Below, piece by piece: positions 1 through 56,378 of a stretch of DNA of 56,378 bases. Positions within the stretch are counted from its first letter, which is position 1, and each line of letters starts with the position of its first letter. Origin of the DNA: Flavobacterium sp. Its GTDB lineage: Bacteria; Bacteroidota; Bacteroidia; Flavobacteriales; Flavobacteriaceae. The DNA is taken from assembly GCF_029242675.1 (NCBI RefSeq), contig NZ_JAQWTM010000131.1:1-56378 (forward strand). The letters run 5' to 3'. Under the pieces are notes generated by a model that saw nothing but the letters and a program-made list of their open reading frames with translations, had not been told where the DNA came from and did not search any database. The position numbers and the translations under genes are program-made.

Positions 1-41
1 TCTCCTTTTAATGCTCTTAAAAATAAGTCGTTTTTTATCAT
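1..41 (-). CDS. hemE: Uroporphyrinogen decarboxylase, N-terminal fragment (runs off the window start)
   Basis: Reverse complement of 1-41 reads MIKNDLFLRALKG(E), the typical HemE N-terminus. It lies directly downstream of hemD. Not in the ORF track because it is truncated. Confidence 0.85.
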   Translation of the reverse strand, partial: MIKNDLFLRALKG

Positions 42-47
42 TTTCTT

Positions 48-89
48 GCTATTGGCTAGTCGCTTTTGGCTATTAGCTTATGGTTTATC
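48..89. repeat. Six degenerate tandem heptamers
   Basis: gctattg gctagtc gcttttg gctatta gcttatg gtttatc in the hemD-hemE spacer. Confidence 0.7.
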
Positions 90-103
90 TTGTTTTGTTT
101 GTT

Positions 104-796
104 CTAATTACCTTCTTCAGGCATTGGCGTGTAATGCTGAATTACCTCTATAATTACTTCTTCGATAGTAGGTATTTCAGGAATTACTATGTTTTTAATT
201 TTCTTTTCTTCTAAAGCCGCAGCGGTTGTGCTGCCGATACAGAAGCAGAACTCTTTTTTGATTTTGTTATTCGATAAATAACTCTCCACCGCCGAAGGGC
301 TGAAGAACATAATTCCGTCAAAATTCTCTTGATCTGAAATTTTAAAAGGAGCCAATTTTGTTTGGTACACCTCGATTTCGTTAAACGTAATACCCGCTTC
401 TTTTAAAGCTTGTGGCAACGTCTCTTTTCTCAGGTTTCCGCTAAAAAAAGTATAGCTTTCTTTGTTATAAATAAGAGTAATGATCTCCGCTAATTCGGAT
501 GCGTAGTCTAGGTAAACATCTACAGTAAAACCATTTGCTTCTAGTAATTCTTTGGTTTTGATGCCAACGCAAAAAACAGGCTTGGTTTTTAAAGCTTCCC
601 AACCGTTTTGTTCCATTAAGCTTAAAACCGCATTCTGACTACTGAAAATAAGATTATTATTGATTTTATCTAAATCAAAAAGGTTGTTTTTAATCTCGAT
701 AAAGTCTTGTTCTAACAAATCAAAGTCGGCATCGATAAATACTTGTCTTTGTTCTACAGAAAGTGTCTTAGTGGATAAAATACTTATTTGAGTCAT
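104..796 (-). CDS. hemD: Uroporphyrinogen-III synthase
   Basis: IFSSQNAV, FCVGIKT, EVYQT, FFSPSAV and CIGSTTA motifs. Start overlaps the hemC stop. Confidence 0.92.
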   Translation of the reverse strand: MTQISILSTKTLSVEQRQVFIDADFDLLEQDFIEIKNNLFDLDKINNNLIFSSQNAVLSLMEQNGWEALKTKPVFCVGIKTKELLEANGFTVDVYLDYASELAEIITLIYNKESYTFFSGNLRKETLPQALKEAGITFNEIEVYQTKLAPFKISDQENFDGIMFFSPSAVESYLSNNKIKKEFCFCIGSTTAAALEEKKIKNIVIPEIPTIEEVIIEVIQHYTPMPEEGN

Positions 797-1722
797 TATT
801 TTTTCAATTTGTTTTTGATTTCTGCCATCAGTTTTGTTCCTTCATTATTCAACACTTCTTGAGCCGAAAAGAACCCCAATTTCTTCCATTCTTCGATAGG
901 AACAATTTTGTCGACTTCAATTTTTTCTTTTCCGTCAAGCGAAAATAAAACCCCTTGAAAATGGATTGTATCTTCTTGTTCATCGTATTTAGCCAAAGCA
1001 CCAATTGGCGCCGTGCAACCACCTTCCAATGTTTTTAGAAATTGTCGTTCGATATAGGTACAAATTTCTGTTTCGATATCATTTAAATGCGACAGTGCAT
1101 CTTGTGTAAACGCATCCTCTTGCATTGCCAACACAAGCATAGCGCCTTGAGCTGGAGCAGGAATCATCCAATCTAAGTTAATGTAATTCTCGGGTTTCAA
1201 ATTGATTCTTTCCAGTCCTGCTGCTGCAAATACAGCTCCGTTCCAGTCACCTTCATTGAGCTTTTTCATGCGCAAATTTACATTTCCGCGTAGATCAACT
1301 ACATTGTGAGTAGGATATTTGTTCAACCATTGTGCTTGACGACGCAAACTTCCGGTTGCAATAGTTCCAGATGCATTTAGAAAATCCAGATTTCCTTTGT
1401 GTACTAAAATATCTACGGTATTGGCTCTTTCAAGAACGGCTGCTTGCACAATTCCTTTTGGTAACGCTGTTGGAACATCTTTCATTGAATGCACCGCGAT
1501 ATCCACATCACCGTTTATCATGGCAACATCTAGCGTTTTAGTAAAAATTCCTGTGATGCCTAATTCGTAAAGTGGCTTGTCTAAAATCACATCACCAGTT
1601 GATTTTACAGCAACAATCTTGGTTTTATAACCCAAATCGTTCAACTTTTTTTCGACGGTATGCGCTTGCCAAAGTGCTAATTCACTGTCTCTGGTACCAA
1701 TTCGTATTGTTTTTTCAGCCAT
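796..1722 (-). CDS. hemC: Hydroxymethylbilane synthase (porphobilinogen deaminase)
   Basis: IRIGTRDSELALWQA, AVHSMKDVP, TGSLRR, RGNV and the cofactor cysteine motif EGGCTAPIG. Confidence 0.98.
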   Translation of the reverse strand: MAEKTIRIGTRDSELALWQAHTVEKKLNDLGYKTKIVAVKSTGDVILDKPLYELGITGIFTKTLDVAMINGDVDIAVHSMKDVPTALPKGIVQAAVLERANTVDILVHKGNLDFLNASGTIATGSLRRQAQWLNKYPTHNVVDLRGNVNLRMKKLNEGDWNGAVFAAAGLERINLKPENYINLDWMIPAPAQGAMLVLAMQEDAFTQDALSHLNDIETEICTYIERQFLKTLEGGCTAPIGALAKYDEQEDTIHFQGVLFSLDGKEKIEVDKIVPIEEWKKLGFFSAQEVLNNEGTKLMAEIKNKLKK

Positions 1723-1830
1723 TTTTATTTTTTGATTTCAAAATAAGTTTTGAATTAAAACCATTAAGAAATTAAGATTCATTAAGTTGTATTCTCTTCA
1801 AATAACATCAAAATAAAGATTGTGTCAACC

Positions 1831-3087
1831 TTACTTCGCCGCCAGTCCTATTTTAAAAACCTTCTCAATCCATTCAATGCTTTCATCTACCATAGTGTCA
1901 TCATCTTTTAAATGGTTCGCAAATTGAGTAGTGATCTTTTGAATGATTCTAGCACTGATAATTTCGGCTTGTTCCTCGTTGAAATCAGCTATTTTTTTGC
2001 TTTGAAAGTTTAATTCTGATACTTTCATTGCATTCAGTTTTTCCTTTAAAGCGTGGATGGTAGGAGCAAATTTGCGTCCTTTTGTCCAAACATTAAATTC
2101 TTCTTTGATTTCTTCGATGATCGCTTCGGCAGCTGGAATATGATTTTTTCGGTTCTCTAAAGTTTCATCGGTTAATTGAGACAAGTAATCCATATGAATT
2201 AGAGTTACTCCTTCTAACTCTTCAACGTCAGCGTGTACATTTTTAGGAATTGACAAATCTAAAATCAGTAAGGGTTTCTTAAGATTCAATATTGCTTTGT
2301 CTACAGTAGGATTTTGAGCACCTGTAGCCACCACAACCACATCCGCTTTTTGTAATTCTAAATGCAGTTCAGAGTAGTCTTTTACAATCAGATTCAGTTT
2401 TCCAGCTAATTTCTCTGCCTTATCTTTAGTTCTATTGATAAGCGTAATATGCTCGTTCTTAGTGTGTTTTACTAAATTCTCACAAGTATTACGACCTATT
2501 TTACCAGTACCGAATAAAAGAATGTTTTTATTACCAACATCCTCAACGTTTTTCATGATGTATTGTACGGCTGCAAAAGAAACTGAAGTGGCGCCTGAGC
2601 TTATCTCCGTATCGTTCTTAATTTTTTTACTAGCTTGGATAACAGCATTTACTAATCGCTCCATGAAATTATTAGTTAATCCCATTGCTTTAGACTGCGT
2701 GAAACTAGAACGGATTTGAGAAATGATTTCAAAATCGCCCAAAATCTGACTGTCTAAACCCGTTCCTACTCTAAAAATATGTGTGATTGCTTCTTGATTT
2801 TTGTAAACAAAACCTACTTTTTGAAATTCTTCAACACTACCATTACTGTTCTCACAAATCAATTTGATCAATTGAAAAGGATGTTCAGCGAATCCATAAA
2901 TCTCCGTACGATTACAAGTAGATGTAACGATTAAACTCTCGATTCCCTCGGTTTTTGCTTGTTCCAGCAAACGTGTTTTTGCTAAAGTATCTAAGCTAAA
3001 CTTACCTCTCATTTCGGCATCTGCTTTTTTATAGCTGAGTCCTACTGAATAAAAATAGTGGTGTTTAGACTGGGTATTATTTTCCAT
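1831..3087 (-). CDS. hemA: Glutamyl-tRNA reductase
   Basis: STCNRTE catalytic motif, GLDSQILGD, GTGKIG, INRT and DLSIPKN. ATG at 3087 is preferred over TTG at 3102 because the promoter motif sits at 3113-3120. Confidence 0.96.
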   Translation of the reverse strand: MENNTQSKHHYFYSVGLSYKKADAEMRGKFSLDTLAKTRLLEQAKTEGIESLIVTSTCNRTEIYGFAEHPFQLIKLICENSNGSVEEFQKVGFVYKNQEAITHIFRVGTGLDSQILGDFEIISQIRSSFTQSKAMGLTNNFMERLVNAVIQASKKIKNDTEISSGATSVSFAAVQYIMKNVEDVGNKNILLFGTGKIGRNTCENLVKHTKNEHITLINRTKDKAEKLAGKLNLIVKDYSELHLELQKADVVVVATGAQNPTVDKAILNLKKPLLILDLSIPKNVHADVEELEGVTLIHMDYLSQLTDETLENRKNHIPAAEAIIEEIKEEFNVWTKGRKFAPTIHALKEKLNAMKVSELNFQSKKIADFNEEQAEIISARIIQKITTQFANHLKDDDTMVDESIEWIEKVFKIGLAAK

Positions 3088-3112
3088 AGTATTACTTTTC
3101 AAGAAAGTGGTA

Positions 3113-3120
3113 CAAAATTA
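3113..3120 (-). promoter_or_regulatory. Bacteroidota sigma-70 -7 element for the hemA operon
   Basis: TAATTTTG on the minus strand matches TAnnTTTG, about 25 nt upstream of the hemA ATG. Confidence 0.6.
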
Positions 3121-3214
3121 TTACTAACATACCTTTAAAAGTAACGCTAGAAGTACTATTTGTGTCGCTGGATGTTTTTTTGATTCTAAAAGATGAAAAA
3201 TAGCTAAAAAACGC

Positions 3215-3222
3215 TATTTTTG
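3215..3222 (+). promoter_or_regulatory. Bacteroidota -7 element upstream of the AraC gene
   Basis: TATTTTTG matches TAnnTTTG. Confidence 0.45.
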
Positions 3223-3251
3223 TGGAGCAAGCGAGGGATTTGTATTCCTTA

Positions 3252-3270
3252 AATTAGAAACGTTCTAAAT
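3252..3270. promoter_or_regulatory. Putative Fur box
   Basis: AATTAGAAACGTTCTAAAT has a TTAGAA-N3-TTCTAA dyad. It matches 15/19 positions of the flavobacterial Fur-box palindrome ATTTAGAATTATTCTAAAT (consensus recalled, not searched). Confidence 0.6.
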
Positions 3271-3315
3271 TAAAGAGAATATTTTTTAAACCTTTGCCAT
3301 TAAAAAAATATCGCT

Positions 3316-4188
3316 ATGAGTTCACAAGAAATTATAAAGATAGAAGACGATTTTACCTTAATTCGGTTTCAAAATGACAGCACAGAAAGCTTCAACGCGC
3401 AGCGAGAAGTGAGCAGTGGACTGATTCAGTTTCATTTTGGATTGAAAGGAAGTGCTAAATTCATCTTCAATCAAGGGAATTATGCCTTAGAACTTAAAGA
3501 GGAGAAATCATTATTATTGTACAATCCTCAAAAAGAACTTCCCTTAAATCTAGAACTTGCACCAAACTCCTGGGTGATTTCTGTTATCATCTCCATAAAA
3601 AAGTTCCACGCTTTATTTTCAACCGAGGCTGATTATATTACTTTTTTAAGTGGTGAAAACAAGGATAAAAAATATTATAACGAAGGAAACATAAGTCCAT
3701 CGATGGCTATTGTTTTGAGCCAATTGTTTCATTACAACTTACATCCTTCTATAAAAAACCTCTATTATAAAGGTAAAGGTTACGAATTACTAAGTTTGTA
3801 TTTTAACCGTACCGAAGATCCCAATGCAGAGCAATGTCCGTTCTTAATTGATGAGGATAACGTCATGAAAATCAGAAAAGCAAAGGAAATTATCATTGCC
3901 AACATGGCCGAACCACCCGGTTTACAAGAATTAGCAGACGAAATAGGATTGAATTTAAAGAAACTTAAAATGGGTTTCAAACAAATTTATGGAGATACCG
4001 TTTACGGATTTTTGTTTGATTACAAAATGGACTTTGCTCGAAAACTACTCGATAGCGGCTCTTATAATGTAAACGAAGTAGGTTTAAAAATAGGATACAG
4101 CACCGGAAGTCATTTTATAGCTGCGTTCAAAAAGAAATTTGCAACCACTCCTAAAAAATATTTGATGTCAATCAATCCTAATGCATAA
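3316..4188 (+). CDS. AraC-family transcriptional regulator
   Basis: C-terminal double HTH (LQELADEIGLN...NVNEVGLKIGYSTGSHFIAAFKKKFATTPKKY). Divergent from hemA. Confidence 0.95.
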   Translation: MSSQEIIKIEDDFTLIRFQNDSTESFNAQREVSSGLIQFHFGLKGSAKFIFNQGNYALELKEEKSLLLYNPQKELPLNLELAPNSWVISVIISIKKFHALFSTEADYITFLSGENKDKKYYNEGNISPSMAIVLSQLFHYNLHPSIKNLYYKGKGYELLSLYFNRTEDPNAEQCPFLIDEDNVMKIRKAKEIIIANMAEPPGLQELADEIGLNLKKLKMGFKQIYGDTVYGFLFDYKMDFARKLLDSGSYNVNEVGLKIGYSTGSHFIAAFKKKFATTPKKYLMSINPNA

Positions 4189-4288
4189 CAGTAATTGATT
4201 TTACATATTAAACAATAAATAAAAAATAGTTAATCGTACTTAAGAGAAAACCATCTTTAAGTACTTTTACAAAATAAAAAAAAGCAAG

Positions 4289-5320
4289 ATGAAAGGTGTA
4301 TTATTAGTTAATTTAGGTTCTCCTGAAAGTCCTACTCCCAAAGATGTAAAACCATATTTAGACGAATTTTTGATGGATAAATATGTAATTGACGTTCCGT
4401 TTTTATTACGAGCATTGCTTGTACGCGGAATCATTTTACAAACCAGACCTAAAAAATCAGCTGCTGCTTACGCAAAAATATGGTGGGACGAAGGTTCACC
4501 GCTTGTTGTTATTTCAAGAAGAATGCATGAGAAAGTACAAAAACTAGTGGATGTACCTGTTTCTTTAGCGATGCGTTACGGGAATCCATCTTTACTTTCT
4601 GGTTTGCAAGAACTACACGATAAAGGCGTGACCGAAGTAATGCTATTCCCTTTGTATCCGCAGCACGCGATGGCTTCAACCACGACAATTTTAGAATTGG
4701 CCGAGGAACACAGACAAAAGTATTTCCCTAACATGAAATTTACTATCGTCCCTGCTTTTTACAACAAACCTGATTATTTAAAAAACCTTTCCGACTCTAT
4801 AAAAGGTCATTTAGAAGGCTTTGATTACGACCACCTTTTGTTCTCGTACCACGGAATTCCGGAGCGACACATTCGTAAAACAGATATTACTAAATCACAT
4901 TGTAAAATTGATGGATCTTGTTGCAATACACCCTCACCAGCACATGAATTTTGCTATCGTCACCAATGTTACGAGACCACGAAACAAGTAGTGAAATTAT
5001 TGGGTATTCCAGAAGGGAAATACAGCCAAACATTCCAATCGCGTTTAGCGGGTGATAAATGGTTAACTCCTTACACCGATGTTGAAGTTAATAATATGCC
5101 TGAAAAAGGTATTAAAAAATTAGCCGTTGTAACTCCGGCCTTCGTTTCTGACTGCTTAGAAACCTTGGAAGAAATCGCAATGGAAGCCAATCACGAATTC
5201 AAAGAGCATGGCGGTGAAGAATTCATGGCTATCCCTTGCTTGAATGATGGTGACGAGTGGTGTCAAACAGTAAGTAATTGGGTTAACGAATGGGCAACGG
5301 TAGAAAAACCAGTAGTTTAA
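4289..5320 (+). CDS. hemH: Ferrochelatase
   Basis: GVLLVNLGSP, MRYGNP, LYPQ, FSYHGIP, FQSR, WLTPYT and FVSDCLETLEEI. Confidence 0.98.
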   Translation: MKGVLLVNLGSPESPTPKDVKPYLDEFLMDKYVIDVPFLLRALLVRGIILQTRPKKSAAAYAKIWWDEGSPLVVISRRMHEKVQKLVDVPVSLAMRYGNPSLLSGLQELHDKGVTEVMLFPLYPQHAMASTTTILELAEEHRQKYFPNMKFTIVPAFYNKPDYLKNLSDSIKGHLEGFDYDHLLFSYHGIPERHIRKTDITKSHCKIDGSCCNTPSPAHEFCYRHQCYETTKQVVKLLGIPEGKYSQTFQSRLAGDKWLTPYTDVEVNNMPEKGIKKLAVVTPAFVSDCLETLEEIAMEANHEFKEHGGEEFMAIPCLNDGDEWCQTVSNWVNEWATVEKPVV

Positions 5321-6676
5321 ATGGCGGTTTCTTCGGAAGAATTAGGAACACAAGACATTAAAAAGCTGTTGGTTAAGCAGGCGGTACCTGCATCGATTGG
5401 GATTTTATTTCTGTCGGTTAACATCTTAATCGACACCATCTTTGTGGGGCAATGGATTGGTTCGTTAGCCATTGCAGCTGTCACTGTTGTGTTACCTATA
5501 ACTTTCTTGATTTCATCGTTGGGTATGGCCATTGGCGTAGGCGGAGGATCTGTTTTATCCAGAGCTTTAGGAGCAAAAGACCATGGCAAAGCAAAGAGCA
5601 CTTTTGCGAATCAAATCATGATGACTTTTGCTTTGTCAACTGTTTTTTGCCTTCTAGGAATTTTTTTTAGCGAAGAAATGCTTCTGCTTTTTGGAGCCAA
5701 AGGAGCTATAATTCAGCCCGCAACCGAATTTTTTAAACCAATTATATTATCCGTTCCCTTTCTGGCTCTTTGCATGATGGGGAACAATATTATCCGAGCC
5801 GAAGGCAAACCTAAATTTGCGATGATTGCAATGATTGTCCCTGCTTTCTTCAACATTGCCTTAGATATTGTGTTTATTAAAGTTATGAATTTGGGTATGA
5901 CAGGTGCGGCTTATGCAACATCCATATCCTATTTCATGTGTTTTGTATTTGTACTGTGGTTTTTTCTTTTTAAAAGCGAAATAAAACTAAAAGCAGTTCA
6001 TTTTAAATTCAACTATGACATCTTAAAGGAAATTAGCACACTTAGTTTTGTTACTTTCTCGAGACAAGGCGTCATCGCGATCCTATCTATTATTTTAAAT
6101 CACACGCTGTACACTTATGGCGGTGAACATTCTATAACCGTTTATGGAATCATTAGCAGAATGTTAATGTTTGCGCTCTTCCCAATTCTAGGCATCACTC
6201 AAGGGTTCTTGCCCATTGCGGGTTATAATTACGGTGCCCGTAACTATGACAGAGTCAAAGAAAGTATTGGCATCTCAATAAAATATGCAGCACTGTTAGC
6301 TAGTATTATATTTATACTCATTTTACTTTTTGCTACACCGATAGTGACAATTTTCACTGATGATCAAACGGTTTTAGACGAAACTCCTAATGCACTGCGT
6401 TGGGTTTTTGCAGCCTCACCTATTATTGCAGTACAACTCATCGGGTCAGCCTATTTTCAAGCGGTAGGAAAGGCGAGAAAGGCACTTTTGCTTACTTTGA
6501 GCAAGCAAGGATTTTTCTTAATTCCGCTAGTGCTTATTTTACCTAATTTTTTTGGTATTTTTGGTGTGTGGGTTGCTTTTCCAATTTCTGATGTACTATC
6601 AACTTTACTTACTGCCTTTTTTCTGAAAAGGGAAATGAATACAACACTAATTCAATCTACTGATGGACTATTATAA
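5321..6676 (+). CDS. MATE-family efflux transporter (MepA-like)
   Basis: About 12 TM segments with DTIFVG, RAEGKPK, LDIVFI and GYNYGA motifs. Confidence 0.93.
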   Translation: MAVSSEELGTQDIKKLLVKQAVPASIGILFLSVNILIDTIFVGQWIGSLAIAAVTVVLPITFLISSLGMAIGVGGGSVLSRALGAKDHGKAKSTFANQIMMTFALSTVFCLLGIFFSEEMLLLFGAKGAIIQPATEFFKPIILSVPFLALCMMGNNIIRAEGKPKFAMIAMIVPAFFNIALDIVFIKVMNLGMTGAAYATSISYFMCFVFVLWFFLFKSEIKLKAVHFKFNYDILKEISTLSFVTFSRQGVIAILSIILNHTLYTYGGEHSITVYGIISRMLMFALFPILGITQGFLPIAGYNYGARNYDRVKESIGISIKYAALLASIIFILILLFATPIVTIFTDDQTVLDETPNALRWVFAASPIIAVQLIGSAYFQAVGKARKALLLTLSKQGFFLIPLVLILPNFFGIFGVWVAFPISDVLSTLLTAFFLKREMNTTLIQSTDGLL

Positions 6677-7217
6677 CTACCTCAAGTCACTACACCTCAT
6701 CTTCGTAATCACTTGGTTTGCAGGTTTATTTTACATTGTACGCCTTTTTGTTTACCAAATTGAAGCAGCGGACAAACCTTCACCAGAAAAAGAAATTTTG
6801 CAAAAGCAATACAAAATAATGACCTATCGCTTGTGGTACATCATTACTTGGCCATCAGCAGTTTTAGCTAGCTTTTTTGCTTTTTGGATGTTGTTCTTTA
6901 CTCCAATGGGACAAGCATGGCTACAAATGCCGTGGATGCATGTAAAACTTGGCTTTGTTTTTGTGCTGTACTTGTACCATGCTAAATGCCAACAAATTTT
7001 TAATCAATTACAACGGGATGAAGTAAAATACACCACGAACTACATGAGGCTGTGGAATGAAGGTGCTACATTGATTCTTTTTGCAGTGGTATTTTTAGTT
7101 ATTTTAAAAAATGCAGTAAATTGGATTTATGGAGTGGTGGGGATTTTTATGTTCTCCATAATAATTATGTTAGGATTTAAATTTTACAAACGAATAAGAG
7201 AGAAAAATCAATCTTAA
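6663..7217 (+). CDS. hemJ: Protoporphyrinogen oxidase HemJ
   Basis: KSLHLIFVITWFAGLFYIVRLFVY, WMHVKL and RLWNE motifs, in a heme cluster. Confidence 0.9.
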   Translation: MDYYNYLKSLHLIFVITWFAGLFYIVRLFVYQIEAADKPSPEKEILQKQYKIMTYRLWYIITWPSAVLASFFAFWMLFFTPMGQAWLQMPWMHVKLGFVFVLYLYHAKCQQIFNQLQRDEVKYTTNYMRLWNEGATLILFAVVFLVILKNAVNWIYGVVGIFMFSIIIMLGFKFYKRIREKNQS

Positions 7218-7220
7218 AAT

Positions 7221-8693
7221 ATGCTAAAAAACTTCAAATTATCAATGCTTTCGTTACGAGTTCGAATCTTCCTTTCGATGATCGTTTTGATAATTGTTGC
7301 ATCCATATTATTAGCTTCCATTTCGATTATCCAATTTAAAAATGAAGCCAAAGAATACCATCAAGAACGTTTAGAGCGTAAAGAAAATGCGGTTAAAGAA
7401 CACATTAACTATGTCCTTTCGACTACAACTTACCCTTTGACAACCGAGAATTTAGACCTGATTTTTAAGGATAAAATTCATGAATTGGCTCAAATTCACA
7501 ACATCGAAATCAACATATACGATCTGGATGGTAAACTTTTAAAATCATCAAAGGAATCCTTTTCCGTCGATAAAGTTTCGCCTCCAATTCCAAAATATAT
7601 ATTGAAGCTCGTACGCTCCTCCATCGAAAAGCGCTACGTTGACATCAAAACAATAGATGGGGTCAAAAATAGATCTTCCTTTACCCAAATCAAAGATGAT
7701 CGCTTCAAACCATTAGGTGTTTTAAATTTACCCTATTTAGAAGATGATGGCTTTTATCAGAAGGAATTGAGTAGTTTCCTGATCAGGCTAGGGCAAGTAT
7801 ATTCGTTTATGCTTTTGGTGGCATTTGCCTTGGCTTATTTCCTATCCTCTTATATTACTAAGTCCCTAAAAACGATCTCTGACAAACTGAATGAGACGAG
7901 TTTGAATCAGAAGAACGAAAAAATACATTTAGAGGCCAACAGTAAAGAAATTAATTTACTGATAAAAGCCTACAATCAAATGGTTGACGAACTAGAGAAA
8001 AGTGCCTTAAAACTGGCTCAAAGCGAACGAGAAGAAGCTTGGCGCGAAATGGCAAAGCAAGTCGCTCACGAAATTAAAAATCCGTTGACGCCTATGCGAT
8101 TAACGGTTCAAAGTTTTCAAAGAAGGTTTAGTCCTGATGATCCTAACGTTAATCAAAAAATGAAGGATTACTCAGAAACTTTGATTCAGCAAATAGATAC
8201 GATGAGCGCAGTTGCCTCGGCATTTTCAAATTTTGCATCCATGCCAGCCCAACAAAACGAAACTTTAAATGTGGTAGAAGTAGTTGAGTTAGCTTTAGAT
8301 ATCTTCAACGAAAATAATATCATCTTTGAACCCGAATATCCTGAAATTATCTCTAAAATAGACCGAACGCAATTGGTTCGCATCATCACCAATTTAGTTA
8401 AAAATGCTATTCAATCCATTCCAGAATTGCAAGAGCACAAGCAAATAAAAGTAGTGGTGAAAAAGGTTTTGAACAACGTTTTAATTACTGTAGAGGATAA
8501 TGGCGTTGGAATTAATCCAATTGATATCAATAGAATATTTCAACCCAAATTTACCACTAAAAACAGTGGAATGGGCCTTGGACTGGGTATTATTAAAAAC
8601 ATTATTGAAAATTACAAAGGAACAATTACCTTTGAAACAGAATACGGAAAAGGAACTCGTTTTATCGTTTCGCTTCCAATAATTAACTCTTAA
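7221..8693 (+). CDS. Membrane sensor histidine kinase (NtrY-like, HAMP-HisKA-HATPase)
   Basis: Two TMs, H-box AWREMAKQVAHEIKNPLTP, N-box NLVKNA, DNGVG, FTTK and GMGLGL. Confidence 0.95.
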   Translation: MLKNFKLSMLSLRVRIFLSMIVLIIVASILLASISIIQFKNEAKEYHQERLERKENAVKEHINYVLSTTTYPLTTENLDLIFKDKIHELAQIHNIEINIYDLDGKLLKSSKESFSVDKVSPPIPKYILKLVRSSIEKRYVDIKTIDGVKNRSSFTQIKDDRFKPLGVLNLPYLEDDGFYQKELSSFLIRLGQVYSFMLLVAFALAYFLSSYITKSLKTISDKLNETSLNQKNEKIHLEANSKEINLLIKAYNQMVDELEKSALKLAQSEREEAWREMAKQVAHEIKNPLTPMRLTVQSFQRRFSPDDPNVNQKMKDYSETLIQQIDTMSAVASAFSNFASMPAQQNETLNVVEVVELALDIFNENNIIFEPEYPEIISKIDRTQLVRIITNLVKNAIQSIPELQEHKQIKVVVKKVLNNVLITVEDNGVGINPIDINRIFQPKFTTKNSGMGLGLGIIKNIIENYKGTITFETEYGKGTRFIVSLPIINS

Positions 8694-8702
8694 ACAAGTA
8701 TT

Positions 8703-9485
8703 ATGACTTACGAAAACATTCTAGTTGCCTCAGAAAACAGCATTGCAACTATTACCATAAACCGCCCAACAAAATTAAACGCATTAAACACAAGGACGAT
8801 TAAAGAGCTACATCATGCCTTTGAAAGTTTAGAAAAAAACTACGATACTCGTGTTATTATATTAACGGGAAGCGGCGAAAAAGCATTTGTAGCAGGAGCC
8901 GATATCGCAGAGTTTGCACAGTTTTCAGTTGAAGAAGGTGCCCAATTAGCAGCACAAGGACAAGATATCCTTTTTAACTTTGTTGAGAACTTAAAAATAC
9001 CTGTAATTGCAGCCGTTAACGGATTTGCATTAGGAGGCGGATTAGAATTGGCAATGTCTTGCCATATTAGAGTAGCTTCGGACAATGCCAAAATGGGACT
9101 TCCAGAAGTTTCATTAGGTGTGATTCCGGGTTACGGAGGAACACAACGCTTACCACAATTAATTGGTAAAGGTCGTGCCATGGAAATGATTATGACTGCG
9201 GGTATGATTGGAGCTGACGAAGCTTACCGTAACGGTTTAGCGAATCATGTGGTACCTCAGGCAGAACTTTTAGATTTTTGCAACGGTATCGCATCTAAAA
9301 TCATGAAAAACTCACCTGTTGCAATAACTAAAGCCATTAAAGCAGTAAATGCCAATTTTAAAGATGGTGAAAATGGTTATGAAACCGAAATAAAATCGTT
9401 TGGAAAATGCTTTGGTACTGAAGATTTTAAAGAAGGTACAACCGCATTTTTAGAGAAAAGAAAAGCCGTTTTCCAAGGGAAATAA
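8703..9485 (+). CDS. Enoyl-CoA hydratase/isomerase (crotonase family)
   Basis: NRPTKLNAL, AFVAGADI, AVNGFALGGGLELA and GLPEVSLGVIPGYGGTQRL. Confidence 0.95.
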   Translation: MTYENILVASENSIATITINRPTKLNALNTRTIKELHHAFESLEKNYDTRVIILTGSGEKAFVAGADIAEFAQFSVEEGAQLAAQGQDILFNFVENLKIPVIAAVNGFALGGGLELAMSCHIRVASDNAKMGLPEVSLGVIPGYGGTQRLPQLIGKGRAMEMIMTAGMIGADEAYRNGLANHVVPQAELLDFCNGIASKIMKNSPVAITKAIKAVNANFKDGENGYETEIKSFGKCFGTEDFKEGTTAFLEKRKAVFQGK

Positions 9486-9510
9486 AGAAACAATAGCTTG
9501 GATTATTTAC

Positions 9511-9559
9511 AACCACAGTGTTAATTACCTTTACTAATTGCACTGTGGTTTTTGTTTTT
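9511..9559 (+). terminator. Rho-independent terminator
   Basis: AACCACAGTG / CACTGTGGTT perfect 10-bp stem followed by a T-rich tail, 25 nt after the stop. Confidence 0.8.
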
Positions 9560-9607
9560 CTACACTAAATTTTATCTAATTAGTCCCTAAATACCATTAA
9601 CAAAAGC

Positions 9608-9615
9608 TAATTTTG
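9608..9615 (+). promoter_or_regulatory. Bacteroidota -7 element
   Basis: TAATTTTG, 30 nt upstream of ATG 9646. Confidence 0.55.
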
Positions 9616-9645
9616 CAGTTAGAGATCTTCAAAAAAACGAACACA

Positions 9646-10044
9646 ATGTCATACGAACCTATATTTGCCCTTTTTTGGGAACGAGTGAAACAAAGTATTA
9701 ACGATAAAACCTACTCTAAATTAACTTTGGCGAAGACCATAGGCGATACCGAAATTAAAAATATCTACGTACGTCCCGTTCTTATAGAAAATGATGTATT
9801 TATGCTCTCTTTAAGCACCAAATACAAAACGGAAGAAGTAGAAAGTTTTCATACGATCGACGATGCCTACCCTATCTTGGCCTCGTACATGAATAATCCG
9901 TTTTTAACCGCCTTGTTGTTTACTACTGAAAACGATATTACTTTTAAACTCAATAAAAAAAGAGTAGGAACCATTATCGAACAAGCACCAACGTTTAAAA
10001 GCGCATCTGATGTGATTATTGAAATGCAAGAAAAAGGACTTTAG
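9646..10044 (+). CDS. Hypothetical protein (132 aa)
   Basis: Clean ORF between the terminator and the next gene. ATG 9646 is preferred because TTG 9613 lies inside the promoter motif. Confidence 0.8.
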   Translation: MSYEPIFALFWERVKQSINDKTYSKLTLAKTIGDTEIKNIYVRPVLIENDVFMLSLSTKYKTEEVESFHTIDDAYPILASYMNNPFLTALLFTTENDITFKLNKKRVGTIIEQAPTFKSASDVIIEMQEKGL

Positions 10045-10127
10045 TTTCGCATCAACTAAGGAATTAAACCAGATTTACATTCCAAACCAATTAAAAATAC
10101 TTTATTTGTCACTTAAACTTTATCATT

Positions 10128-10451
10128 ATGGAACAGCCTAATTATTCCTATTTAAACAGCTTTACCGGCGGAGATAAAGAATTTGAAAAAAAAATACTTG
10201 CTGTCATAAAAAGTGAATTTCCTACTGAAAGAAACACCTATGCCGGAAATATTGATTCTAAAATATTCGATATAGCGGCAAAAAATGTGCATAAACTAAA
10301 ACACAAAATTAGTTTACTGGGACTTGAGGAAAGTTACGCATTAGCGAATAAGCATGAATTAAACTTATTAGAAGGCAACAATTCTCTGCATGATAACTTT
10401 AATGCCATCCTAGACATAATGGAGCAGTTTTTAACTGATCTACAATTATAA
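10128..10451 (+). CDS. Stand-alone histidine phosphotransfer (Hpt) protein
   Basis: 107 aa, helical, with the Hpt core VHKLKHKISLLG and an N-terminal YL...GGD..F pattern. Confidence 0.85.
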   Translation: MEQPNYSYLNSFTGGDKEFEKKILAVIKSEFPTERNTYAGNIDSKIFDIAAKNVHKLKHKISLLGLEESYALANKHELNLLEGNNSLHDNFNAILDIMEQFLTDLQL

Positions 10452-11178
10452 TAGTAGTACAACATAGTTTATAGTAGTTTTTGTAATTAGTTTTAATACA
10501 GCTAAATACAATTTACAAAGTATTAGTTTAGCACTTAAACTGGTCTTTACTTGTAATTATTTTTTTTTAAATAAACTTCATCGGCAAACTATACACTCCC
10601 TATTGCCAGCCACATTGTAAATGCTACTACCAATCAACTAAAACCAGTAATTTACCCTAAAATAAGGTGAAAATTGATGTTACAAGTTCAGTTGTACCTC
10701 TTAAACAGTGAACTACTAGTACAAAAAGACCCTATGATTGAATAATATGTCTTTGTTCCTTTTATTCCAAATGCGAAAACACCCTATAAATTAAGTTGCT
10801 TTACGATACCAAAAATGGGGATACTAATTCAATCTAACAATGCAGAATAGTATTAGTAATGTCAAAAAATATAATTTCCTTTTAAAGACATTATTAAAAT
10901 ACCTATTATAATATTTTTTATTAACCAAAAAAATAATAAATTAGCATATAATTTTATTTAAAGTGAACTTCTTAAAACCCACGATTTTCATATAAAACAT
11001 CCAAATACTGACTCAAGATCCCTTTACTACTTCTAAAAAACTAACCCTAGGGAGAAGTCACTACAGAAAACAATCAGTTTTATTTGTAAGTGTTTTTACA
11101 ATTAGTACTAATAAATACCAAAAATAACATTTAATCGATATTTATTGCTTTTTATCGGTGTTTTTATTCTTTTTGTAT

Positions 11179-11186
11179 TATATTTG
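11179..11186 (+). promoter_or_regulatory. Bacteroidota -7 element for the ugd/EPS operon
   Basis: TATATTTG, about 125 nt upstream of the ugd ATG. Confidence 0.55.
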
Positions 11187-11310
11187 AGTAAGAATTAACC
11201 GAACTGTTATTTAAATGACAGTTAATTAACGAACAACATATTTAATTTTTTGATTGTGTTTTAGTTTAAAAAGTCAAGTGTTTTTTGATAACCAAAAAAA
11301 TCTCTATAGT

Positions 11311-12651
11311 ATGAAAATTGTAATTGTTGGAAGCGGATACGTTGGACTAGTAACAGGTGCGTGTTTTTCCGAAGTTGGTATTGATGTTACGTGTGTGGAT
11401 ATTGATCGTAATAAAATAGACAATCTTAATAAAGGAATTATCCCTATTTACGAGCCTGGATTAGAAGAAATGATAACCAGAAACATGAAAAAAGGGCGAT
11501 TAAGTTTCACAACTAACATCGCTGAGGCTTTAGTAGATTCTGAAGTTTTATTTATTTCTGTTGGAACTCCACCAGATGAAGACGGTAGTGCTGATCTCAA
11601 ATACGTATTATCTGTCGCTAGAGACTGCGGTAAAAACATCAATGATTACTTACTTGTTGTTACTAAAAGTACGGTTCCTGTAGGTACTTCGCAAAAAGTT
11701 AAAAAAGCATTACAAGAAGAACTAGATAAACGAAATGTTCAAATAGAATTTGATGTAGCTTCAAATCCTGAGTTTCTTAAAGAAGGAGCCGCAATTGACG
11801 ATTTCTTAAAACCAGATAGAATCGTAGTAGGATTAGAAAGCGAACGAGCTGAAGACTTAATGAAAAGTTTGTACAAGCCTTTTACCCTTAATGGTCATCC
11901 TGTTATTTTTATGGATATCATATCAGCAGAAATGACAAAATATGCAGCAAATTCAATGCTTGCCGCTAAAATTAGTTTTATAAATGACATCGCAAACCTT
12001 TGTGAGATTGTAGGCGCTGATATCAATAAAGTTCGAAAAGGAATTGGCTCTGACTCTCGCATTGGTCACAAATTTATATATCCCGGAATTGGATATGGTG
12101 GTTCTTGTTTCCCAAAAGATGTTCAAGCATTAATTCAAACAGCAAGTGAACATAATTATGAATTAAGAGTTCTAAAAGCAGTAGAGGCAGTAAATAATGA
12201 CCAAAAGCTTGTGCTTTTTCATAAAATAATGAAATATTTTAACGGAGATGTAAATGGTAAAACAATCGCACTTTGGGGACTGTCATTTAAACCACAAACT
12301 GATGATATGCGCGAAGCTCCTTCACTCTACATTGTCCAGCATTTATTAAAAGCAGGGGCTATTATTAAAGCGTATGATCCAATTGCTATCAACGAGGCTA
12401 AACATCATTTTGGCGACACCATATCCTACTGCGAAGACCAATACGAAACACTTATTGATGCCGACTGTCTCGCGATATTAACAGAATGGCCCGAATTTAA
12501 ATTCCCAAATCTAAAAATAGTTCAAAAATTACTTAAAACACCTGCTGTTTTTGACGGTAGAAATATATACGATAGACAAGAAATGAAAGACAGTGGATTT
12601 GATTATTTCTGTATCGGAATCAACACCTCAATGGATAGCGTCACACTATAA
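11311..12651 (+). CDS. ugd: UDP-glucose 6-dehydrogenase
   Basis: MKIVIVGSGYVGL Rossmann start at ATG 11311, KSTVPVGT, NPEFLKEG, catalytic GGSCFPKD and FKPQTDDMREAPS. Confidence 0.96.
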   Translation: MKIVIVGSGYVGLVTGACFSEVGIDVTCVDIDRNKIDNLNKGIIPIYEPGLEEMITRNMKKGRLSFTTNIAEALVDSEVLFISVGTPPDEDGSADLKYVLSVARDCGKNINDYLLVVTKSTVPVGTSQKVKKALQEELDKRNVQIEFDVASNPEFLKEGAAIDDFLKPDRIVVGLESERAEDLMKSLYKPFTLNGHPVIFMDIISAEMTKYAANSMLAAKISFINDIANLCEIVGADINKVRKGIGSDSRIGHKFIYPGIGYGGSCFPKDVQALIQTASEHNYELRVLKAVEAVNNDQKLVLFHKIMKYFNGDVNGKTIALWGLSFKPQTDDMREAPSLYIVQHLLKAGAIIKAYDPIAINEAKHHFGDTISYCEDQYETLIDADCLAILTEWPEFKFPNLKIVQKLLKTPAVFDGRNIYDRQEMKDSGFDYFCIGINTSMDSVTL

Positions 12652-12818
12652 TCTAAACATCAAATAATGTCTAGCAATGAAAGTTAATTACACAATAACT
12701 CTACAAACGTAACATTTAAAGTCAAGTATATTATAATCCTAAACCGTACGCTTACTTAATTTCGAACTTGATAAGAGTCTTGGCTTTTATTGGTTTTCAA
12801 TAGCAAAAAGAAGAAATA

Positions 12819-13205
12819 ATGAAGAAAAAAATACTAATTTTAGATGATGAAATGAGCATTTGCCTCCTTTTAGAAAACTTCCTGTCAAAAAATCATGAAG
12901 TTGTATCAATGAATAACGGACTTGATGCTTTACTATGGCTTGATGACAATATCCCTGATTTAATTATTAGTGACATTCAGATGGAAAAAATGGATGGATA
13001 TGAATTTCTGACACAGCTTCGTCAACGCGGCTTTACAAAGCATACACCGTGCATCATGTTATCAGGAAAATCAGAAAGTAAAGAACGTATAAAATGTTAT
13101 AAACTTGGAGCACAAGATTACCTTACCAAGCCTTTTAATCCTGAAGAATTAGATGAATTGGTTAAGAAAAACTTATTTCCTATTCATTATGCAATAGAGT
13201 GGTAA
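12819..13205 (+). CDS. Single-domain response regulator (CheY-like)
   Basis: ILDDE, PDLIISDIQM, MLSG and DYLTKPF are all canonical. No output domain. Confidence 0.95.
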   Translation: MKKKILILDDEMSICLLLENFLSKNHEVVSMNNGLDALLWLDDNIPDLIISDIQMEKMDGYEFLTQLRQRGFTKHTPCIMLSGKSESKERIKCYKLGAQDYLTKPFNPEELDELVKKNLFPIHYAIEW

Positions 13206-13253
13206 ATACACACAGCAACTTCAATTACAACCGAATCTAAAGACTTAATTACT

Positions 13254-14453
13254 ATGAATCCAATTCTTACTATTTTATACATTGGGAACAATCCTGCCTA
13301 TTTTGATGTGGTGGAACAGAATAAATGGACCATAATAACATTAGATAATAGTGCCAAAGTCACTAACTATCTAGAAAATCAAAAAAAACCCGACGCTATA
13401 ATTTGCGATTATAACTTACCAGGAAATAATGGAATTTACCTTTTTGATTGGATCAGAAGCAATAGTTCATTAGATACAATTCCGTTTATACTGTTATCAA
13501 AAGAGTTCAACATCGATCTCTACAAGTTAGCTTTCCAGAAAAAAATTGACGATTTTTATGTTACCTCAGTAACGGAGCCATTGGATATTTTAAATCGCAC
13601 TTCATTTCTTTGCGATAATAGAAAACCTGTTGCGGTAAAACAAGAATTTAAACCTATTAAAGAGGCTTATAAAATGCCACTTTCAAAACGTATTTTTGAT
13701 ATTTTTGTTGCCTCATCTGTCTTATTAGTTGCCTCCCCGTTTTTGCTGCTTATCATACTAGCTATTCGACTAGAGTCAAAAGGAAAAGTGTATTATGTAT
13801 CAAAAAGAGTCGGTCGCAAAACATTTGATTTTTACAAATTGAGATCAATGCGTACAGGATCCGACGAATTATTAAAGAAACTAGCACTTGAAAAAAATCA
13901 ATACAAAAAAGAAGAAACAGTTTCAGCAAATAATCCCCTTGAAACACCTTGCCCTCGATGCAGCAATTTAGCAGTCGGCAACTCTTGCTCTCCTCTAATG
14001 TACATTGATACTCACGCTATTTGCGATTATTGGTACAATATTCAAAAACAAGAAGCTGCAAAAAGCAATTCAACTTTTGTTAAAATTGTTGATGACCCTC
14101 GTGTTACCAAGGTTGGAAAATTTATTAGAAACACTAGTATTGATGAATTACCACAGTTAATTAATGTTTTAAAGGGTGACATGTCTATTGTAGGCAACAG
14201 ACCTTTACCCGTTTACGAAGCCGAACTAATTACTGGTGATGAAATCTCTAAACGCTTTTTAGCACCTCCGGGAATAACGGGATTATGGCAGGTAGAACTC
14301 AGAGGAAAAGGCGGAAAAATGTCTGAAGAAGAAAGAATGCGACTAGATAATGAATATGCTGATCAATTTGAAGGAGATAATTATTCATTTTGGTATGACA
14401 TTAAGCTCATCCTAAGAACAATTCCTGCATTACTTCAAAAAGGATCTGTCTAA
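13254..14453 (+). CDS. Priming polyprenyl glycosyl-phosphate transferase with N-terminal receiver-like domain
   Basis: KRIFDI plus hydrophobic helix, FYKLRSM, DPRVTKVGKFIRNTSIDELPQLINVLKGDMSIVGNRP and PGITGLWQV. The N-terminus has PDAIICDYNLPGNNG. Confidence 0.93.
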   Translation: MNPILTILYIGNNPAYFDVVEQNKWTIITLDNSAKVTNYLENQKKPDAIICDYNLPGNNGIYLFDWIRSNSSLDTIPFILLSKEFNIDLYKLAFQKKIDDFYVTSVTEPLDILNRTSFLCDNRKPVAVKQEFKPIKEAYKMPLSKRIFDIFVASSVLLVASPFLLLIILAIRLESKGKVYYVSKRVGRKTFDFYKLRSMRTGSDELLKKLALEKNQYKKEETVSANNPLETPCPRCSNLAVGNSCSPLMYIDTHAICDYWYNIQKQEAAKSNSTFVKIVDDPRVTKVGKFIRNTSIDELPQLINVLKGDMSIVGNRPLPVYEAELITGDEISKRFLAPPGITGLWQVELRGKGGKMSEEERMRLDNEYADQFEGDNYSFWYDIKLILRTIPALLQKGSV

Positions 14454-14478
14454 AAATAAGGTTTACTTTTACAACAAC

Positions 14479-15207
14479 ATGAAACAATTAGTACCACTAC
14501 TCTTTATCCTAACCTTATCGGTGTTTTCGATCAACGTAACGACTGCACAATCAACTGATATTGACAATAATCGGGAGGAAATACAACTACCCTCTCTTCA
14601 AGTAATCATAGATTCTGTTTTGAGCAGGAACTCTATGCTTAAATTTAGAAACCAACACATTGGTGTCAAAGAATCGACTTTGGCATCAGAGCGAATTTAC
14701 TGGACACGAAATTTTGGAGTTCAAGCTGATACAAAATATGGTAATTTAAATAATTTCTCTACCAATGCTGATGCGCAAGGCAACACTTCTGTCTTAACAA
14801 CTTCATCACAATTCAATTATAGTGTAGGCGTTTATCTTAAAATTCCTGTTTTTGATTTTATAAATAGAAAGCATCAAGTAGGTTTAGCAAAACTAGAGCT
14901 CGACGAGGCGAAAAGTATGGCTAAGTTTCAAGAAGATGAGATTAGACAAACTGTGATAAAGATGTATCAAGACTTGATTTTGAAACAAAGAGTTCTCAAA
15001 ATAAAATCAAAAGTACTAAGCGACGGCAAAGTAAATATGCAAATGGTAGAAAAAGAATTTAGAAACGGAGTAGTTCCCGTTGCTGAATATGTAAGGATAA
15101 CAAGTATTACATCGAATGTAGAAGTAGATTATGAGTTCGCTAAGTCTGAATTTATAACAGCAAAAAAACTTTTAGAAGACATGGCTGGATTTACCTTTTA
15201 CCAATAA
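14479..15207 (+). CDS. Short TolC/outer-membrane-efflux-family protein
   Basis: Signal peptide ending in AQ, then one OEP-like repeat: helix, two predicted beta strands (FGVQADTKY and YSVGVYLKIPVFD), coiled helices with YQDL and FRNG. Confidence 0.75.
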   Translation: MKQLVPLLFILTLSVFSINVTTAQSTDIDNNREEIQLPSLQVIIDSVLSRNSMLKFRNQHIGVKESTLASERIYWTRNFGVQADTKYGNLNNFSTNADAQGNTSVLTTSSQFNYSVGVYLKIPVFDFINRKHQVGLAKLELDEAKSMAKFQEDEIRQTVIKMYQDLILKQRVLKIKSKVLSDGKVNMQMVEKEFRNGVVPVAEYVRITSITSNVEVDYEFAKSEFITAKKLLEDMAGFTFYQ

Positions 15208-15222
15208 GTTGAAAATAAAACT

Positions 15223-17601
15223 ATGAAAATAATTGAATTTATTAGATTAATACTAAAACACTTAGCATTATTAATACTAGTGCCGCTTTTCCTAGCGGTA
15301 TTAGTATTAGTGCTTACTAGCAAACCCAATTTTGAATATACGTCTCAAACGATTTTATATACTGGACTTGCCACAGGGTCCTCGATTGAGATGGATAAAA
15401 CATTTAATTATTTTGCTACCAATACTTCTTTTGATAACCTCATCAATATTATTAACTCCAGAGAAACCCAAGAGGAAGTGGCAGTACGCTTGTTTGCCAC
15501 ACACATCATGTTACCAAAGGCCAACCCTAAATATATATCCAAAAAGCTGTTTGACGAACTTAAATTAAAGGTTCCAAAAAATATTTACAAATACATCGCT
15601 AAAGGAAACAGTAGTGGAATGTTAGCAAGTGACACTCTAGCTATTTACAATTCGCTACCTCCAGAAATTGATAGATACAATTATGAAAAAACAGTGAAGC
15701 AATTATTGCAATTAATGAAAAGCAGTAGTGATAATTACATCTATGAGTTACTAAATTATGAAGATGACAAGCATTATTCTATCAAAGCTTTATCCAGTAT
15801 TCAAGCCACTAGAATAAACAGTAGTGACTTGATAAAAATGAGTTATACGGTAGATGATCCTGGTATTTGTCAGCAAACACTAGAGATTTATAACGCCATT
15901 TGCATTAAAAACTATAAAAATATAAAAGAAAACAGATCGGATGCGGTCGTAAAATATTTTCAAGAGCAATTAGGGCAGGCTAACAACACCTTAAAATTAG
16001 CCGAGGACAAGTTACTAGAGTTCAATAAGTCATACAACATTATCAATTACTACGAACAAAGTAAAGCTGTTGCAGTTGTAAAAGAAGATATGGAAGTTGA
16101 CTACAATAATAAAAAAGCACAGTTAGCTGGAACAGAGGCATCGACTAAAAGACTAGAAGAAAAACTTAACGTACAGGAATATATTCAAAATGAAACCTAT
16201 AAAGTACTTGAAAAAAAGAAGTCATTGGGCGAAATTAATTATCAAATTGCGTTCAACGAAGCAAGTATAGAATCCAATACTAATGACAAACTAGAATCAA
16301 AGCTTACTGCTCTAAAAAAACAAAGAGAAGCCTTGACAGCCGATATTAAAAAAAGCGTAGATGATATTTATAGTTATCAAAATTCAATAGATGGCGTTCC
16401 ATTAACTAAAATACTACCTGACTGGATGAACAGTGTTGTTGAGTCTGACAACCTCAAGGCCAAGATAAAGGTCATGGATAAGCAAAATAAAGATTTTCAA
16501 CAACAATATGCTACTTACGCCCCAGCAGGTGCAACTATAAAACGATTAGAGCGCGAAATATCGGTTTCAGAACAGGGATATTTAGAGTTACTGCATGGGT
16601 TAAACTTAGCAAAACTAAAACTGCAAGACAATGAAATGTCTTCAAATCTAAAAGCTATTGATCCGCCATTTTATCCTTTATCCCCAAACCCAACCAAAAG
16701 AGCCATTTTAATTATTGCTGCTGCTTTTATTGGTGGTATCATAACGCTAGCCATAATTTTAATCATGGAATATTTTGATGACACTCTTAAAAACGCAAAA
16801 AAAGCGAGCAAAAAATTAGGCTTACCCGCTTTAGGCATGATTCCTAAAATGATCTTAGATCCAGGAAATATTAATTTGGCGTTTATTCAAAAAAGACTTC
16901 TAGCAATTGTTACGCAAAATATTTTACAGTATTTTGGTTCTCAACCTACAATAAAATCGCCAAAGACCATTGTAGTATTCAGTACACAAAGCATGGAGGG
17001 TAAAACAGTTGTGGCAGGAAATATCGCTAAAACATTAAAACAAGAAGGAAAAAAAGTACTAATGTTAACTTATGACAATAGACAAAAACCCATTGTTCAG
17101 CAAAGAAAATTTTCAATCATCAATAAACTTCTTGGCTATCCTGATCCTAGAATAGATCTTGCCAACCCTTTTCTTGCAGATGTAGGCAGCTATTTAAATA
17201 AGTCCGAATACTATTCGTATAAAATGGATCATCAATTTTATGAGGCTAAAAACTATATAGATCTACTTGAGCAGAACAACATAAACCTTACATATGATCC
17301 TGATTTTGTAATTATCGAGTTACCTTCTTTGATTTTTAACAATTACCCAGCTGATTTAATGACCCACGCGGACTTAGGTATTTTAGTATGTCGCTCAAAT
17401 AGAATTTGGACAGAAGCAGATCAGGCTGCAATAAATAACCTATTGGTTAAGGCTACATCCAAAATTAAGATTATTGTTAATGGTGTAAGCATAAATGAAA
17501 TCGAATCTGTACTGGGTGATTTACCTAAAAAGAGAAGCATCCTAAGAAAAAAAATAAAAGCCATGTTTAAATTTCAATTTTTCTCTAAAAATCAGATTTA
17601 A
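15223..17601 (+). CDS. Wzc/GumC-like polysaccharide co-polymerase
   Basis: N-terminal TM, long coiled-coil periplasmic region, IDPP...P.P then second TM, EYFDDTLK...LG.IP linker and a P-loop-like EGKT. Confidence 0.88.
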   Translation: MKIIEFIRLILKHLALLILVPLFLAVLVLVLTSKPNFEYTSQTILYTGLATGSSIEMDKTFNYFATNTSFDNLINIINSRETQEEVAVRLFATHIMLPKANPKYISKKLFDELKLKVPKNIYKYIAKGNSSGMLASDTLAIYNSLPPEIDRYNYEKTVKQLLQLMKSSSDNYIYELLNYEDDKHYSIKALSSIQATRINSSDLIKMSYTVDDPGICQQTLEIYNAICIKNYKNIKENRSDAVVKYFQEQLGQANNTLKLAEDKLLEFNKSYNIINYYEQSKAVAVVKEDMEVDYNNKKAQLAGTEASTKRLEEKLNVQEYIQNETYKVLEKKKSLGEINYQIAFNEASIESNTNDKLESKLTALKKQREALTADIKKSVDDIYSYQNSIDGVPLTKILPDWMNSVVESDNLKAKIKVMDKQNKDFQQQYATYAPAGATIKRLEREISVSEQGYLELLHGLNLAKLKLQDNEMSSNLKAIDPPFYPLSPNPTKRAILIIAAAFIGGIITLAIILIMEYFDDTLKNAKKASKKLGLPALGMIPKMILDPGNINLAFIQKRLLAIVTQNILQYFGSQPTIKSPKTIVVFSTQSMEGKTVVAGNIAKTLKQEGKKVLMLTYDNRQKPIVQQRKFSIINKLLGYPDPRIDLANPFLADVGSYLNKSEYYSYKMDHQFYEAKNYIDLLEQNNINLTYDPDFVIIELPSLIFNNYPADLMTHADLGILVCRSNRIWTEADQAAINNLLVKATSKIKIIVNGVSINEIESVLGDLPKKRSILRKKIKAMFKFQFFSKNQI

Positions 17602-17611
17602 AAATTTGTAA

Positions 17612-19000
17612 ATGAAAATACTAAAAAAAATAGTGCGTGAGGACAACTTCCTCTCCTTAACTGGAAACGTGGTGATCGCCATTTTGGGAATTGGGGGATT
17701 TGCCCTACTTGCTAGAAGCCTATCATTAGACGTATTTGGTGAATGGGTACTATTTATTGCGGCAGGTTCATTTGTTGAAATGTTCCGTTTTGGTATTACG
17801 AATACCGGTTTAATACGATACTTGTCGGGAGCTGACGGTTCCTATAGAATAAAACTAATTGGTTCGAATGCACTAATAAGTTTAGGTGCAACGGTGCTTG
17901 TAGCTCTTATACTGATCGCTTGTAAAATACTATTCCCTGAGGCGATTACAAACTCCGGTTACAATATGTTTTTTACTTGGTATCCCTTGCTCGCTTTCCT
18001 AAACCTACCTTGGAACATCGCTCTAGTAGTATTGCAGGCTGATAGAAAGTATATGCAAATTCTAGTCTTAAAAGCAATTAATAGTGGCGCTTTTTTTTTA
18101 GTTATACTTTTTCACTTTATAGCCGTAACACTGAGCTTGAGTAAATTAGTTATTGCATTGATAATTGTTAATGCGGCAACTTCAATTATTAGTATGATTC
18201 TAGGATGGGACGGTATACTCTTAATCAAGAAAGCAAGTGCCGAGACAAATAAAGAGCTACTGCATTTTGGTAAATACACCACCTTTACATTAATAGGGAC
18301 AAATTTATTGCGAAGTGTTGATACTTTAATTATTAGTTTAAGTCCCTTAGGAAGCGCTGCAGTGGCCTTGTACAGCATTCCTTTGAAGCTAACCGAACTG
18401 CAACAAATACCTCTTAGGAGTTTTGTAGCAACTGCCTTTCCTAAAATGTCAAAAGCGAGCTTACTAAATCAAATTGACGAAGTAAAAAGTTTGTTTTATG
18501 TGTACTCAGGTGCCTTAACTTACCTTTTTGTGGGAATCAGTATAGTCACATTTGTATTTGCTGAGTTTTTTGTGATTGTTATAAGCGGCCATAAATACTT
18601 AGTCACTGATCCAGTTACAGGTTTTAATGTAGTCGATATCGTTAGAGTGTTTTCTATTTATGGATTGTTATTACCAATTGATAGAATGACGGGCGTAGGC
18701 TTAGATAGCATAAACCGACCTAAAATTAATGCTATCAAAGTTTTTGTTATGCTGCTAGCAAACGTTATTGGAGATTTAGTCGCCATTTTCGTCTTCAAAT
18801 CATTAATTATGGTCGCCATTGCCTCTATCCTTTTTACTATTGTTGGTATATGGATGGGAATGTATTTTCTAGATAAAGAACTTTCGTTATCATACAAATC
18901 AATATTTACAAAAGGCGTCTTATTTTATATCTCACTTTTAAATAAACTAACGAATAATCGATACAAACGATTAGTCAAAATACAAAACAGTTCTAAATAA
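17612..19000 (+). CDS. wzx: Wzx-type flippase
   Basis: Multi-TM protein with LLARSLS...FGEW and LG..AVALY patterns, in polysaccharide context. Confidence 0.82.
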   Translation: MKILKKIVREDNFLSLTGNVVIAILGIGGFALLARSLSLDVFGEWVLFIAAGSFVEMFRFGITNTGLIRYLSGADGSYRIKLIGSNALISLGATVLVALILIACKILFPEAITNSGYNMFFTWYPLLAFLNLPWNIALVVLQADRKYMQILVLKAINSGAFFLVILFHFIAVTLSLSKLVIALIIVNAATSIISMILGWDGILLIKKASAETNKELLHFGKYTTFTLIGTNLLRSVDTLIISLSPLGSAAVALYSIPLKLTELQQIPLRSFVATAFPKMSKASLLNQIDEVKSLFYVYSGALTYLFVGISIVTFVFAEFFVIVISGHKYLVTDPVTGFNVVDIVRVFSIYGLLLPIDRMTGVGLDSINRPKINAIKVFVMLLANVIGDLVAIFVFKSLIMVAIASILFTIVGIWMGMYFLDKELSLSYKSIFTKGVLFYISLLNKLTNNRYKRLVKIQNSSK

Positions 19001-20487
19001 TGAGTACAAACAATAACATAAATCCTTTTGAAAACTATTCAGGATCAATGAACTTATCCAGACCTGGGTATTTATTATTGCTTTTTGGTTTCCTTTCTGT
19101 TATTGGTTTACTGGTTGTTAAACTCGGGATTATTGGAATTATATTAGTGTTCGCGCTACTATTTGGTTCTGTTTTTTTATATTATTTATTCTGTTATCCA
19201 ATAATTGGTTTTTACACCGCCATCGCTTTAAATTTCATGCTCCTAGGCATAGGAAGATATATTAAAGGGTTGCCTTTAGGTTTTGGTATAGATGGCATAC
19301 TTGTTTTGACTTACATTGCTTTGTTCATGAATAAGTTTAAGAAAAAAATAGATTGGACTCCTGCAAAAAAGGACATTACGTTCTTATGCATTATATGGTT
19401 TGCCTATTCCCTATTTGAAATCATTAATCCCGAAGCCAGAAGCATACAAGCTTGGATTTCAGGACGTGGTATTGCTTTTTACCCACTGCTTTTTGTGCCA
19501 TTGACTCTTATGTTTATTGATAGTAGCAAAAAATTACAAATGTTTTTCTACATCTGGGGTATATTCTCACTATTGGGAACGTTAAAAGGGATAATGCAAA
19601 TGACTATGGGCGTTGACTTTGCAGAGCAAGAATGGCTAAATGAGGGAAGTTATAAAACACATATTCTCTTTGGTAAATTAAGGGTTTTTTCTTTCTATAG
19701 CGACGCAGGACAATTTGGAGCTAATCAAGGTTATACCGGCGTTGTGTTTTTGATATATGCCATGTCACAAAGTAAAATTTTATCTAAGTTATTTTTCATC
19801 TTTGTTGGTCTTTTGGGAATCTATGGAATGGTTATCTCAGGCACAAGAGGTGCATTAGCTGTCCCTATAGTTGGTTTTATGACCTATTTTATTTTAAGTA
19901 AAAACGTAAAAGTAATTATAACAGGTGTCGCTTTTTTAGCAATTGTTTTTATTTTCTTCAAATACACAACTATCGCTCAAGGTAATGCACAAGTACGAAG
20001 GATGCGAACGGCCTTTGACCCTAACGACGCCTCATTACAAGTTAGACTTGATAACCAAAAAATACTGAAAAACTATTTATCATCAAGGCCCTTTGGAGGA
20101 GGAATTGGACATGGAGGTACAAAAGCACAAAAATATTTGCCTAATGCCTTCTTATCGAATGTAGCTACCGATAGCTGGTATGTATTGATTTGGGTCGAGG
20201 AAGGAATTGTGGGCTTACTGCTTCATTTAGGAATTTTATTTTATGTAATGATAAAAGCGAGTCTCATTGTCATGTTTAAAATCAAGGATCCTGTTTTAAA
20301 ATATAAAATGTCCGCTCTAATAGCCGGAATGGCCGGAATCATGGTAGCCTCCTATGGTAATGCTGTATTAGGACAAATGCCCACAGCACTATTAATTTAT
20401 GCAACAATGGCGATCATCTTAAATACAGATGTATTTGAAAAAGAAAATGAACAATCAGCAAACCTACTAAACCATTCAAAACATTAA
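19000..20487 (+). CDS. Wzy polymerase / O-antigen-ligase-family protein
   Basis: Multi-TM protein with SGTRGAL, a periplasmic loop SLQVR...PFGGGIG and DSWY....VEEGIVG. TAATG-coupled to wzx. Confidence 0.85.
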   Translation: MSTNNNINPFENYSGSMNLSRPGYLLLLFGFLSVIGLLVVKLGIIGIILVFALLFGSVFLYYLFCYPIIGFYTAIALNFMLLGIGRYIKGLPLGFGIDGILVLTYIALFMNKFKKKIDWTPAKKDITFLCIIWFAYSLFEIINPEARSIQAWISGRGIAFYPLLFVPLTLMFIDSSKKLQMFFYIWGIFSLLGTLKGIMQMTMGVDFAEQEWLNEGSYKTHILFGKLRVFSFYSDAGQFGANQGYTGVVFLIYAMSQSKILSKLFFIFVGLLGIYGMVISGTRGALAVPIVGFMTYFILSKNVKVIITGVAFLAIVFIFFKYTTIAQGNAQVRRMRTAFDPNDASLQVRLDNQKILKNYLSSRPFGGGIGHGGTKAQKYLPNAFLSNVATDSWYVLIWVEEGIVGLLLHLGILFYVMIKASLIVMFKIKDPVLKYKMSALIAGMAGIMVASYGNAVLGQMPTALLIYATMAIILNTDVFEKENEQSANLLNHSKH

Positions 20488-20527
20488 AAGCTTTCAAAAC
20501 TGATCCTAAACTCTTAAACTAAATACT

Positions 20528-21466
20528 ATGAATTATAGAAACATTAAAAATTTAAATGATATTATACTTCAAAAATTAAGTATTATTCCTCGCGACTTCG
20601 ATCTAATTGTTGGTGTGCCAAGAAGCGGTATGTTACCTGCAAATTTACTGTCCTTGTACCTCAACAGGCCTTATACCGATATTGATTCTTTTTTAAATGG
20701 ACATATCTATAAAGCCGGAGCTCGCTCCCAGTTTTTCGATTCCGGCGAACATAAAAAAGTTTTAATTGTCGATGATAGTATCGCATCTGGATCCGCAATG
20801 ATTGAGGTAAAAGAAAGTTTAAAGCATCTTGAAGATAAATTTGATTTAAAGTATTGTGCTATTTATGTAATTCCTGGAAAAGAAAAAATGGTTGACTACT
20901 TTTTTGAGATAGTTACTTTACCTAGGTATTTTCAATGGAATATTTTAAATCATACTACTCTGGAAAAAGCTTGCTTTGATATTGATGGAGTACTTTGTGC
21001 AGACCCTTTGCCAGAACAAAATGATGATGGAGAAAAATACATCGATTTTATTTTGAATGCGCCACCCTTATTTATTCCTGGAAGTAAAATAGGAACCATA
21101 GTAACCTCTAGATTAGAAAAATATCGCAAACAAACCGAAACGTGGTTGGAAGCTAATAATATCAAATATAATGATTTAGTCATGCTCGATTTACCTACTA
21201 TGGAAGCTAGGCAACGTGCTAACAATCATGGGGACCATAAGGCAAAAGCATATATGGCTAAACCTTATGTTTTATTTATCGAAAGTGAATTAAATCAAGC
21301 AATTGAAATTAATAGAATATCTAAAAAACCTGTGTTATGTACAGCTAATTTTGAGATGATATTTGAATCTGAATCTTTCATGTACAATCTAAAGAGCGGA
21401 AAACACTTGCCATTCCTTAGAAAATATGCTTTAAAGGTGAGAGATAAAATTAGAAAACTGAAATAG
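20528..21466 (+). CDS. Type I phosphoribosyltransferase fused to a HAD-family phosphatase
   Basis: IVGVPRSG and PRPP loop VLIVDDSIASGS. C-terminal FDIDGVLC (motif I), IVTSR (II), K (III) and FIES (IV variant). Confidence 0.85.
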   Translation: MNYRNIKNLNDIILQKLSIIPRDFDLIVGVPRSGMLPANLLSLYLNRPYTDIDSFLNGHIYKAGARSQFFDSGEHKKVLIVDDSIASGSAMIEVKESLKHLEDKFDLKYCAIYVIPGKEKMVDYFFEIVTLPRYFQWNILNHTTLEKACFDIDGVLCADPLPEQNDDGEKYIDFILNAPPLFIPGSKIGTIVTSRLEKYRKQTETWLEANNIKYNDLVMLDLPTMEARQRANNHGDHKAKAYMAKPYVLFIESELNQAIEINRISKKPVLCTANFEMIFESESFMYNLKSGKHLPFLRKYALKVRDKIRKLK

Positions 21467-21515
21467 CATTTATGCTAAACCTTCCCATTAATCAACTTAA
21501 CCCCAAACCTCAATT

Positions 21516-22718
21516 ATGCTACTATATACCATCATACAAACTGTTTTACTGTGCCTGCTTGGTTTGGCGACTTTATATATTTTAGTGTTTTCGATTGCAA
21601 GCTTATTTTACAAACAAAAAATATATGCTGACAATGGCAACCTTAAAAAAATTGCAGTACTTGTCCCAGGGTATAAGGAGGACGGAGTGATTATAGAAGT
21701 CGCCACGTTAGCGCTACAGCAAGAATATCCTGCTAATTTATACGATGTAGTAATCATAGCCGACTCGTTTCAAGAAGAAACAATTGCAGCTTTAAAATCC
21801 TTGCCTATAAAAGTAATTGAGGTTAGTTTTGAAAAAAGCACAAAATCAAAAGCTTTAAACAAAGCCATGGCAGCGTTAGATAGAGACTATGATATAGCCG
21901 TAGTACTTGATGCCGATAATGTGATGGCTAAAGATTTTTTGAAAAAAATAAATGCTGCTTTTGAATATGATTTTATTGCGGTACAAGGGCATCGAACTGC
22001 AAAAAACACCAATAATTCTTGGGCAATACTTGACGCAATCAGTGAAGAGATAAACAATAATATTTTTAGAAAAGGACATCGTGTTTTAGGTTTGTCATCT
22101 GCGATAATAGGGTCAGGCATGGCCTTTAGATATAATTATTTCAAGACACTGATGTCAACTGTGACTGCGGTAGGCGGTTTTGATAAAGAAATAGAGCTAA
22201 AAATGCTAAAAGAAGGCCGTAAAATAGTTTATCTAGATGACGCAGTGGTTTATGATGAAAAAATACAAAAATCGGAAGTTTTTGGAAACCAACGCCGCAG
22301 ATGGTTGTCAGCACAAATACACTATTTCAAAAAAGACATTCTAACTGCCACTAAACATTTAGTACTTAAAGGCAATGTCGATTATTTTGATAAAGCAATT
22401 CAATTTATTCAACCACCCCGAATCTTACTTTTAGGTGCAGTAATCCTTTGTAGTGGTGCTTTTATCTTGATTAATTACTTTGTAGGCAATCAAAGCTCTT
22501 TAACTTCATATTGGATACTATTGGTCGTGGCATGCGTTATGTCATTTGTTTTTTCAGTTCCAAGATCATTTTACAATTTAAAAACTGTAAATGCTTTGGC
22601 TCGTTTGCCAAAAGGAATGTTCATGATGTTACTTTCGCTACTAAAAATAAAAGGAGCTAACAAAACATTTATTCACACACAGCACACTTCTACATCAAAA
22701 GAAATAAATTCTAAATAA
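21516..22718 (+). CDS. GT2 glycosyltransferase, membrane-associated
   Basis: VLVPGYKE, KSKALN, LDAD and QRRRW, with N- and C-terminal TMs. Confidence 0.92.
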   Translation: MLLYTIIQTVLLCLLGLATLYILVFSIASLFYKQKIYADNGNLKKIAVLVPGYKEDGVIIEVATLALQQEYPANLYDVVIIADSFQEETIAALKSLPIKVIEVSFEKSTKSKALNKAMAALDRDYDIAVVLDADNVMAKDFLKKINAAFEYDFIAVQGHRTAKNTNNSWAILDAISEEINNNIFRKGHRVLGLSSAIIGSGMAFRYNYFKTLMSTVTAVGGFDKEIELKMLKEGRKIVYLDDAVVYDEKIQKSEVFGNQRRRWLSAQIHYFKKDILTATKHLVLKGNVDYFDKAIQFIQPPRILLLGAVILCSGAFILINYFVGNQSSLTSYWILLVVACVMSFVFSVPRSFYNLKTVNALARLPKGMFMMLLSLLKIKGANKTFIHTQHTSTSKEINSK

Positions 22719-22722
22719 CTAA

Positions 22723-23814
22723 ATGAAAAACAAAGAAATAGAAAAACTAGAGGCCATTCGTGGTTTTTGTGCACTCTATGTGGTGTTTTTTCACTTGTTA
22801 CCTCAAAAAATTATTGTTTTGGGTATCAATGTGGGGTTTCTATTTCGTTTTGGCTCTGAAGCTGTGATTATGTTTTTCATATTGAGTGGTTTTGTAGTCA
22901 AATATTCATGGGAGAAAGCGGCAGACAAGTCATTTAAGAACTATTTTTTTCGACGTTTTACTCGAATATACATTCCATTATTCTTCATTTTTTTATTGGC
23001 CTATGGTATAAAAAGTTACTCTGAAGGTGGATGGGCAAATCCAGATTGGAACACTCTTTTAGGTAATATTTTTATGCTTCAAGATGTCATTTCACTAAAA
23101 CCAAATGTAATTTCAGCAGTCTATATGGGAAATGGTGTGCTTTGGTCACTATCTTATGAGTGGTGGTTTTATATGCTTTTTATCCTTTTATCTAAAAAGG
23201 TATCTGAATCTAAAATCAATCTTTGGGTCACTATCTTAACGATTACTGCAACGGTATCTTACCTGACATATCCTTTCTTTTTAAATAGAATTGTAATGTA
23301 TTTTGCTATTTGGTGGACCGGTGTGCGATTAGCCTCTATTTACCTCAACGGAGCCGCCTATAGCTTTAAATCAATCCAAACGCATAGTTATGTGCTAGCT
23401 GTTATAATTGGGCTATTAGGGCTTAATCTCTATTTGAATTTTGAATACACCAAAATTTATGATTATCCACTAGTAGCATACCCATTTATAGAATTACGCA
23501 ATTTTATTTTTGCATTTATAGCCTTGTTTGCAGCTTTGATATGGAACCACTTTAATTGGTTTTTATTTACACGCCTATTTGGAGTTTTCAAATATTTTGC
23601 CCCATTATCTTATGTTATGTACATTTCGCACCACTACTTAGTTATTGAAGCAAGTTACCTTCGTTTTTTAAATAATAAGATTATCGAATACACCCTTTAC
23701 ATTATTTTGATGTTTGTGTTTTCTTACTTGTTAGAAATCGTGGTGTATACTAAAATAAAAAACAGCCTTACAATTCGTTTTTTTAATCAACCAATAAAAA
23801 AAATAGCATCATGA
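22723..23814 (+). CDS. Acyltransferase-3 (OafA-like O-acyltransferase)
   Basis: LEAIRG..A..VV..H, AV.MFFILSGF, RRFTRIY and LWSLSYEWWFY. Confidence 0.92.
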   Translation: MKNKEIEKLEAIRGFCALYVVFFHLLPQKIIVLGINVGFLFRFGSEAVIMFFILSGFVVKYSWEKAADKSFKNYFFRRFTRIYIPLFFIFLLAYGIKSYSEGGWANPDWNTLLGNIFMLQDVISLKPNVISAVYMGNGVLWSLSYEWWFYMLFILLSKKVSESKINLWVTILTITATVSYLTYPFFLNRIVMYFAIWWTGVRLASIYLNGAAYSFKSIQTHSYVLAVIIGLLGLNLYLNFEYTKIYDYPLVAYPFIELRNFIFAFIALFAALIWNHFNWFLFTRLFGVFKYFAPLSYVMYISHHYLVIEASYLRFLNNKIIEYTLYIILMFVFSYLLEIVVYTKIKNSLTIRFFNQPIKKIAS

Positions 23815-24974
23815 AAATAGGAATTGAAGGACAAAGACTTTTTCGAAAAAAGAAACACGGAATGGACATGGTTGCTTTAGAGCTTATAAAGAACCTTCAG
23901 GATCTTGATCATGAAAACCAATACTTCATTTTTGTAAAACCAGATGAAGATCGATCTGTGCTTAAAGAGACAGCAAATTTTAAAATTATAGAATTAAATG
24001 GTGGTCCCTACCCTACTTGGGAGCAAATAGCACTTCCTAACGCAGCCAAAAAATATGGCTGTGACGTGTTGCATTGTACTAGTAATACTGCTCCATTTTT
24101 CTCCAGTGTTCCTTTAATTACCATACTTCATGATATTATATACATGGAAAGTAGCTTCTTGAAAATCGTAACGAGCAGTGCGAGTACCTATCAAAAATTT
24201 GGAAATATATACAGGAAACTTCTCGTGCCACTGGTTGTGAAAAAAAGTAAAAAGGTTATTACCGTATCACACTTTGAAAAAAACCGAATTGGAGAATTTT
24301 TTAAAATAAAGGGTAGTTCTAAACTTGACGCCATTTATAACGGCGTGAGCGAACATTTTATGCCCATAACTGATAGAGACGAATTATTAAGAGTCAAAAA
24401 CAAGTATAATTTACCTGAAAACTACTTTTTCTTCCTAGGAAATACTGACCCAAAAAAAAACACTAAAGGAACATTAAAGGCCTTTTCTGACTTTTTAAAG
24501 CAGACAAAATCAAACCATAAATTAGTCATGCTTGATTATGACAAGACAGAGCTAAGTAAGATTTTAGTTGACATAAAGGATCCCGAACTAATTAATCATA
24601 TTGTATTAACTGGTTACGTAGTTAATACTGATTTGCCTGCTATTTATTCTCAATGCGATATCTTTTTATATCCGTCACTACGCGAAAGTTTTGGTATTCC
24701 CATGCTCGAAGCTATGTCTTGTAATGTACCTGTTATCACATCAAATACCTCATCTATGCCAGAAATTGCAGCTGATGCGGCTCATATCATAAACCCATTA
24801 AATCCAGAAGAGATAACTACTGGACTTATGGAGATTTTAAATAATGATGCCTATAAAAAATCACTTTGTGAAAAAGGATTAGAAAGAAGTAAACAGTTTT
24901 CTTGGAGAAATATGGCAAAAGACTATTTAAAACTGTACGAGCAAATTCATGCTGAACATTCTATAAAACACTAA
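23811..24974 (+). CDS. GT4 glycosyltransferase
   Basis: LHD, IYNG, PKKN and YPSLRESFGIPMLEAM (EX7E). Confidence 0.94.
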   Translation: MKIGIEGQRLFRKKKHGMDMVALELIKNLQDLDHENQYFIFVKPDEDRSVLKETANFKIIELNGGPYPTWEQIALPNAAKKYGCDVLHCTSNTAPFFSSVPLITILHDIIYMESSFLKIVTSSASTYQKFGNIYRKLLVPLVVKKSKKVITVSHFEKNRIGEFFKIKGSSKLDAIYNGVSEHFMPITDRDELLRVKNKYNLPENYFFFLGNTDPKKNTKGTLKAFSDFLKQTKSNHKLVMLDYDKTELSKILVDIKDPELINHIVLTGYVVNTDLPAIYSQCDIFLYPSLRESFGIPMLEAMSCNVPVITSNTSSMPEIAADAAHIINPLNPEEITTGLMEILNNDAYKKSLCEKGLERSKQFSWRNMAKDYLKLYEQIHAEHSIKH

Positions 24975-24977
24975 ATC

Positions 24978-26189
24978 ATGATCGAAGGGAAAAACATCAT
25001 TTGTATATCGCAAACAACGTGGCATGGTGAATTCACTAAGTCAACGGTACAATTGTTATCACTCTTAGCAGAAAAAAACACAATTGTTTTTGTCGAATAC
25101 CCTTTCACAATTAAAGATGTTGTCATGTCTTTACTTGGAAAACAAAAAGCACAAGTAGCACGAATGTTAGGCTTAAAAAACAGAATCAAAAATGAAATAA
25201 CAGACACTGGTGCAGTTGTAAAACATTTGGTCATGCCTCCTGTTTTACCCGTAGACTTCATTTCTAGTGAATCATTATTTAAAAAAATATTTTCTATTAA
25301 CACCTTTATCTATCGCAGCCAACTCCGTAAAACTATTAAAGACTTAAAATTAGTTGACCCCATAATACTAACGGCTTACAACCCCATGTATGGTCTACCC
25401 ATGATCAATAAATTACACGAGTATTTAAATATTTACTATTGTTATGATGGAATGGATACACAAAGACACAAATCGAGAATTTACAATATTGAAAAACAAT
25501 TTTGTAAAAAAGTAGACACAATTATAACCACATCTGATTATTTGAATGCTGAAAAGAAAAAATTAAATCCACAAAGCTATGTGGTTAAAAATGGTGTCGA
25601 TTTTAAGTTGTTTGTTCCTTTCGCAAAAACCATGATAACAGCTGTAGATGTAGTCAAAAAAGTGGGCTACATTGGGACCTTAGATTTTCGTTTTGATATT
25701 GATACTATGGAATATGCCATTAAGGAATTGCCTGAAGTCCTATTTGAATTTACAGGTTATTTACTAAACAATGAAATTCAGGAGCGTTTATCACCCTATA
25801 AAAATGTAACATTCTTTACCTCAGTTAAAGCACATGAAGTACCTAAACTACTTTCAAAATATGATTTAGGTATTATTCCCTATAAAATGAACGAAGTAAA
25901 TCGCAATATTTATCCTTTAAAAATTAATGAATATTTAGCCGTTGGGGTGCCTGTAGTAATGACTGCTTTTGCTGATTTGACTGATTTTAAAGCCATAGTT
26001 AAAGCTGCTGTAAATAAAGAACTTTTCAAAATCTATATCGAAGAAGAATTAAAAAATGATAGCAAACATTTAATTCAAGAGCGAATCGAATTTGCTAAAC
26101 GTAATTCATGGGAAAATAGAGCCTCAGCATTTAGCGATATAATTGAAAAATCTATAGAAGCAAAATATCCTTCTAAAACTTTAAAATAA
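24978..26189 (+). CDS. GT-B glycosyltransferase (TuaH/GT4-like)
   Basis: YYCYD, KNGVD, GYIG and PLKINEYLAVGVPVV. Confidence 0.88.
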   Translation: MIEGKNIICISQTTWHGEFTKSTVQLLSLLAEKNTIVFVEYPFTIKDVVMSLLGKQKAQVARMLGLKNRIKNEITDTGAVVKHLVMPPVLPVDFISSESLFKKIFSINTFIYRSQLRKTIKDLKLVDPIILTAYNPMYGLPMINKLHEYLNIYYCYDGMDTQRHKSRIYNIEKQFCKKVDTIITTSDYLNAEKKKLNPQSYVVKNGVDFKLFVPFAKTMITAVDVVKKVGYIGTLDFRFDIDTMEYAIKELPEVLFEFTGYLLNNEIQERLSPYKNVTFFTSVKAHEVPKLLSKYDLGIIPYKMNEVNRNIYPLKINEYLAVGVPVVMTAFADLTDFKAIVKAAVNKELFKIYIEEELKNDSKHLIQERIEFAKRNSWENRASAFSDIIEKSIEAKYPSKTLK

Positions 26190-26194
26190 AAACC

Positions 26195-27385
26195 ATGACT
26201 ACACTAAAAATTATATTTTGGATTTTCTTATTTATCATAGTGTATACATATGTTGGATATGGAATTTTATTATTTGCAATCATCAAAGTAAGGAGGTTTT
26301 TTAATATTGGTGGGGAGATTAAAATAGATTATTCCTATGAACCTGAAGTAACTTTGTTTATTGCCGCTTATAATGAAAAAGATTATGTGGCTGCAAAAAT
26401 GAAAAACTCATTAGAACTAGAATATCCAAAAGAGAAATTAAATATCATTTGGGTGACTGACGGATCTGATGATGGAACACCTGATTTATTACAAAATTAC
26501 CCAAATACAACCGTTCATCACTTGAATGAACGAAACGGTAAAATTGGTGCAATGAATAGAGGAATTGCATTTGTAACTACTCCTATTGTAATTTTTAGTG
26601 ACGCTAATACTAACTTAGGAAAAGAATCTGTAAGACGAATTGTCAATTTATTTAGTAGTCCAAAAGTAGGTTGCGTTTCTGGGGAAAAGCGAATTGTAGA
26701 TCGAGAAAGTGATGTGGCTTCAGGTGCTGGTGAGGGTATTTACTGGAAATATGAATCGGCCTTGAAAAAATGGGATGCTGAATTGTATTCAGTTGTTGGT
26801 GCTGCAGGAGAATTGTTTGCAATTAGAACTGCTTTATATCGCCACGTAGAGAAAGACACCCTTTTAGATGACTTTATCATTTCATTACGCGTTGCTCAAG
26901 AGGGTTACATCATACAATATGACCCTCAAGCCTACGCCATCGAAACTGCGTCAGCAAACGTAAAGGAAGAACTGAAACGCAAAATTAGAATATCGGCAGG
27001 AGGAATTCAATCTATTGTGAGATTACGTTCTCTTTTAAACATTTTTAAATATGGAACGCTCTCTTTTCAATACATTTCACATCGTGTATTGCGTTGGAGC
27101 TTGACACCAGTCTGTTTGCTACTATTAATCCCTGTTTTGACTGTCATTGCATTAAGCGAAGGCATCATGTCATTAGGTTTATATTCTACTCTATTTTGGT
27201 TGCAGTTCCTTTTTTATGCCGCTGCGCTACTAGGTTGGTTTTTAGAAAACAGAAAAACCCGAGTTAAAATTTTATTTGTGCCGTATTATTTCTTTATCAT
27301 GAATTTATCCGTTGTATTGGGGTTTTTTAGATATATGAAAAATTCACAATCTGTGAACTGGGAACGTTCAAAAAGAGCGGCATAA
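26195..27385 (+). CDS. GT2 glycosyltransferase, membrane-associated
   Basis: IAAYNE, DGSDD, FSDAN, YWKYE, GELFAIR and DDF, with flanking TMs. Confidence 0.93.
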   Translation: MTTLKIIFWIFLFIIVYTYVGYGILLFAIIKVRRFFNIGGEIKIDYSYEPEVTLFIAAYNEKDYVAAKMKNSLELEYPKEKLNIIWVTDGSDDGTPDLLQNYPNTTVHHLNERNGKIGAMNRGIAFVTTPIVIFSDANTNLGKESVRRIVNLFSSPKVGCVSGEKRIVDRESDVASGAGEGIYWKYESALKKWDAELYSVVGAAGELFAIRTALYRHVEKDTLLDDFIISLRVAQEGYIIQYDPQAYAIETASANVKEELKRKIRISAGGIQSIVRLRSLLNIFKYGTLSFQYISHRVLRWSLTPVCLLLLIPVLTVIALSEGIMSLGLYSTLFWLQFLFYAAALLGWFLENRKTRVKILFVPYYFFIMNLSVVLGFFRYMKNSQSVNWERSKRAA

Positions 27386-27463
27386 TTGGTAAAAAAATCA
27401 ATGAATTATTAGAAACAACAAAGCTGTAATTTCATTAAAAAACATTTGTTTGTTTAAGACACA

Positions 27464-28513
27464 ATGAAGAAAATAAAATACATACTGTACGGACTGATTA
27501 TGATTGCCCTGACAATTATCCTTATCGGATTTATTGTAAGATATCCGTCGTATACTATTCAAACTACCGGTAAATTATATATTATCAATAAAAAAAGTGA
27601 AGACGTAACCGTTTTTGATTTATATAGCGGTAAAGAGCTAGCAACTGTTGCTATTAATATAGAATCGCACGGAGCAGCAAAAGTAATGGGACAAGATAAA
27701 ATTGCAATTGCTAATTACAATACAACTAAGGACAGAGACATTAGCATTTGCATTCTCAACACAAAAACCAATACAGTTGACAAAACGATTGCTCTTACAG
27801 CAGACGCTCTTGGTTTAGATGGAGTCATCGCATTACCGCAACCAAACCAAATTGCTATAATGAGCAGCGTAAGTAATACTTTTTTAAGCGTAGATATGAA
27901 GTCTAACACAATAGAGAACAAAATACCTACACTACAAAAAAAGAGTCATCACATCGCGCTACATTCTGGTCAGCCTATAGCCTATATTACCAACATTGAA
28001 TCAGGCACTATTAGCGTTATCGATTATGCCACTAGTCAAATTATCGAAACTATTTACTGTGGCAAAGGCACGCAGAGTATTGACATAACAGCTGATGGAT
28101 CCGAAATTTGGGTTACGAACACTAATGAAAATACGGTTAGTATTATCAATGCTAGAAAAAATAAACTAGTCAAGAAATTACGAACTGGCAAGGAACCTAT
28201 GGGCTTAAAATTTTCTGTCGATGGACGCTATTGCCTAGTTACTAATTTAAAAGATGGATCGATCTCTGTTTTTAACCGACTATCTAAAAAAGAAATAAAA
28301 AGAATTCCTATTCATGGTAAAAATACAGTCCTTGAGAGGACACTGTACCATACTCCAAGACCTGTTAACATTATAATGCATCCTAACGGGTTGTATGCTT
28401 TCATTGCAAATTCAAATGCCAATAAAATTGAAATAATTGATATGAAAACATTCACAATCGTTAGTACTATTGGAACTGGTAATGTTCCTGATGCCATGGT
28501 ATTTGTACCGTAA
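27464..28513 (+). CDS. YVTN/YncE-type beta-propeller protein, N-terminally anchored
   Basis: Repeats YITN..SGTISVID, WVTN...NTVSII, LVTN..DGSISV and FIAN...NKIEIID. Hydrophobic N-terminus. Confidence 0.88.
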   Translation: MKKIKYILYGLIMIALTIILIGFIVRYPSYTIQTTGKLYIINKKSEDVTVFDLYSGKELATVAINIESHGAAKVMGQDKIAIANYNTTKDRDISICILNTKTNTVDKTIALTADALGLDGVIALPQPNQIAIMSSVSNTFLSVDMKSNTIENKIPTLQKKSHHIALHSGQPIAYITNIESGTISVIDYATSQIIETIYCGKGTQSIDITADGSEIWVTNTNENTVSIINARKNKLVKKLRTGKEPMGLKFSVDGRYCLVTNLKDGSISVFNRLSKKEIKRIPIHGKNTVLERTLYHTPRPVNIIMHPNGLYAFIANSNANKIEIIDMKTFTIVSTIGTGNVPDAMVFVP

Positions 28514-28645
28514 AAAATATCATGTGAGTGTTGATCTATCAAAATTTAACAATAGAAAATAAACCATCCAACTATAGAAAATCACCAAATAACGACGGTA
28601 AATTAGCATTTAACTAATAATCCCCTAATAAAAACGATAAACTAT

Positions 28646-28653
28646 TAAATTTG
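28646..28653 (+). promoter_or_regulatory. Bacteroidota -7 element for the LruC-domain gene
   Basis: TAAATTTG, about 40 nt upstream of ATG 28695. Confidence 0.55.
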
Positions 28654-28694
28654 ACAATAGTAAAAAAACTTAGAAACCTTAAAAAAATATCAAG

Positions 28695-30686
28695 ATGAAA
28701 TCCCAAATCATTAACTACGCAAAAAATTTATGTTTTTTACTGCTTTTAAACGCTTGTAGCGCACCCGAAGTGCAAAACGATCCAGTAAGTAGCGATTCAG
28801 ATATTATTATTACTAATAAATCTTTTGACTTCAGCACCTACCGTCAAGTGAAAATCACGATCAATGACAGCGAAAAATTCACTAAGTATGATGTATATGC
28901 CTACACTGCCGACCCCTATTTTGCAGGAAATCAAACCTTCTTAAACCAGTCTGATGAAATTGTAACTGAACCTGTTTATCGCAATGATATTCTAAATAAA
29001 TTAATATTTACTGGGGTTCCCGTGAATGGGGTCTTAACCCAAATCATCAATGTCCCTAAATACTGCACCCAATTGTATATTAGAAGAAACAATAATCTCA
29101 ACTTCTCCTCTTCTGTAGTCTCAATAAATAATGGTGCTGTTAATTATACTTATGCCAAAACTCCTTCAACAAGAAAGTCAACCGCTACAACACTAGTTAA
29201 TGATTATCTATTTTGTGTGAATAGCTCAGCCGAGTTATTTCAGGTAAATCCATTAAACGGCCAATTAACCTATTTGTCAGATATGCCAATGGGAAGCGTA
29301 ACTTGCGCCGTTGATCAAGCTAATAAATGTGTATATTCTATTGGAAACAAGAGTCCGTATCCTCTAATGAAATATTCTATTCCTACTAATACATGGACAA
29401 CGGTAAAAAATTTAGGAATAAGCGGCCCAAGACTTGATTTTAATACAAGCGATGGGTTGTTGTATTTTTCTAATCAAGACAAAATTTATACTATCAACCC
29501 TACCACGGGCGCTCTAAGTGCCGCTAGAACTATTGTAGGACTGCACAACGCCAATGGAGGTGATCTAGCTTTCGCCAAAGATGGAACGTTATTTTTATGT
29601 ACATTTTCAGGATTATATAGATTGCAATTAGATCAAGCCAACGTATATCAAAGCACACGAATAAGTGCTGATAACCTACCTTTTCAACCTACATCAATGA
29701 CGTTTGATTCAAAAGAAGAGCTTTGGCTTGCTAACAATGCCTCCAGCTCCGACTTAATAATTATGGATACCCAAACTGGTGGTTGGAAGTATGTTTTTGG
29801 AATTAGCGCCAATAATAATTCTGATTATAAACGTACAATTAATGATTTGGCAACTTTTAGAGTATACACAACAGTTGATACCGCAGTTGATACCGATGGA
29901 GATGGAATACAAGATCAAGATGATGCTTTCCCTTTAGATCCTGCAGTAGCTTTTGAGTTGTTTACACCAAGTAAATATGGTACGGGTACTATTGCTTTTG
30001 AGGATTTATGGCCTTCCTATGGCGATTACGATTTTAATGATGTTGCTTTAAATTATCAAGTAATTGTAAAACTAAACTCCCAAAATTTAGCTGTACAAAT
30101 GGATATAATTTGTCGCGTAAAAGCTAATGGAGCTGGATTCACAAATGGTATTGGAATCGAAATACCCAACTTGTCACCTTCAAAAATAAAAAGTGTTACT
30201 GGAACAGTTTTAACTGAAAATTATATTACGGTCAATGCAAATGGTACAGAAGCAAACCAACAAAATGCTGTTTTTATCTTAACAGACTCAGCGCGTAATT
30301 TACTTACTGAACGAACTATATCTATTACATTTACACTTCCTATTAGTACATCTGATCTTGGTATAGCGCCTTTTAATCCATTTATAATCGCTAACAAAGA
30401 GCGAAAAAAAGAAATTCATTTACCTTATGCAAAGCCAACTTCTCTGGGAGAAAGAATAGCGCAAGTAAGTGGTGCGAACCGCGATAAGAGTGGCAATTAT
30501 GTTTCAGATAAAGGCATGCCATGGGCTATTAGTTTTATCCATGATTTTAAAGTTCCTAAGGAAAAAATTAAAATATCAGATGCTTACAACTTCTTTATAC
30601 AATGGGCTAATTCAGGTGGAACTGTATATAACGATTGGTACAAAGACAATCCAGGCAACCGAAACAATGATAAAATTCAAGATTAA
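28695..30686 (+). CDS. LruC/DUF4842-domain lipoprotein
   Basis: Lipobox LNA-C21, central propeller-like region, DTDGDGIQDQDDAFPLDP Ca-binding repeat, AFEDLWPSYGDYDFND, PFNPFI, EIHLP and PWA. Confidence 0.85.
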   Translation: MKSQIINYAKNLCFLLLLNACSAPEVQNDPVSSDSDIIITNKSFDFSTYRQVKITINDSEKFTKYDVYAYTADPYFAGNQTFLNQSDEIVTEPVYRNDILNKLIFTGVPVNGVLTQIINVPKYCTQLYIRRNNNLNFSSSVVSINNGAVNYTYAKTPSTRKSTATTLVNDYLFCVNSSAELFQVNPLNGQLTYLSDMPMGSVTCAVDQANKCVYSIGNKSPYPLMKYSIPTNTWTTVKNLGISGPRLDFNTSDGLLYFSNQDKIYTINPTTGALSAARTIVGLHNANGGDLAFAKDGTLFLCTFSGLYRLQLDQANVYQSTRISADNLPFQPTSMTFDSKEELWLANNASSSDLIIMDTQTGGWKYVFGISANNNSDYKRTINDLATFRVYTTVDTAVDTDGDGIQDQDDAFPLDPAVAFELFTPSKYGTGTIAFEDLWPSYGDYDFNDVALNYQVIVKLNSQNLAVQMDIICRVKANGAGFTNGIGIEIPNLSPSKIKSVTGTVLTENYITVNANGTEANQQNAVFILTDSARNLLTERTISITFTLPISTSDLGIAPFNPFIIANKERKKEIHLPYAKPTSLGERIAQVSGANRDKSGNYVSDKGMPWAISFIHDFKVPKEKIKISDAYNFFIQWANSGGTVYNDWYKDNPGNRNNDKIQD

Positions 30687-30730
30687 TGTTTTATAAAAAA
30701 TTAATTTAAAGCTATATAGTTTATAATTAC

Positions 30731-30787
30731 AAAGACCTAATTTTATTTGTAAGGCATACCGCGCTTACAGATAAAATTAGGTCTTTT
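30731..30787. terminator. Long hairpin, probable bidirectional terminator
   Basis: AAAGACCTAATTTTATTTGTAAG / CTTACAGATAAAATTAGGTCTTT form a 23-bp stem with one G-U pair, between convergent genes. Confidence 0.82.
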
Positions 30788-30810
30788 GTCTTTGTAGTTT
30801 AAAAAAGTGC

Positions 30811-31464
30811 TTACTTCTCACCCTCCCATTCGGCATAAAATTGCGAGAGAAAGCCCTCCATATAGCGGTGTCGCTCCTGTCCGATTTTTTTTCCCGTAAC
30901 CGTATTCATTTTCTCTTTTAACAACAATAGTTTTTCGTAAAAGTGATTAATTGTTGGTGCATTGTTAGTTTTATATTCCTCCTTAGTCATTGACGTGTTG
31001 GGCGCGATATTAGGGTCGTACAGCGCTCTATTTTTAAAACCGCCATAATTAAACGCTCGAGCAATACCAATGGCTCCTATCGCATCTAAACGATCCGCAT
31101 CTTGCACGATATCTAATTCTATCGAACTAAAGTCACGTGCTACTTTCCCACCCTTAAAAGAGATATTTTCAATAATTTTAATCACGTGATCAATAACTTC
31201 ATTATCGATAGCAATCGACTCTAAAAAGGTTCTAGCGGTTTTAGGGCCAATGGTTTCATCTCCGTTATGAAATTTACTATCAGCGATATCATGTAGTAAT
31301 GCCGCTAATTGTACTATTGTTGTGTCACATTGCTCTTCAGCACCAATTAGTAAGGCGTTTTTATATACCCGTTCTATATGGAACCAATCATGGCCTCCTT
31401 CGGCTCCTGCCAATTGTTCTTTTACAAAAGCAATTGTTTTTACGATACTATCTGTCTGTTGCAT
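30811..31464 (-). CDS. HD-domain phosphohydrolase (YpgQ/YedJ-like)
   Basis: GHDWFHIERV, LLHD, QDADRLDAIGAIG and HFYEKLL. Confidence 0.93.
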   Translation of the reverse strand: MQQTDSIVKTIAFVKEQLAGAEGGHDWFHIERVYKNALLIGAEEQCDTTIVQLAALLHDIADSKFHNGDETIGPKTARTFLESIAIDNEVIDHVIKIIENISFKGGKVARDFSSIELDIVQDADRLDAIGAIGIARAFNYGGFKNRALYDPNIAPNTSMTKEEYKTNNAPTINHFYEKLLLLKEKMNTVTGKKIGQERHRYMEGFLSQFYAEWEGEK

Positions 31465-31547
31465 TTTTAAAGACTTTAAAAAAAATGTTGATTCTCAAAG
31501 CTTTCACTTTAAAAATCAACATCTATATTATTTGAATTGGTAGAAAC

Positions 31548-32534
31548 TTACAATCTTGCTGGCTCTACCCATTTGAAAATATGAGTTTCTTGCGGTATAA
31601 CGATTCTTTCAGAGATTCTAGCCATTCTTGCTGGTAACTTCATCAAGTAATCACGCGCTTTCTCAGCTTCATCTGTTAATCCGCCAATCTTATCAATTTC
31701 CCATTTGCTGATTAGCTTTTGCATAATCTCCACATAATCATTGGCAGTATACACCCCAATACGTTGTGCAGAATCAGAAAACAACTCAAAAGCCGAACTA
31801 ATTTTAGCTCCTGACTCTCTCAAGAAGTGTGCTGGCATCACAATTTTAGCTTTCATCATGTACTGGAAAGCTAGCATCATTTCGCTTGGATCAATTTTGA
31901 AAATTTGGTTAACAAATTCACTGTAAGCATGATGATGACGCATCTCGTCACCAGCAATCATTTTACACATTTTAGCTAATTTTTTATCGCCATAACTTTT
32001 AGCTAATTGCGAAACTCTGTTATGAGAGACATAAGTAGCTAATTCTTGAAAACTAGTGTATATAAAGTTCTTGTAAGGATCTCTACCGGTACCAATATCG
32101 AAACCATCATTGATTAAGTGTTGTGTCGTCATTTCGACTTCACGCATATTCACACGACCTGACAAATACAAGTACTTATTTAAAAGATCACCATGACGAT
32201 TTTCTTCCCCTGTCCATTGGCGCACCCATTGTGCCCAACCGTTACGTTCCAAATTATCGACACCTTCAACCTCCATCAACCAGTTCTCATAGGTTGGCAA
32301 CGCTTCCTCAGTAATCATATCACCTACCATCGCTACCCAAAAATCATAAGGTAAGTCTTTAGATATTTCACGTAATTCTTTAACTTCTTCTAAAAAGTTA
32401 TCACTTTCAGAATTAGGTAAAAAATCAGATGGCTGCCATATTTCTTCAACAGGTATTAAATACTGATCCACATAGCTTGATACGTTTTTTTCCAAAAACT
32501 GCATTACTTCTAAACGAATGTTTTTTATTGACAT
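31548..32534 (-). CDS. Soluble di-iron acyl-ACP desaturase
   Basis: WQPSDFLP, TEEALPTY, EENRHG, SFQELAT, DEMRH and IVMPAH. Confidence 0.95.
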   Translation of the reverse strand: MSIKNIRLEVMQFLEKNVSSYVDQYLIPVEEIWQPSDFLPNSESDNFLEEVKELREISKDLPYDFWVAMVGDMITEEALPTYENWLMEVEGVDNLERNGWAQWVRQWTGEENRHGDLLNKYLYLSGRVNMREVEMTTQHLINDGFDIGTGRDPYKNFIYTSFQELATYVSHNRVSQLAKSYGDKKLAKMCKMIAGDEMRHHHAYSEFVNQIFKIDPSEMMLAFQYMMKAKIVMPAHFLRESGAKISSAFELFSDSAQRIGVYTANDYVEIMQKLISKWEIDKIGGLTDEAEKARDYLMKLPARMARISERIVIPQETHIFKWVEPARL

Positions 32535-32544
32535 TTTATATTTA

Positions 32545-33279
32545 TTAAAATTTTATTCCTTCTACAACGGCCTTTTCAGCCTTTTCAATTAAATCCTCAA
32601 AATCATATTCACTCACCTTTAAAGGCTTATGCATTACAAAAGTAAGCCGATTTCCTAAACCAAGTGGAAAAAAACCAAATTTAACCATTTTCCAACTATT
32701 GTTTATGCTTACAGGAACGACATAAGCCGAGGGTGCTGCCTTGCATAAAATCTTTAATCCAGTTTGAGAAAATGCCTTTGGTTGACCCGTTTTACTTCTC
32801 GTTCCTTCCGGGAAAATTACAGCCGAACGGTTGTTAGCCTCAATATAATCACCCAACTTTTTAATCTCAGGAATGGCTTGTTTAGGGTCTTTTCTATCAA
32901 TTAATGCGGAACCTCCATGACGTAGGTTGTAAGAAACACTTGGTATTCCTTTACCTAACTCCTTCTTACTAACAAATTTACAATGAAAACGGCGTAAAAA
33001 CCAAATCATGGCGATGATATCATACATACTTTGATGATTACTTACAAAAATAATTGGGACCCCTTTAGGAATAGCCTCTACGTTACTAAATTTATAAGTA
33101 GTTCCCACAATATTAGTACATCGCACTAAGAAAAAATTCAAATAATCAACACTTTTTTTATGTGCTTGATATCCAAAAAATCTAAAACACACCCACTGAA
33201 TTGGGTGAAAAATCACTAGCGTAAGTCCAAAACACAAATAGTAGATAATGGAAATAGGATACGAAATTAGTTTTTGCAT
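32545..33279 (-). CDS. PlsC-family lysophospholipid acyltransferase
   Basis: NHQSMYD (HX4D), IDR and IFPEGTRS. Confidence 0.93.
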   Translation of the reverse strand: MQKLISYPISIIYYLCFGLTLVIFHPIQWVCFRFFGYQAHKKSVDYLNFFLVRCTNIVGTTYKFSNVEAIPKGVPIIFVSNHQSMYDIIAMIWFLRRFHCKFVSKKELGKGIPSVSYNLRHGGSALIDRKDPKQAIPEIKKLGDYIEANNRSAVIFPEGTRSKTGQPKAFSQTGLKILCKAAPSAYVVPVSINNSWKMVKFGFFPLGLGNRLTFVMHKPLKVSEYDFEDLIEKAEKAVVEGIKF

Positions 33280-33297
33280 TCTTTAAAAAATTAGCCC

Positions 33298-33305
33298 CAA
33301 AAGTA
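33298..33305 (-). promoter_or_regulatory. Bacteroidota -7 element for the acyltransferase-desaturase operon
   Basis: TACTTTTG on the minus strand. Confidence 0.55.
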
Positions 33306-33364
33306 ACAAATAATTTTTTAGTGCTAATTAATTGGCAAATAATAATAGATTTATCGTTTAATTG

Positions 33365-33372
33365 TACCTTTG
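33365..33372 (+). promoter_or_regulatory. Bacteroidota -7 element for rnpA
   Basis: TACCTTTG, 32 nt upstream of ATG 33405. Confidence 0.6.
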
Positions 33373-33404
33373 TCCCCCTTAATCATTGTTCACTACCTCA
33401 TCAA

Positions 33405-33788
33405 ATGAATTTCACTTATCCAAAAAACGAAAAACTCAAAAGTAAAATCAGCATTGGATTATTATTCACCGAGGGTAAGTCAGTTTCTAAATACCCCTTG
33501 CGACTCGTTTACCATTGCAGTTCCGATAATGAGGGCGAGAAAATAAAAATGGGCGTTTCTGTTTCTAAAAAAAACTTCAAAAAAGCAGTCGATCGCAACT
33601 ATTTCAAACGCGTATTGCGCGAAACGTACCGACTCAACAAACACCTACTACTTGATGCAATTGACAAACCGCATTGCTTCATGTTGTTCTATCAAACCAA
33701 AGACCGTTTATCGTACGAGGAAATCAATACAAAAACAATCCAACTCTTTGAGAAGTTTATTGCTCAAACCACAAAAAAAGAAGAGTAG
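33405..33788 (+). CDS. rnpA: Ribonuclease P protein component
   Basis: MNFTYPKNEKLKS...GVSVSKK.FKKAVDRN..KR.LRE.YR. ATG 33405 is preferred over GTG 33321. Confidence 0.95.
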   Translation: MNFTYPKNEKLKSKISIGLLFTEGKSVSKYPLRLVYHCSSDNEGEKIKMGVSVSKKNFKKAVDRNYFKRVLRETYRLNKHLLLDAIDKPHCFMLFYQTKDRLSYEEINTKTIQLFEKFIAQTTKKEE

Positions 33789-33830
33789 CAAACCAATTTT
33801 TTGTATTTTTAGCAGGTAAAAAACGGTTCG

Positions 33831-34637
33831 ATGAAGCTAAAAGTCCTTTTAATAATTTTTCTATCTTGCTGCATTAGCTGTAAAAAAGCTGATGAAAGTC
33901 TAGATTCTAAAACTCAATCCATTGTACTACCTGCAAAAATAAAAGTGGATCCGTCTAAAACCGACGGGAGCCAATCCATTGAACAAAAGATAATCAAAGA
34001 GGCCAACTTGCGTTTTGAAACATCAGAACTAGAAAGCACTTACAACCAAATTGTAACTAATACCAAAGAAGCAGGCGGCACAATTCAAAATGATTCAGAA
34101 GGAAAAGACTACGGTTCCATCTACAAAAAATTAATAATTCGCGTTCCCAACCAAAACTTTGATGTCTTTATAAAAAACATCTCTAAAGGAGTCGCATACT
34201 TCGAAAACAAAGAGATAACGGCTCAAGACGTAACAGCAGAATACATTGATATTGATGCTCGAATTAAAGCTAAAAAATCACTTGAAAATAGATACATTGA
34301 GCTCTTAAATAAAGCAAACAAAGTATCAGAAATGCTAGAAATCGAAAAAGAACTGGCTACAATTAGAGAAGAGATTGAGGCGAAGCAAGGAGAATTGAAC
34401 TACTTACAAAGCAGAATATCAGAAAGTACAATAACCATCTATTTTTATAAAAATGTGGCTGCTGATGGCGGTGTAACAAATTCTTATGGCTCTAAAATAT
34501 GGAATGCCATAACATCAGGTTTCAATTCCTTATCTAGCTTTTTAATCGCTTTATTATCAATTTGGCCATTCTTAATCATTTTAACTACTATTATTTATTT
34601 CATCAGAAAAAAAATAAAACAAAAAAATAAAAACTAA
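33831..34637 (+). CDS. DUF4349-like lipoprotein with C-terminal TM
   Basis: Lipobox ISC-KK, KIIKEA, IRVP, DVTAEYID, coiled coil and C-terminal TM. Confidence 0.85.
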   Translation: MKLKVLLIIFLSCCISCKKADESLDSKTQSIVLPAKIKVDPSKTDGSQSIEQKIIKEANLRFETSELESTYNQIVTNTKEAGGTIQNDSEGKDYGSIYKKLIIRVPNQNFDVFIKNISKGVAYFENKEITAQDVTAEYIDIDARIKAKKSLENRYIELLNKANKVSEMLEIEKELATIREEIEAKQGELNYLQSRISESTITIYFYKNVAADGGVTNSYGSKIWNAITSGFNSLSSFLIALLSIWPFLIILTTIIYFIRKKIKQKNKN

Positions 34638-36274
34638 TGCGTTCCTTCATCAAAAAAAAATACCTCATCCCCGTTGCTGCCTCTGCATTCCTATTTGTAG
34701 GTGCTAGTTTTAAAAATGACTTTTTTGAAATAGCCAAGCAAATAGAGATTTTCACGACCTTATTCAAAGAAGTAAACAACAACTATGTCGATGAATCCAA
34801 CCCCGGAGAATTAATGGACAAAGCCATCAAAGGCATGCTTGCTAGCCTTGATCCTTACACTGTATACTTTAATGAGCAGGATGTGCTGCGTTTTAAAATT
34901 AATAATACAGGAGAATATACAGGAGTAGGAGCATTGATTTCACAAAAAGACGGACAACTACTCATTCGTGAAGTTTATAAGAACTTCCCTGCTGATAAAG
35001 CGGGATTAAAACCGGGTGATTTAATTACGCAAATTGGGGATGTTCCTATCACTGATTTAAAAGAAGATGCCTCTCAATTACTTAAAGGAGTTAAGAACAC
35101 TAAAATTGCACTACAATTTCTTCGCCAAGGCAAGCAAAAAACAGCCGAGATTATCCTTGATGAAGTAGGCATTAAATCGGTTCCTTTTTACGCTAAAATC
35201 GATGATAAAACAGGCTATATCGTCCTTGCTCGATTCAATCAAAAAGCATCTAATGAAATGAAGCAAGCATTGGAGGACTTAAAAAACCAAGGAGCGGAGC
35301 GTATTGTGTTAGATTTACGTGGCAATCCAGGTGGTTTATTAAACGAAGCGGTGAATATTTGTAATTTATTTGTTCCAAAAAACGAAATTATAGTAACGAC
35401 CAAGTCCCAACACGAAAAATACAATAACACTTATAAAACTCAAAACGAACCTGTTGACACTCAAATTCCGTTAGTTATTATTGTAAATGATAGAAGCGCA
35501 TCGGCTTCGGAAATTGTATCGGGCGCATTGCAGGATTTGGATAGAGCGGTGATTGTAGGAAGTCGCAGTTTTGGTAAAGGTTTGGTTCAAAAACCAATAG
35601 ACTTAACGTACAGCACCCAATTAAAAGTCACGATTTCTCGTTACTATACTCCTTCGGGACGTTGTATACAAGCATTAGATTATGCTAAAAAAGATAAAAA
35701 TGGAGTAGCCACACGTACGCAAGAAAAAAATTATAATGCCTATAAAACCCGAAAAGGAAGAATCGTTTATGACGGTGGTGGAATTTTACCTGATGTGCAG
35801 CTAGATGAAACTAAATTAAGTGTTATTGCCAATGCGTTAGAAAAAAATGATGCGATTTTTGACTATGTTACTAATTACTACTACAAAAACGCAAACTTAG
35901 GCAATCAAATACCCAATTTTTCGGCAGCTGACTATCAAGACTTCAAGCAATTCATTAAAGCTCCTAAATACGCCTTTGAAACCGAAACAGAACTAGCCTT
36001 AAAAAACACTTTGGCTGTTGCCAAAAAAGAAAAATTAGACGAAAGCATTACTGCAGAATATCAGCAGTTGCTTACTGCTTTGCAAAAAAGTGAAGCTACT
36101 CAACTCGATAAAAACCAGCAAGAAATTAAAAACATCATTGTAGATGCGATTATAAAACGGTTCCAATACGAGGAAGGTTTTTATCAATATTATCTGAAAA
36201 CCAATTCAGAGATTAAAAAATCAGTTAGCATTTTAAACAACCCTACAGAATATAAAACGATTCTAAAAAATTAA
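34637..36274 (+). CDS. S41 carboxy-terminal processing protease (PDZ)
   Basis: LDPYT, DLRGNPGGLL, SASASEIVSGALQD, SFGKG and YYTPSGR. Confidence 0.96.
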   Translation: MRSFIKKKYLIPVAASAFLFVGASFKNDFFEIAKQIEIFTTLFKEVNNNYVDESNPGELMDKAIKGMLASLDPYTVYFNEQDVLRFKINNTGEYTGVGALISQKDGQLLIREVYKNFPADKAGLKPGDLITQIGDVPITDLKEDASQLLKGVKNTKIALQFLRQGKQKTAEIILDEVGIKSVPFYAKIDDKTGYIVLARFNQKASNEMKQALEDLKNQGAERIVLDLRGNPGGLLNEAVNICNLFVPKNEIIVTTKSQHEKYNNTYKTQNEPVDTQIPLVIIVNDRSASASEIVSGALQDLDRAVIVGSRSFGKGLVQKPIDLTYSTQLKVTISRYYTPSGRCIQALDYAKKDKNGVATRTQEKNYNAYKTRKGRIVYDGGGILPDVQLDETKLSVIANALEKNDAIFDYVTNYYYKNANLGNQIPNFSAADYQDFKQFIKAPKYAFETETELALKNTLAVAKKEKLDESITAEYQQLLTALQKSEATQLDKNQQEIKNIIVDAIIKRFQYEEGFYQYYLKTNSEIKKSVSILNNPTEYKTILKN

Positions 36275-37080
36275 TGTGCAAGCACTGCTACATATTATTT
36301 CTCCTCTTCTTTTTGGGCTTAAACGCTCAGGACAAAAAAATAAAGACGGTCTATTTTGAATTTGACAAATATTCATTAGATGCTGATCAAGAAAAATTAA
36401 TATGGGATTTTGTGATACAATCAGACACTACTCGTATCGAATCCCTACAAATTTATGGCTATTGCGATGATCGTGGAGACAATGATTACAACTACAAATT
36501 ATCTGAAAACAGAGTTAATACCGTCAAACAGATACTGACGGCAAATGGTTTTAATAAAAACAAAATAGTGATTATTGAAGGTAAAGGAAGGGTGCTTTTA
36601 ACAAATAATCCATTTGAAAATCTAACCGAGATTCGCTCAAAAAACAGGCGTGTAGATATTTTAATTGTCCGAAAAAACAGTTTTGGAAAAGGAATTTACA
36701 CCTCCTTTCAAGACAAACATGAAGTGGGAGATCGCATCTTTCTTGAAAACATTCTTTTTAATTTAGGAAGCAGTCAACTAACTCCAGCCTCCCAACAAGA
36801 GCTAGACAAGATTGTTAAATTGTTAGAAAAAAACAAAACCATTGAATTCGAAATTATTGGTCATGTTTGCTGTACCCCCACTTATTATCGAGATGCTATT
36901 GATCGTGCAACTAATGAACGGAAACTGTCTGTCAACAGAGCTAAAACCGTGTTTAGATACTTGATTAATAAGCAAATTAATAGTTTACGAATGTCTTATA
37001 AAGGTGTAGGTAATCGATTCCCACTTGGCAAAGGAGAAGATTTTGACCGCAGAGTAGAGTTTTTAATAACTAAAAAATAA
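36274..37080 (+). CDS. Tandem OmpA-C-like domain protein
   Basis: YFEFDK...GYCDDRG...YN..LS..R...NRRV, then a second domain F..GS...GH...LS..RA...DRRVE. Confidence 0.9.
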   Translation: MCKHCYILFLLFFLGLNAQDKKIKTVYFEFDKYSLDADQEKLIWDFVIQSDTTRIESLQIYGYCDDRGDNDYNYKLSENRVNTVKQILTANGFNKNKIVIIEGKGRVLLTNNPFENLTEIRSKNRRVDILIVRKNSFGKGIYTSFQDKHEVGDRIFLENILFNLGSSQLTPASQQELDKIVKLLEKNKTIEFEIIGHVCCTPTYYRDAIDRATNERKLSVNRAKTVFRYLINKQINSLRMSYKGVGNRFPLGKGEDFDRRVEFLITKK

Positions 37081-37081
37081 C

Positions 37082-37528
37082 TTACTCCTTAGTCATCTCA
37101 ATGTGCGGAATATCATCTTCAAGGTACATTTCACTCGTTTGCACAAAACCATGACTTTCATAAAATTTTTTCAAGTACAATTGAGCTCCAATAGTGATAG
37201 CAGTTTCGTTGTAATGTGCCGCTACTGCGGCAATCGCCTCACGCATTAAATCGTGTCCCCATTTTTTAGAACGGTAATTTGCGTCAACCACTACCCGGCC
37301 TATGGATGCATTATCAAAACTAATTCCGGGTTTAAAAAGGCGTGCATGTGCCACTGTTTTACCCTCGAACTCTCCTATTAGGTGTAAGGCTACTTTATCC
37401 TTACCGTCTAAATCAAGATAAACGCAGTTTTGTTCGACTACAAAGATCTCGCTTCGCAAACGCAACAAATCATATAACTCATGAACAGATAGTGCCTCAA
37501 AAGCCTTTATTTTCCATTGTAAACCCAT
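37082..37528 (-). CDS. elaA: ElaA-like GNAT acetyltransferase
   Basis: LRSEIFVVEQNCVY.DLD, IGRVV, AQ.YL..FY and EDDIPH. Confidence 0.9.
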   Translation of the reverse strand: MGLQWKIKAFEALSVHELYDLLRLRSEIFVVEQNCVYLDLDGKDKVALHLIGEFEGKTVAHARLFKPGISFDNASIGRVVVDANYRSKKWGHDLMREAIAAVAAHYNETAITIGAQLYLKKFYESHGFVQTSEMYLEDDIPHIEMTKE

Positions 37529-37570
37529 CTCAAAATATATTGTTTGATTATCGAGAGCGAATTTAGCTAA

Positions 37571-38551
37571 TTATCCCCTAATTACCGCTACTGACCTGAT
37601 AATTGCTTCTAACTCTAGCATCAAATCACGCTTTTCCTTGGAGGGCGAATAGCAAAAACCTTCCAATACCAACACCCGATCGTTTGCTTTATCAATTATG
37701 GCATAATTTATAAAAGGTCCCGACATAAAATCATCGCGCAGTTCCCATGTTCCTTTGGTCTCATAGGTCAATTTACCATCCAAATTAACTACAAAAAAAT
37801 AGGGCGCATACGCCTCCTCAGTAATCATATCAGTATTGGGTTCTTTTCCATGAATATACAAGCTCCCTATGGAATCTCGCATGGTAATGATATTGGCAAC
37901 AATACTATTTTCGTTGTTTATGACTGAAAGTGGAACTTGGTATATTAAAACGCTGGTGTTGCCACTAATAATTTCTTTTTTAAGCCAAACAAAATTAGCA
38001 TCCTGAACCATTAACTCATAGCTAGAAGGTATTTGAAGCGAAATTTTGAATTTATTCTCAAAAAAATCTTTCTTTAAAAGTGATTTCTTTGCCAATCTTT
38101 GGCTTTCATCGATCTCATTTTGATGAATTGTTTTAATGATCTGGGGGGCTTTTTTCTCTATTAAATCCAAGATAGAATGTACTGATTTTCCTGTGATGTG
38201 AAATACATTTTGTGGTGAAGCATATTCATCCTTTTTAATGCTAAATTGATCGATATCCCCTCTTTTTATAACTATTACATTACGACTATCAGTCATAAAG
38301 CCTTCCATTAATTTGATTGGATATTGATTGATATTAAAAAGCGGTTCCTCTTGTGGCAATCCTAATACTGGGGCAGCAAACTTATTTCTGACACTGTCTC
38401 CAACCTCTCCATTCCATAGTGCATCATCGACTATGATAGCAATATTGTTAATTTTTCCGTTTGCAATTCTAGGTAGAGTATGCTCCTCTTTTTTACAGGA
38501 AAAAAGTAAAAAAAAGCTAGCTATAAGTGTTATAAAAATCTTTTTATTCAT
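37571..38551 (-). CDS. DUF4837-like lipoprotein
   Basis: Lipobox FSC-KK, GLPQEEP.F, RDSIG, GTW...FMSGPF and SP...KR. Confidence 0.8.
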   Translation of the reverse strand: MNKKIFITLIASFFLLFSCKKEEHTLPRIANGKINNIAIIVDDALWNGEVGDSVRNKFAAPVLGLPQEEPLFNINQYPIKLMEGFMTDSRNVIVIKRGDIDQFSIKKDEYASPQNVFHITGKSVHSILDLIEKKAPQIIKTIHQNEIDESQRLAKKSLLKKDFFENKFKISLQIPSSYELMVQDANFVWLKKEIISGNTSVLIYQVPLSVINNENSIVANIITMRDSIGSLYIHGKEPNTDMITEEAYAPYFFVVNLDGKLTYETKGTWELRDDFMSGPFINYAIIDKANDRVLVLEGFCYSPSKEKRDLMLELEAIIRSVAVIRG

Positions 38552-38689
38552 TTTGGTACAGTTAAATAAGCACTAAATTTAAAGAAATAATGACTAAAAT
38601 CGTTCATTTATCAAGATAGTGTTGCTTGGGCAATTAACCACGAATATCGTTCCACTTTTTATAAATTGATAAAAAACTGTTCTGATTGT

Positions 38690-38730
38690 AAAAAAAATAG
38701 GGTTTGCCCCTTTTGGAACAAACCCTATTT
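38690..38730 (-). terminator. Rho-independent terminator after mltD
   Basis: AAATAGGGTTTG / CAAACCCTATTT 12-bp stem with a T8 run on the minus strand. Confidence 0.85.
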
Positions 38731-38751
38731 AAGTACCTATGATTAGCAATG

Positions 38752-40773
38752 TTATCCGTTGATTTTAAGCTTCATACCTGGTTTAATGCTTTCTCCTTTA
38801 ATATCATTCCATTTTTTAATATCAGATACCGTAATTCCTGGATATTTCTTGGCTATGCTAAAAAGGGAATCTCCTTTTTTAACGTAATAATCAGCTGCTT
38901 CTTTAACCGTTGTTTTAGATGTGTTTTTGACCTTAAAAGCACTTACTGCTACCGCATTGGTGGTTATGGCAATCTCATCTTTGGCAACTATCAATTGGCT
39001 CCCTAAATTAATAGCGGCTGTTGGTAAATCGTTCCACTCCTTCAAACTTTCAACTGACGCACCAAATTTTTTCGCAATATTAGAAAGATTATCTCCTTTT
39101 TGAACGGTATAAAAAATCTCTTTAAGTTCTGGTGATTGTGCTACTTCCATCTTGATGGCTTCTTTTCCTCCGTTTGTGATTTGTAAAGCCAGACCTTGGC
39201 GAAGGTTAGAATCAGTTAGGTTATTCCACTCTTTTATTTGAGCTACTGTAACTTGGTATTTTTCGGCTATGGTGTTAAACGTATCTCCATTTTGCACTAC
39301 ATAAACTCCCGCTTGATTGCCGACCAAACTATCCTTTAGGTTTTCTTTTTTATTCTTTTCTTCTTTTGGTGCTCTATTATTTGCAGCTACAGCGGTTGCC
39401 GTTTGAGCACTAGTCTTTTGAACAACCGTCTCAGTATTAACAATTTTTAGGTTTTGACCGTAGGCTATGGTATTGCTTCGAAGACCGTTCCATTTTTTCA
39501 AGTCTGCTACAGAAACTTCATTTTCAGTGGCAATACTACCTAGATTGTCTCCCTTTTTTACCTTATAATATTTGGTTTTTACTCGGCTTTCACGCTCAAT
39601 GGTATTGCTATTTGTAGTCGTTGCAATAGCGGTGTTGTTTCTAAAAGGAGCTTCTTTTTCGTCTAATTGATATTGAACGTAGGCATACAATTTATCCTCA
39701 TTGGATGTGAATAGTGCTATTTTATCATTTGGCAAACGCAAAAAATGTTTCTCATCACTGTAGGCAGGAACGATGTTAAGCTTATACGATGGATTAAGTA
39801 ATTGTAATTGTGCAACCGGAACATCTAGCAAATCAGAGATTTGTTTAAACGACATTTCTTTTTTGATCATTACTGTATCAGTAGCAAAATGTTGCACAAC
39901 AGCACGATCAGGAATTATTCCGTGTTCTTTACGATACTCATACAAATACATTGTAGCTAAAAAAGCGGGAACATAACCCTGCGTTTCTTTGGGTAGATTG
40001 TTCCTAATACTCCAATAATCTTGCTTTCCACCAGAGCGTCTTATCGCTTTAGATACGTTACCTGGTCCTGAATTGTATGAAGCCAAAACGAGCTCCCAAT
40101 CACCAAAAATACCATACATATTCGACATGTATTTTGCAGCAGCAGCAGTAGCTTTAAGCGGATCACTACGTTCGTCTATGTATGAATCGATTTTTAGATT
40201 GTATTGCTTTCCGGTTTGATACATAAATTGCCAAAGTCCGGTAGCGCCCATTCTAGAAACTGCTTTCGGGTTTAAAGCCGATTCCACAACCGCCAAATAT
40301 TTTATTTCTAGAGGAACATTCTGCTTAGCGAACTCTTCTTCGAAAAGTGGAAAATAATATTCTGAAATAGCCATTAATCGGCCAAATGCTTTTTTTCTGT
40401 TTTTTAAAAAAGACTTAATAACGTTTTCTAAGCTCTGATTGTACTCAATCCTAAAAGGAGATTTCGCGTTCATTGCCTCGAGTCTTGCTTTTAATAAATC
40501 TGTAGACAATTCATAATCTACTTTTACATCAGTATTGATATTTGTTATATCATTAGTGATGTCATTATACAAGTCTAAATCAGTCAATTCCTTCATCCAG
40601 AGGCTATCAACGCAGGAAGCCATGGCGTCTTTAACAAAACTTTTTTTGATAGAATCAAGATAGGATTGGCTTTTTTCTTTAATAAAAATTCCTTTGCTCT
40701 CGCTATTCTGTTGCGAAAACAAAGGAATTGTTATAAATAATAGTGCAGTTACGATGGTATTTTTTACGCTCAT
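38752..40773 (-). CDS. mltD: MltD-like lytic transglycosylase with four LysM domains
   Basis: VESALNP, GATGLWQFM, YNSG and LPKET..YVP, plus four KGD/NGD.L..IA LysM repeats. Start is ATG 40773 or TTG 40785. Confidence 0.92.
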   Translation of the reverse strand: MSVKNTIVTALLFITIPLFSQQNSESKGIFIKEKSQSYLDSIKKSFVKDAMASCVDSLWMKELTDLDLYNDITNDITNINTDVKVDYELSTDLLKARLEAMNAKSPFRIEYNQSLENVIKSFLKNRKKAFGRLMAISEYYFPLFEEEFAKQNVPLEIKYLAVVESALNPKAVSRMGATGLWQFMYQTGKQYNLKIDSYIDERSDPLKATAAAAKYMSNMYGIFGDWELVLASYNSGPGNVSKAIRRSGGKQDYWSIRNNLPKETQGYVPAFLATMYLYEYRKEHGIIPDRAVVQHFATDTVMIKKEMSFKQISDLLDVPVAQLQLLNPSYKLNIVPAYSDEKHFLRLPNDKIALFTSNEDKLYAYVQYQLDEKEAPFRNNTAIATTTNSNTIERESRVKTKYYKVKKGDNLGSIATENEVSVADLKKWNGLRSNTIAYGQNLKIVNTETVVQKTSAQTATAVAANNRAPKEEKNKKENLKDSLVGNQAGVYVVQNGDTFNTIAEKYQVTVAQIKEWNNLTDSNLRQGLALQITNGGKEAIKMEVAQSPELKEIFYTVQKGDNLSNIAKKFGASVESLKEWNDLPTAAINLGSQLIVAKDEIAITTNAVAVSAFKVKNTSKTTVKEAADYYVKKGDSLFSIAKKYPGITVSDIKKWNDIKGESIKPGMKLKING

Positions 40774-40822
40774 TTTCACAGTCAACTTACTTAATTATAA
40801 ATGATTAAAACATCATTTTTTA

Positions 40823-40830
40823 CAAACTTA
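40823..40830 (-). promoter_or_regulatory. Bacteroidota -7 element for mltD
   Basis: TAAGTTTG on the minus strand. Confidence 0.5.
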
Positions 40831-40878
40831 ATAGGTTACAACTGAAAAAATCAATAAATATTGTTAAAAACGCAATAT

Positions 40879-42066
40879 TTAATCTAAAATTGCAGCAATA
40901 CCGGGTAAAGTTTTACCTTCTAACATTTCTAACATCGCGCCACCTCCAGTAGAAACATAACTCATTTTATCTTCAAGATTAAATTGTTTTACGGCAGCAA
41001 CTGAATCACCTCCGCCTACAAGAGAAAAAGCCCCTTGCTCAGTAGATGCCGCTATAAAGTTCCCTAAAGCAATAGTACCCTTAGCGAAAGATTCCATTTC
41101 GAAAACACCAAGTGGACCGTTCCATAAAATGGTTTTAGACTCCATAATTACCTTTTCAAAATTTTCTAATGACTTAGGACCAGCATCAAGACCTTGCCAT
41201 CCATCAGGAATTTCATTTACATCTACGATTTTAGTATTAGCCGTGTTCGAAAAAGCATCTGCTGCAATAACATCCACAGGTATATGAATTTGAACCCCTT
41301 TTTCTTTCGCTAATTTTAAAATCTCTAAAGCCAACTCCATTTTATCATCTTCACAAATAGAATCTCCAATTTTTCCACCTAACGCTTTCACAAAAGTAAA
41401 AGTCATTCCGCCACCAATAATCATGTGGTCTACTTTATCAAGAATGTTCTCAATAACCGTAATTTTAGATGAGACTTTAGAACCTCCAAGAACTGCTGTT
41501 ACTGGTTTTTCGCTATTTTTTAGTACTTTATTTAAACTTTCAATTTCTTTAGCCAATAAGGTTCCAAAACACTTTTCAGTTGGGAAAAATTGCGCAATAA
41601 TTGTTGTTGAGGCATGCGCTCTGTGAGCTGTACCAAAAGCATCATTCACATAAATATCTCCTAATTCCGAAAGTTTTTTTGCGAAAGCAACATCGCCCGC
41701 TTCTTCTTCAGGATAAAAACGTAAATTTTCAAGTAGTAAAACCTCTCCTGCCTTTAAATTGGCTGCCGCTGTTTTCGCTTCTTCTCCAATACAATCAGAA
41801 GCAAACTGAACTGGTACTCCTAAAATTTGCGATGTTGTTGCTACAATTGGTTTAAGGGAATACTTCTCCTCTACTCCTTTAGGTCTCCCTAAATGTGACA
41901 TTAAAATTACGCTACCACCTTGAGCAAGAATGGCATCAATAGTAGGTTTGGCAGCCTCGATACGCGTCGCATCAGTTACCTTTAAGTTTTCGTCAAGCGG
42001 TACATTAAAATCAACACGTATGATTGCTTTTTTATTTTTAAAATCAAAGTCGTTTAAAGTCTTCAT
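40879..42066 (-). CDS. pgk: Phosphoglycerate kinase
   Basis: [41 protein letters not shown] and STGGGA. Confidence 0.99.
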
Positions 42067-42105
42067 CTAATCCTTATTTTAAGTTAGTTTGTTGTAAAAG
42101 AACAA

Positions 42106-42113
42106 CAAATATA
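42106..42113 (-). promoter_or_regulatory. Bacteroidota -7 element for pgk
   Basis: TATATTTG on the minus strand, 40 nt upstream of the ATG. Confidence 0.6.
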
Positions 42114-42273
42114 GAACTTTTAGACTAGTATTAAATTTGCAAAAAGCATTAAAAAAACGGAAAACACAGCGAAATCGATGTAAATAAGATTGTGATATTA
42201 AAATGCTAATTATTTTAAAAAACAATTAGAATAAAATTGACTGTAATGACTAACTTATTTTAAAAATTAAAAT

Positions 42274-43248
42274 TTAATCATGAACAGGACTCTGTGTACA
42301 AGGGCAATCGCTAATTCCTTGCAAGAAATCGAAACCAATTGTAATCATGTGTGTGCCAGAATTGAAAGAAGAAAGTTGATTCATGGTTATTTGATAAGAA
42401 TACCCCAAATAAAAACCAGACTTTTGAAATCCTAACATAGGACCTAAATTAAGAGGCTTTAAGGGTTGATCATTTAAAAAACGATACGATGCTCCAATCC
42501 AAAAATAATCTTCATAACGATTGTATTTACGATACTTAAAATTAATATCCGTACTAGATCTTTTATCACTCACGAAATATTGATAATAAACAGAGGGTTC
42601 GAACTCCTCTCGATTTGATCCTCCATTAAACACCATTCCGGTATATACCTGATAGTTTCGGAGTAAAATAGGTTCTATGCCTGTAAATTTATCGGTGTTT
42701 TTATCTAAGATATTACTTGCATTAAAGGCAGCGTAAAAACCTTTGTTTCTGTATAATGCGCTCACATCAAAATTGTTGTTGGCTACAAATCTATTGTTTG
42801 TTATTGAAGGATCGATAACTGGATTTTGAACATCTGGCCTAAATTCGTTAATATCAATTTTAAAATTATTGTAGTTGTATGAAATACCAAATGACAAATA
42901 TTGTTTTGAATAATAATCTAAAATTAAATGATGCGCAAAAGACACCTTAGCTCCAGTTTGGCTAGTATATCCATTTTTATCATTGTAAAAAGATATCCCA
43001 ACTCCCGAGCGATCCATTAATCGAAAATCAGCATATATAGATTGATTATCAGGAGCATCTTTGATACCCACCCACTGTGTTAAACCATTTGCTCTAATTC
43101 GAAGGTTATCCCCAATACCCGCATAAGCAGGAGATAAGACAAAAGGATTATCTGCAAGATACTGCGTAAATACAGGTAAATTTAACTCCTGACTGTAGCT
43201 TGAAATAGTTACAGTCAGAAGAAAAAATGATATTACTATTTTTTTCAT
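42274..43248 (-). CDS. sprF: PorP/SprF-family T9SS beta-barrel
   Basis: FTQY....F..SPAYAG, QWVGI.DAP, ND.NG, GYSY and GTH. It sits between a type-B-CTD giant gene and pgk, the known sprB-sprF-pgk order. Confidence 0.92.
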   Translation of the reverse strand: MKKIVISFFLLTVTISSYSQELNLPVFTQYLADNPFVLSPAYAGIGDNLRIRANGLTQWVGIKDAPDNQSIYADFRLMDRSGVGISFYNDKNGYTSQTGAKVSFAHHLILDYYSKQYLSFGISYNYNNFKIDINEFRPDVQNPVIDPSITNNRFVANNNFDVSALYRNKGFYAAFNASNILDKNTDKFTGIEPILLRNYQVYTGMVFNGGSNREEFEPSVYYQYFVSDKRSSTDINFKYRKYNRYEDYFWIGASYRFLNDQPLKPLNLGPMLGFQKSGFYLGYSYQITMNQLSSFNSGTHMITIGFDFLQGISDCPCTQSPVHD

Positions 43249-43288
43249 AATTAGCTATTTTATAGACAACGTTATTTTATAAATTTTG

Positions 43289-46200
43289 TTACCTATACAA
43301 TGTAAAGTGACCAACAAATTCCCGATCATCTTTATTGTTATTTAATTTTAATACATACCAGTAATCTCCTGATGGAAGCTCTGCTCCTTTGTATTTTCCA
43401 TCCCACTTATCGCCTAACCTTAATCTTGCAATCTCTCGACCATATCGATCGAAAATAGCAAAAGTCAAATTAGGATAGTTAATAGTACAACCTGGAGCCC
43501 ATGTATCCATAACAGTATCATCGTTAGGAGTAAAATAATTAGGTATGCAAATGTCTATATATGTGAAATCACGGTTTACGGTTGCTGTACAACCATTTTT
43601 ATCTCTTACAATTACGGTATAATTACCTGACTTATAAAACACAAATGTATCTTGATTTGAAAAACTTTCTCCATCAAAACTATATTCGTATCCACCTGCG
43701 CCTCCCGCCGCACTTGCTTTAATTTGATTCAAATCACCATCTGCAATAACCAAAGATAACGGTGCGACTGCATCTACAGTAAAAGGAATTGTCGATTGAG
43801 TACAGCCATTTGTATGTCTCACATTTATAAAATGTGATCCAGGAGCTAAGTCATTGAAAACATTACTTGCTTGATAATTTCCTGATCCATCTAAATCAAA
43901 ATCTAGATCAACTGGATCATTACTGTTATCATAGGTAACTATTACTCTATTCGCCTGCTTATTATCAACACAATCATAGATCAAATCAGCAACAGGAGTA
44001 ATTAGTACTGCATCAGGTAGTATAACCTCAATTTCCGAATTACATCCTGCAGCATCTACAAAATAAACAGTATGCTTACCTCCTGAGATATCAATAAAAT
44101 CAAATTCCGATTGGCCTATTGTCCCTTGCGTATATGTTCCTGTTCTATTGTCTAAACTTACTTTGTAAGGAGCGGTACCACCTTGAATTTCAATACTAAA
44201 CGAACCATCTTTGTCTCCGCTACAAATTTCTGGAATTATAGAATTTGCAACTAGGTTAGCACGTAATATAGGTGGCTCATTTATCCTAAAGTTATACGTT
44301 TCATAGCATCCGGCTTCATCTTGAATTACAATTTGGTAATTACCTGCCGCTAATTTATCAAAAACTCCAGTAGTAAAGAATTGATTTGAATCAGGAGAAA
44401 TAGAATAAATTATTTGGCCTGTACCTCCAGTCGCTACTATCTCAATCCTTCCATCGTTTCCTCCAAAACAAGACACATTCGTTATTGTGGGAGTAAAAGA
44501 AATTGGGGCTACAGGTTGTTTCACTTCCTCAACAGCTGAACTAACTGAACAGTCTGAACCACTTTGAACACGAACTTGATAGAAACCAGCGCGTAAACCA
44601 TCAAAACGTCCTGGAACACTTTGCGTAGGTGCTGGAATAATTGCAAGACCTGAACCATTGTATAAAGTATAAACATAATTCCCTAAACCTCCTGTCGCTT
44701 TTGCTACTATGACACCTTTATCATCATTAAAACAGTTTACTTTAGCATTACTTAGGTCAAGAGCTACTGTTAAAACAGGTACGGCTTCAACTTCAATATC
44801 ATTTGAAAGGAAAGCGACACAGTCGTTAGAATCCTTAACATAGTAACTGTAGGTGCCTGGTCCAACATTTAGTGTTGTCGAGCCACCAGAAGTGAACGGG
44901 ATAAAATTAATATTATCAGCGCTATATCGGTAAGGAGCAGTTCCTCCTGAAGCAGTAAGAGTGATTTGCGCAGAACTTAAACATGTTGGAGTTCTTGAAA
45001 GCACTAAATCGGCCTTTACTTCTGTAGGCTCGTTAATAACTACAGAAGCAGACTCTGTACTACAATTGTAACCATCAGTAACCGTTATAGAGTAGCTTCC
45101 TGCACCCAAATTAGCAAATAGTGGAGATTGTTGCGGTCCTGAAGAAACTACAGGGTTCAGTGACAAATAATTTAAAGTATAAGTATAGTTACTTCCTTGT
45201 CCACCATTTACCATTGTCGCTTCCACTGTTCCGGTTTCATCTCCTAAACACAACAATAATTGCGTAGCTGGGGTAACAGTAAGTGAAATTGGAGTTGGTA
45301 CTACTAAGTCAACAATAACTGAATCAACGCAGCCTTTACTGTCTTTAACGTTAATCGTATAGCTTCCTGCCACTAAATCATTGTAATCTGTTTTATCACT
45401 GTATGGGCTAAACAAGAACCCATCTTTTAGTACCTCGTATTGATACTCTCCAGGCCATCCACCCGTTGCTGTAACTACTATTGATCCATCATTATTACCT
45501 GCAATACAAGTAATAGCGGTATGGGTCTCCGTAATTTCAAGCGCTTGAACTGGCTGATTTATAGAAAATATAGTTGATACAGTACAGAACGGAGTATTAT
45601 CTAAACGAGCCGTTATTGTATACTCACCAGCTGTCAAACCTGTAAGATTTAAAGGCCCTGCAACGGCAGAAGTTCCTGAACTAGGTGTTGGACCTGATAC
45701 AGTATATGTAAATGCACCAGCATCGTTCATAGGGTTAGTTTGTGTATCAATAAGTGTAATCGTGGCCGCACCTTCATTTGAACCAAAGCAAACAACATCT
45801 GCTGTTTTAACTGCTTGAAGAATAAAGGTATTTGGCTCGTTGATATAATGAACTGTTTGTACACTACAATTAGTTGCCGTAGTAAGGGCTGTGATAATGT
45901 AATTACCAATATTCAAATTAGTAAACACACCAGTAGAATTGACTACTGATATCGTCCCTAAATCATCAACTAATGTATACTGAATACCTGTAATTGGATT
46001 TCCTGCTGCGTCAACAGCAGTAGCAGTAATATCTTCTAAATTATTACAAGTAATCGGTCTATCTACGATTACAGAAATTTTATCCAAGGCAGTATATGCC
46101 GCTATTGAAATCGAATTCGTAGTTGAACCCACACAATTGTTAGTATCGTAGACATTTACGGTATACAAACCTCCTGCATAATTTGACTCGATATAAACGG

Positions 46201-49200
46201 TTTCAGGACCTCTTTGAACTACTGTTGACCCTTTAATAAATTCATAAATAACATAAGTTCCTGAACCACCTGCTACATTCGAAACCGAAATTGAAGCATA
46301 GTTGGAAGCATTCGTTCCTGCCACGCAAGCAAATTGTGTGACAACTGGTGCAGGTACTGTTATGATTACAGGCTCTACAACATCGATTGTTGCAGTAGCA
46401 GTACATCCTCTAGCTGAAGTAACTGTTACAGTATACGTACCTGCTTGAAGATCATCGAATACGTTACTTGGCGACGCAACAACAGTAACGGTCGCTCCTC
46501 CTACGGTAGTTCCGTTCAGAGCGTAAGTGTATACCGGATTATCGTTGATACCTGCAGAAGGAGTTGCAATAGTAGCAGTGATAGAACCATTGTTACCGCC
46601 AAAACAACTTACTGGAGTAGTAGCAAGTGATAAGCCTGTTACTATAGTAGCTGATTCTAGATTTACTGTAAGTTGATCTGTACAACCTGTTACAACATCA
46701 CGAACAAGAACAGTGTGAAGCCCTGGCGCTAATCCTGTAAAGGAGTAACTATCTGCCGTAAATTGCGTTCCACCATCTATTGAAAACTGATAGTTACCTG
46801 ATCCCGATCCGCCACTAACAGTAGCATCAACAACACCATCATTAACATTACAACTTGGTAACGTGGTAACTATAGCGCTTAAATCGAGTGGTGCAAGAAT
46901 ACTTACTAATGCTGGTATGATAACCTCGCATTCGTTAGCATCTTTAACAGTAACATTATAGACACCCGTATTAGTTACTGTGAAACTAGGACTAGTTTGG
47001 AAACCTGCTCCAATACTGTATTGGTATGGCCCTACTCCTGATGCTACGTTAACAGTAAAAGTGTAATCGTTCGTCGCAGACGGACATTGGCTTAAGCCAG
47101 AAATTGTAATTCCTGACGGAAGTGGATCCGTAGCAATAACTACTGGCAATATCGTTACACAGTTGTTATTGTCTTTTACATAGACGTTCCAGTTTGCTAT
47201 TGTTTTATCTAAACTTGCAGTTGTAGCATCTGTGTAATCTGTACTTACTGGCGTTACAGTACTTGGTACAAATGCATATAAATAAGGCGGTGTACCACCA
47301 TTTGCTGCAACCGTTACCCTCGCATCAGTAGTACATGTTGCATTAACATTTAATACTTCGGTCAGGTTTAATGCGGTAGGCTCATTGACAATTACAGTAG
47401 CCTCTGAGAAACAATTAGTCACATTATCTGTTACTCTTAACGTATAAGTTCCTGCTAATAATCCTGTGACTGTTACGGTATCTCCACTTTGACTTAGTGT
47501 TCCTGAACTTGGTGATAATGCTACTGAATACGTACCGCTATAATTAGCTACTTTAAATTCAATCTCACCATTAGCATCACCCACACAAGCAACGTTTTTA
47601 ATAACTTGACCTGTAACTGTGATATTAACTACATCATCCACCGTGTAGTATTGCTCATCTGTACATCCGTTAGCATCCGTAACCTGGAATAAATAAGTTC
47701 CTGCTGCTAGCATATTAAATACTCCTGAACTAGCTCCCGAAGTATTTGTAGTAGCCGATGCTGGCTCTAAAATGGCAAAACTAAGCGTTCCTACTCCGTT
47801 AGAGGTAGCAACCGTAACCGTACTAGTTTGACTAGCAATTGGTAAACAATAAATAGGTGTTCCTGTGATTCCTGTTATAACTGGGGGATCAAGAGCATCG
47901 ACATCCACTGAAACTGGCGCAGCAATATTACAACCATTAGCATCTCTTACGTAAGCAGTGACTGTGCCTGCTGTAGAGGTGGTAAAGGTGTTGTCATCTT
48001 GGTAATTTGCACCACCATCAAAACTATATTGATAAGGCGCTGTTCCTGTCCCAGTAGTAACCGTAACTGTTACTACCGCTGCTTGTGTTGCATTCCCTGC
48101 ACCACATGATAATGCAGTTGTTACAGCAATATTTGCCGCGATTGCAGTAGGCTCAGCTATAATTACATCTTGGGTTGCTGGGAAGCATCCTTTTGCATCT
48201 TTTACTTCAATTGTATACGTACCCGCTACTAAATTAGGGAATACATTTGATGACTGTGGCGTACCTCCATTTATGGCATAACTGTAAGGCGCAATTCCGT
48301 TAGCTGCTGTAACTGTTATTACACCGTTATTACCGCCTATGCAAGTAACATCAGTCTTGGTTGTGCTAAATGTAGGACTCGTTTTTGCCGTCACAATCAC
48401 TGCTTGCGATAAAGCTTGACAGCCCTGCGAATCCGTTACTCTAAATTGATAGGTACCATCAACGGTAACTACATATGGTGACACTGGTGCCGTTATAGCG
48501 GTAAAAGTAGTTCCATCTGTTGTAACCTCATACAAAGTGTAAGGAGCGCTACCTTGACTTGCTGTTAGAGTTATCGATGCATCTACATCACATGTCAAAT
48601 CTTGTGTAAGTGTAGCATCTAATAACAATTGTGGTAAAAGTGTATACGTTTCTTGTACAATACAGCCATTAGCGTCTTGCACATACAATTGATAAGTTCC
48701 TGCTGCATTTAGTACAAAATCAGCTGATGGTTGGTAACCATTACCTATACTATACTGCAACGGTCCTACGCCTGAGCCATTAATAGTTATGGTTATTGGT
48801 GCTCCTTGGAAACAAACATTTGGCAAACTTGTAATGGTAGGCAACGGATCAATTAGTAATGTAATAGCATCCTGAGCGATACATCCGTTAGCATCTTTGG
48901 TGTAAGCTATCCAATTAATTCCTAAAAGAGGATCTAATACTACAGTACTTGCAGCGGTATAATCTCCAGCTGCTGGCGCCCCGGCTGAAGCCAAAGCAAA
49001 AGCATAAGTATAACCCGCTGTTCCATTTGAAGCAACAGCGCTAACTACTGCACCTGTATTACAATTGGCATTTTTATCTAAAGTGGCTACAACACTTAAT
49101 GCAATAGCTGGCTCTGATACTGTCACAGTAAAAGTTGCTGTACATAATGAGGTTTCATCAGTTACAACAATTTGCTGCGACCCCACAGCTAATCCTGTCA

Positions 49201-52200
49201 AGCTAATTACCGCGGCTGATTGCCCTGATATGGCACTTCCGCCATTTATAGTGTAACTGTAAGTACTTACAAAATTATCTACCGTAAACGATACAGCACC
49301 TGTACTGTCTCCTTTACAGGCTACATCACTTTCTACTTGTCCTGTAACTGTGATATTAACTACATCATCAACCGTGTAGTATTGCTCATCGGTACATCCG
49401 TTAGCATCCGTAACTTGGAATAAATAAGTTCCTGCTGCTAATGAATCAAATACACCTGAACTAGCTCCCGAAGTATTTGTAGTAGCCGAAGCCGGTTCAA
49501 GAATAGCATAACTAAGCGTTCCTACTCCGTTAGAGGTAGCAACCGTAACCGTACTAGTTTGACTAGAAATTGGTAAACAATAAATAGGTGTTCCTGTGAT
49601 TCCTGTTATAACTGGAGGATCAAGAGCATCGACAATTGTTGTCACTGCTGTCGCAAATGTGCAGCCGTTAGCATCTTTAGCTATAACACTAACCGTTCCA
49701 GAGCTATTAGTGACAAATGTATTACTTGAGGTAAATCCTTGACCGTTAAAATTAAATTGGTAAGGACCTGTACCACCAGCACCTAAAGCTGTCACCGTTG
49801 CTGCTTGCGTTGCATTTCCTGCACCGCATGATAGTCCAGTTGTTACGCTAATGCTTGCAGAGACCACTGCTGGCTCACTAATAGTAATTGCTGTCGCTGC
49901 TGCAGAGGTACATCCTTTTGCATCTGTGACAACTACCGTGTAAGAACCTGCTGGTAGACCACTATAAACTCCGCTAGAGTCACCAGAATTATTTGTTCCT
50001 GTTCCACTCAAAACATAGCTATACGGTGCTACTCCATTTGCAGCGGTAAAGGTGATGGTTCCATCCGCACCACCATTACAAGTTACATCAATTTTTGTTG
50101 ATGTAAATGTTGGTGTTGCTGGTGTAGTTACTTCAACCGTATTTGTGGTTACAGAACATGCTGGTGAAGCACTGTCTGAAATTGTGAAAGAGTATGTGCC
50201 TACTGTTCCTACGGAAGCTGAGTATACTGGTCCAGCAACTGCCGAAACTGGCGCTCCTGTTGGCACTCCATTTAATATCGTTTGAACAGTATATGGTCCA
50301 ACTCCGCCCGAAATTGTTACATCAATCGTAGCATTAATCGGAGCTGCGCAATACAAATCTTTGGTTAATACTGCATTGGCTAACAATTGCGGTTGGATGG
50401 TATAATTAACAAAAGCTTCGCAACCATTGTCATCTTTAATTCCTAAAACATACGTTCCTGCGGCTGTAAATGTTGCCGTTGAAGTTGCTAATGCCACACC
50501 ATCTACAGTGTAGAACTTAGTTCCACCATATACGCTAGTTACTGTGTCTAGATCAACTGTTAAAGCAGATCCAACAAAACATTGTGCTACTGGGGCTGTA
50601 ATAGTTGGTGGTACATTGTTATCAATCGTTACGCTTCGTATCGCGATACAACCATTTGCATCTTTTACATATACATCCCAAGTTAAAATAGTACCGTTGC
50701 TGGTATCTACCGCGCGTATTGAACTGTTACTGTACGCTGTTGGTGCTACTGCTCCGCCAGCAACCACTGCGTAGCTGTATATTCCTGTGCCACCTGTCAC
50801 ACCGCTTACAGTAATTTGTGAAATATATTGTGAACAATATACTTTAGTAGCTGTCAATGTGAAATCAATTGGATCTGGCTCTGTTATCGTAATTGATGCA
50901 TCTGCTTCACACAAAGTTGTATTATCGGTAACCGTAACCGTATAAGTTCCTACTGATAAACCTGTTAGGGTTATCACATCACCAGAAGCTGTTTGTGCAA
51001 ATGGTAAGCCTGCTGGAACACTAGTTACAGCAATAGAATAATTTCCTGTGCTACTAAATCCGGTTACCGTAAAAGTAGCCGAACCATTAGCTGTACCTGC
51101 ATTAGCTGGATTACACGTAATGTCATTTACAAGTGCACTTACAATAGCTATAGGCGTTACTGCCACTACTGTAAATAACTCTTGGTATGTACAACCGTTC
51201 TCGTCTGTTACTTGGAATACGTAATCTCCTGGAGGCAAGCCTGCAAAACTTGCTGCTGTCCCACTTCCTGCAGTAGTTACTGTAGGATATAGCGTAGTTG
51301 CCGTTCCATTAAAAGATAGAATATCAAAATCCAATGCACCCAATCCTCCAGTAGCCGTAACTTCAACCGTAGCTGTATTGGCTGGACATGTTGGTGCTGT
51401 GGTTACTACAAAATCTAAATCGGTCGGTGGTGTTAGTGCTGGAGTAATTACAGCCTTTGAGGCTGTCTCACAACCATTAGCGTCCTTTACAGTATAATTT
51501 ACGGTAGTAGCCGTATTTGTATTATTTACTGTGTATGTATTATCCGTAGTGTAACCTAAGCCCTCAAAATTATAAGTGTAACCGGTTAATACTCCCGATG
51601 GTGTTCCTCCATTAGCGGAAACTGTAATTACAGTAGTAGTACTACAGCTTGTATTGGGTGTAAAAGTATCCGTAGCTGTTAAAATAGCAGGCTCATCAAC
51701 TGTCAATGGACCGCTTAAATAGGTACAACCATTAGAATCAGTTACTGTTACTTCATAAGTGGTACCATATGACAACCCTGTGTAAATACCACTTGCATCT
51801 CCAGTAGTATTTGCAGGTGTACTGGCTAAAGTATAGGTAAATGGACCTACGCCTCCTGTAACGTCCACAGTTATCGTTCCATCGCTGTCACCATTACAAC
51901 TTACATCTGTAAGTGTAGGGGTAAGTGTTGGTACAGGAATTGCGTCTAGTGTGATGCTGGCTGTTGTTGTACACGAGGTAGCATTATTGGCATCTGTTAC
52001 CGTAAAGACATACGTTCCTGCTGCTGTCGCAGTATATGGATTAAGTGCTGCTACATTGGCTGCGCCATTAAACGAAACTTCATAGGTATAACTAGCAGTT
52101 GGATTTGTATTTCCTCCCGTGGTTGTTATTCTGATTTCTGCATCTGGAGTTGCAGTACAATCTAATGGCTTGGTCAATGTAGCCGTTGCTGCTAATTGTG

Positions 52201-55200
52201 GATACACAATGTAATCTATATTTGCAGTACAGCCATTGCCGTCTTTGATCACTAAATTGTACGTAGCCGCAGCGTTGAATGTAAAATCAGTACTTGTCTG
52301 GAAAGCACTTCCGTTGATACTATAAGTAGCTGCGCCTACTACTGCTGGATCTACCGTTCCTGATATAGTTATAGTAAAGTCTGTACCGTCATAGCATATT
52401 GGTGCTGGAGTGTTAATCGTTGGCTCTGCATCTGCAAATACCGTTACGGTATCAAACTTTATACAACCGTAAGCATCCTTAGCGTACACATAATAAAGTA
52501 TTCCAGCAATTGAGCCTGGCCTTGTAAAGGTATTTCCAGAAACCCAATTTGTATCTGAAGCTAGTGGCGGTGTAGCCGAAGTGGTAACTTGATACATATA
52601 CGGTCCTGTTCCATCTTTGGCTTCTGCCGAAATGATACCCTGATCTGTACAGTTTGAGTTTTTAATTAATGTTGCTGTTACCGATAATAATACGGGCGAT
52701 TCTTTGATACTGAAATTTATAGAAGTATTACCACAGCCTGCATTAGGTCCTGAAGTTTCTCTAACATAAACGTAATAACTGCCCACCCCTAGTGTAATAG
52801 GTATATTTGGAACAGTAACCGTGCTTGAAGCAGCTACTGTAAATGTTCCAGAAAGATATTGAGATATATTGGTAAACGCTTCAAATATTTCATAAGTGTA
52901 GTCAACAGATGCCGCACTTGAATTCGCTACATCAAACGATACATTTCCATCAGCACTTCCTGTACACGTGATGTTTTTGGGAACTACGTTAGCGACTGTA
53001 AGAGATGAATTTGAAGGAACTGGAGTAGCCGCAGTTTCATAATAATAACAATTGGTCGCTTCGTCATAAACGATAAAAGTATAGGTCACTCCTGGCAGTA
53101 GGCCAGTAAAAGTTGTTCCTTTAGAACCCGCAGGACTTTCTCCTTGCCATCCAGCAGTTCCATCAGCTGTCCAAACTTGGCCTGGACCGTTGTAGATATT
53201 GAAATGAAAAGGTCCAGAGCTCGCTAAAGGCCCAGCAACTTTAACTGTTGCTGTACCGCCGGTTGTACAATCAACAGTGCTATTAATTACAATGTCTAAA
53301 TCTTTTGGATCTGATGCAACAAGTACGTCATTTATAATTTGTTGACACCCATTGGCATCCACAACTCTTATTTGATAGAAACCAAAATCTACAACATCAA
53401 AGGTGGTTGAAAAATCTCCAGTAGGATTAGCTTCCATCATGTTATAGCCATTAATACCGGTCACATAGTAGGTATACCCTGGAGTTCCACCTGAGCCACC
53501 AACGGTACTTACACCATCTGTAATTTTATTAATAATAATAGAGCCTTTTGAAAGACCAGCAGCACCACATTGAATTGGAATTACAGTAAGGTCAATAAAA
53601 ATCGGCGTTGGTTGTGCAATGATAATACTATCTGTGTCTATACATCCTTTAGCATCTCTAAGTGTAACGGTATAGGTTCCTGCCACTAATCCTGTAAAGG
53701 TATCTGAAGTTTGAAAAGTAGTTCCATCAATACTGTATTGAAATGGTGCCACACCTTGAGTAGCATCAATTGTAACTTTAAAAGCACCAGTTGCATCCCC
53801 ATTACATTTAATAGTTTGGGTTTGTGCTATGCCAGTAATATCTGGCTTTACCGGCGTTGTGATAACAATAGCCGTAGTTGTACTTGCGGTGCATGAATTA
53901 CCGCTAGTATCTGTTACCGTAAAGGTATAACTATCTGGGGTACTTGTAGTAAATACATTCCCAGCAAATGTTCCTGTTGCAGGACTACTTGTATAAGTAT
54001 AGCTTCCGTTTCCTCCAACTGCATTCAATGTAATTTGAGCAGCAGCAGGCAAGCTACACGTAATATCTTTGTCTAAAACCGCACTTAACGTTAATCTAGG
54101 ATTTACCGTTACGGTATTACTTGTAGCAATACAACCGTTTCCATCTTTCATTAAGATTATATAAGTACCTGCCGTTGTAACTGTAAATGTGTTTACTGCT
54201 TGGTATGAAGCGCCGTTGTTAATACTGTACGTTATAGGAGTAACTATTCCTGAGACTGGCGTAGTTGTATTGTTGGCAGTTATCGTGTATGTTCCCGCTC
54301 CTAAACACTGTCCAGCAGCTGAGGCAGTAACTGTTGGCGTTGGGTCACTTGCAATTGTAATTGGCAATCTAAAAGTACAATTGTTGGCATCAATAATATG
54401 AGCATACCAACTTGTACTTGTCGTTGGATTTAAATTAGCCACATTACTAGCTCCATACGTTCCAGGAGTAGTGCTAGAAGTAACAAATGAATAGCGGTAA
54501 CTTGCTGTTCCTCCTGCTACCGTAACTGTTACTCTAGCTGTAGGGATATTACAATTAGCATTCACCGTAGTATAGGTTGCTGATAATGCTGCCGCTGGCT
54601 GATTAATCGTAATAGAAGTTGAGGAAGTACAAGTTGTAGTATTATCTGTAAATACTACAGCATATGTTCCCGCTGCTAAGCCTGTTAAATTAAAATTGCT
54701 AGCTGTTTGACCTGTTACTGGAGCACCACCATTTACAGTGTAGCTGTATGTTCCCGACCCAAAGCCACTCACATTATAACGAATAGAACCTGTACTATTT
54801 CCAAAACAATCAACATCCGTTAATTTAGTAGCAGTTGCCACAATTGGTGTTACTGGAGCAATAGTGTATGATTCAGAATAATAACATCCATTCGCATCGA
54901 TTACTCTAAAGACATAAGTACCTGGAGTAAGTCCTGTAAAATTACCCGTTGAAGCTCCTGTAGCATTCACTACGGGACCTGATACTATGCTGTATGCTAA
55001 AGGAGCTACTCCAGCCGTAGCGGTTAATTGTACCGAAATACTTGTAGTGGAACATGTTATTGGTCCTGATGGTACAAAGTCTAAATCAGTTGGTGGGTTT
55101 AGACGCAATAATTTCCCTAATCCACTTATTAAACAACCTTTCGCATCTTTTACGGTATAGGTATAATCTTGATCTGAACCATTGTCATTTAAAGTCAAAA

Positions 55201-56378
55201 CATTACTACCTGTAAATGCTCCACCGTTTAAACTATAAGTGTAAGGTGCTGTTCCTGCTGTGGCATTTATAGTTATCGTTCCTGCTACTTTAGCATTAGT
55301 TGTGCTACAACTAAAAGGAACTTCAACTACAGTGGCAGCTAAAGCATTGGCTGGTTGTGTAATAGTAACACTTACCGCTCCTGTACAGCTTTTGCTGTCT
55401 TTTACATAAAAAGTGTAAGTTCCAGCTGCTAGTCCTGAAAAAGTAGCCGTTGATACATAAGTACTATTGTCACTGCTGTACGTATATCCGCCTGAACCTC
55501 CTGCGCCTGTTAGCGTAACTGATCCGTCTGATCCTGCGTTACAACTTACATTAATTTGTACTGCTGTTACCGTAGGAAGTGTTATTGGTGCTACAGTAAT
55601 AGTTGTTGTTGCTGAACAACTATTGGCGTCAGTAACTGATACAGTATAGGTATCAGCAGCTGCTCCAGTATAGGTAATTGTTGGTCCTGTAATGCCACTA
55701 CCTGTTGCTACTGTTGTACCAACTCCGTTAGCAATGGTATAATTATAATTGGCTTTTCCACCAGTTATTGTTGTTGTTATTGTTGCATTTGGGCCAGCGG
55801 TATTACAATCTAATGTTTTGGTACCTGCCCCTATAAGACTCAATTTTGGATAAACAGTGATTGGCGTTGCCGCTGCTGTACATCCGTTTTTATCTTTAAT
55901 GTACACAGTATATGTTCCTGCTGGTACGGTGAAGGTTGGATTTGTTTGAAAAGCTCCTGTTGGACCACCTATGCCGTAGCTTACTGGTGTTAAACTAGCA
56001 GCCGTTGGTGTAGCAGTTATTGTAAATGAACTTCCTGATCCAGTACATTGATTGTCTACTACAACCGAGACACCTGGCAAAGGATCCCTTACTACGTTTA
56101 TGGTTGTAAATGTGATACATCCGTTAGCATCTTTTGCATACACATCCCAAACTAGATCAGTTCCTGAGTTAGTATTCACTACTACTGGATTAACTCCAAA
56201 TGTAGTAGGTGCTGTTGCAGTTGTTTTAACAGCAGCATACGTATAATTAGCTGTTCCGCCAGTAGCAGTAGCAGTAATTTGAGAGTTGAAATTGTTACAA
56301 TTAACGTTAGTAGCAACCGCTGTTAGCGCTAAAGCTGAAGGTTGCGCAATTGTAATAGATGCACTTGCAGGACAACCC
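43289..56378 (-). CDS. sprB: Gliding-motility adhesin SprB, C-terminal >4360 aa (5' end outside window)
   Basis: Dozens of C.G...G....GG..PY.Y...L.AGTY...V.DANGC repeats and a type B T9SS CTD (PNYFTPNDD..MDTW...IFDRYG...WDG...LPSGDYWY...GHFTLYR). The frame stays open from 56179 to the window end (GCPASASITIAQP...). Confidence 0.93.
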   Translation of the reverse strand, partial: GCPASASITIAQPSALALTAVATNVNCNNFNSQITATATGGTANYTYAAVKTTATAPTTFGVNPVVVNTNSGTDLVWDVYAKDANGCITFTTINVVRDPLPGVSVVVDNQCTGSGSSFTITATPTAASLTPVSYGIGGPTGAFQTNPTFTVPAGTYTVYIKDKNGCTAAATPITVYPKLSLIGAGTKTLDCNTAGPNATITTTITGGKANYNYTIANGVGTTVATGSGITGPTITYTGAAADTYTVSVTDANSCSATTTITVAPITLPTVTAVQINVSCNAGSDGSVTLTGAGGSGGYTYSSDNSTYVSTATFSGLAAGTYTFYVKDSKSCTGAVSVTITQPANALAATVVEVPFSCSTTNAKVAGTITINATAGTAPYTYSLNGGAFTGSNVLTLNDNGSDQDYTYTVKDAKGCLISGLGKLLRLNPPTDLDFVPSGPITCSTTSISVQLTATAGVAPLAYSIVSGPVVNATGASTGNFTGLTPGTYVFRVIDANGCYYSESYTIAPVTPIVATATKLTDVDCFGNSTGSIRYNVSGFGSGTYSYTVNGGAPVTGQTASNFNLTGLAAGTYAVVFTDNTTTCTSSTSITINQPAAALSATYTTVNANCNIPTARVTVTVAGGTASYRYSFVTSSTTPGTYGASNVANLNPTTSTSWYAHIIDANNCTFRLPITIASDPTPTVTASAAGQCLGAGTYTITANNTTTPVSGIVTPITYSINNGASYQAVNTFTVTTAGTYIILMKDGNGCIATSNTVTVNPRLTLSAVLDKDITCSLPAAAQITLNAVGGNGSYTYTSSPATGTFAGNVFTTSTPDSYTFTVTDTSGNSCTASTTTAIVITTPVKPDITGIAQTQTIKCNGDATGAFKVTIDATQGVAPFQYSIDGTTFQTSDTFTGLVAGTYTVTLRDAKGCIDTDSIIIAQPTPIFIDLTVIPIQCGAAGLSKGSIIINKITDGVSTVGGSGGTPGYTYYVTGINGYNMMEANPTGDFSTTFDVVDFGFYQIRVVDANGCQQIINDVLVASDPKDLDIVINSTVDCTTGGTATVKVAGPLASSGPFHFNIYNGPGQVWTADGTAGWQGESPAGSKGTTFTGLLPGVTYTFIVYDEATNCYYYETAATPVPSNSSLTVANVVPKNITCTGSADGNVSFDVANSSAASVDYTYEIFEAFTNISQYLSGTFTVAASSTVTVPNIPITLGVGSYYVYVRETSGPNAGCGNTSINFSIKESPVLLSVTATLIKNSNCTDQGIISAEAKDGTGPYMYQVTTSATPPLASDTNWVSGNTFTRPGSIAGILYYVYAKDAYGCIKFDTVTVFADAEPTINTPAPICYDGTDFTITISGTVDPAVVGAATYSINGSAFQTSTDFTFNAAATYNLVIKDGNGCTANIDYIVYPQLAATATLTKPLDCTATPDAEIRITTTGGNTNPTASYTYEVSFNGAANVAALNPYTATAAGTYVFTVTDANNATSCTTTASITLDAIPVPTLTPTLTDVSCNGDSDGTITVDVTGGVGPFTYTLASTPANTTGDASGIYTGLSYGTTYEVTVTDSNGCTYLSGPLTVDEPAILTATDTFTPNTSCSTTTVITVSANGGTPSGVLTGYTYNFEGLGYTTDNTYTVNNTNTATTVNYTVKDANGCETASKAVITPALTPPTDLDFVVTTAPTCPANTATVEVTATGGLGALDFDILSFNGTATTLYPTVTTAGSGTAASFAGLPPGDYVFQVTDENGCTYQELFTVVAVTPIAIVSALVNDITCNPANAGTANGSATFTVTGFSSTGNYSIAVTSVPAGLPFAQTASGDVITLTGLSVGTYTVTVTDNTTLCEADASITITEPDPIDFTLTATKVYCSQYISQITVSGVTGGTGIYSYAVVAGGAVAPTAYSNSSIRAVDTSNGTILTWDVYVKDANGCIAIRSVTIDNNVPPTITAPVAQCFVGSALTVDLDTVTSVYGGTKFYTVDGVALATSTATFTAAGTYVLGIKDDNGCEAFVNYTIQPQLLANAVLTKDLYCAAPINATIDVTISGGVGPYTVQTILNGVPTGAPVSAVAGPVYSASVGTVGTYSFTISDSASPACSVTTNTVEVTTPATPTFTSTKIDVTCNGGADGTITFTAANGVAPYSYVLSGTGTNNSGDSSGVYSGLPAGSYTVVVTDAKGCTSAAATAITISEPAVVSASISVTTGLSCGAGNATQAATVTALGAGGTGPYQFNFNGQGFTSSNTFVTNSSGTVSVIAKDANGCTFATAVTTIVDALDPPVITGITGTPIYCLPISSQTSTVTVATSNGVGTLSYAILEPASATTNTSGASSGVFDSLAAGTYLFQVTDANGCTDEQYYTVDDVVNITVTGQVESDVACKGDSTGAVSFTVDNFVSTYSYTINGGSAISGQSAAVISLTGLAVGSQQIVVTDETSLCTATFTVTVSEPAIALSVVATLDKNANCNTGAVVSAVASNGTAGYTYAFALASAGAPAAGDYTAASTVVLDPLLGINWIAYTKDANGCIAQDAITLLIDPLPTITSLPNVCFQGAPITITINGSGVGPLQYSIGNGYQPSADFVLNAAGTYQLYVQDANGCIVQETYTLLPQLLLDATLTQDLTCDVDASITLTASQGSAPYTLYEVTTDGTTFTAITAPVSPYVVTVDGTYQFRVTDSQGCQALSQAVIVTAKTSPTFSTTKTDVTCIGGNNGVITVTAANGIAPYSYAINGGTPQSSNVFPNLVAGTYTIEVKDAKGCFPATQDVIIAEPTAIAANIAVTTALSCGAGNATQAAVVTVTVTTGTGTAPYQYSFDGGANYQDDNTFTTSTAGTVTAYVRDANGCNIAAPVSVDVDALDPPVITGITGTPIYCLPIASQTSTVTVATSNGVGTLSFAILEPASATTNTSGASSGVFNMLAAGTYLFQVTDANGCTDEQYYTVDDVVNITVTGQVIKNVACVGDANGEIEFKVANYSGTYSVALSPSSGTLSQSGDTVTVTGLLAGTYTLRVTDNVTNCFSEATVIVNEPTALNLTEVLNVNATCTTDARVTVAANGGTPPYLYAFVPSTVTPVSTDYTDATTASLDKTIANWNVYVKDNNNCVTILPVVIATDPLPSGITISGLSQCPSATNDYTFTVNVASGVGPYQYSIGAGFQTSPSFTVTNTGVYNVTVKDANECEVIIPALVSILAPLDLSAIVTTLPSCNVNDGVVDATVSGGSGSGNYQFSIDGGTQFTADSYSFTGLAPGLHTVLVRDVVTGCTDQLTVNLESATIVTGLSLATTPVSCFGGNNGSITATIATPSAGINDNPVYTYALNGTTVGGATVTVVASPSNVFDDLQAGTYTVTVTSARGCTATATIDVVEPVIITVPAPVVTQFACVAGTNASNYASISVSNVAGGSGTYVIYEFIKGSTVVQRGPETVYIESNYAGGLYTVNVYDTNNCVGSTTNSISIAAYTALDKISVIVDRPITCNNLEDITATAVDAAGNPITGIQYTLVDDLGTISVVNSTGVFTNLNIGNYIITALTTATNCSVQTVHYINEPNTFILQAVKTADVVCFGSNEGAATITLIDTQTNPMNDAGAFTYTVSGPTPSSGTSAVAGPLNLTGLTAGEYTITARLDNTPFCTVSTIFSINQPVQALEITETHTAITCIAGNNDGSIVVTATGGWPGEYQYEVLKDGFLFSPYSDKTDYNDLVAGSYTINVKDSKGCVDSVIVDLVVPTPISLTVTPATQLLLCLGDETGTVEATMVNGGQGSNYTYTLNYLSLNPVVSSGPQQSPLFANLGAGSYSITVTDGYNCSTESASVVINEPTEVKADLVLSRTPTCLSSAQITLTASGGTAPYRYSADNINFIPFTSGGSTTLNVGPGTYSYYVKDSNDCVAFLSNDIEVEAVPVLTVALDLSNAKVNCFNDDKGVIVAKATGGLGNYVYTLYNGSGLAIIPAPTQSVPGRFDGLRAGFYQVRVQSGSDCSVSSAVEEVKQPVAPISFTPTITNVSCFGGNDGRIEIVATGGTGQIIYSISPDSNQFFTTGVFDKLAAGNYQIVIQDEAGCYETYNFRINEPPILRANLVANSIIPEICSGDKDGSFSIEIQGGTAPYKVSLDNRTGTYTQGTIGQSEFDFIDISGGKHTVYFVDAAGCNSEIEVILPDAVLITPVADLIYDCVDNKQANRVIVTYDNSNDPVDLDFDLDGSGNYQASNVFNDLAPGSHFINVRHTNGCTQSTIPFTVDAVAPLSLVIADGDLNQIKASAAGGAGGYEYSFDGESFSNQDTFVFYKSGNYTVIVRDKNGCTATVNRDFTYIDICIPNYFTPNDDTVMDTWAPGCTINYPNLTFAIFDRYGREIARLRLGDKWDGKYKGAELPSGDYWYVLKLNNNKDDREFVGHFTLYR
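47604..47903. repeat. 300-bp intragenic direct repeat, copy A
   Basis: Aligns without gaps to 49335-49634, with 19 mismatches by hand count. Confidence 0.95.
49335..49634. repeat. 300-bp intragenic direct repeat, copy B
   Basis: Aligns without gaps to 47604-47903. Offset is 1731 bp (577 codons). Confidence 0.95.

What the first reader, a model, noticed from the sequence alone, without database searches (positions are those of the whole stretch)
20528..21466. PRTase-HAD fusion inside the EPS operon: candidate ribofuranosyltransferase
Seen: an N-terminal type I PRTase (VGVPRSG, VLIVDDSIASGS) joined to a HAD domain (DIDG, TSR, K, ES), lying between wzy and the GTs. Known: ribofuranose in bacterial polysaccharides is installed from PRPP by dual-domain enzymes that transfer ribose-5-phosphate and then remove the phosphate with a HAD domain. 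As I recall, the characterised ones are larger and have the HAD domain first. Inference: this compact 312-aa PRT-then-HAD protein may be an independent solution to glycan ribosylation. Motif IV is atypical (ES rather than DD), so the phosphate might be retained.
Basis: partly seen in the sequence, partly recalled or inferred. Interest (0 to 1): 0.7.

Follow-up and report, generated by a model that had tools for sequence, protein, structure and literature searches.

The report
WbaM-type ribose-adding polysaccharide enzyme
This gene joins a classical phosphoribosyltransferase to a small phosphatase inside a polysaccharide gene cluster and is 44% identical to E. coli WbaM, so it likely adds a ribose sugar to the exported polymer with protein parts unlike those of the biochemically studied ribose-adding enzymes; uncultured phages carry the same module beside their capsid genes.

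Summary
Window 20528-21466 encodes a 312-aa type I PRTase (XGPRT-like fold) fused to a capless, T4-Pnkp-like HAD domain inside a Wzx/Wzy-type glycan locus. It is 44% identical over ~280 aa to E. coli O183 WbaM and O105 WbsZ. A review reports WbaM as confirmed for adding beta-Ribf to GlcA. In 5,426 E. coli genomes, homologues appeared in 13, all O105- or O183-type, both Ribf serogroups. Purine-binding residues are lost, HAD catalytic residues are invariant, and 33 of 68 long relatives are fused to glycosyltransferases. It likely transfers ribose-5-phosphate from PRPP to a lipid-linked repeat unit, then removes the phosphate. The 'phosphate retained' idea is unlikely: WbaM has the same ES motif and its product is drawn unphosphorylated. 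Order, cap and DD motif differ from canonical PRP-gPRT enzymes, so this is probably a second, biochemically unstudied solution. The scan reported this family before on other DNA. New here: 144 viral contigs carry it, often between capsid and neck genes with glycosyltransferases, suggesting ribosylated virion glycans. No ribose-containing structure for this locus was found.

The parts
20528..21466 (+). 312-aa PRTase-HAD fusion (P0001), WbaM-type candidate beta-ribofuranosyltransferase
20528..20962 (+). Type I PRTase domain (res ~1-145): PRSG loop, DDS PRPP motif, family-specific PRxF(E/Q)WN strand where purine PRTases have their base-binding strand
20963..21367 (+). Capless HAD phosphatase (res ~146-280): D151-x-D153, T193-S-R195, K238, E252-S253
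21368..21466 (+). Basic C-terminal helix (net +7 over res 295-312), predicted membrane tether; 77 of 78 bacterial relatives have a tail of 20 aa or more, 68 of 72 phage relatives have 10 aa or less
11254..12651 (+). Nucleotide-sugar dehydrogenase (TIGR03026 above cut-off; best match UDP-glucose 6-dehydrogenase TuaD, below cut-off); likely UDP-GlcA supply
13254..14453 (+). Response-regulator / bacterial sugar transferase fusion (initiating phosphoglycosyltransferase)
14479..15207 (+). Outer-membrane efflux (OEP/TolC-like) protein in the place usual for Wza
15223..17601 (+). Wzc-like chain-length / co-polymerase protein (weak GNVR and EPS co-polymerase matches, below cut-offs)
17612..19000 (+). 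Wzx-like flippase
19000..20487 (+). Wzy_C / O-antigen-ligase family membrane protein
21516..27385 (+). GT2, acyltransferase-3, GT4, GT4, GT2: the repeat-unit-building genes downstream

Best explanation
P0001 is a WbaM-family enzyme, a type I PRTase fused to a capless HAD domain, that likely transfers ribose-5-phosphate from PRPP to a sugar of the lipid-linked repeat unit and then likely removes the phosphate, leaving a beta-ribofuranose branch. Shown: fold, motifs, locus and homology to WbaM/WbsZ. Inferred: PRPP is the donor (intact PRPP loops); inversion gives a beta linkage (type I PRTase chemistry, and the O183 linkage); the HAD works through D151 as nucleophile with Mg held partly by E252; the basic tail holds the enzyme at the inner membrane; ribosylation precedes flipping by Wzx. 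The acceptor is possibly glucuronic acid, as for WbaM (about even odds).
For: (1) 44% identity to the O183 gene between manB and wzx (125/282, E 3e-79), which is wbaM by the gene order in the review's supplement, and to O105 wbsZ (124/284, E 1e-68). Of 30 chosen motif sites, P0001 and WbaM share 28; the two others vary across the family. (2) Liu et al. [quoted passage not shown] (3) Three blastn queries found 13 of 5,426 E. coli genomes: 11 with the O105-type gene and 2 with the O183 gene; I opened 3 of 11 and 2 of 2. (4) 33 of 68 long relatives scanned carry a GT-type domain (GT2, GT4, GT8, GT28, RgpF, WbsX) and 8 more a methyltransferase; none is fused to a salvage enzyme (hand count). (5) 78 of 80 genome loci have glycan genes; the other two are 1.6- and 5-kb contigs. 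8 of 10 plasmid loci opened are Wzx-linked. (6) Positions 86, 115 and 132, where purine PRTases have the general-base Asp, the O6-binding Lys and the stacking aromatic (roles recalled), are variable, variable and Pro 73/90. (7) D151, D153, R195, K238 and E252 are 90/90; T/S193 is 90/90. (8) The O105 and O183 flippases beside the gene are 58% identical although the other cluster genes differ, as expected if flipping follows ribosylation.
Against: No enzyme assay, and no ribose-containing structure for this Flavobacteriaceae locus was found. I saw the WbaM result only as cited in a review; the 2005 paper is not held. The tree joins WbaM to the P0001 clade with only 0.6 support, so acceptor specificity cannot be carried over. 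The window's flippase shows no BLAST similarity to the WbaM-linked flippases, and no window GT is a clear orthologue of an O183/O105 GT (best 27-29%). The 80 genome loci are close kin (72-96% identity) and largely one orthologous locus. Two homologues lie with no glycan gene nearby (L177, L178), and two Rhizobium loci sit between a caspase, a GT28 and VgrG.
Confidence: 0.76

Rival explanations
1. The enzyme ribosylates a glycan, but not a lipid-linked EPS repeat unit: the Wzy_C protein is a ligase and the product decorates LPS or a secreted protein.
For: PF04932 covers ligases and polymerases. The locus has an OEP protein rather than Wza. T9SS-tailed proteins neighbour many related loci. Phage and Rhizobium contexts suggest the family can serve protein-linked glycans.
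Against: A Wzc-like co-polymerase, a flippase and an initiating transferase are all present. The basic tail fits a membrane-bound acceptor. The chemistry would be the same.
Confidence: 0.1
2. Ribose is added but does not stay as plain Ribf: the 5-phosphate is kept, or C5 is oxidised to riburonic acid by a GMC oxidoreductase.
For: Motif IV is ES, not DD. GMC genes lie in 17 of 80 related Bacteroidota loci and beside the gene in S. fredii, R. sullae and Rhodobacter. M. loti R7A EPS ends in beta-riburonic acid (PMC8227245, passages).
Against: WbaM has ES and an unphosphorylated product. All HAD catalytic residues are invariant. No tblastn match to those GMC proteins in this genome (95.5% complete). 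The Flavobacteriaceae GMC is only about 25% identical to the rhizobial one. I could not test whether M. loti has the gene.
Confidence: 0.08
3. It is a nucleobase or small-molecule phosphoribosyltransferase plus nucleotidase that makes a free riboside and only happens to sit in glycan loci.
For: The closest solved structures and HMMs are purine PRTases. Orphan copies exist.
Against: Purine-recognition positions are not conserved. Fusions are to GTs and methyltransferases. E. coli copies track two Ribf serogroups. The gene is patchy, 5 of 150 family genomes and 3 of 400 phylum genomes besides this one, and the genome has eight other PF00156 matches.
Confidence: 0.06

Closest known systems
WbaM (E. 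coli O183 / Shigella boydii type 10) and WbsZ (E. coli O105 / S. boydii type 11)
   Same: 44% identity over ~280 aa, same domain order, 28 of 30 motif sites shared including ES, basic C-terminal tail, location in a Wzx/Wzy cluster.
   Different: Other phylum and a separate, well-supported clade. Locus has Wzc-like and OEP genes rather than an O-antigen layout. Flippase not detectably similar. Acceptor and linkage unknown. WbaM is described only as a 'putative phosphoribosyltransferase'; no mention of its HAD domain was seen.
Dual-domain PRP-gPRT ribofuranosyltransferases (Klebsiella O4/O7, Thermobacillus 7shg, Salmonella STM0726, Hib Bcs3 CrpP-CriT, Campylobacter Cj1432)
   Same: Likely the same two-step logic: Ribf-5-P from PRPP, then HAD dephosphorylation, beta linkage.
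   Different: They place the HAD first with a helical cap (98 aa in CrpP); CriT has helical bundles and a split D/E pair. P0001 has a ~145-aa XGPRT-like domain first, a vicinal DD and a capless HAD, 280 aa in all.
6-oxopurine phosphoribosyltransferases (XGPRT / HGXPRT)
   Same: Core fold, PPi loop and PRPP loop (Z 14-15; HMM E 5e-12).
   Different: Purine-binding positions replaced, invariant R133/F135/W137/N138 instead, HAD fusion and glycan context.
T4 Pnkp 3'-phosphatase clade of HAD enzymes
   Same: Capless fold (5uj0, Z 13.0), DxDG, (S/T)xR and Lys motifs (T4 motifs recalled).
   Different: ES in place of DD in motif IV; substrate inferred to be a sugar 5-phosphate rather than an RNA end.

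Membership tests
WbaM/WbsZ-type ribofuranosyltransferase | Full-length homology over both domains | tested here: met
   44%, E 3e-79 and 1e-68
WbaM/WbsZ-type ribofuranosyltransferase | Shared catalytic and family motifs (PRSG, DDS, PRxFxWN, DIDGVLC, TxR, K, FxES) | tested here: met
   28 of 30 chosen sites identical
WbaM/WbsZ-type ribofuranosyltransferase | Encoded in a Wzx/Wzy-type cluster | tested here: met
WbaM/WbsZ-type ribofuranosyltransferase | Acceptor is glucuronic acid (beta-1,4) | tested here: inconclusive
   Ugd-like gene in locus, but no orthologous GT or flippase and weak tree support
WbaM/WbsZ-type ribofuranosyltransferase | Product contains beta-Ribf that depends on the gene | not testable with these tools
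   needs glycan analysis; no structure found
Canonical PRP-gPRT / CrpP-CriT | N-terminal PRP, C-terminal gPRT | tested here: not met
   order is PRT then HAD (definition)
Canonical PRP-gPRT / CrpP-CriT | HAD with a large helical cap after motif I | tested here: not met
   about 35 residues with one 9-residue helix between D153 and the next core strand, against a 98-aa cap in CrpP
Canonical PRP-gPRT / CrpP-CriT | gPRT with helical bundles and a split D/E pair instead of vicinal DD (described for CriT) | tested here: not met
   vicinal D82-D83 (D/E 90/90, D 90/90), no bundles
Canonical PRP-gPRT / CrpP-CriT | Detectable sequence or structure match to 7shg or Bcs3 | tested here: inconclusive
   not among the listed rows, which classical PRTases fill
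Canonical PRP-gPRT / CrpP-CriT | PRPP-dependent transfer to sugar followed by dephosphorylation | not testable with these tools
   needs assay
6-oxopurine PRTase | Type I PRTase core with PRPP-binding loop | tested here: met
6-oxopurine PRTase | General-base Asp, O6-binding Lys and purine-stacking aromatic (roles recalled) | tested here: not met
   A86, I115, P132 in P0001; variable, variable, Pro 73/90 in the family
Active HAD phosphatase | Motifs I-III (DxD, S/T, Lys) | tested here: met
   90/90 each
Active HAD phosphatase | Motif IV acidic pair (DD) | tested here: inconclusive
   ES: E 90/90, S 89/90; the same in WbaM, whose product is drawn unphosphorylated

The most novel reading that the evidence does not exclude
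This 280-residue module is a second, convergently evolved class of glycan ribofuranosyltransferase, built from a purine-salvage PRTase and an RNA-repair-type phosphatase, and tailed phages have captured a tail-less version to put ribose into glycans on their own virions. In IMG/VR contigs it sits between the major capsid protein and neck genes, often as methyltransferase - PRT-HAD - GT2 - GT (L131, L134, L135, L138), or fused and inserted right after the capsid gene (L139, L149). Ribose on a phage capsid glycan was not found in my searches.
Probability: 0.4. Interest if true: 0.72.

Novelty: new member of a known kind. Interest (0 to 1): 0.45.

Why it matters
A review lists the origin of Ribf in E. 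coli O-antigens as unresolved in 2019, and the later biochemistry covers PRP-gPRT and lipid-donor routes. Five ribofuranosyltransferase papers searched do not mention WbaM (main-text term searches). A compact soluble WbaM-type enzyme would make a third route directly testable. It would allow ribose to be predicted in glycans from a large family now annotated as hypoxanthine or orotate PRTases (926 representatives at 50% identity; names). It would show a nucleotide PRTase fold switching from N- to O-ribosylation with little remodelling. The phage branch points to a possible new virion modification. For this window alone, the result is a better annotation of one accessory polysaccharide locus.

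Tried and rejected
Retained phosphate from the ES motif: rejected as above. Purine salvage: rejected on residues, fusions and context. 7shg and Bcs3 were not among the rows listed by Foldseek, VIA-align or the HMM search; this does not show the folds differ. Cultured phages: no tblastn match with P0001 or with one viral homologue. RNA data: no RNA holder listed. Promoter and terminator scan: at shuffle level, uninformative. Mesorhizobium riburonic-acid link: could not be tested, because no route to proteobacterial chromosomes was left and the two reviews give no function for mlr5265/mlr5266. A whole-word search for wbaM returned gait papers in all 20 listed of 42; wbsZ with type 11 gave none. 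Kelly et al. 2022, Senchenkova et al. 2005 and Muszynski et al. 2016 are not held, so I cannot say whether Kelly et al. or their supplement already discuss WbaM; that bears on the 'unstudied' claim. Hydrophobic moment of the tail is only moderate (0.56, fifth-ranked window), so the membrane-tether reading rests on charge and distribution. The tree's deep nodes are unsupported.

Full report
Observation. Pfam finds PF00156 over residues 7-122 and nothing on the second half. An AlphaFold2 model from a 90-sequence alignment is confident (pLDDT 92.7). It matches xanthine-guanine PRTases over residues 1-149 (Z 15.0) and the T4 Pnkp 3'-phosphatase over 142-275 (Z 13.0). GC is even across the locus. 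The neighbours are a nucleotide-sugar dehydrogenase, a response regulator, a regulator-sugar-transferase fusion, an OEP protein, a Wzc-like protein, a flippase, a Wzy_C protein, and then GT2, acyltransferase, GT4, GT4 and GT2.

Family and context. The family is large: 4,298 clusters at 90% identity and 926 representatives at E 1e-30. I scanned 68 of the 70 representatives of 370 aa or more among the best 150. By hand count, 33 carry a GT-type domain, 8 a methyltransferase only, 2 TPR/Sel1 repeats, and none a salvage enzyme. Of the best 80 of 596 genome loci, 78 have glycan genes; the other two are short contigs. These are close kin and mostly one orthologous locus, so they count for little. 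More independent are the plasmid records: of 41 I opened 10, and 8 are Wzx-linked polysaccharide loci in Paracoccus, Rhodobacter, Sinorhizobium, Allorhizobium, Novosphingobium and R. sullae. Two Rhizobium loci lie between a caspase, a GT28-type gene and VgrG; 26 of the 41 records are Rhizobium, and I did not check how many share that context. Two further homologues have no glycan gene nearby. The gene is accessory: full-length in 5 of 150 family genomes, 3 of 400 phylum genomes, and 1 of 400 others in a second phylum.

The link to ribose. Earlier scan notes named WbaM, and I tested that lead. Three blastn queries over 5,426 E. coli genomes gave 13 genomes, 11 with an O105-type gene and 2 with an O183 gene; the method reaches only about 65-70% DNA identity. 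I opened 3 and 2 of them. The gene lies beside an inverted wzx in the galF-gnd cluster. The gene order in the supplement of Liu et al. makes these wbsZ and wbaM. P0001 is 44% identical to each over about 280 aa. Passages of that review list Ribf in nine serogroups including O105 and O183, and say that WbaM's transfer of D-Ribf to D-GlcpA in a beta-1,4 side branch has been confirmed, citing Senchenkova 2005. I could not read that paper. The other genes of the O183 cluster are annotated as ordinary GTs, manC/manB, wzy and wzx.

Mechanism. Shown: PRPP-binding elements are conserved (S33, G34, D83 90/90; R32, S84 88/90; G88 89/90). The positions where purine PRTases bind the base (roles recalled, alignment) are not conserved, and R133, F135, W137 and N138 are nearly invariant instead. 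HAD motifs I-III and E252 are 90/90. WbaM shares 28 of 30 chosen sites, ES included. Inferred: ribose-5-phosphate passes from PRPP to a sugar hydroxyl with inversion, and the HAD then removes the phosphate through an aspartyl-phosphate on D151. The basic C-terminal helix (net +7) is present in 77 of 78 bacterial relatives and would hold the enzyme near undecaprenyl-linked units. The O105 and O183 flippases are 58% identical, and flippases beside alphaproteobacterial copies are 20-30% identical to them. That fits cytoplasmic ribosylation before flipping. The acceptor here is uncertain: a Ugd-like gene is present, but the window's flippase and GTs are not orthologues of the O183 ones, and the tree joins WbaM to the P0001 clade at only 0.6.

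Comparison with known enzymes. Characterised Ribf transferases have an N-terminal capped PRP and a C-terminal gPRT (passages of PMC11294581, PMC11127046, PMC11231755; abstract and introduction of PMC12096443). CriT has helical bundles and a split acidic pair (passages of PMC10299916). P0001 fails these features, so it is not a member, but it likely works like them. It is a member of the WbaM family by sequence and context. Term searches of the main text of these five papers found no 'WbaM', and library searches showed no biochemical study of it. Kelly et al. 2022 and its supplement were not available and may discuss it.

Phage branch. In IMG/VR, 144 of 155 candidate stretches encode a relative. 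Among the best 80, 29 have virion structural genes within 6 kb, 46 a GT or sugar gene, and 17 both. These are lower bounds from 58 scanned representatives, and the loci are not independent. Several sit between capsid and neck genes as methyltransferase - PRT-HAD - GT2 - GT. All 28 viral sequences tabulated keep the HAD catalytic residues, and 68 of 72 lack the basic tail. Capsid glycosylation is reported for mycobacteriophages Che8 and Rita (passage of PMC11256854). Ribosylation of virion glycans is my inference; host-glycan modification or DNA-related roles are not excluded, since seven loci lie in a T4-like recombination block. No cultured phage matched.

Verdict. A real PRTase-HAD fusion and a new member of the WbaM family, likely a beta-ribofuranosyltransferase (0.76). 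The family has a genetic precedent, but no mechanism in the papers I could see, and an unexplored phage branch. Interest 0.45.

Noticed in passing
L091-L170 (e.g. L131, L134, L135, L138, L139, L149): Uncultured tailed phages carry tail-less PRT-HAD genes inside head-neck modules with GT2, other GTs and methyltransferases; possible virion glycan ribosylation.
   Followed up: partly
L119, L120, L127, L132, L133, L142, L158: T4-like phages place the gene right after SSB-UvsX-UvsY, mostly with a methyltransferase, and often before nucleotidyltransferase/Man-6-P isomerase and GT8 genes.
   Followed up: no
window 12651-12819: Close relatives L005 and L006 have an NDP-sugar epimerase/dehydratase gene (UDP-xylose-synthase-like by recalled motifs) between ugd and the response regulator. 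It is missing here while both flanks align; a 76% identical gene lies on G000:C66.
   Followed up: partly
window 14479-15207 and 13254-14453: The locus uses an OEP/TolC-like protein where Wza is usual (kept in 51 of 80 related loci) and a response-regulator-fused initiating transferase; an unusual export and regulation layout for a Wzx/Wzy system.
   Followed up: no
L001:11818-20642; L183:6817-15633: In Rhizobium etli and R. lentis plasmids the gene sits in a caspase - PRT-HAD - GT28 - VgrG block; in L001 it is next to UbiA/GtrA/FAD oxidoreductase/SDR/GT87 genes resembling a lipid-linked pentofuranose system.
   Followed up: partly
L085:12188-17554; L181; L003; L007-L043: GMC oxidoreductases flank the gene in S. 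fredii, R. sullae, Rhodobacter and 17 of 80 Bacteroidota loci; possible ribose-to-riburonic-acid oxidation. No match in this genome.
   Followed up: partly
L003:14605-15579: Rhodobacter CZR27 has a second copy with a degenerate PRT site (PGGG, GDT) but intact HAD residues, next to the flippase.
   Followed up: no
(e.g. G045:C76:15952-16188): Many Flavobacteriaceae genomes have a standalone ~150-aa ORF weakly matching only the HAD half (E about 1e-6 to 1e-11).
   Followed up: no
P0122, P0123: Two representatives are tandem duplications of the whole PRT-HAD module (628 and 640 aa).
   Followed up: no
L088:12599-15051; L089:11935-14364: In O105 and O183 the gene and an inverted wzx sit together at the cluster end; the flippases are 58% identical, suggesting a mobile two-gene module.
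   Followed up: partly
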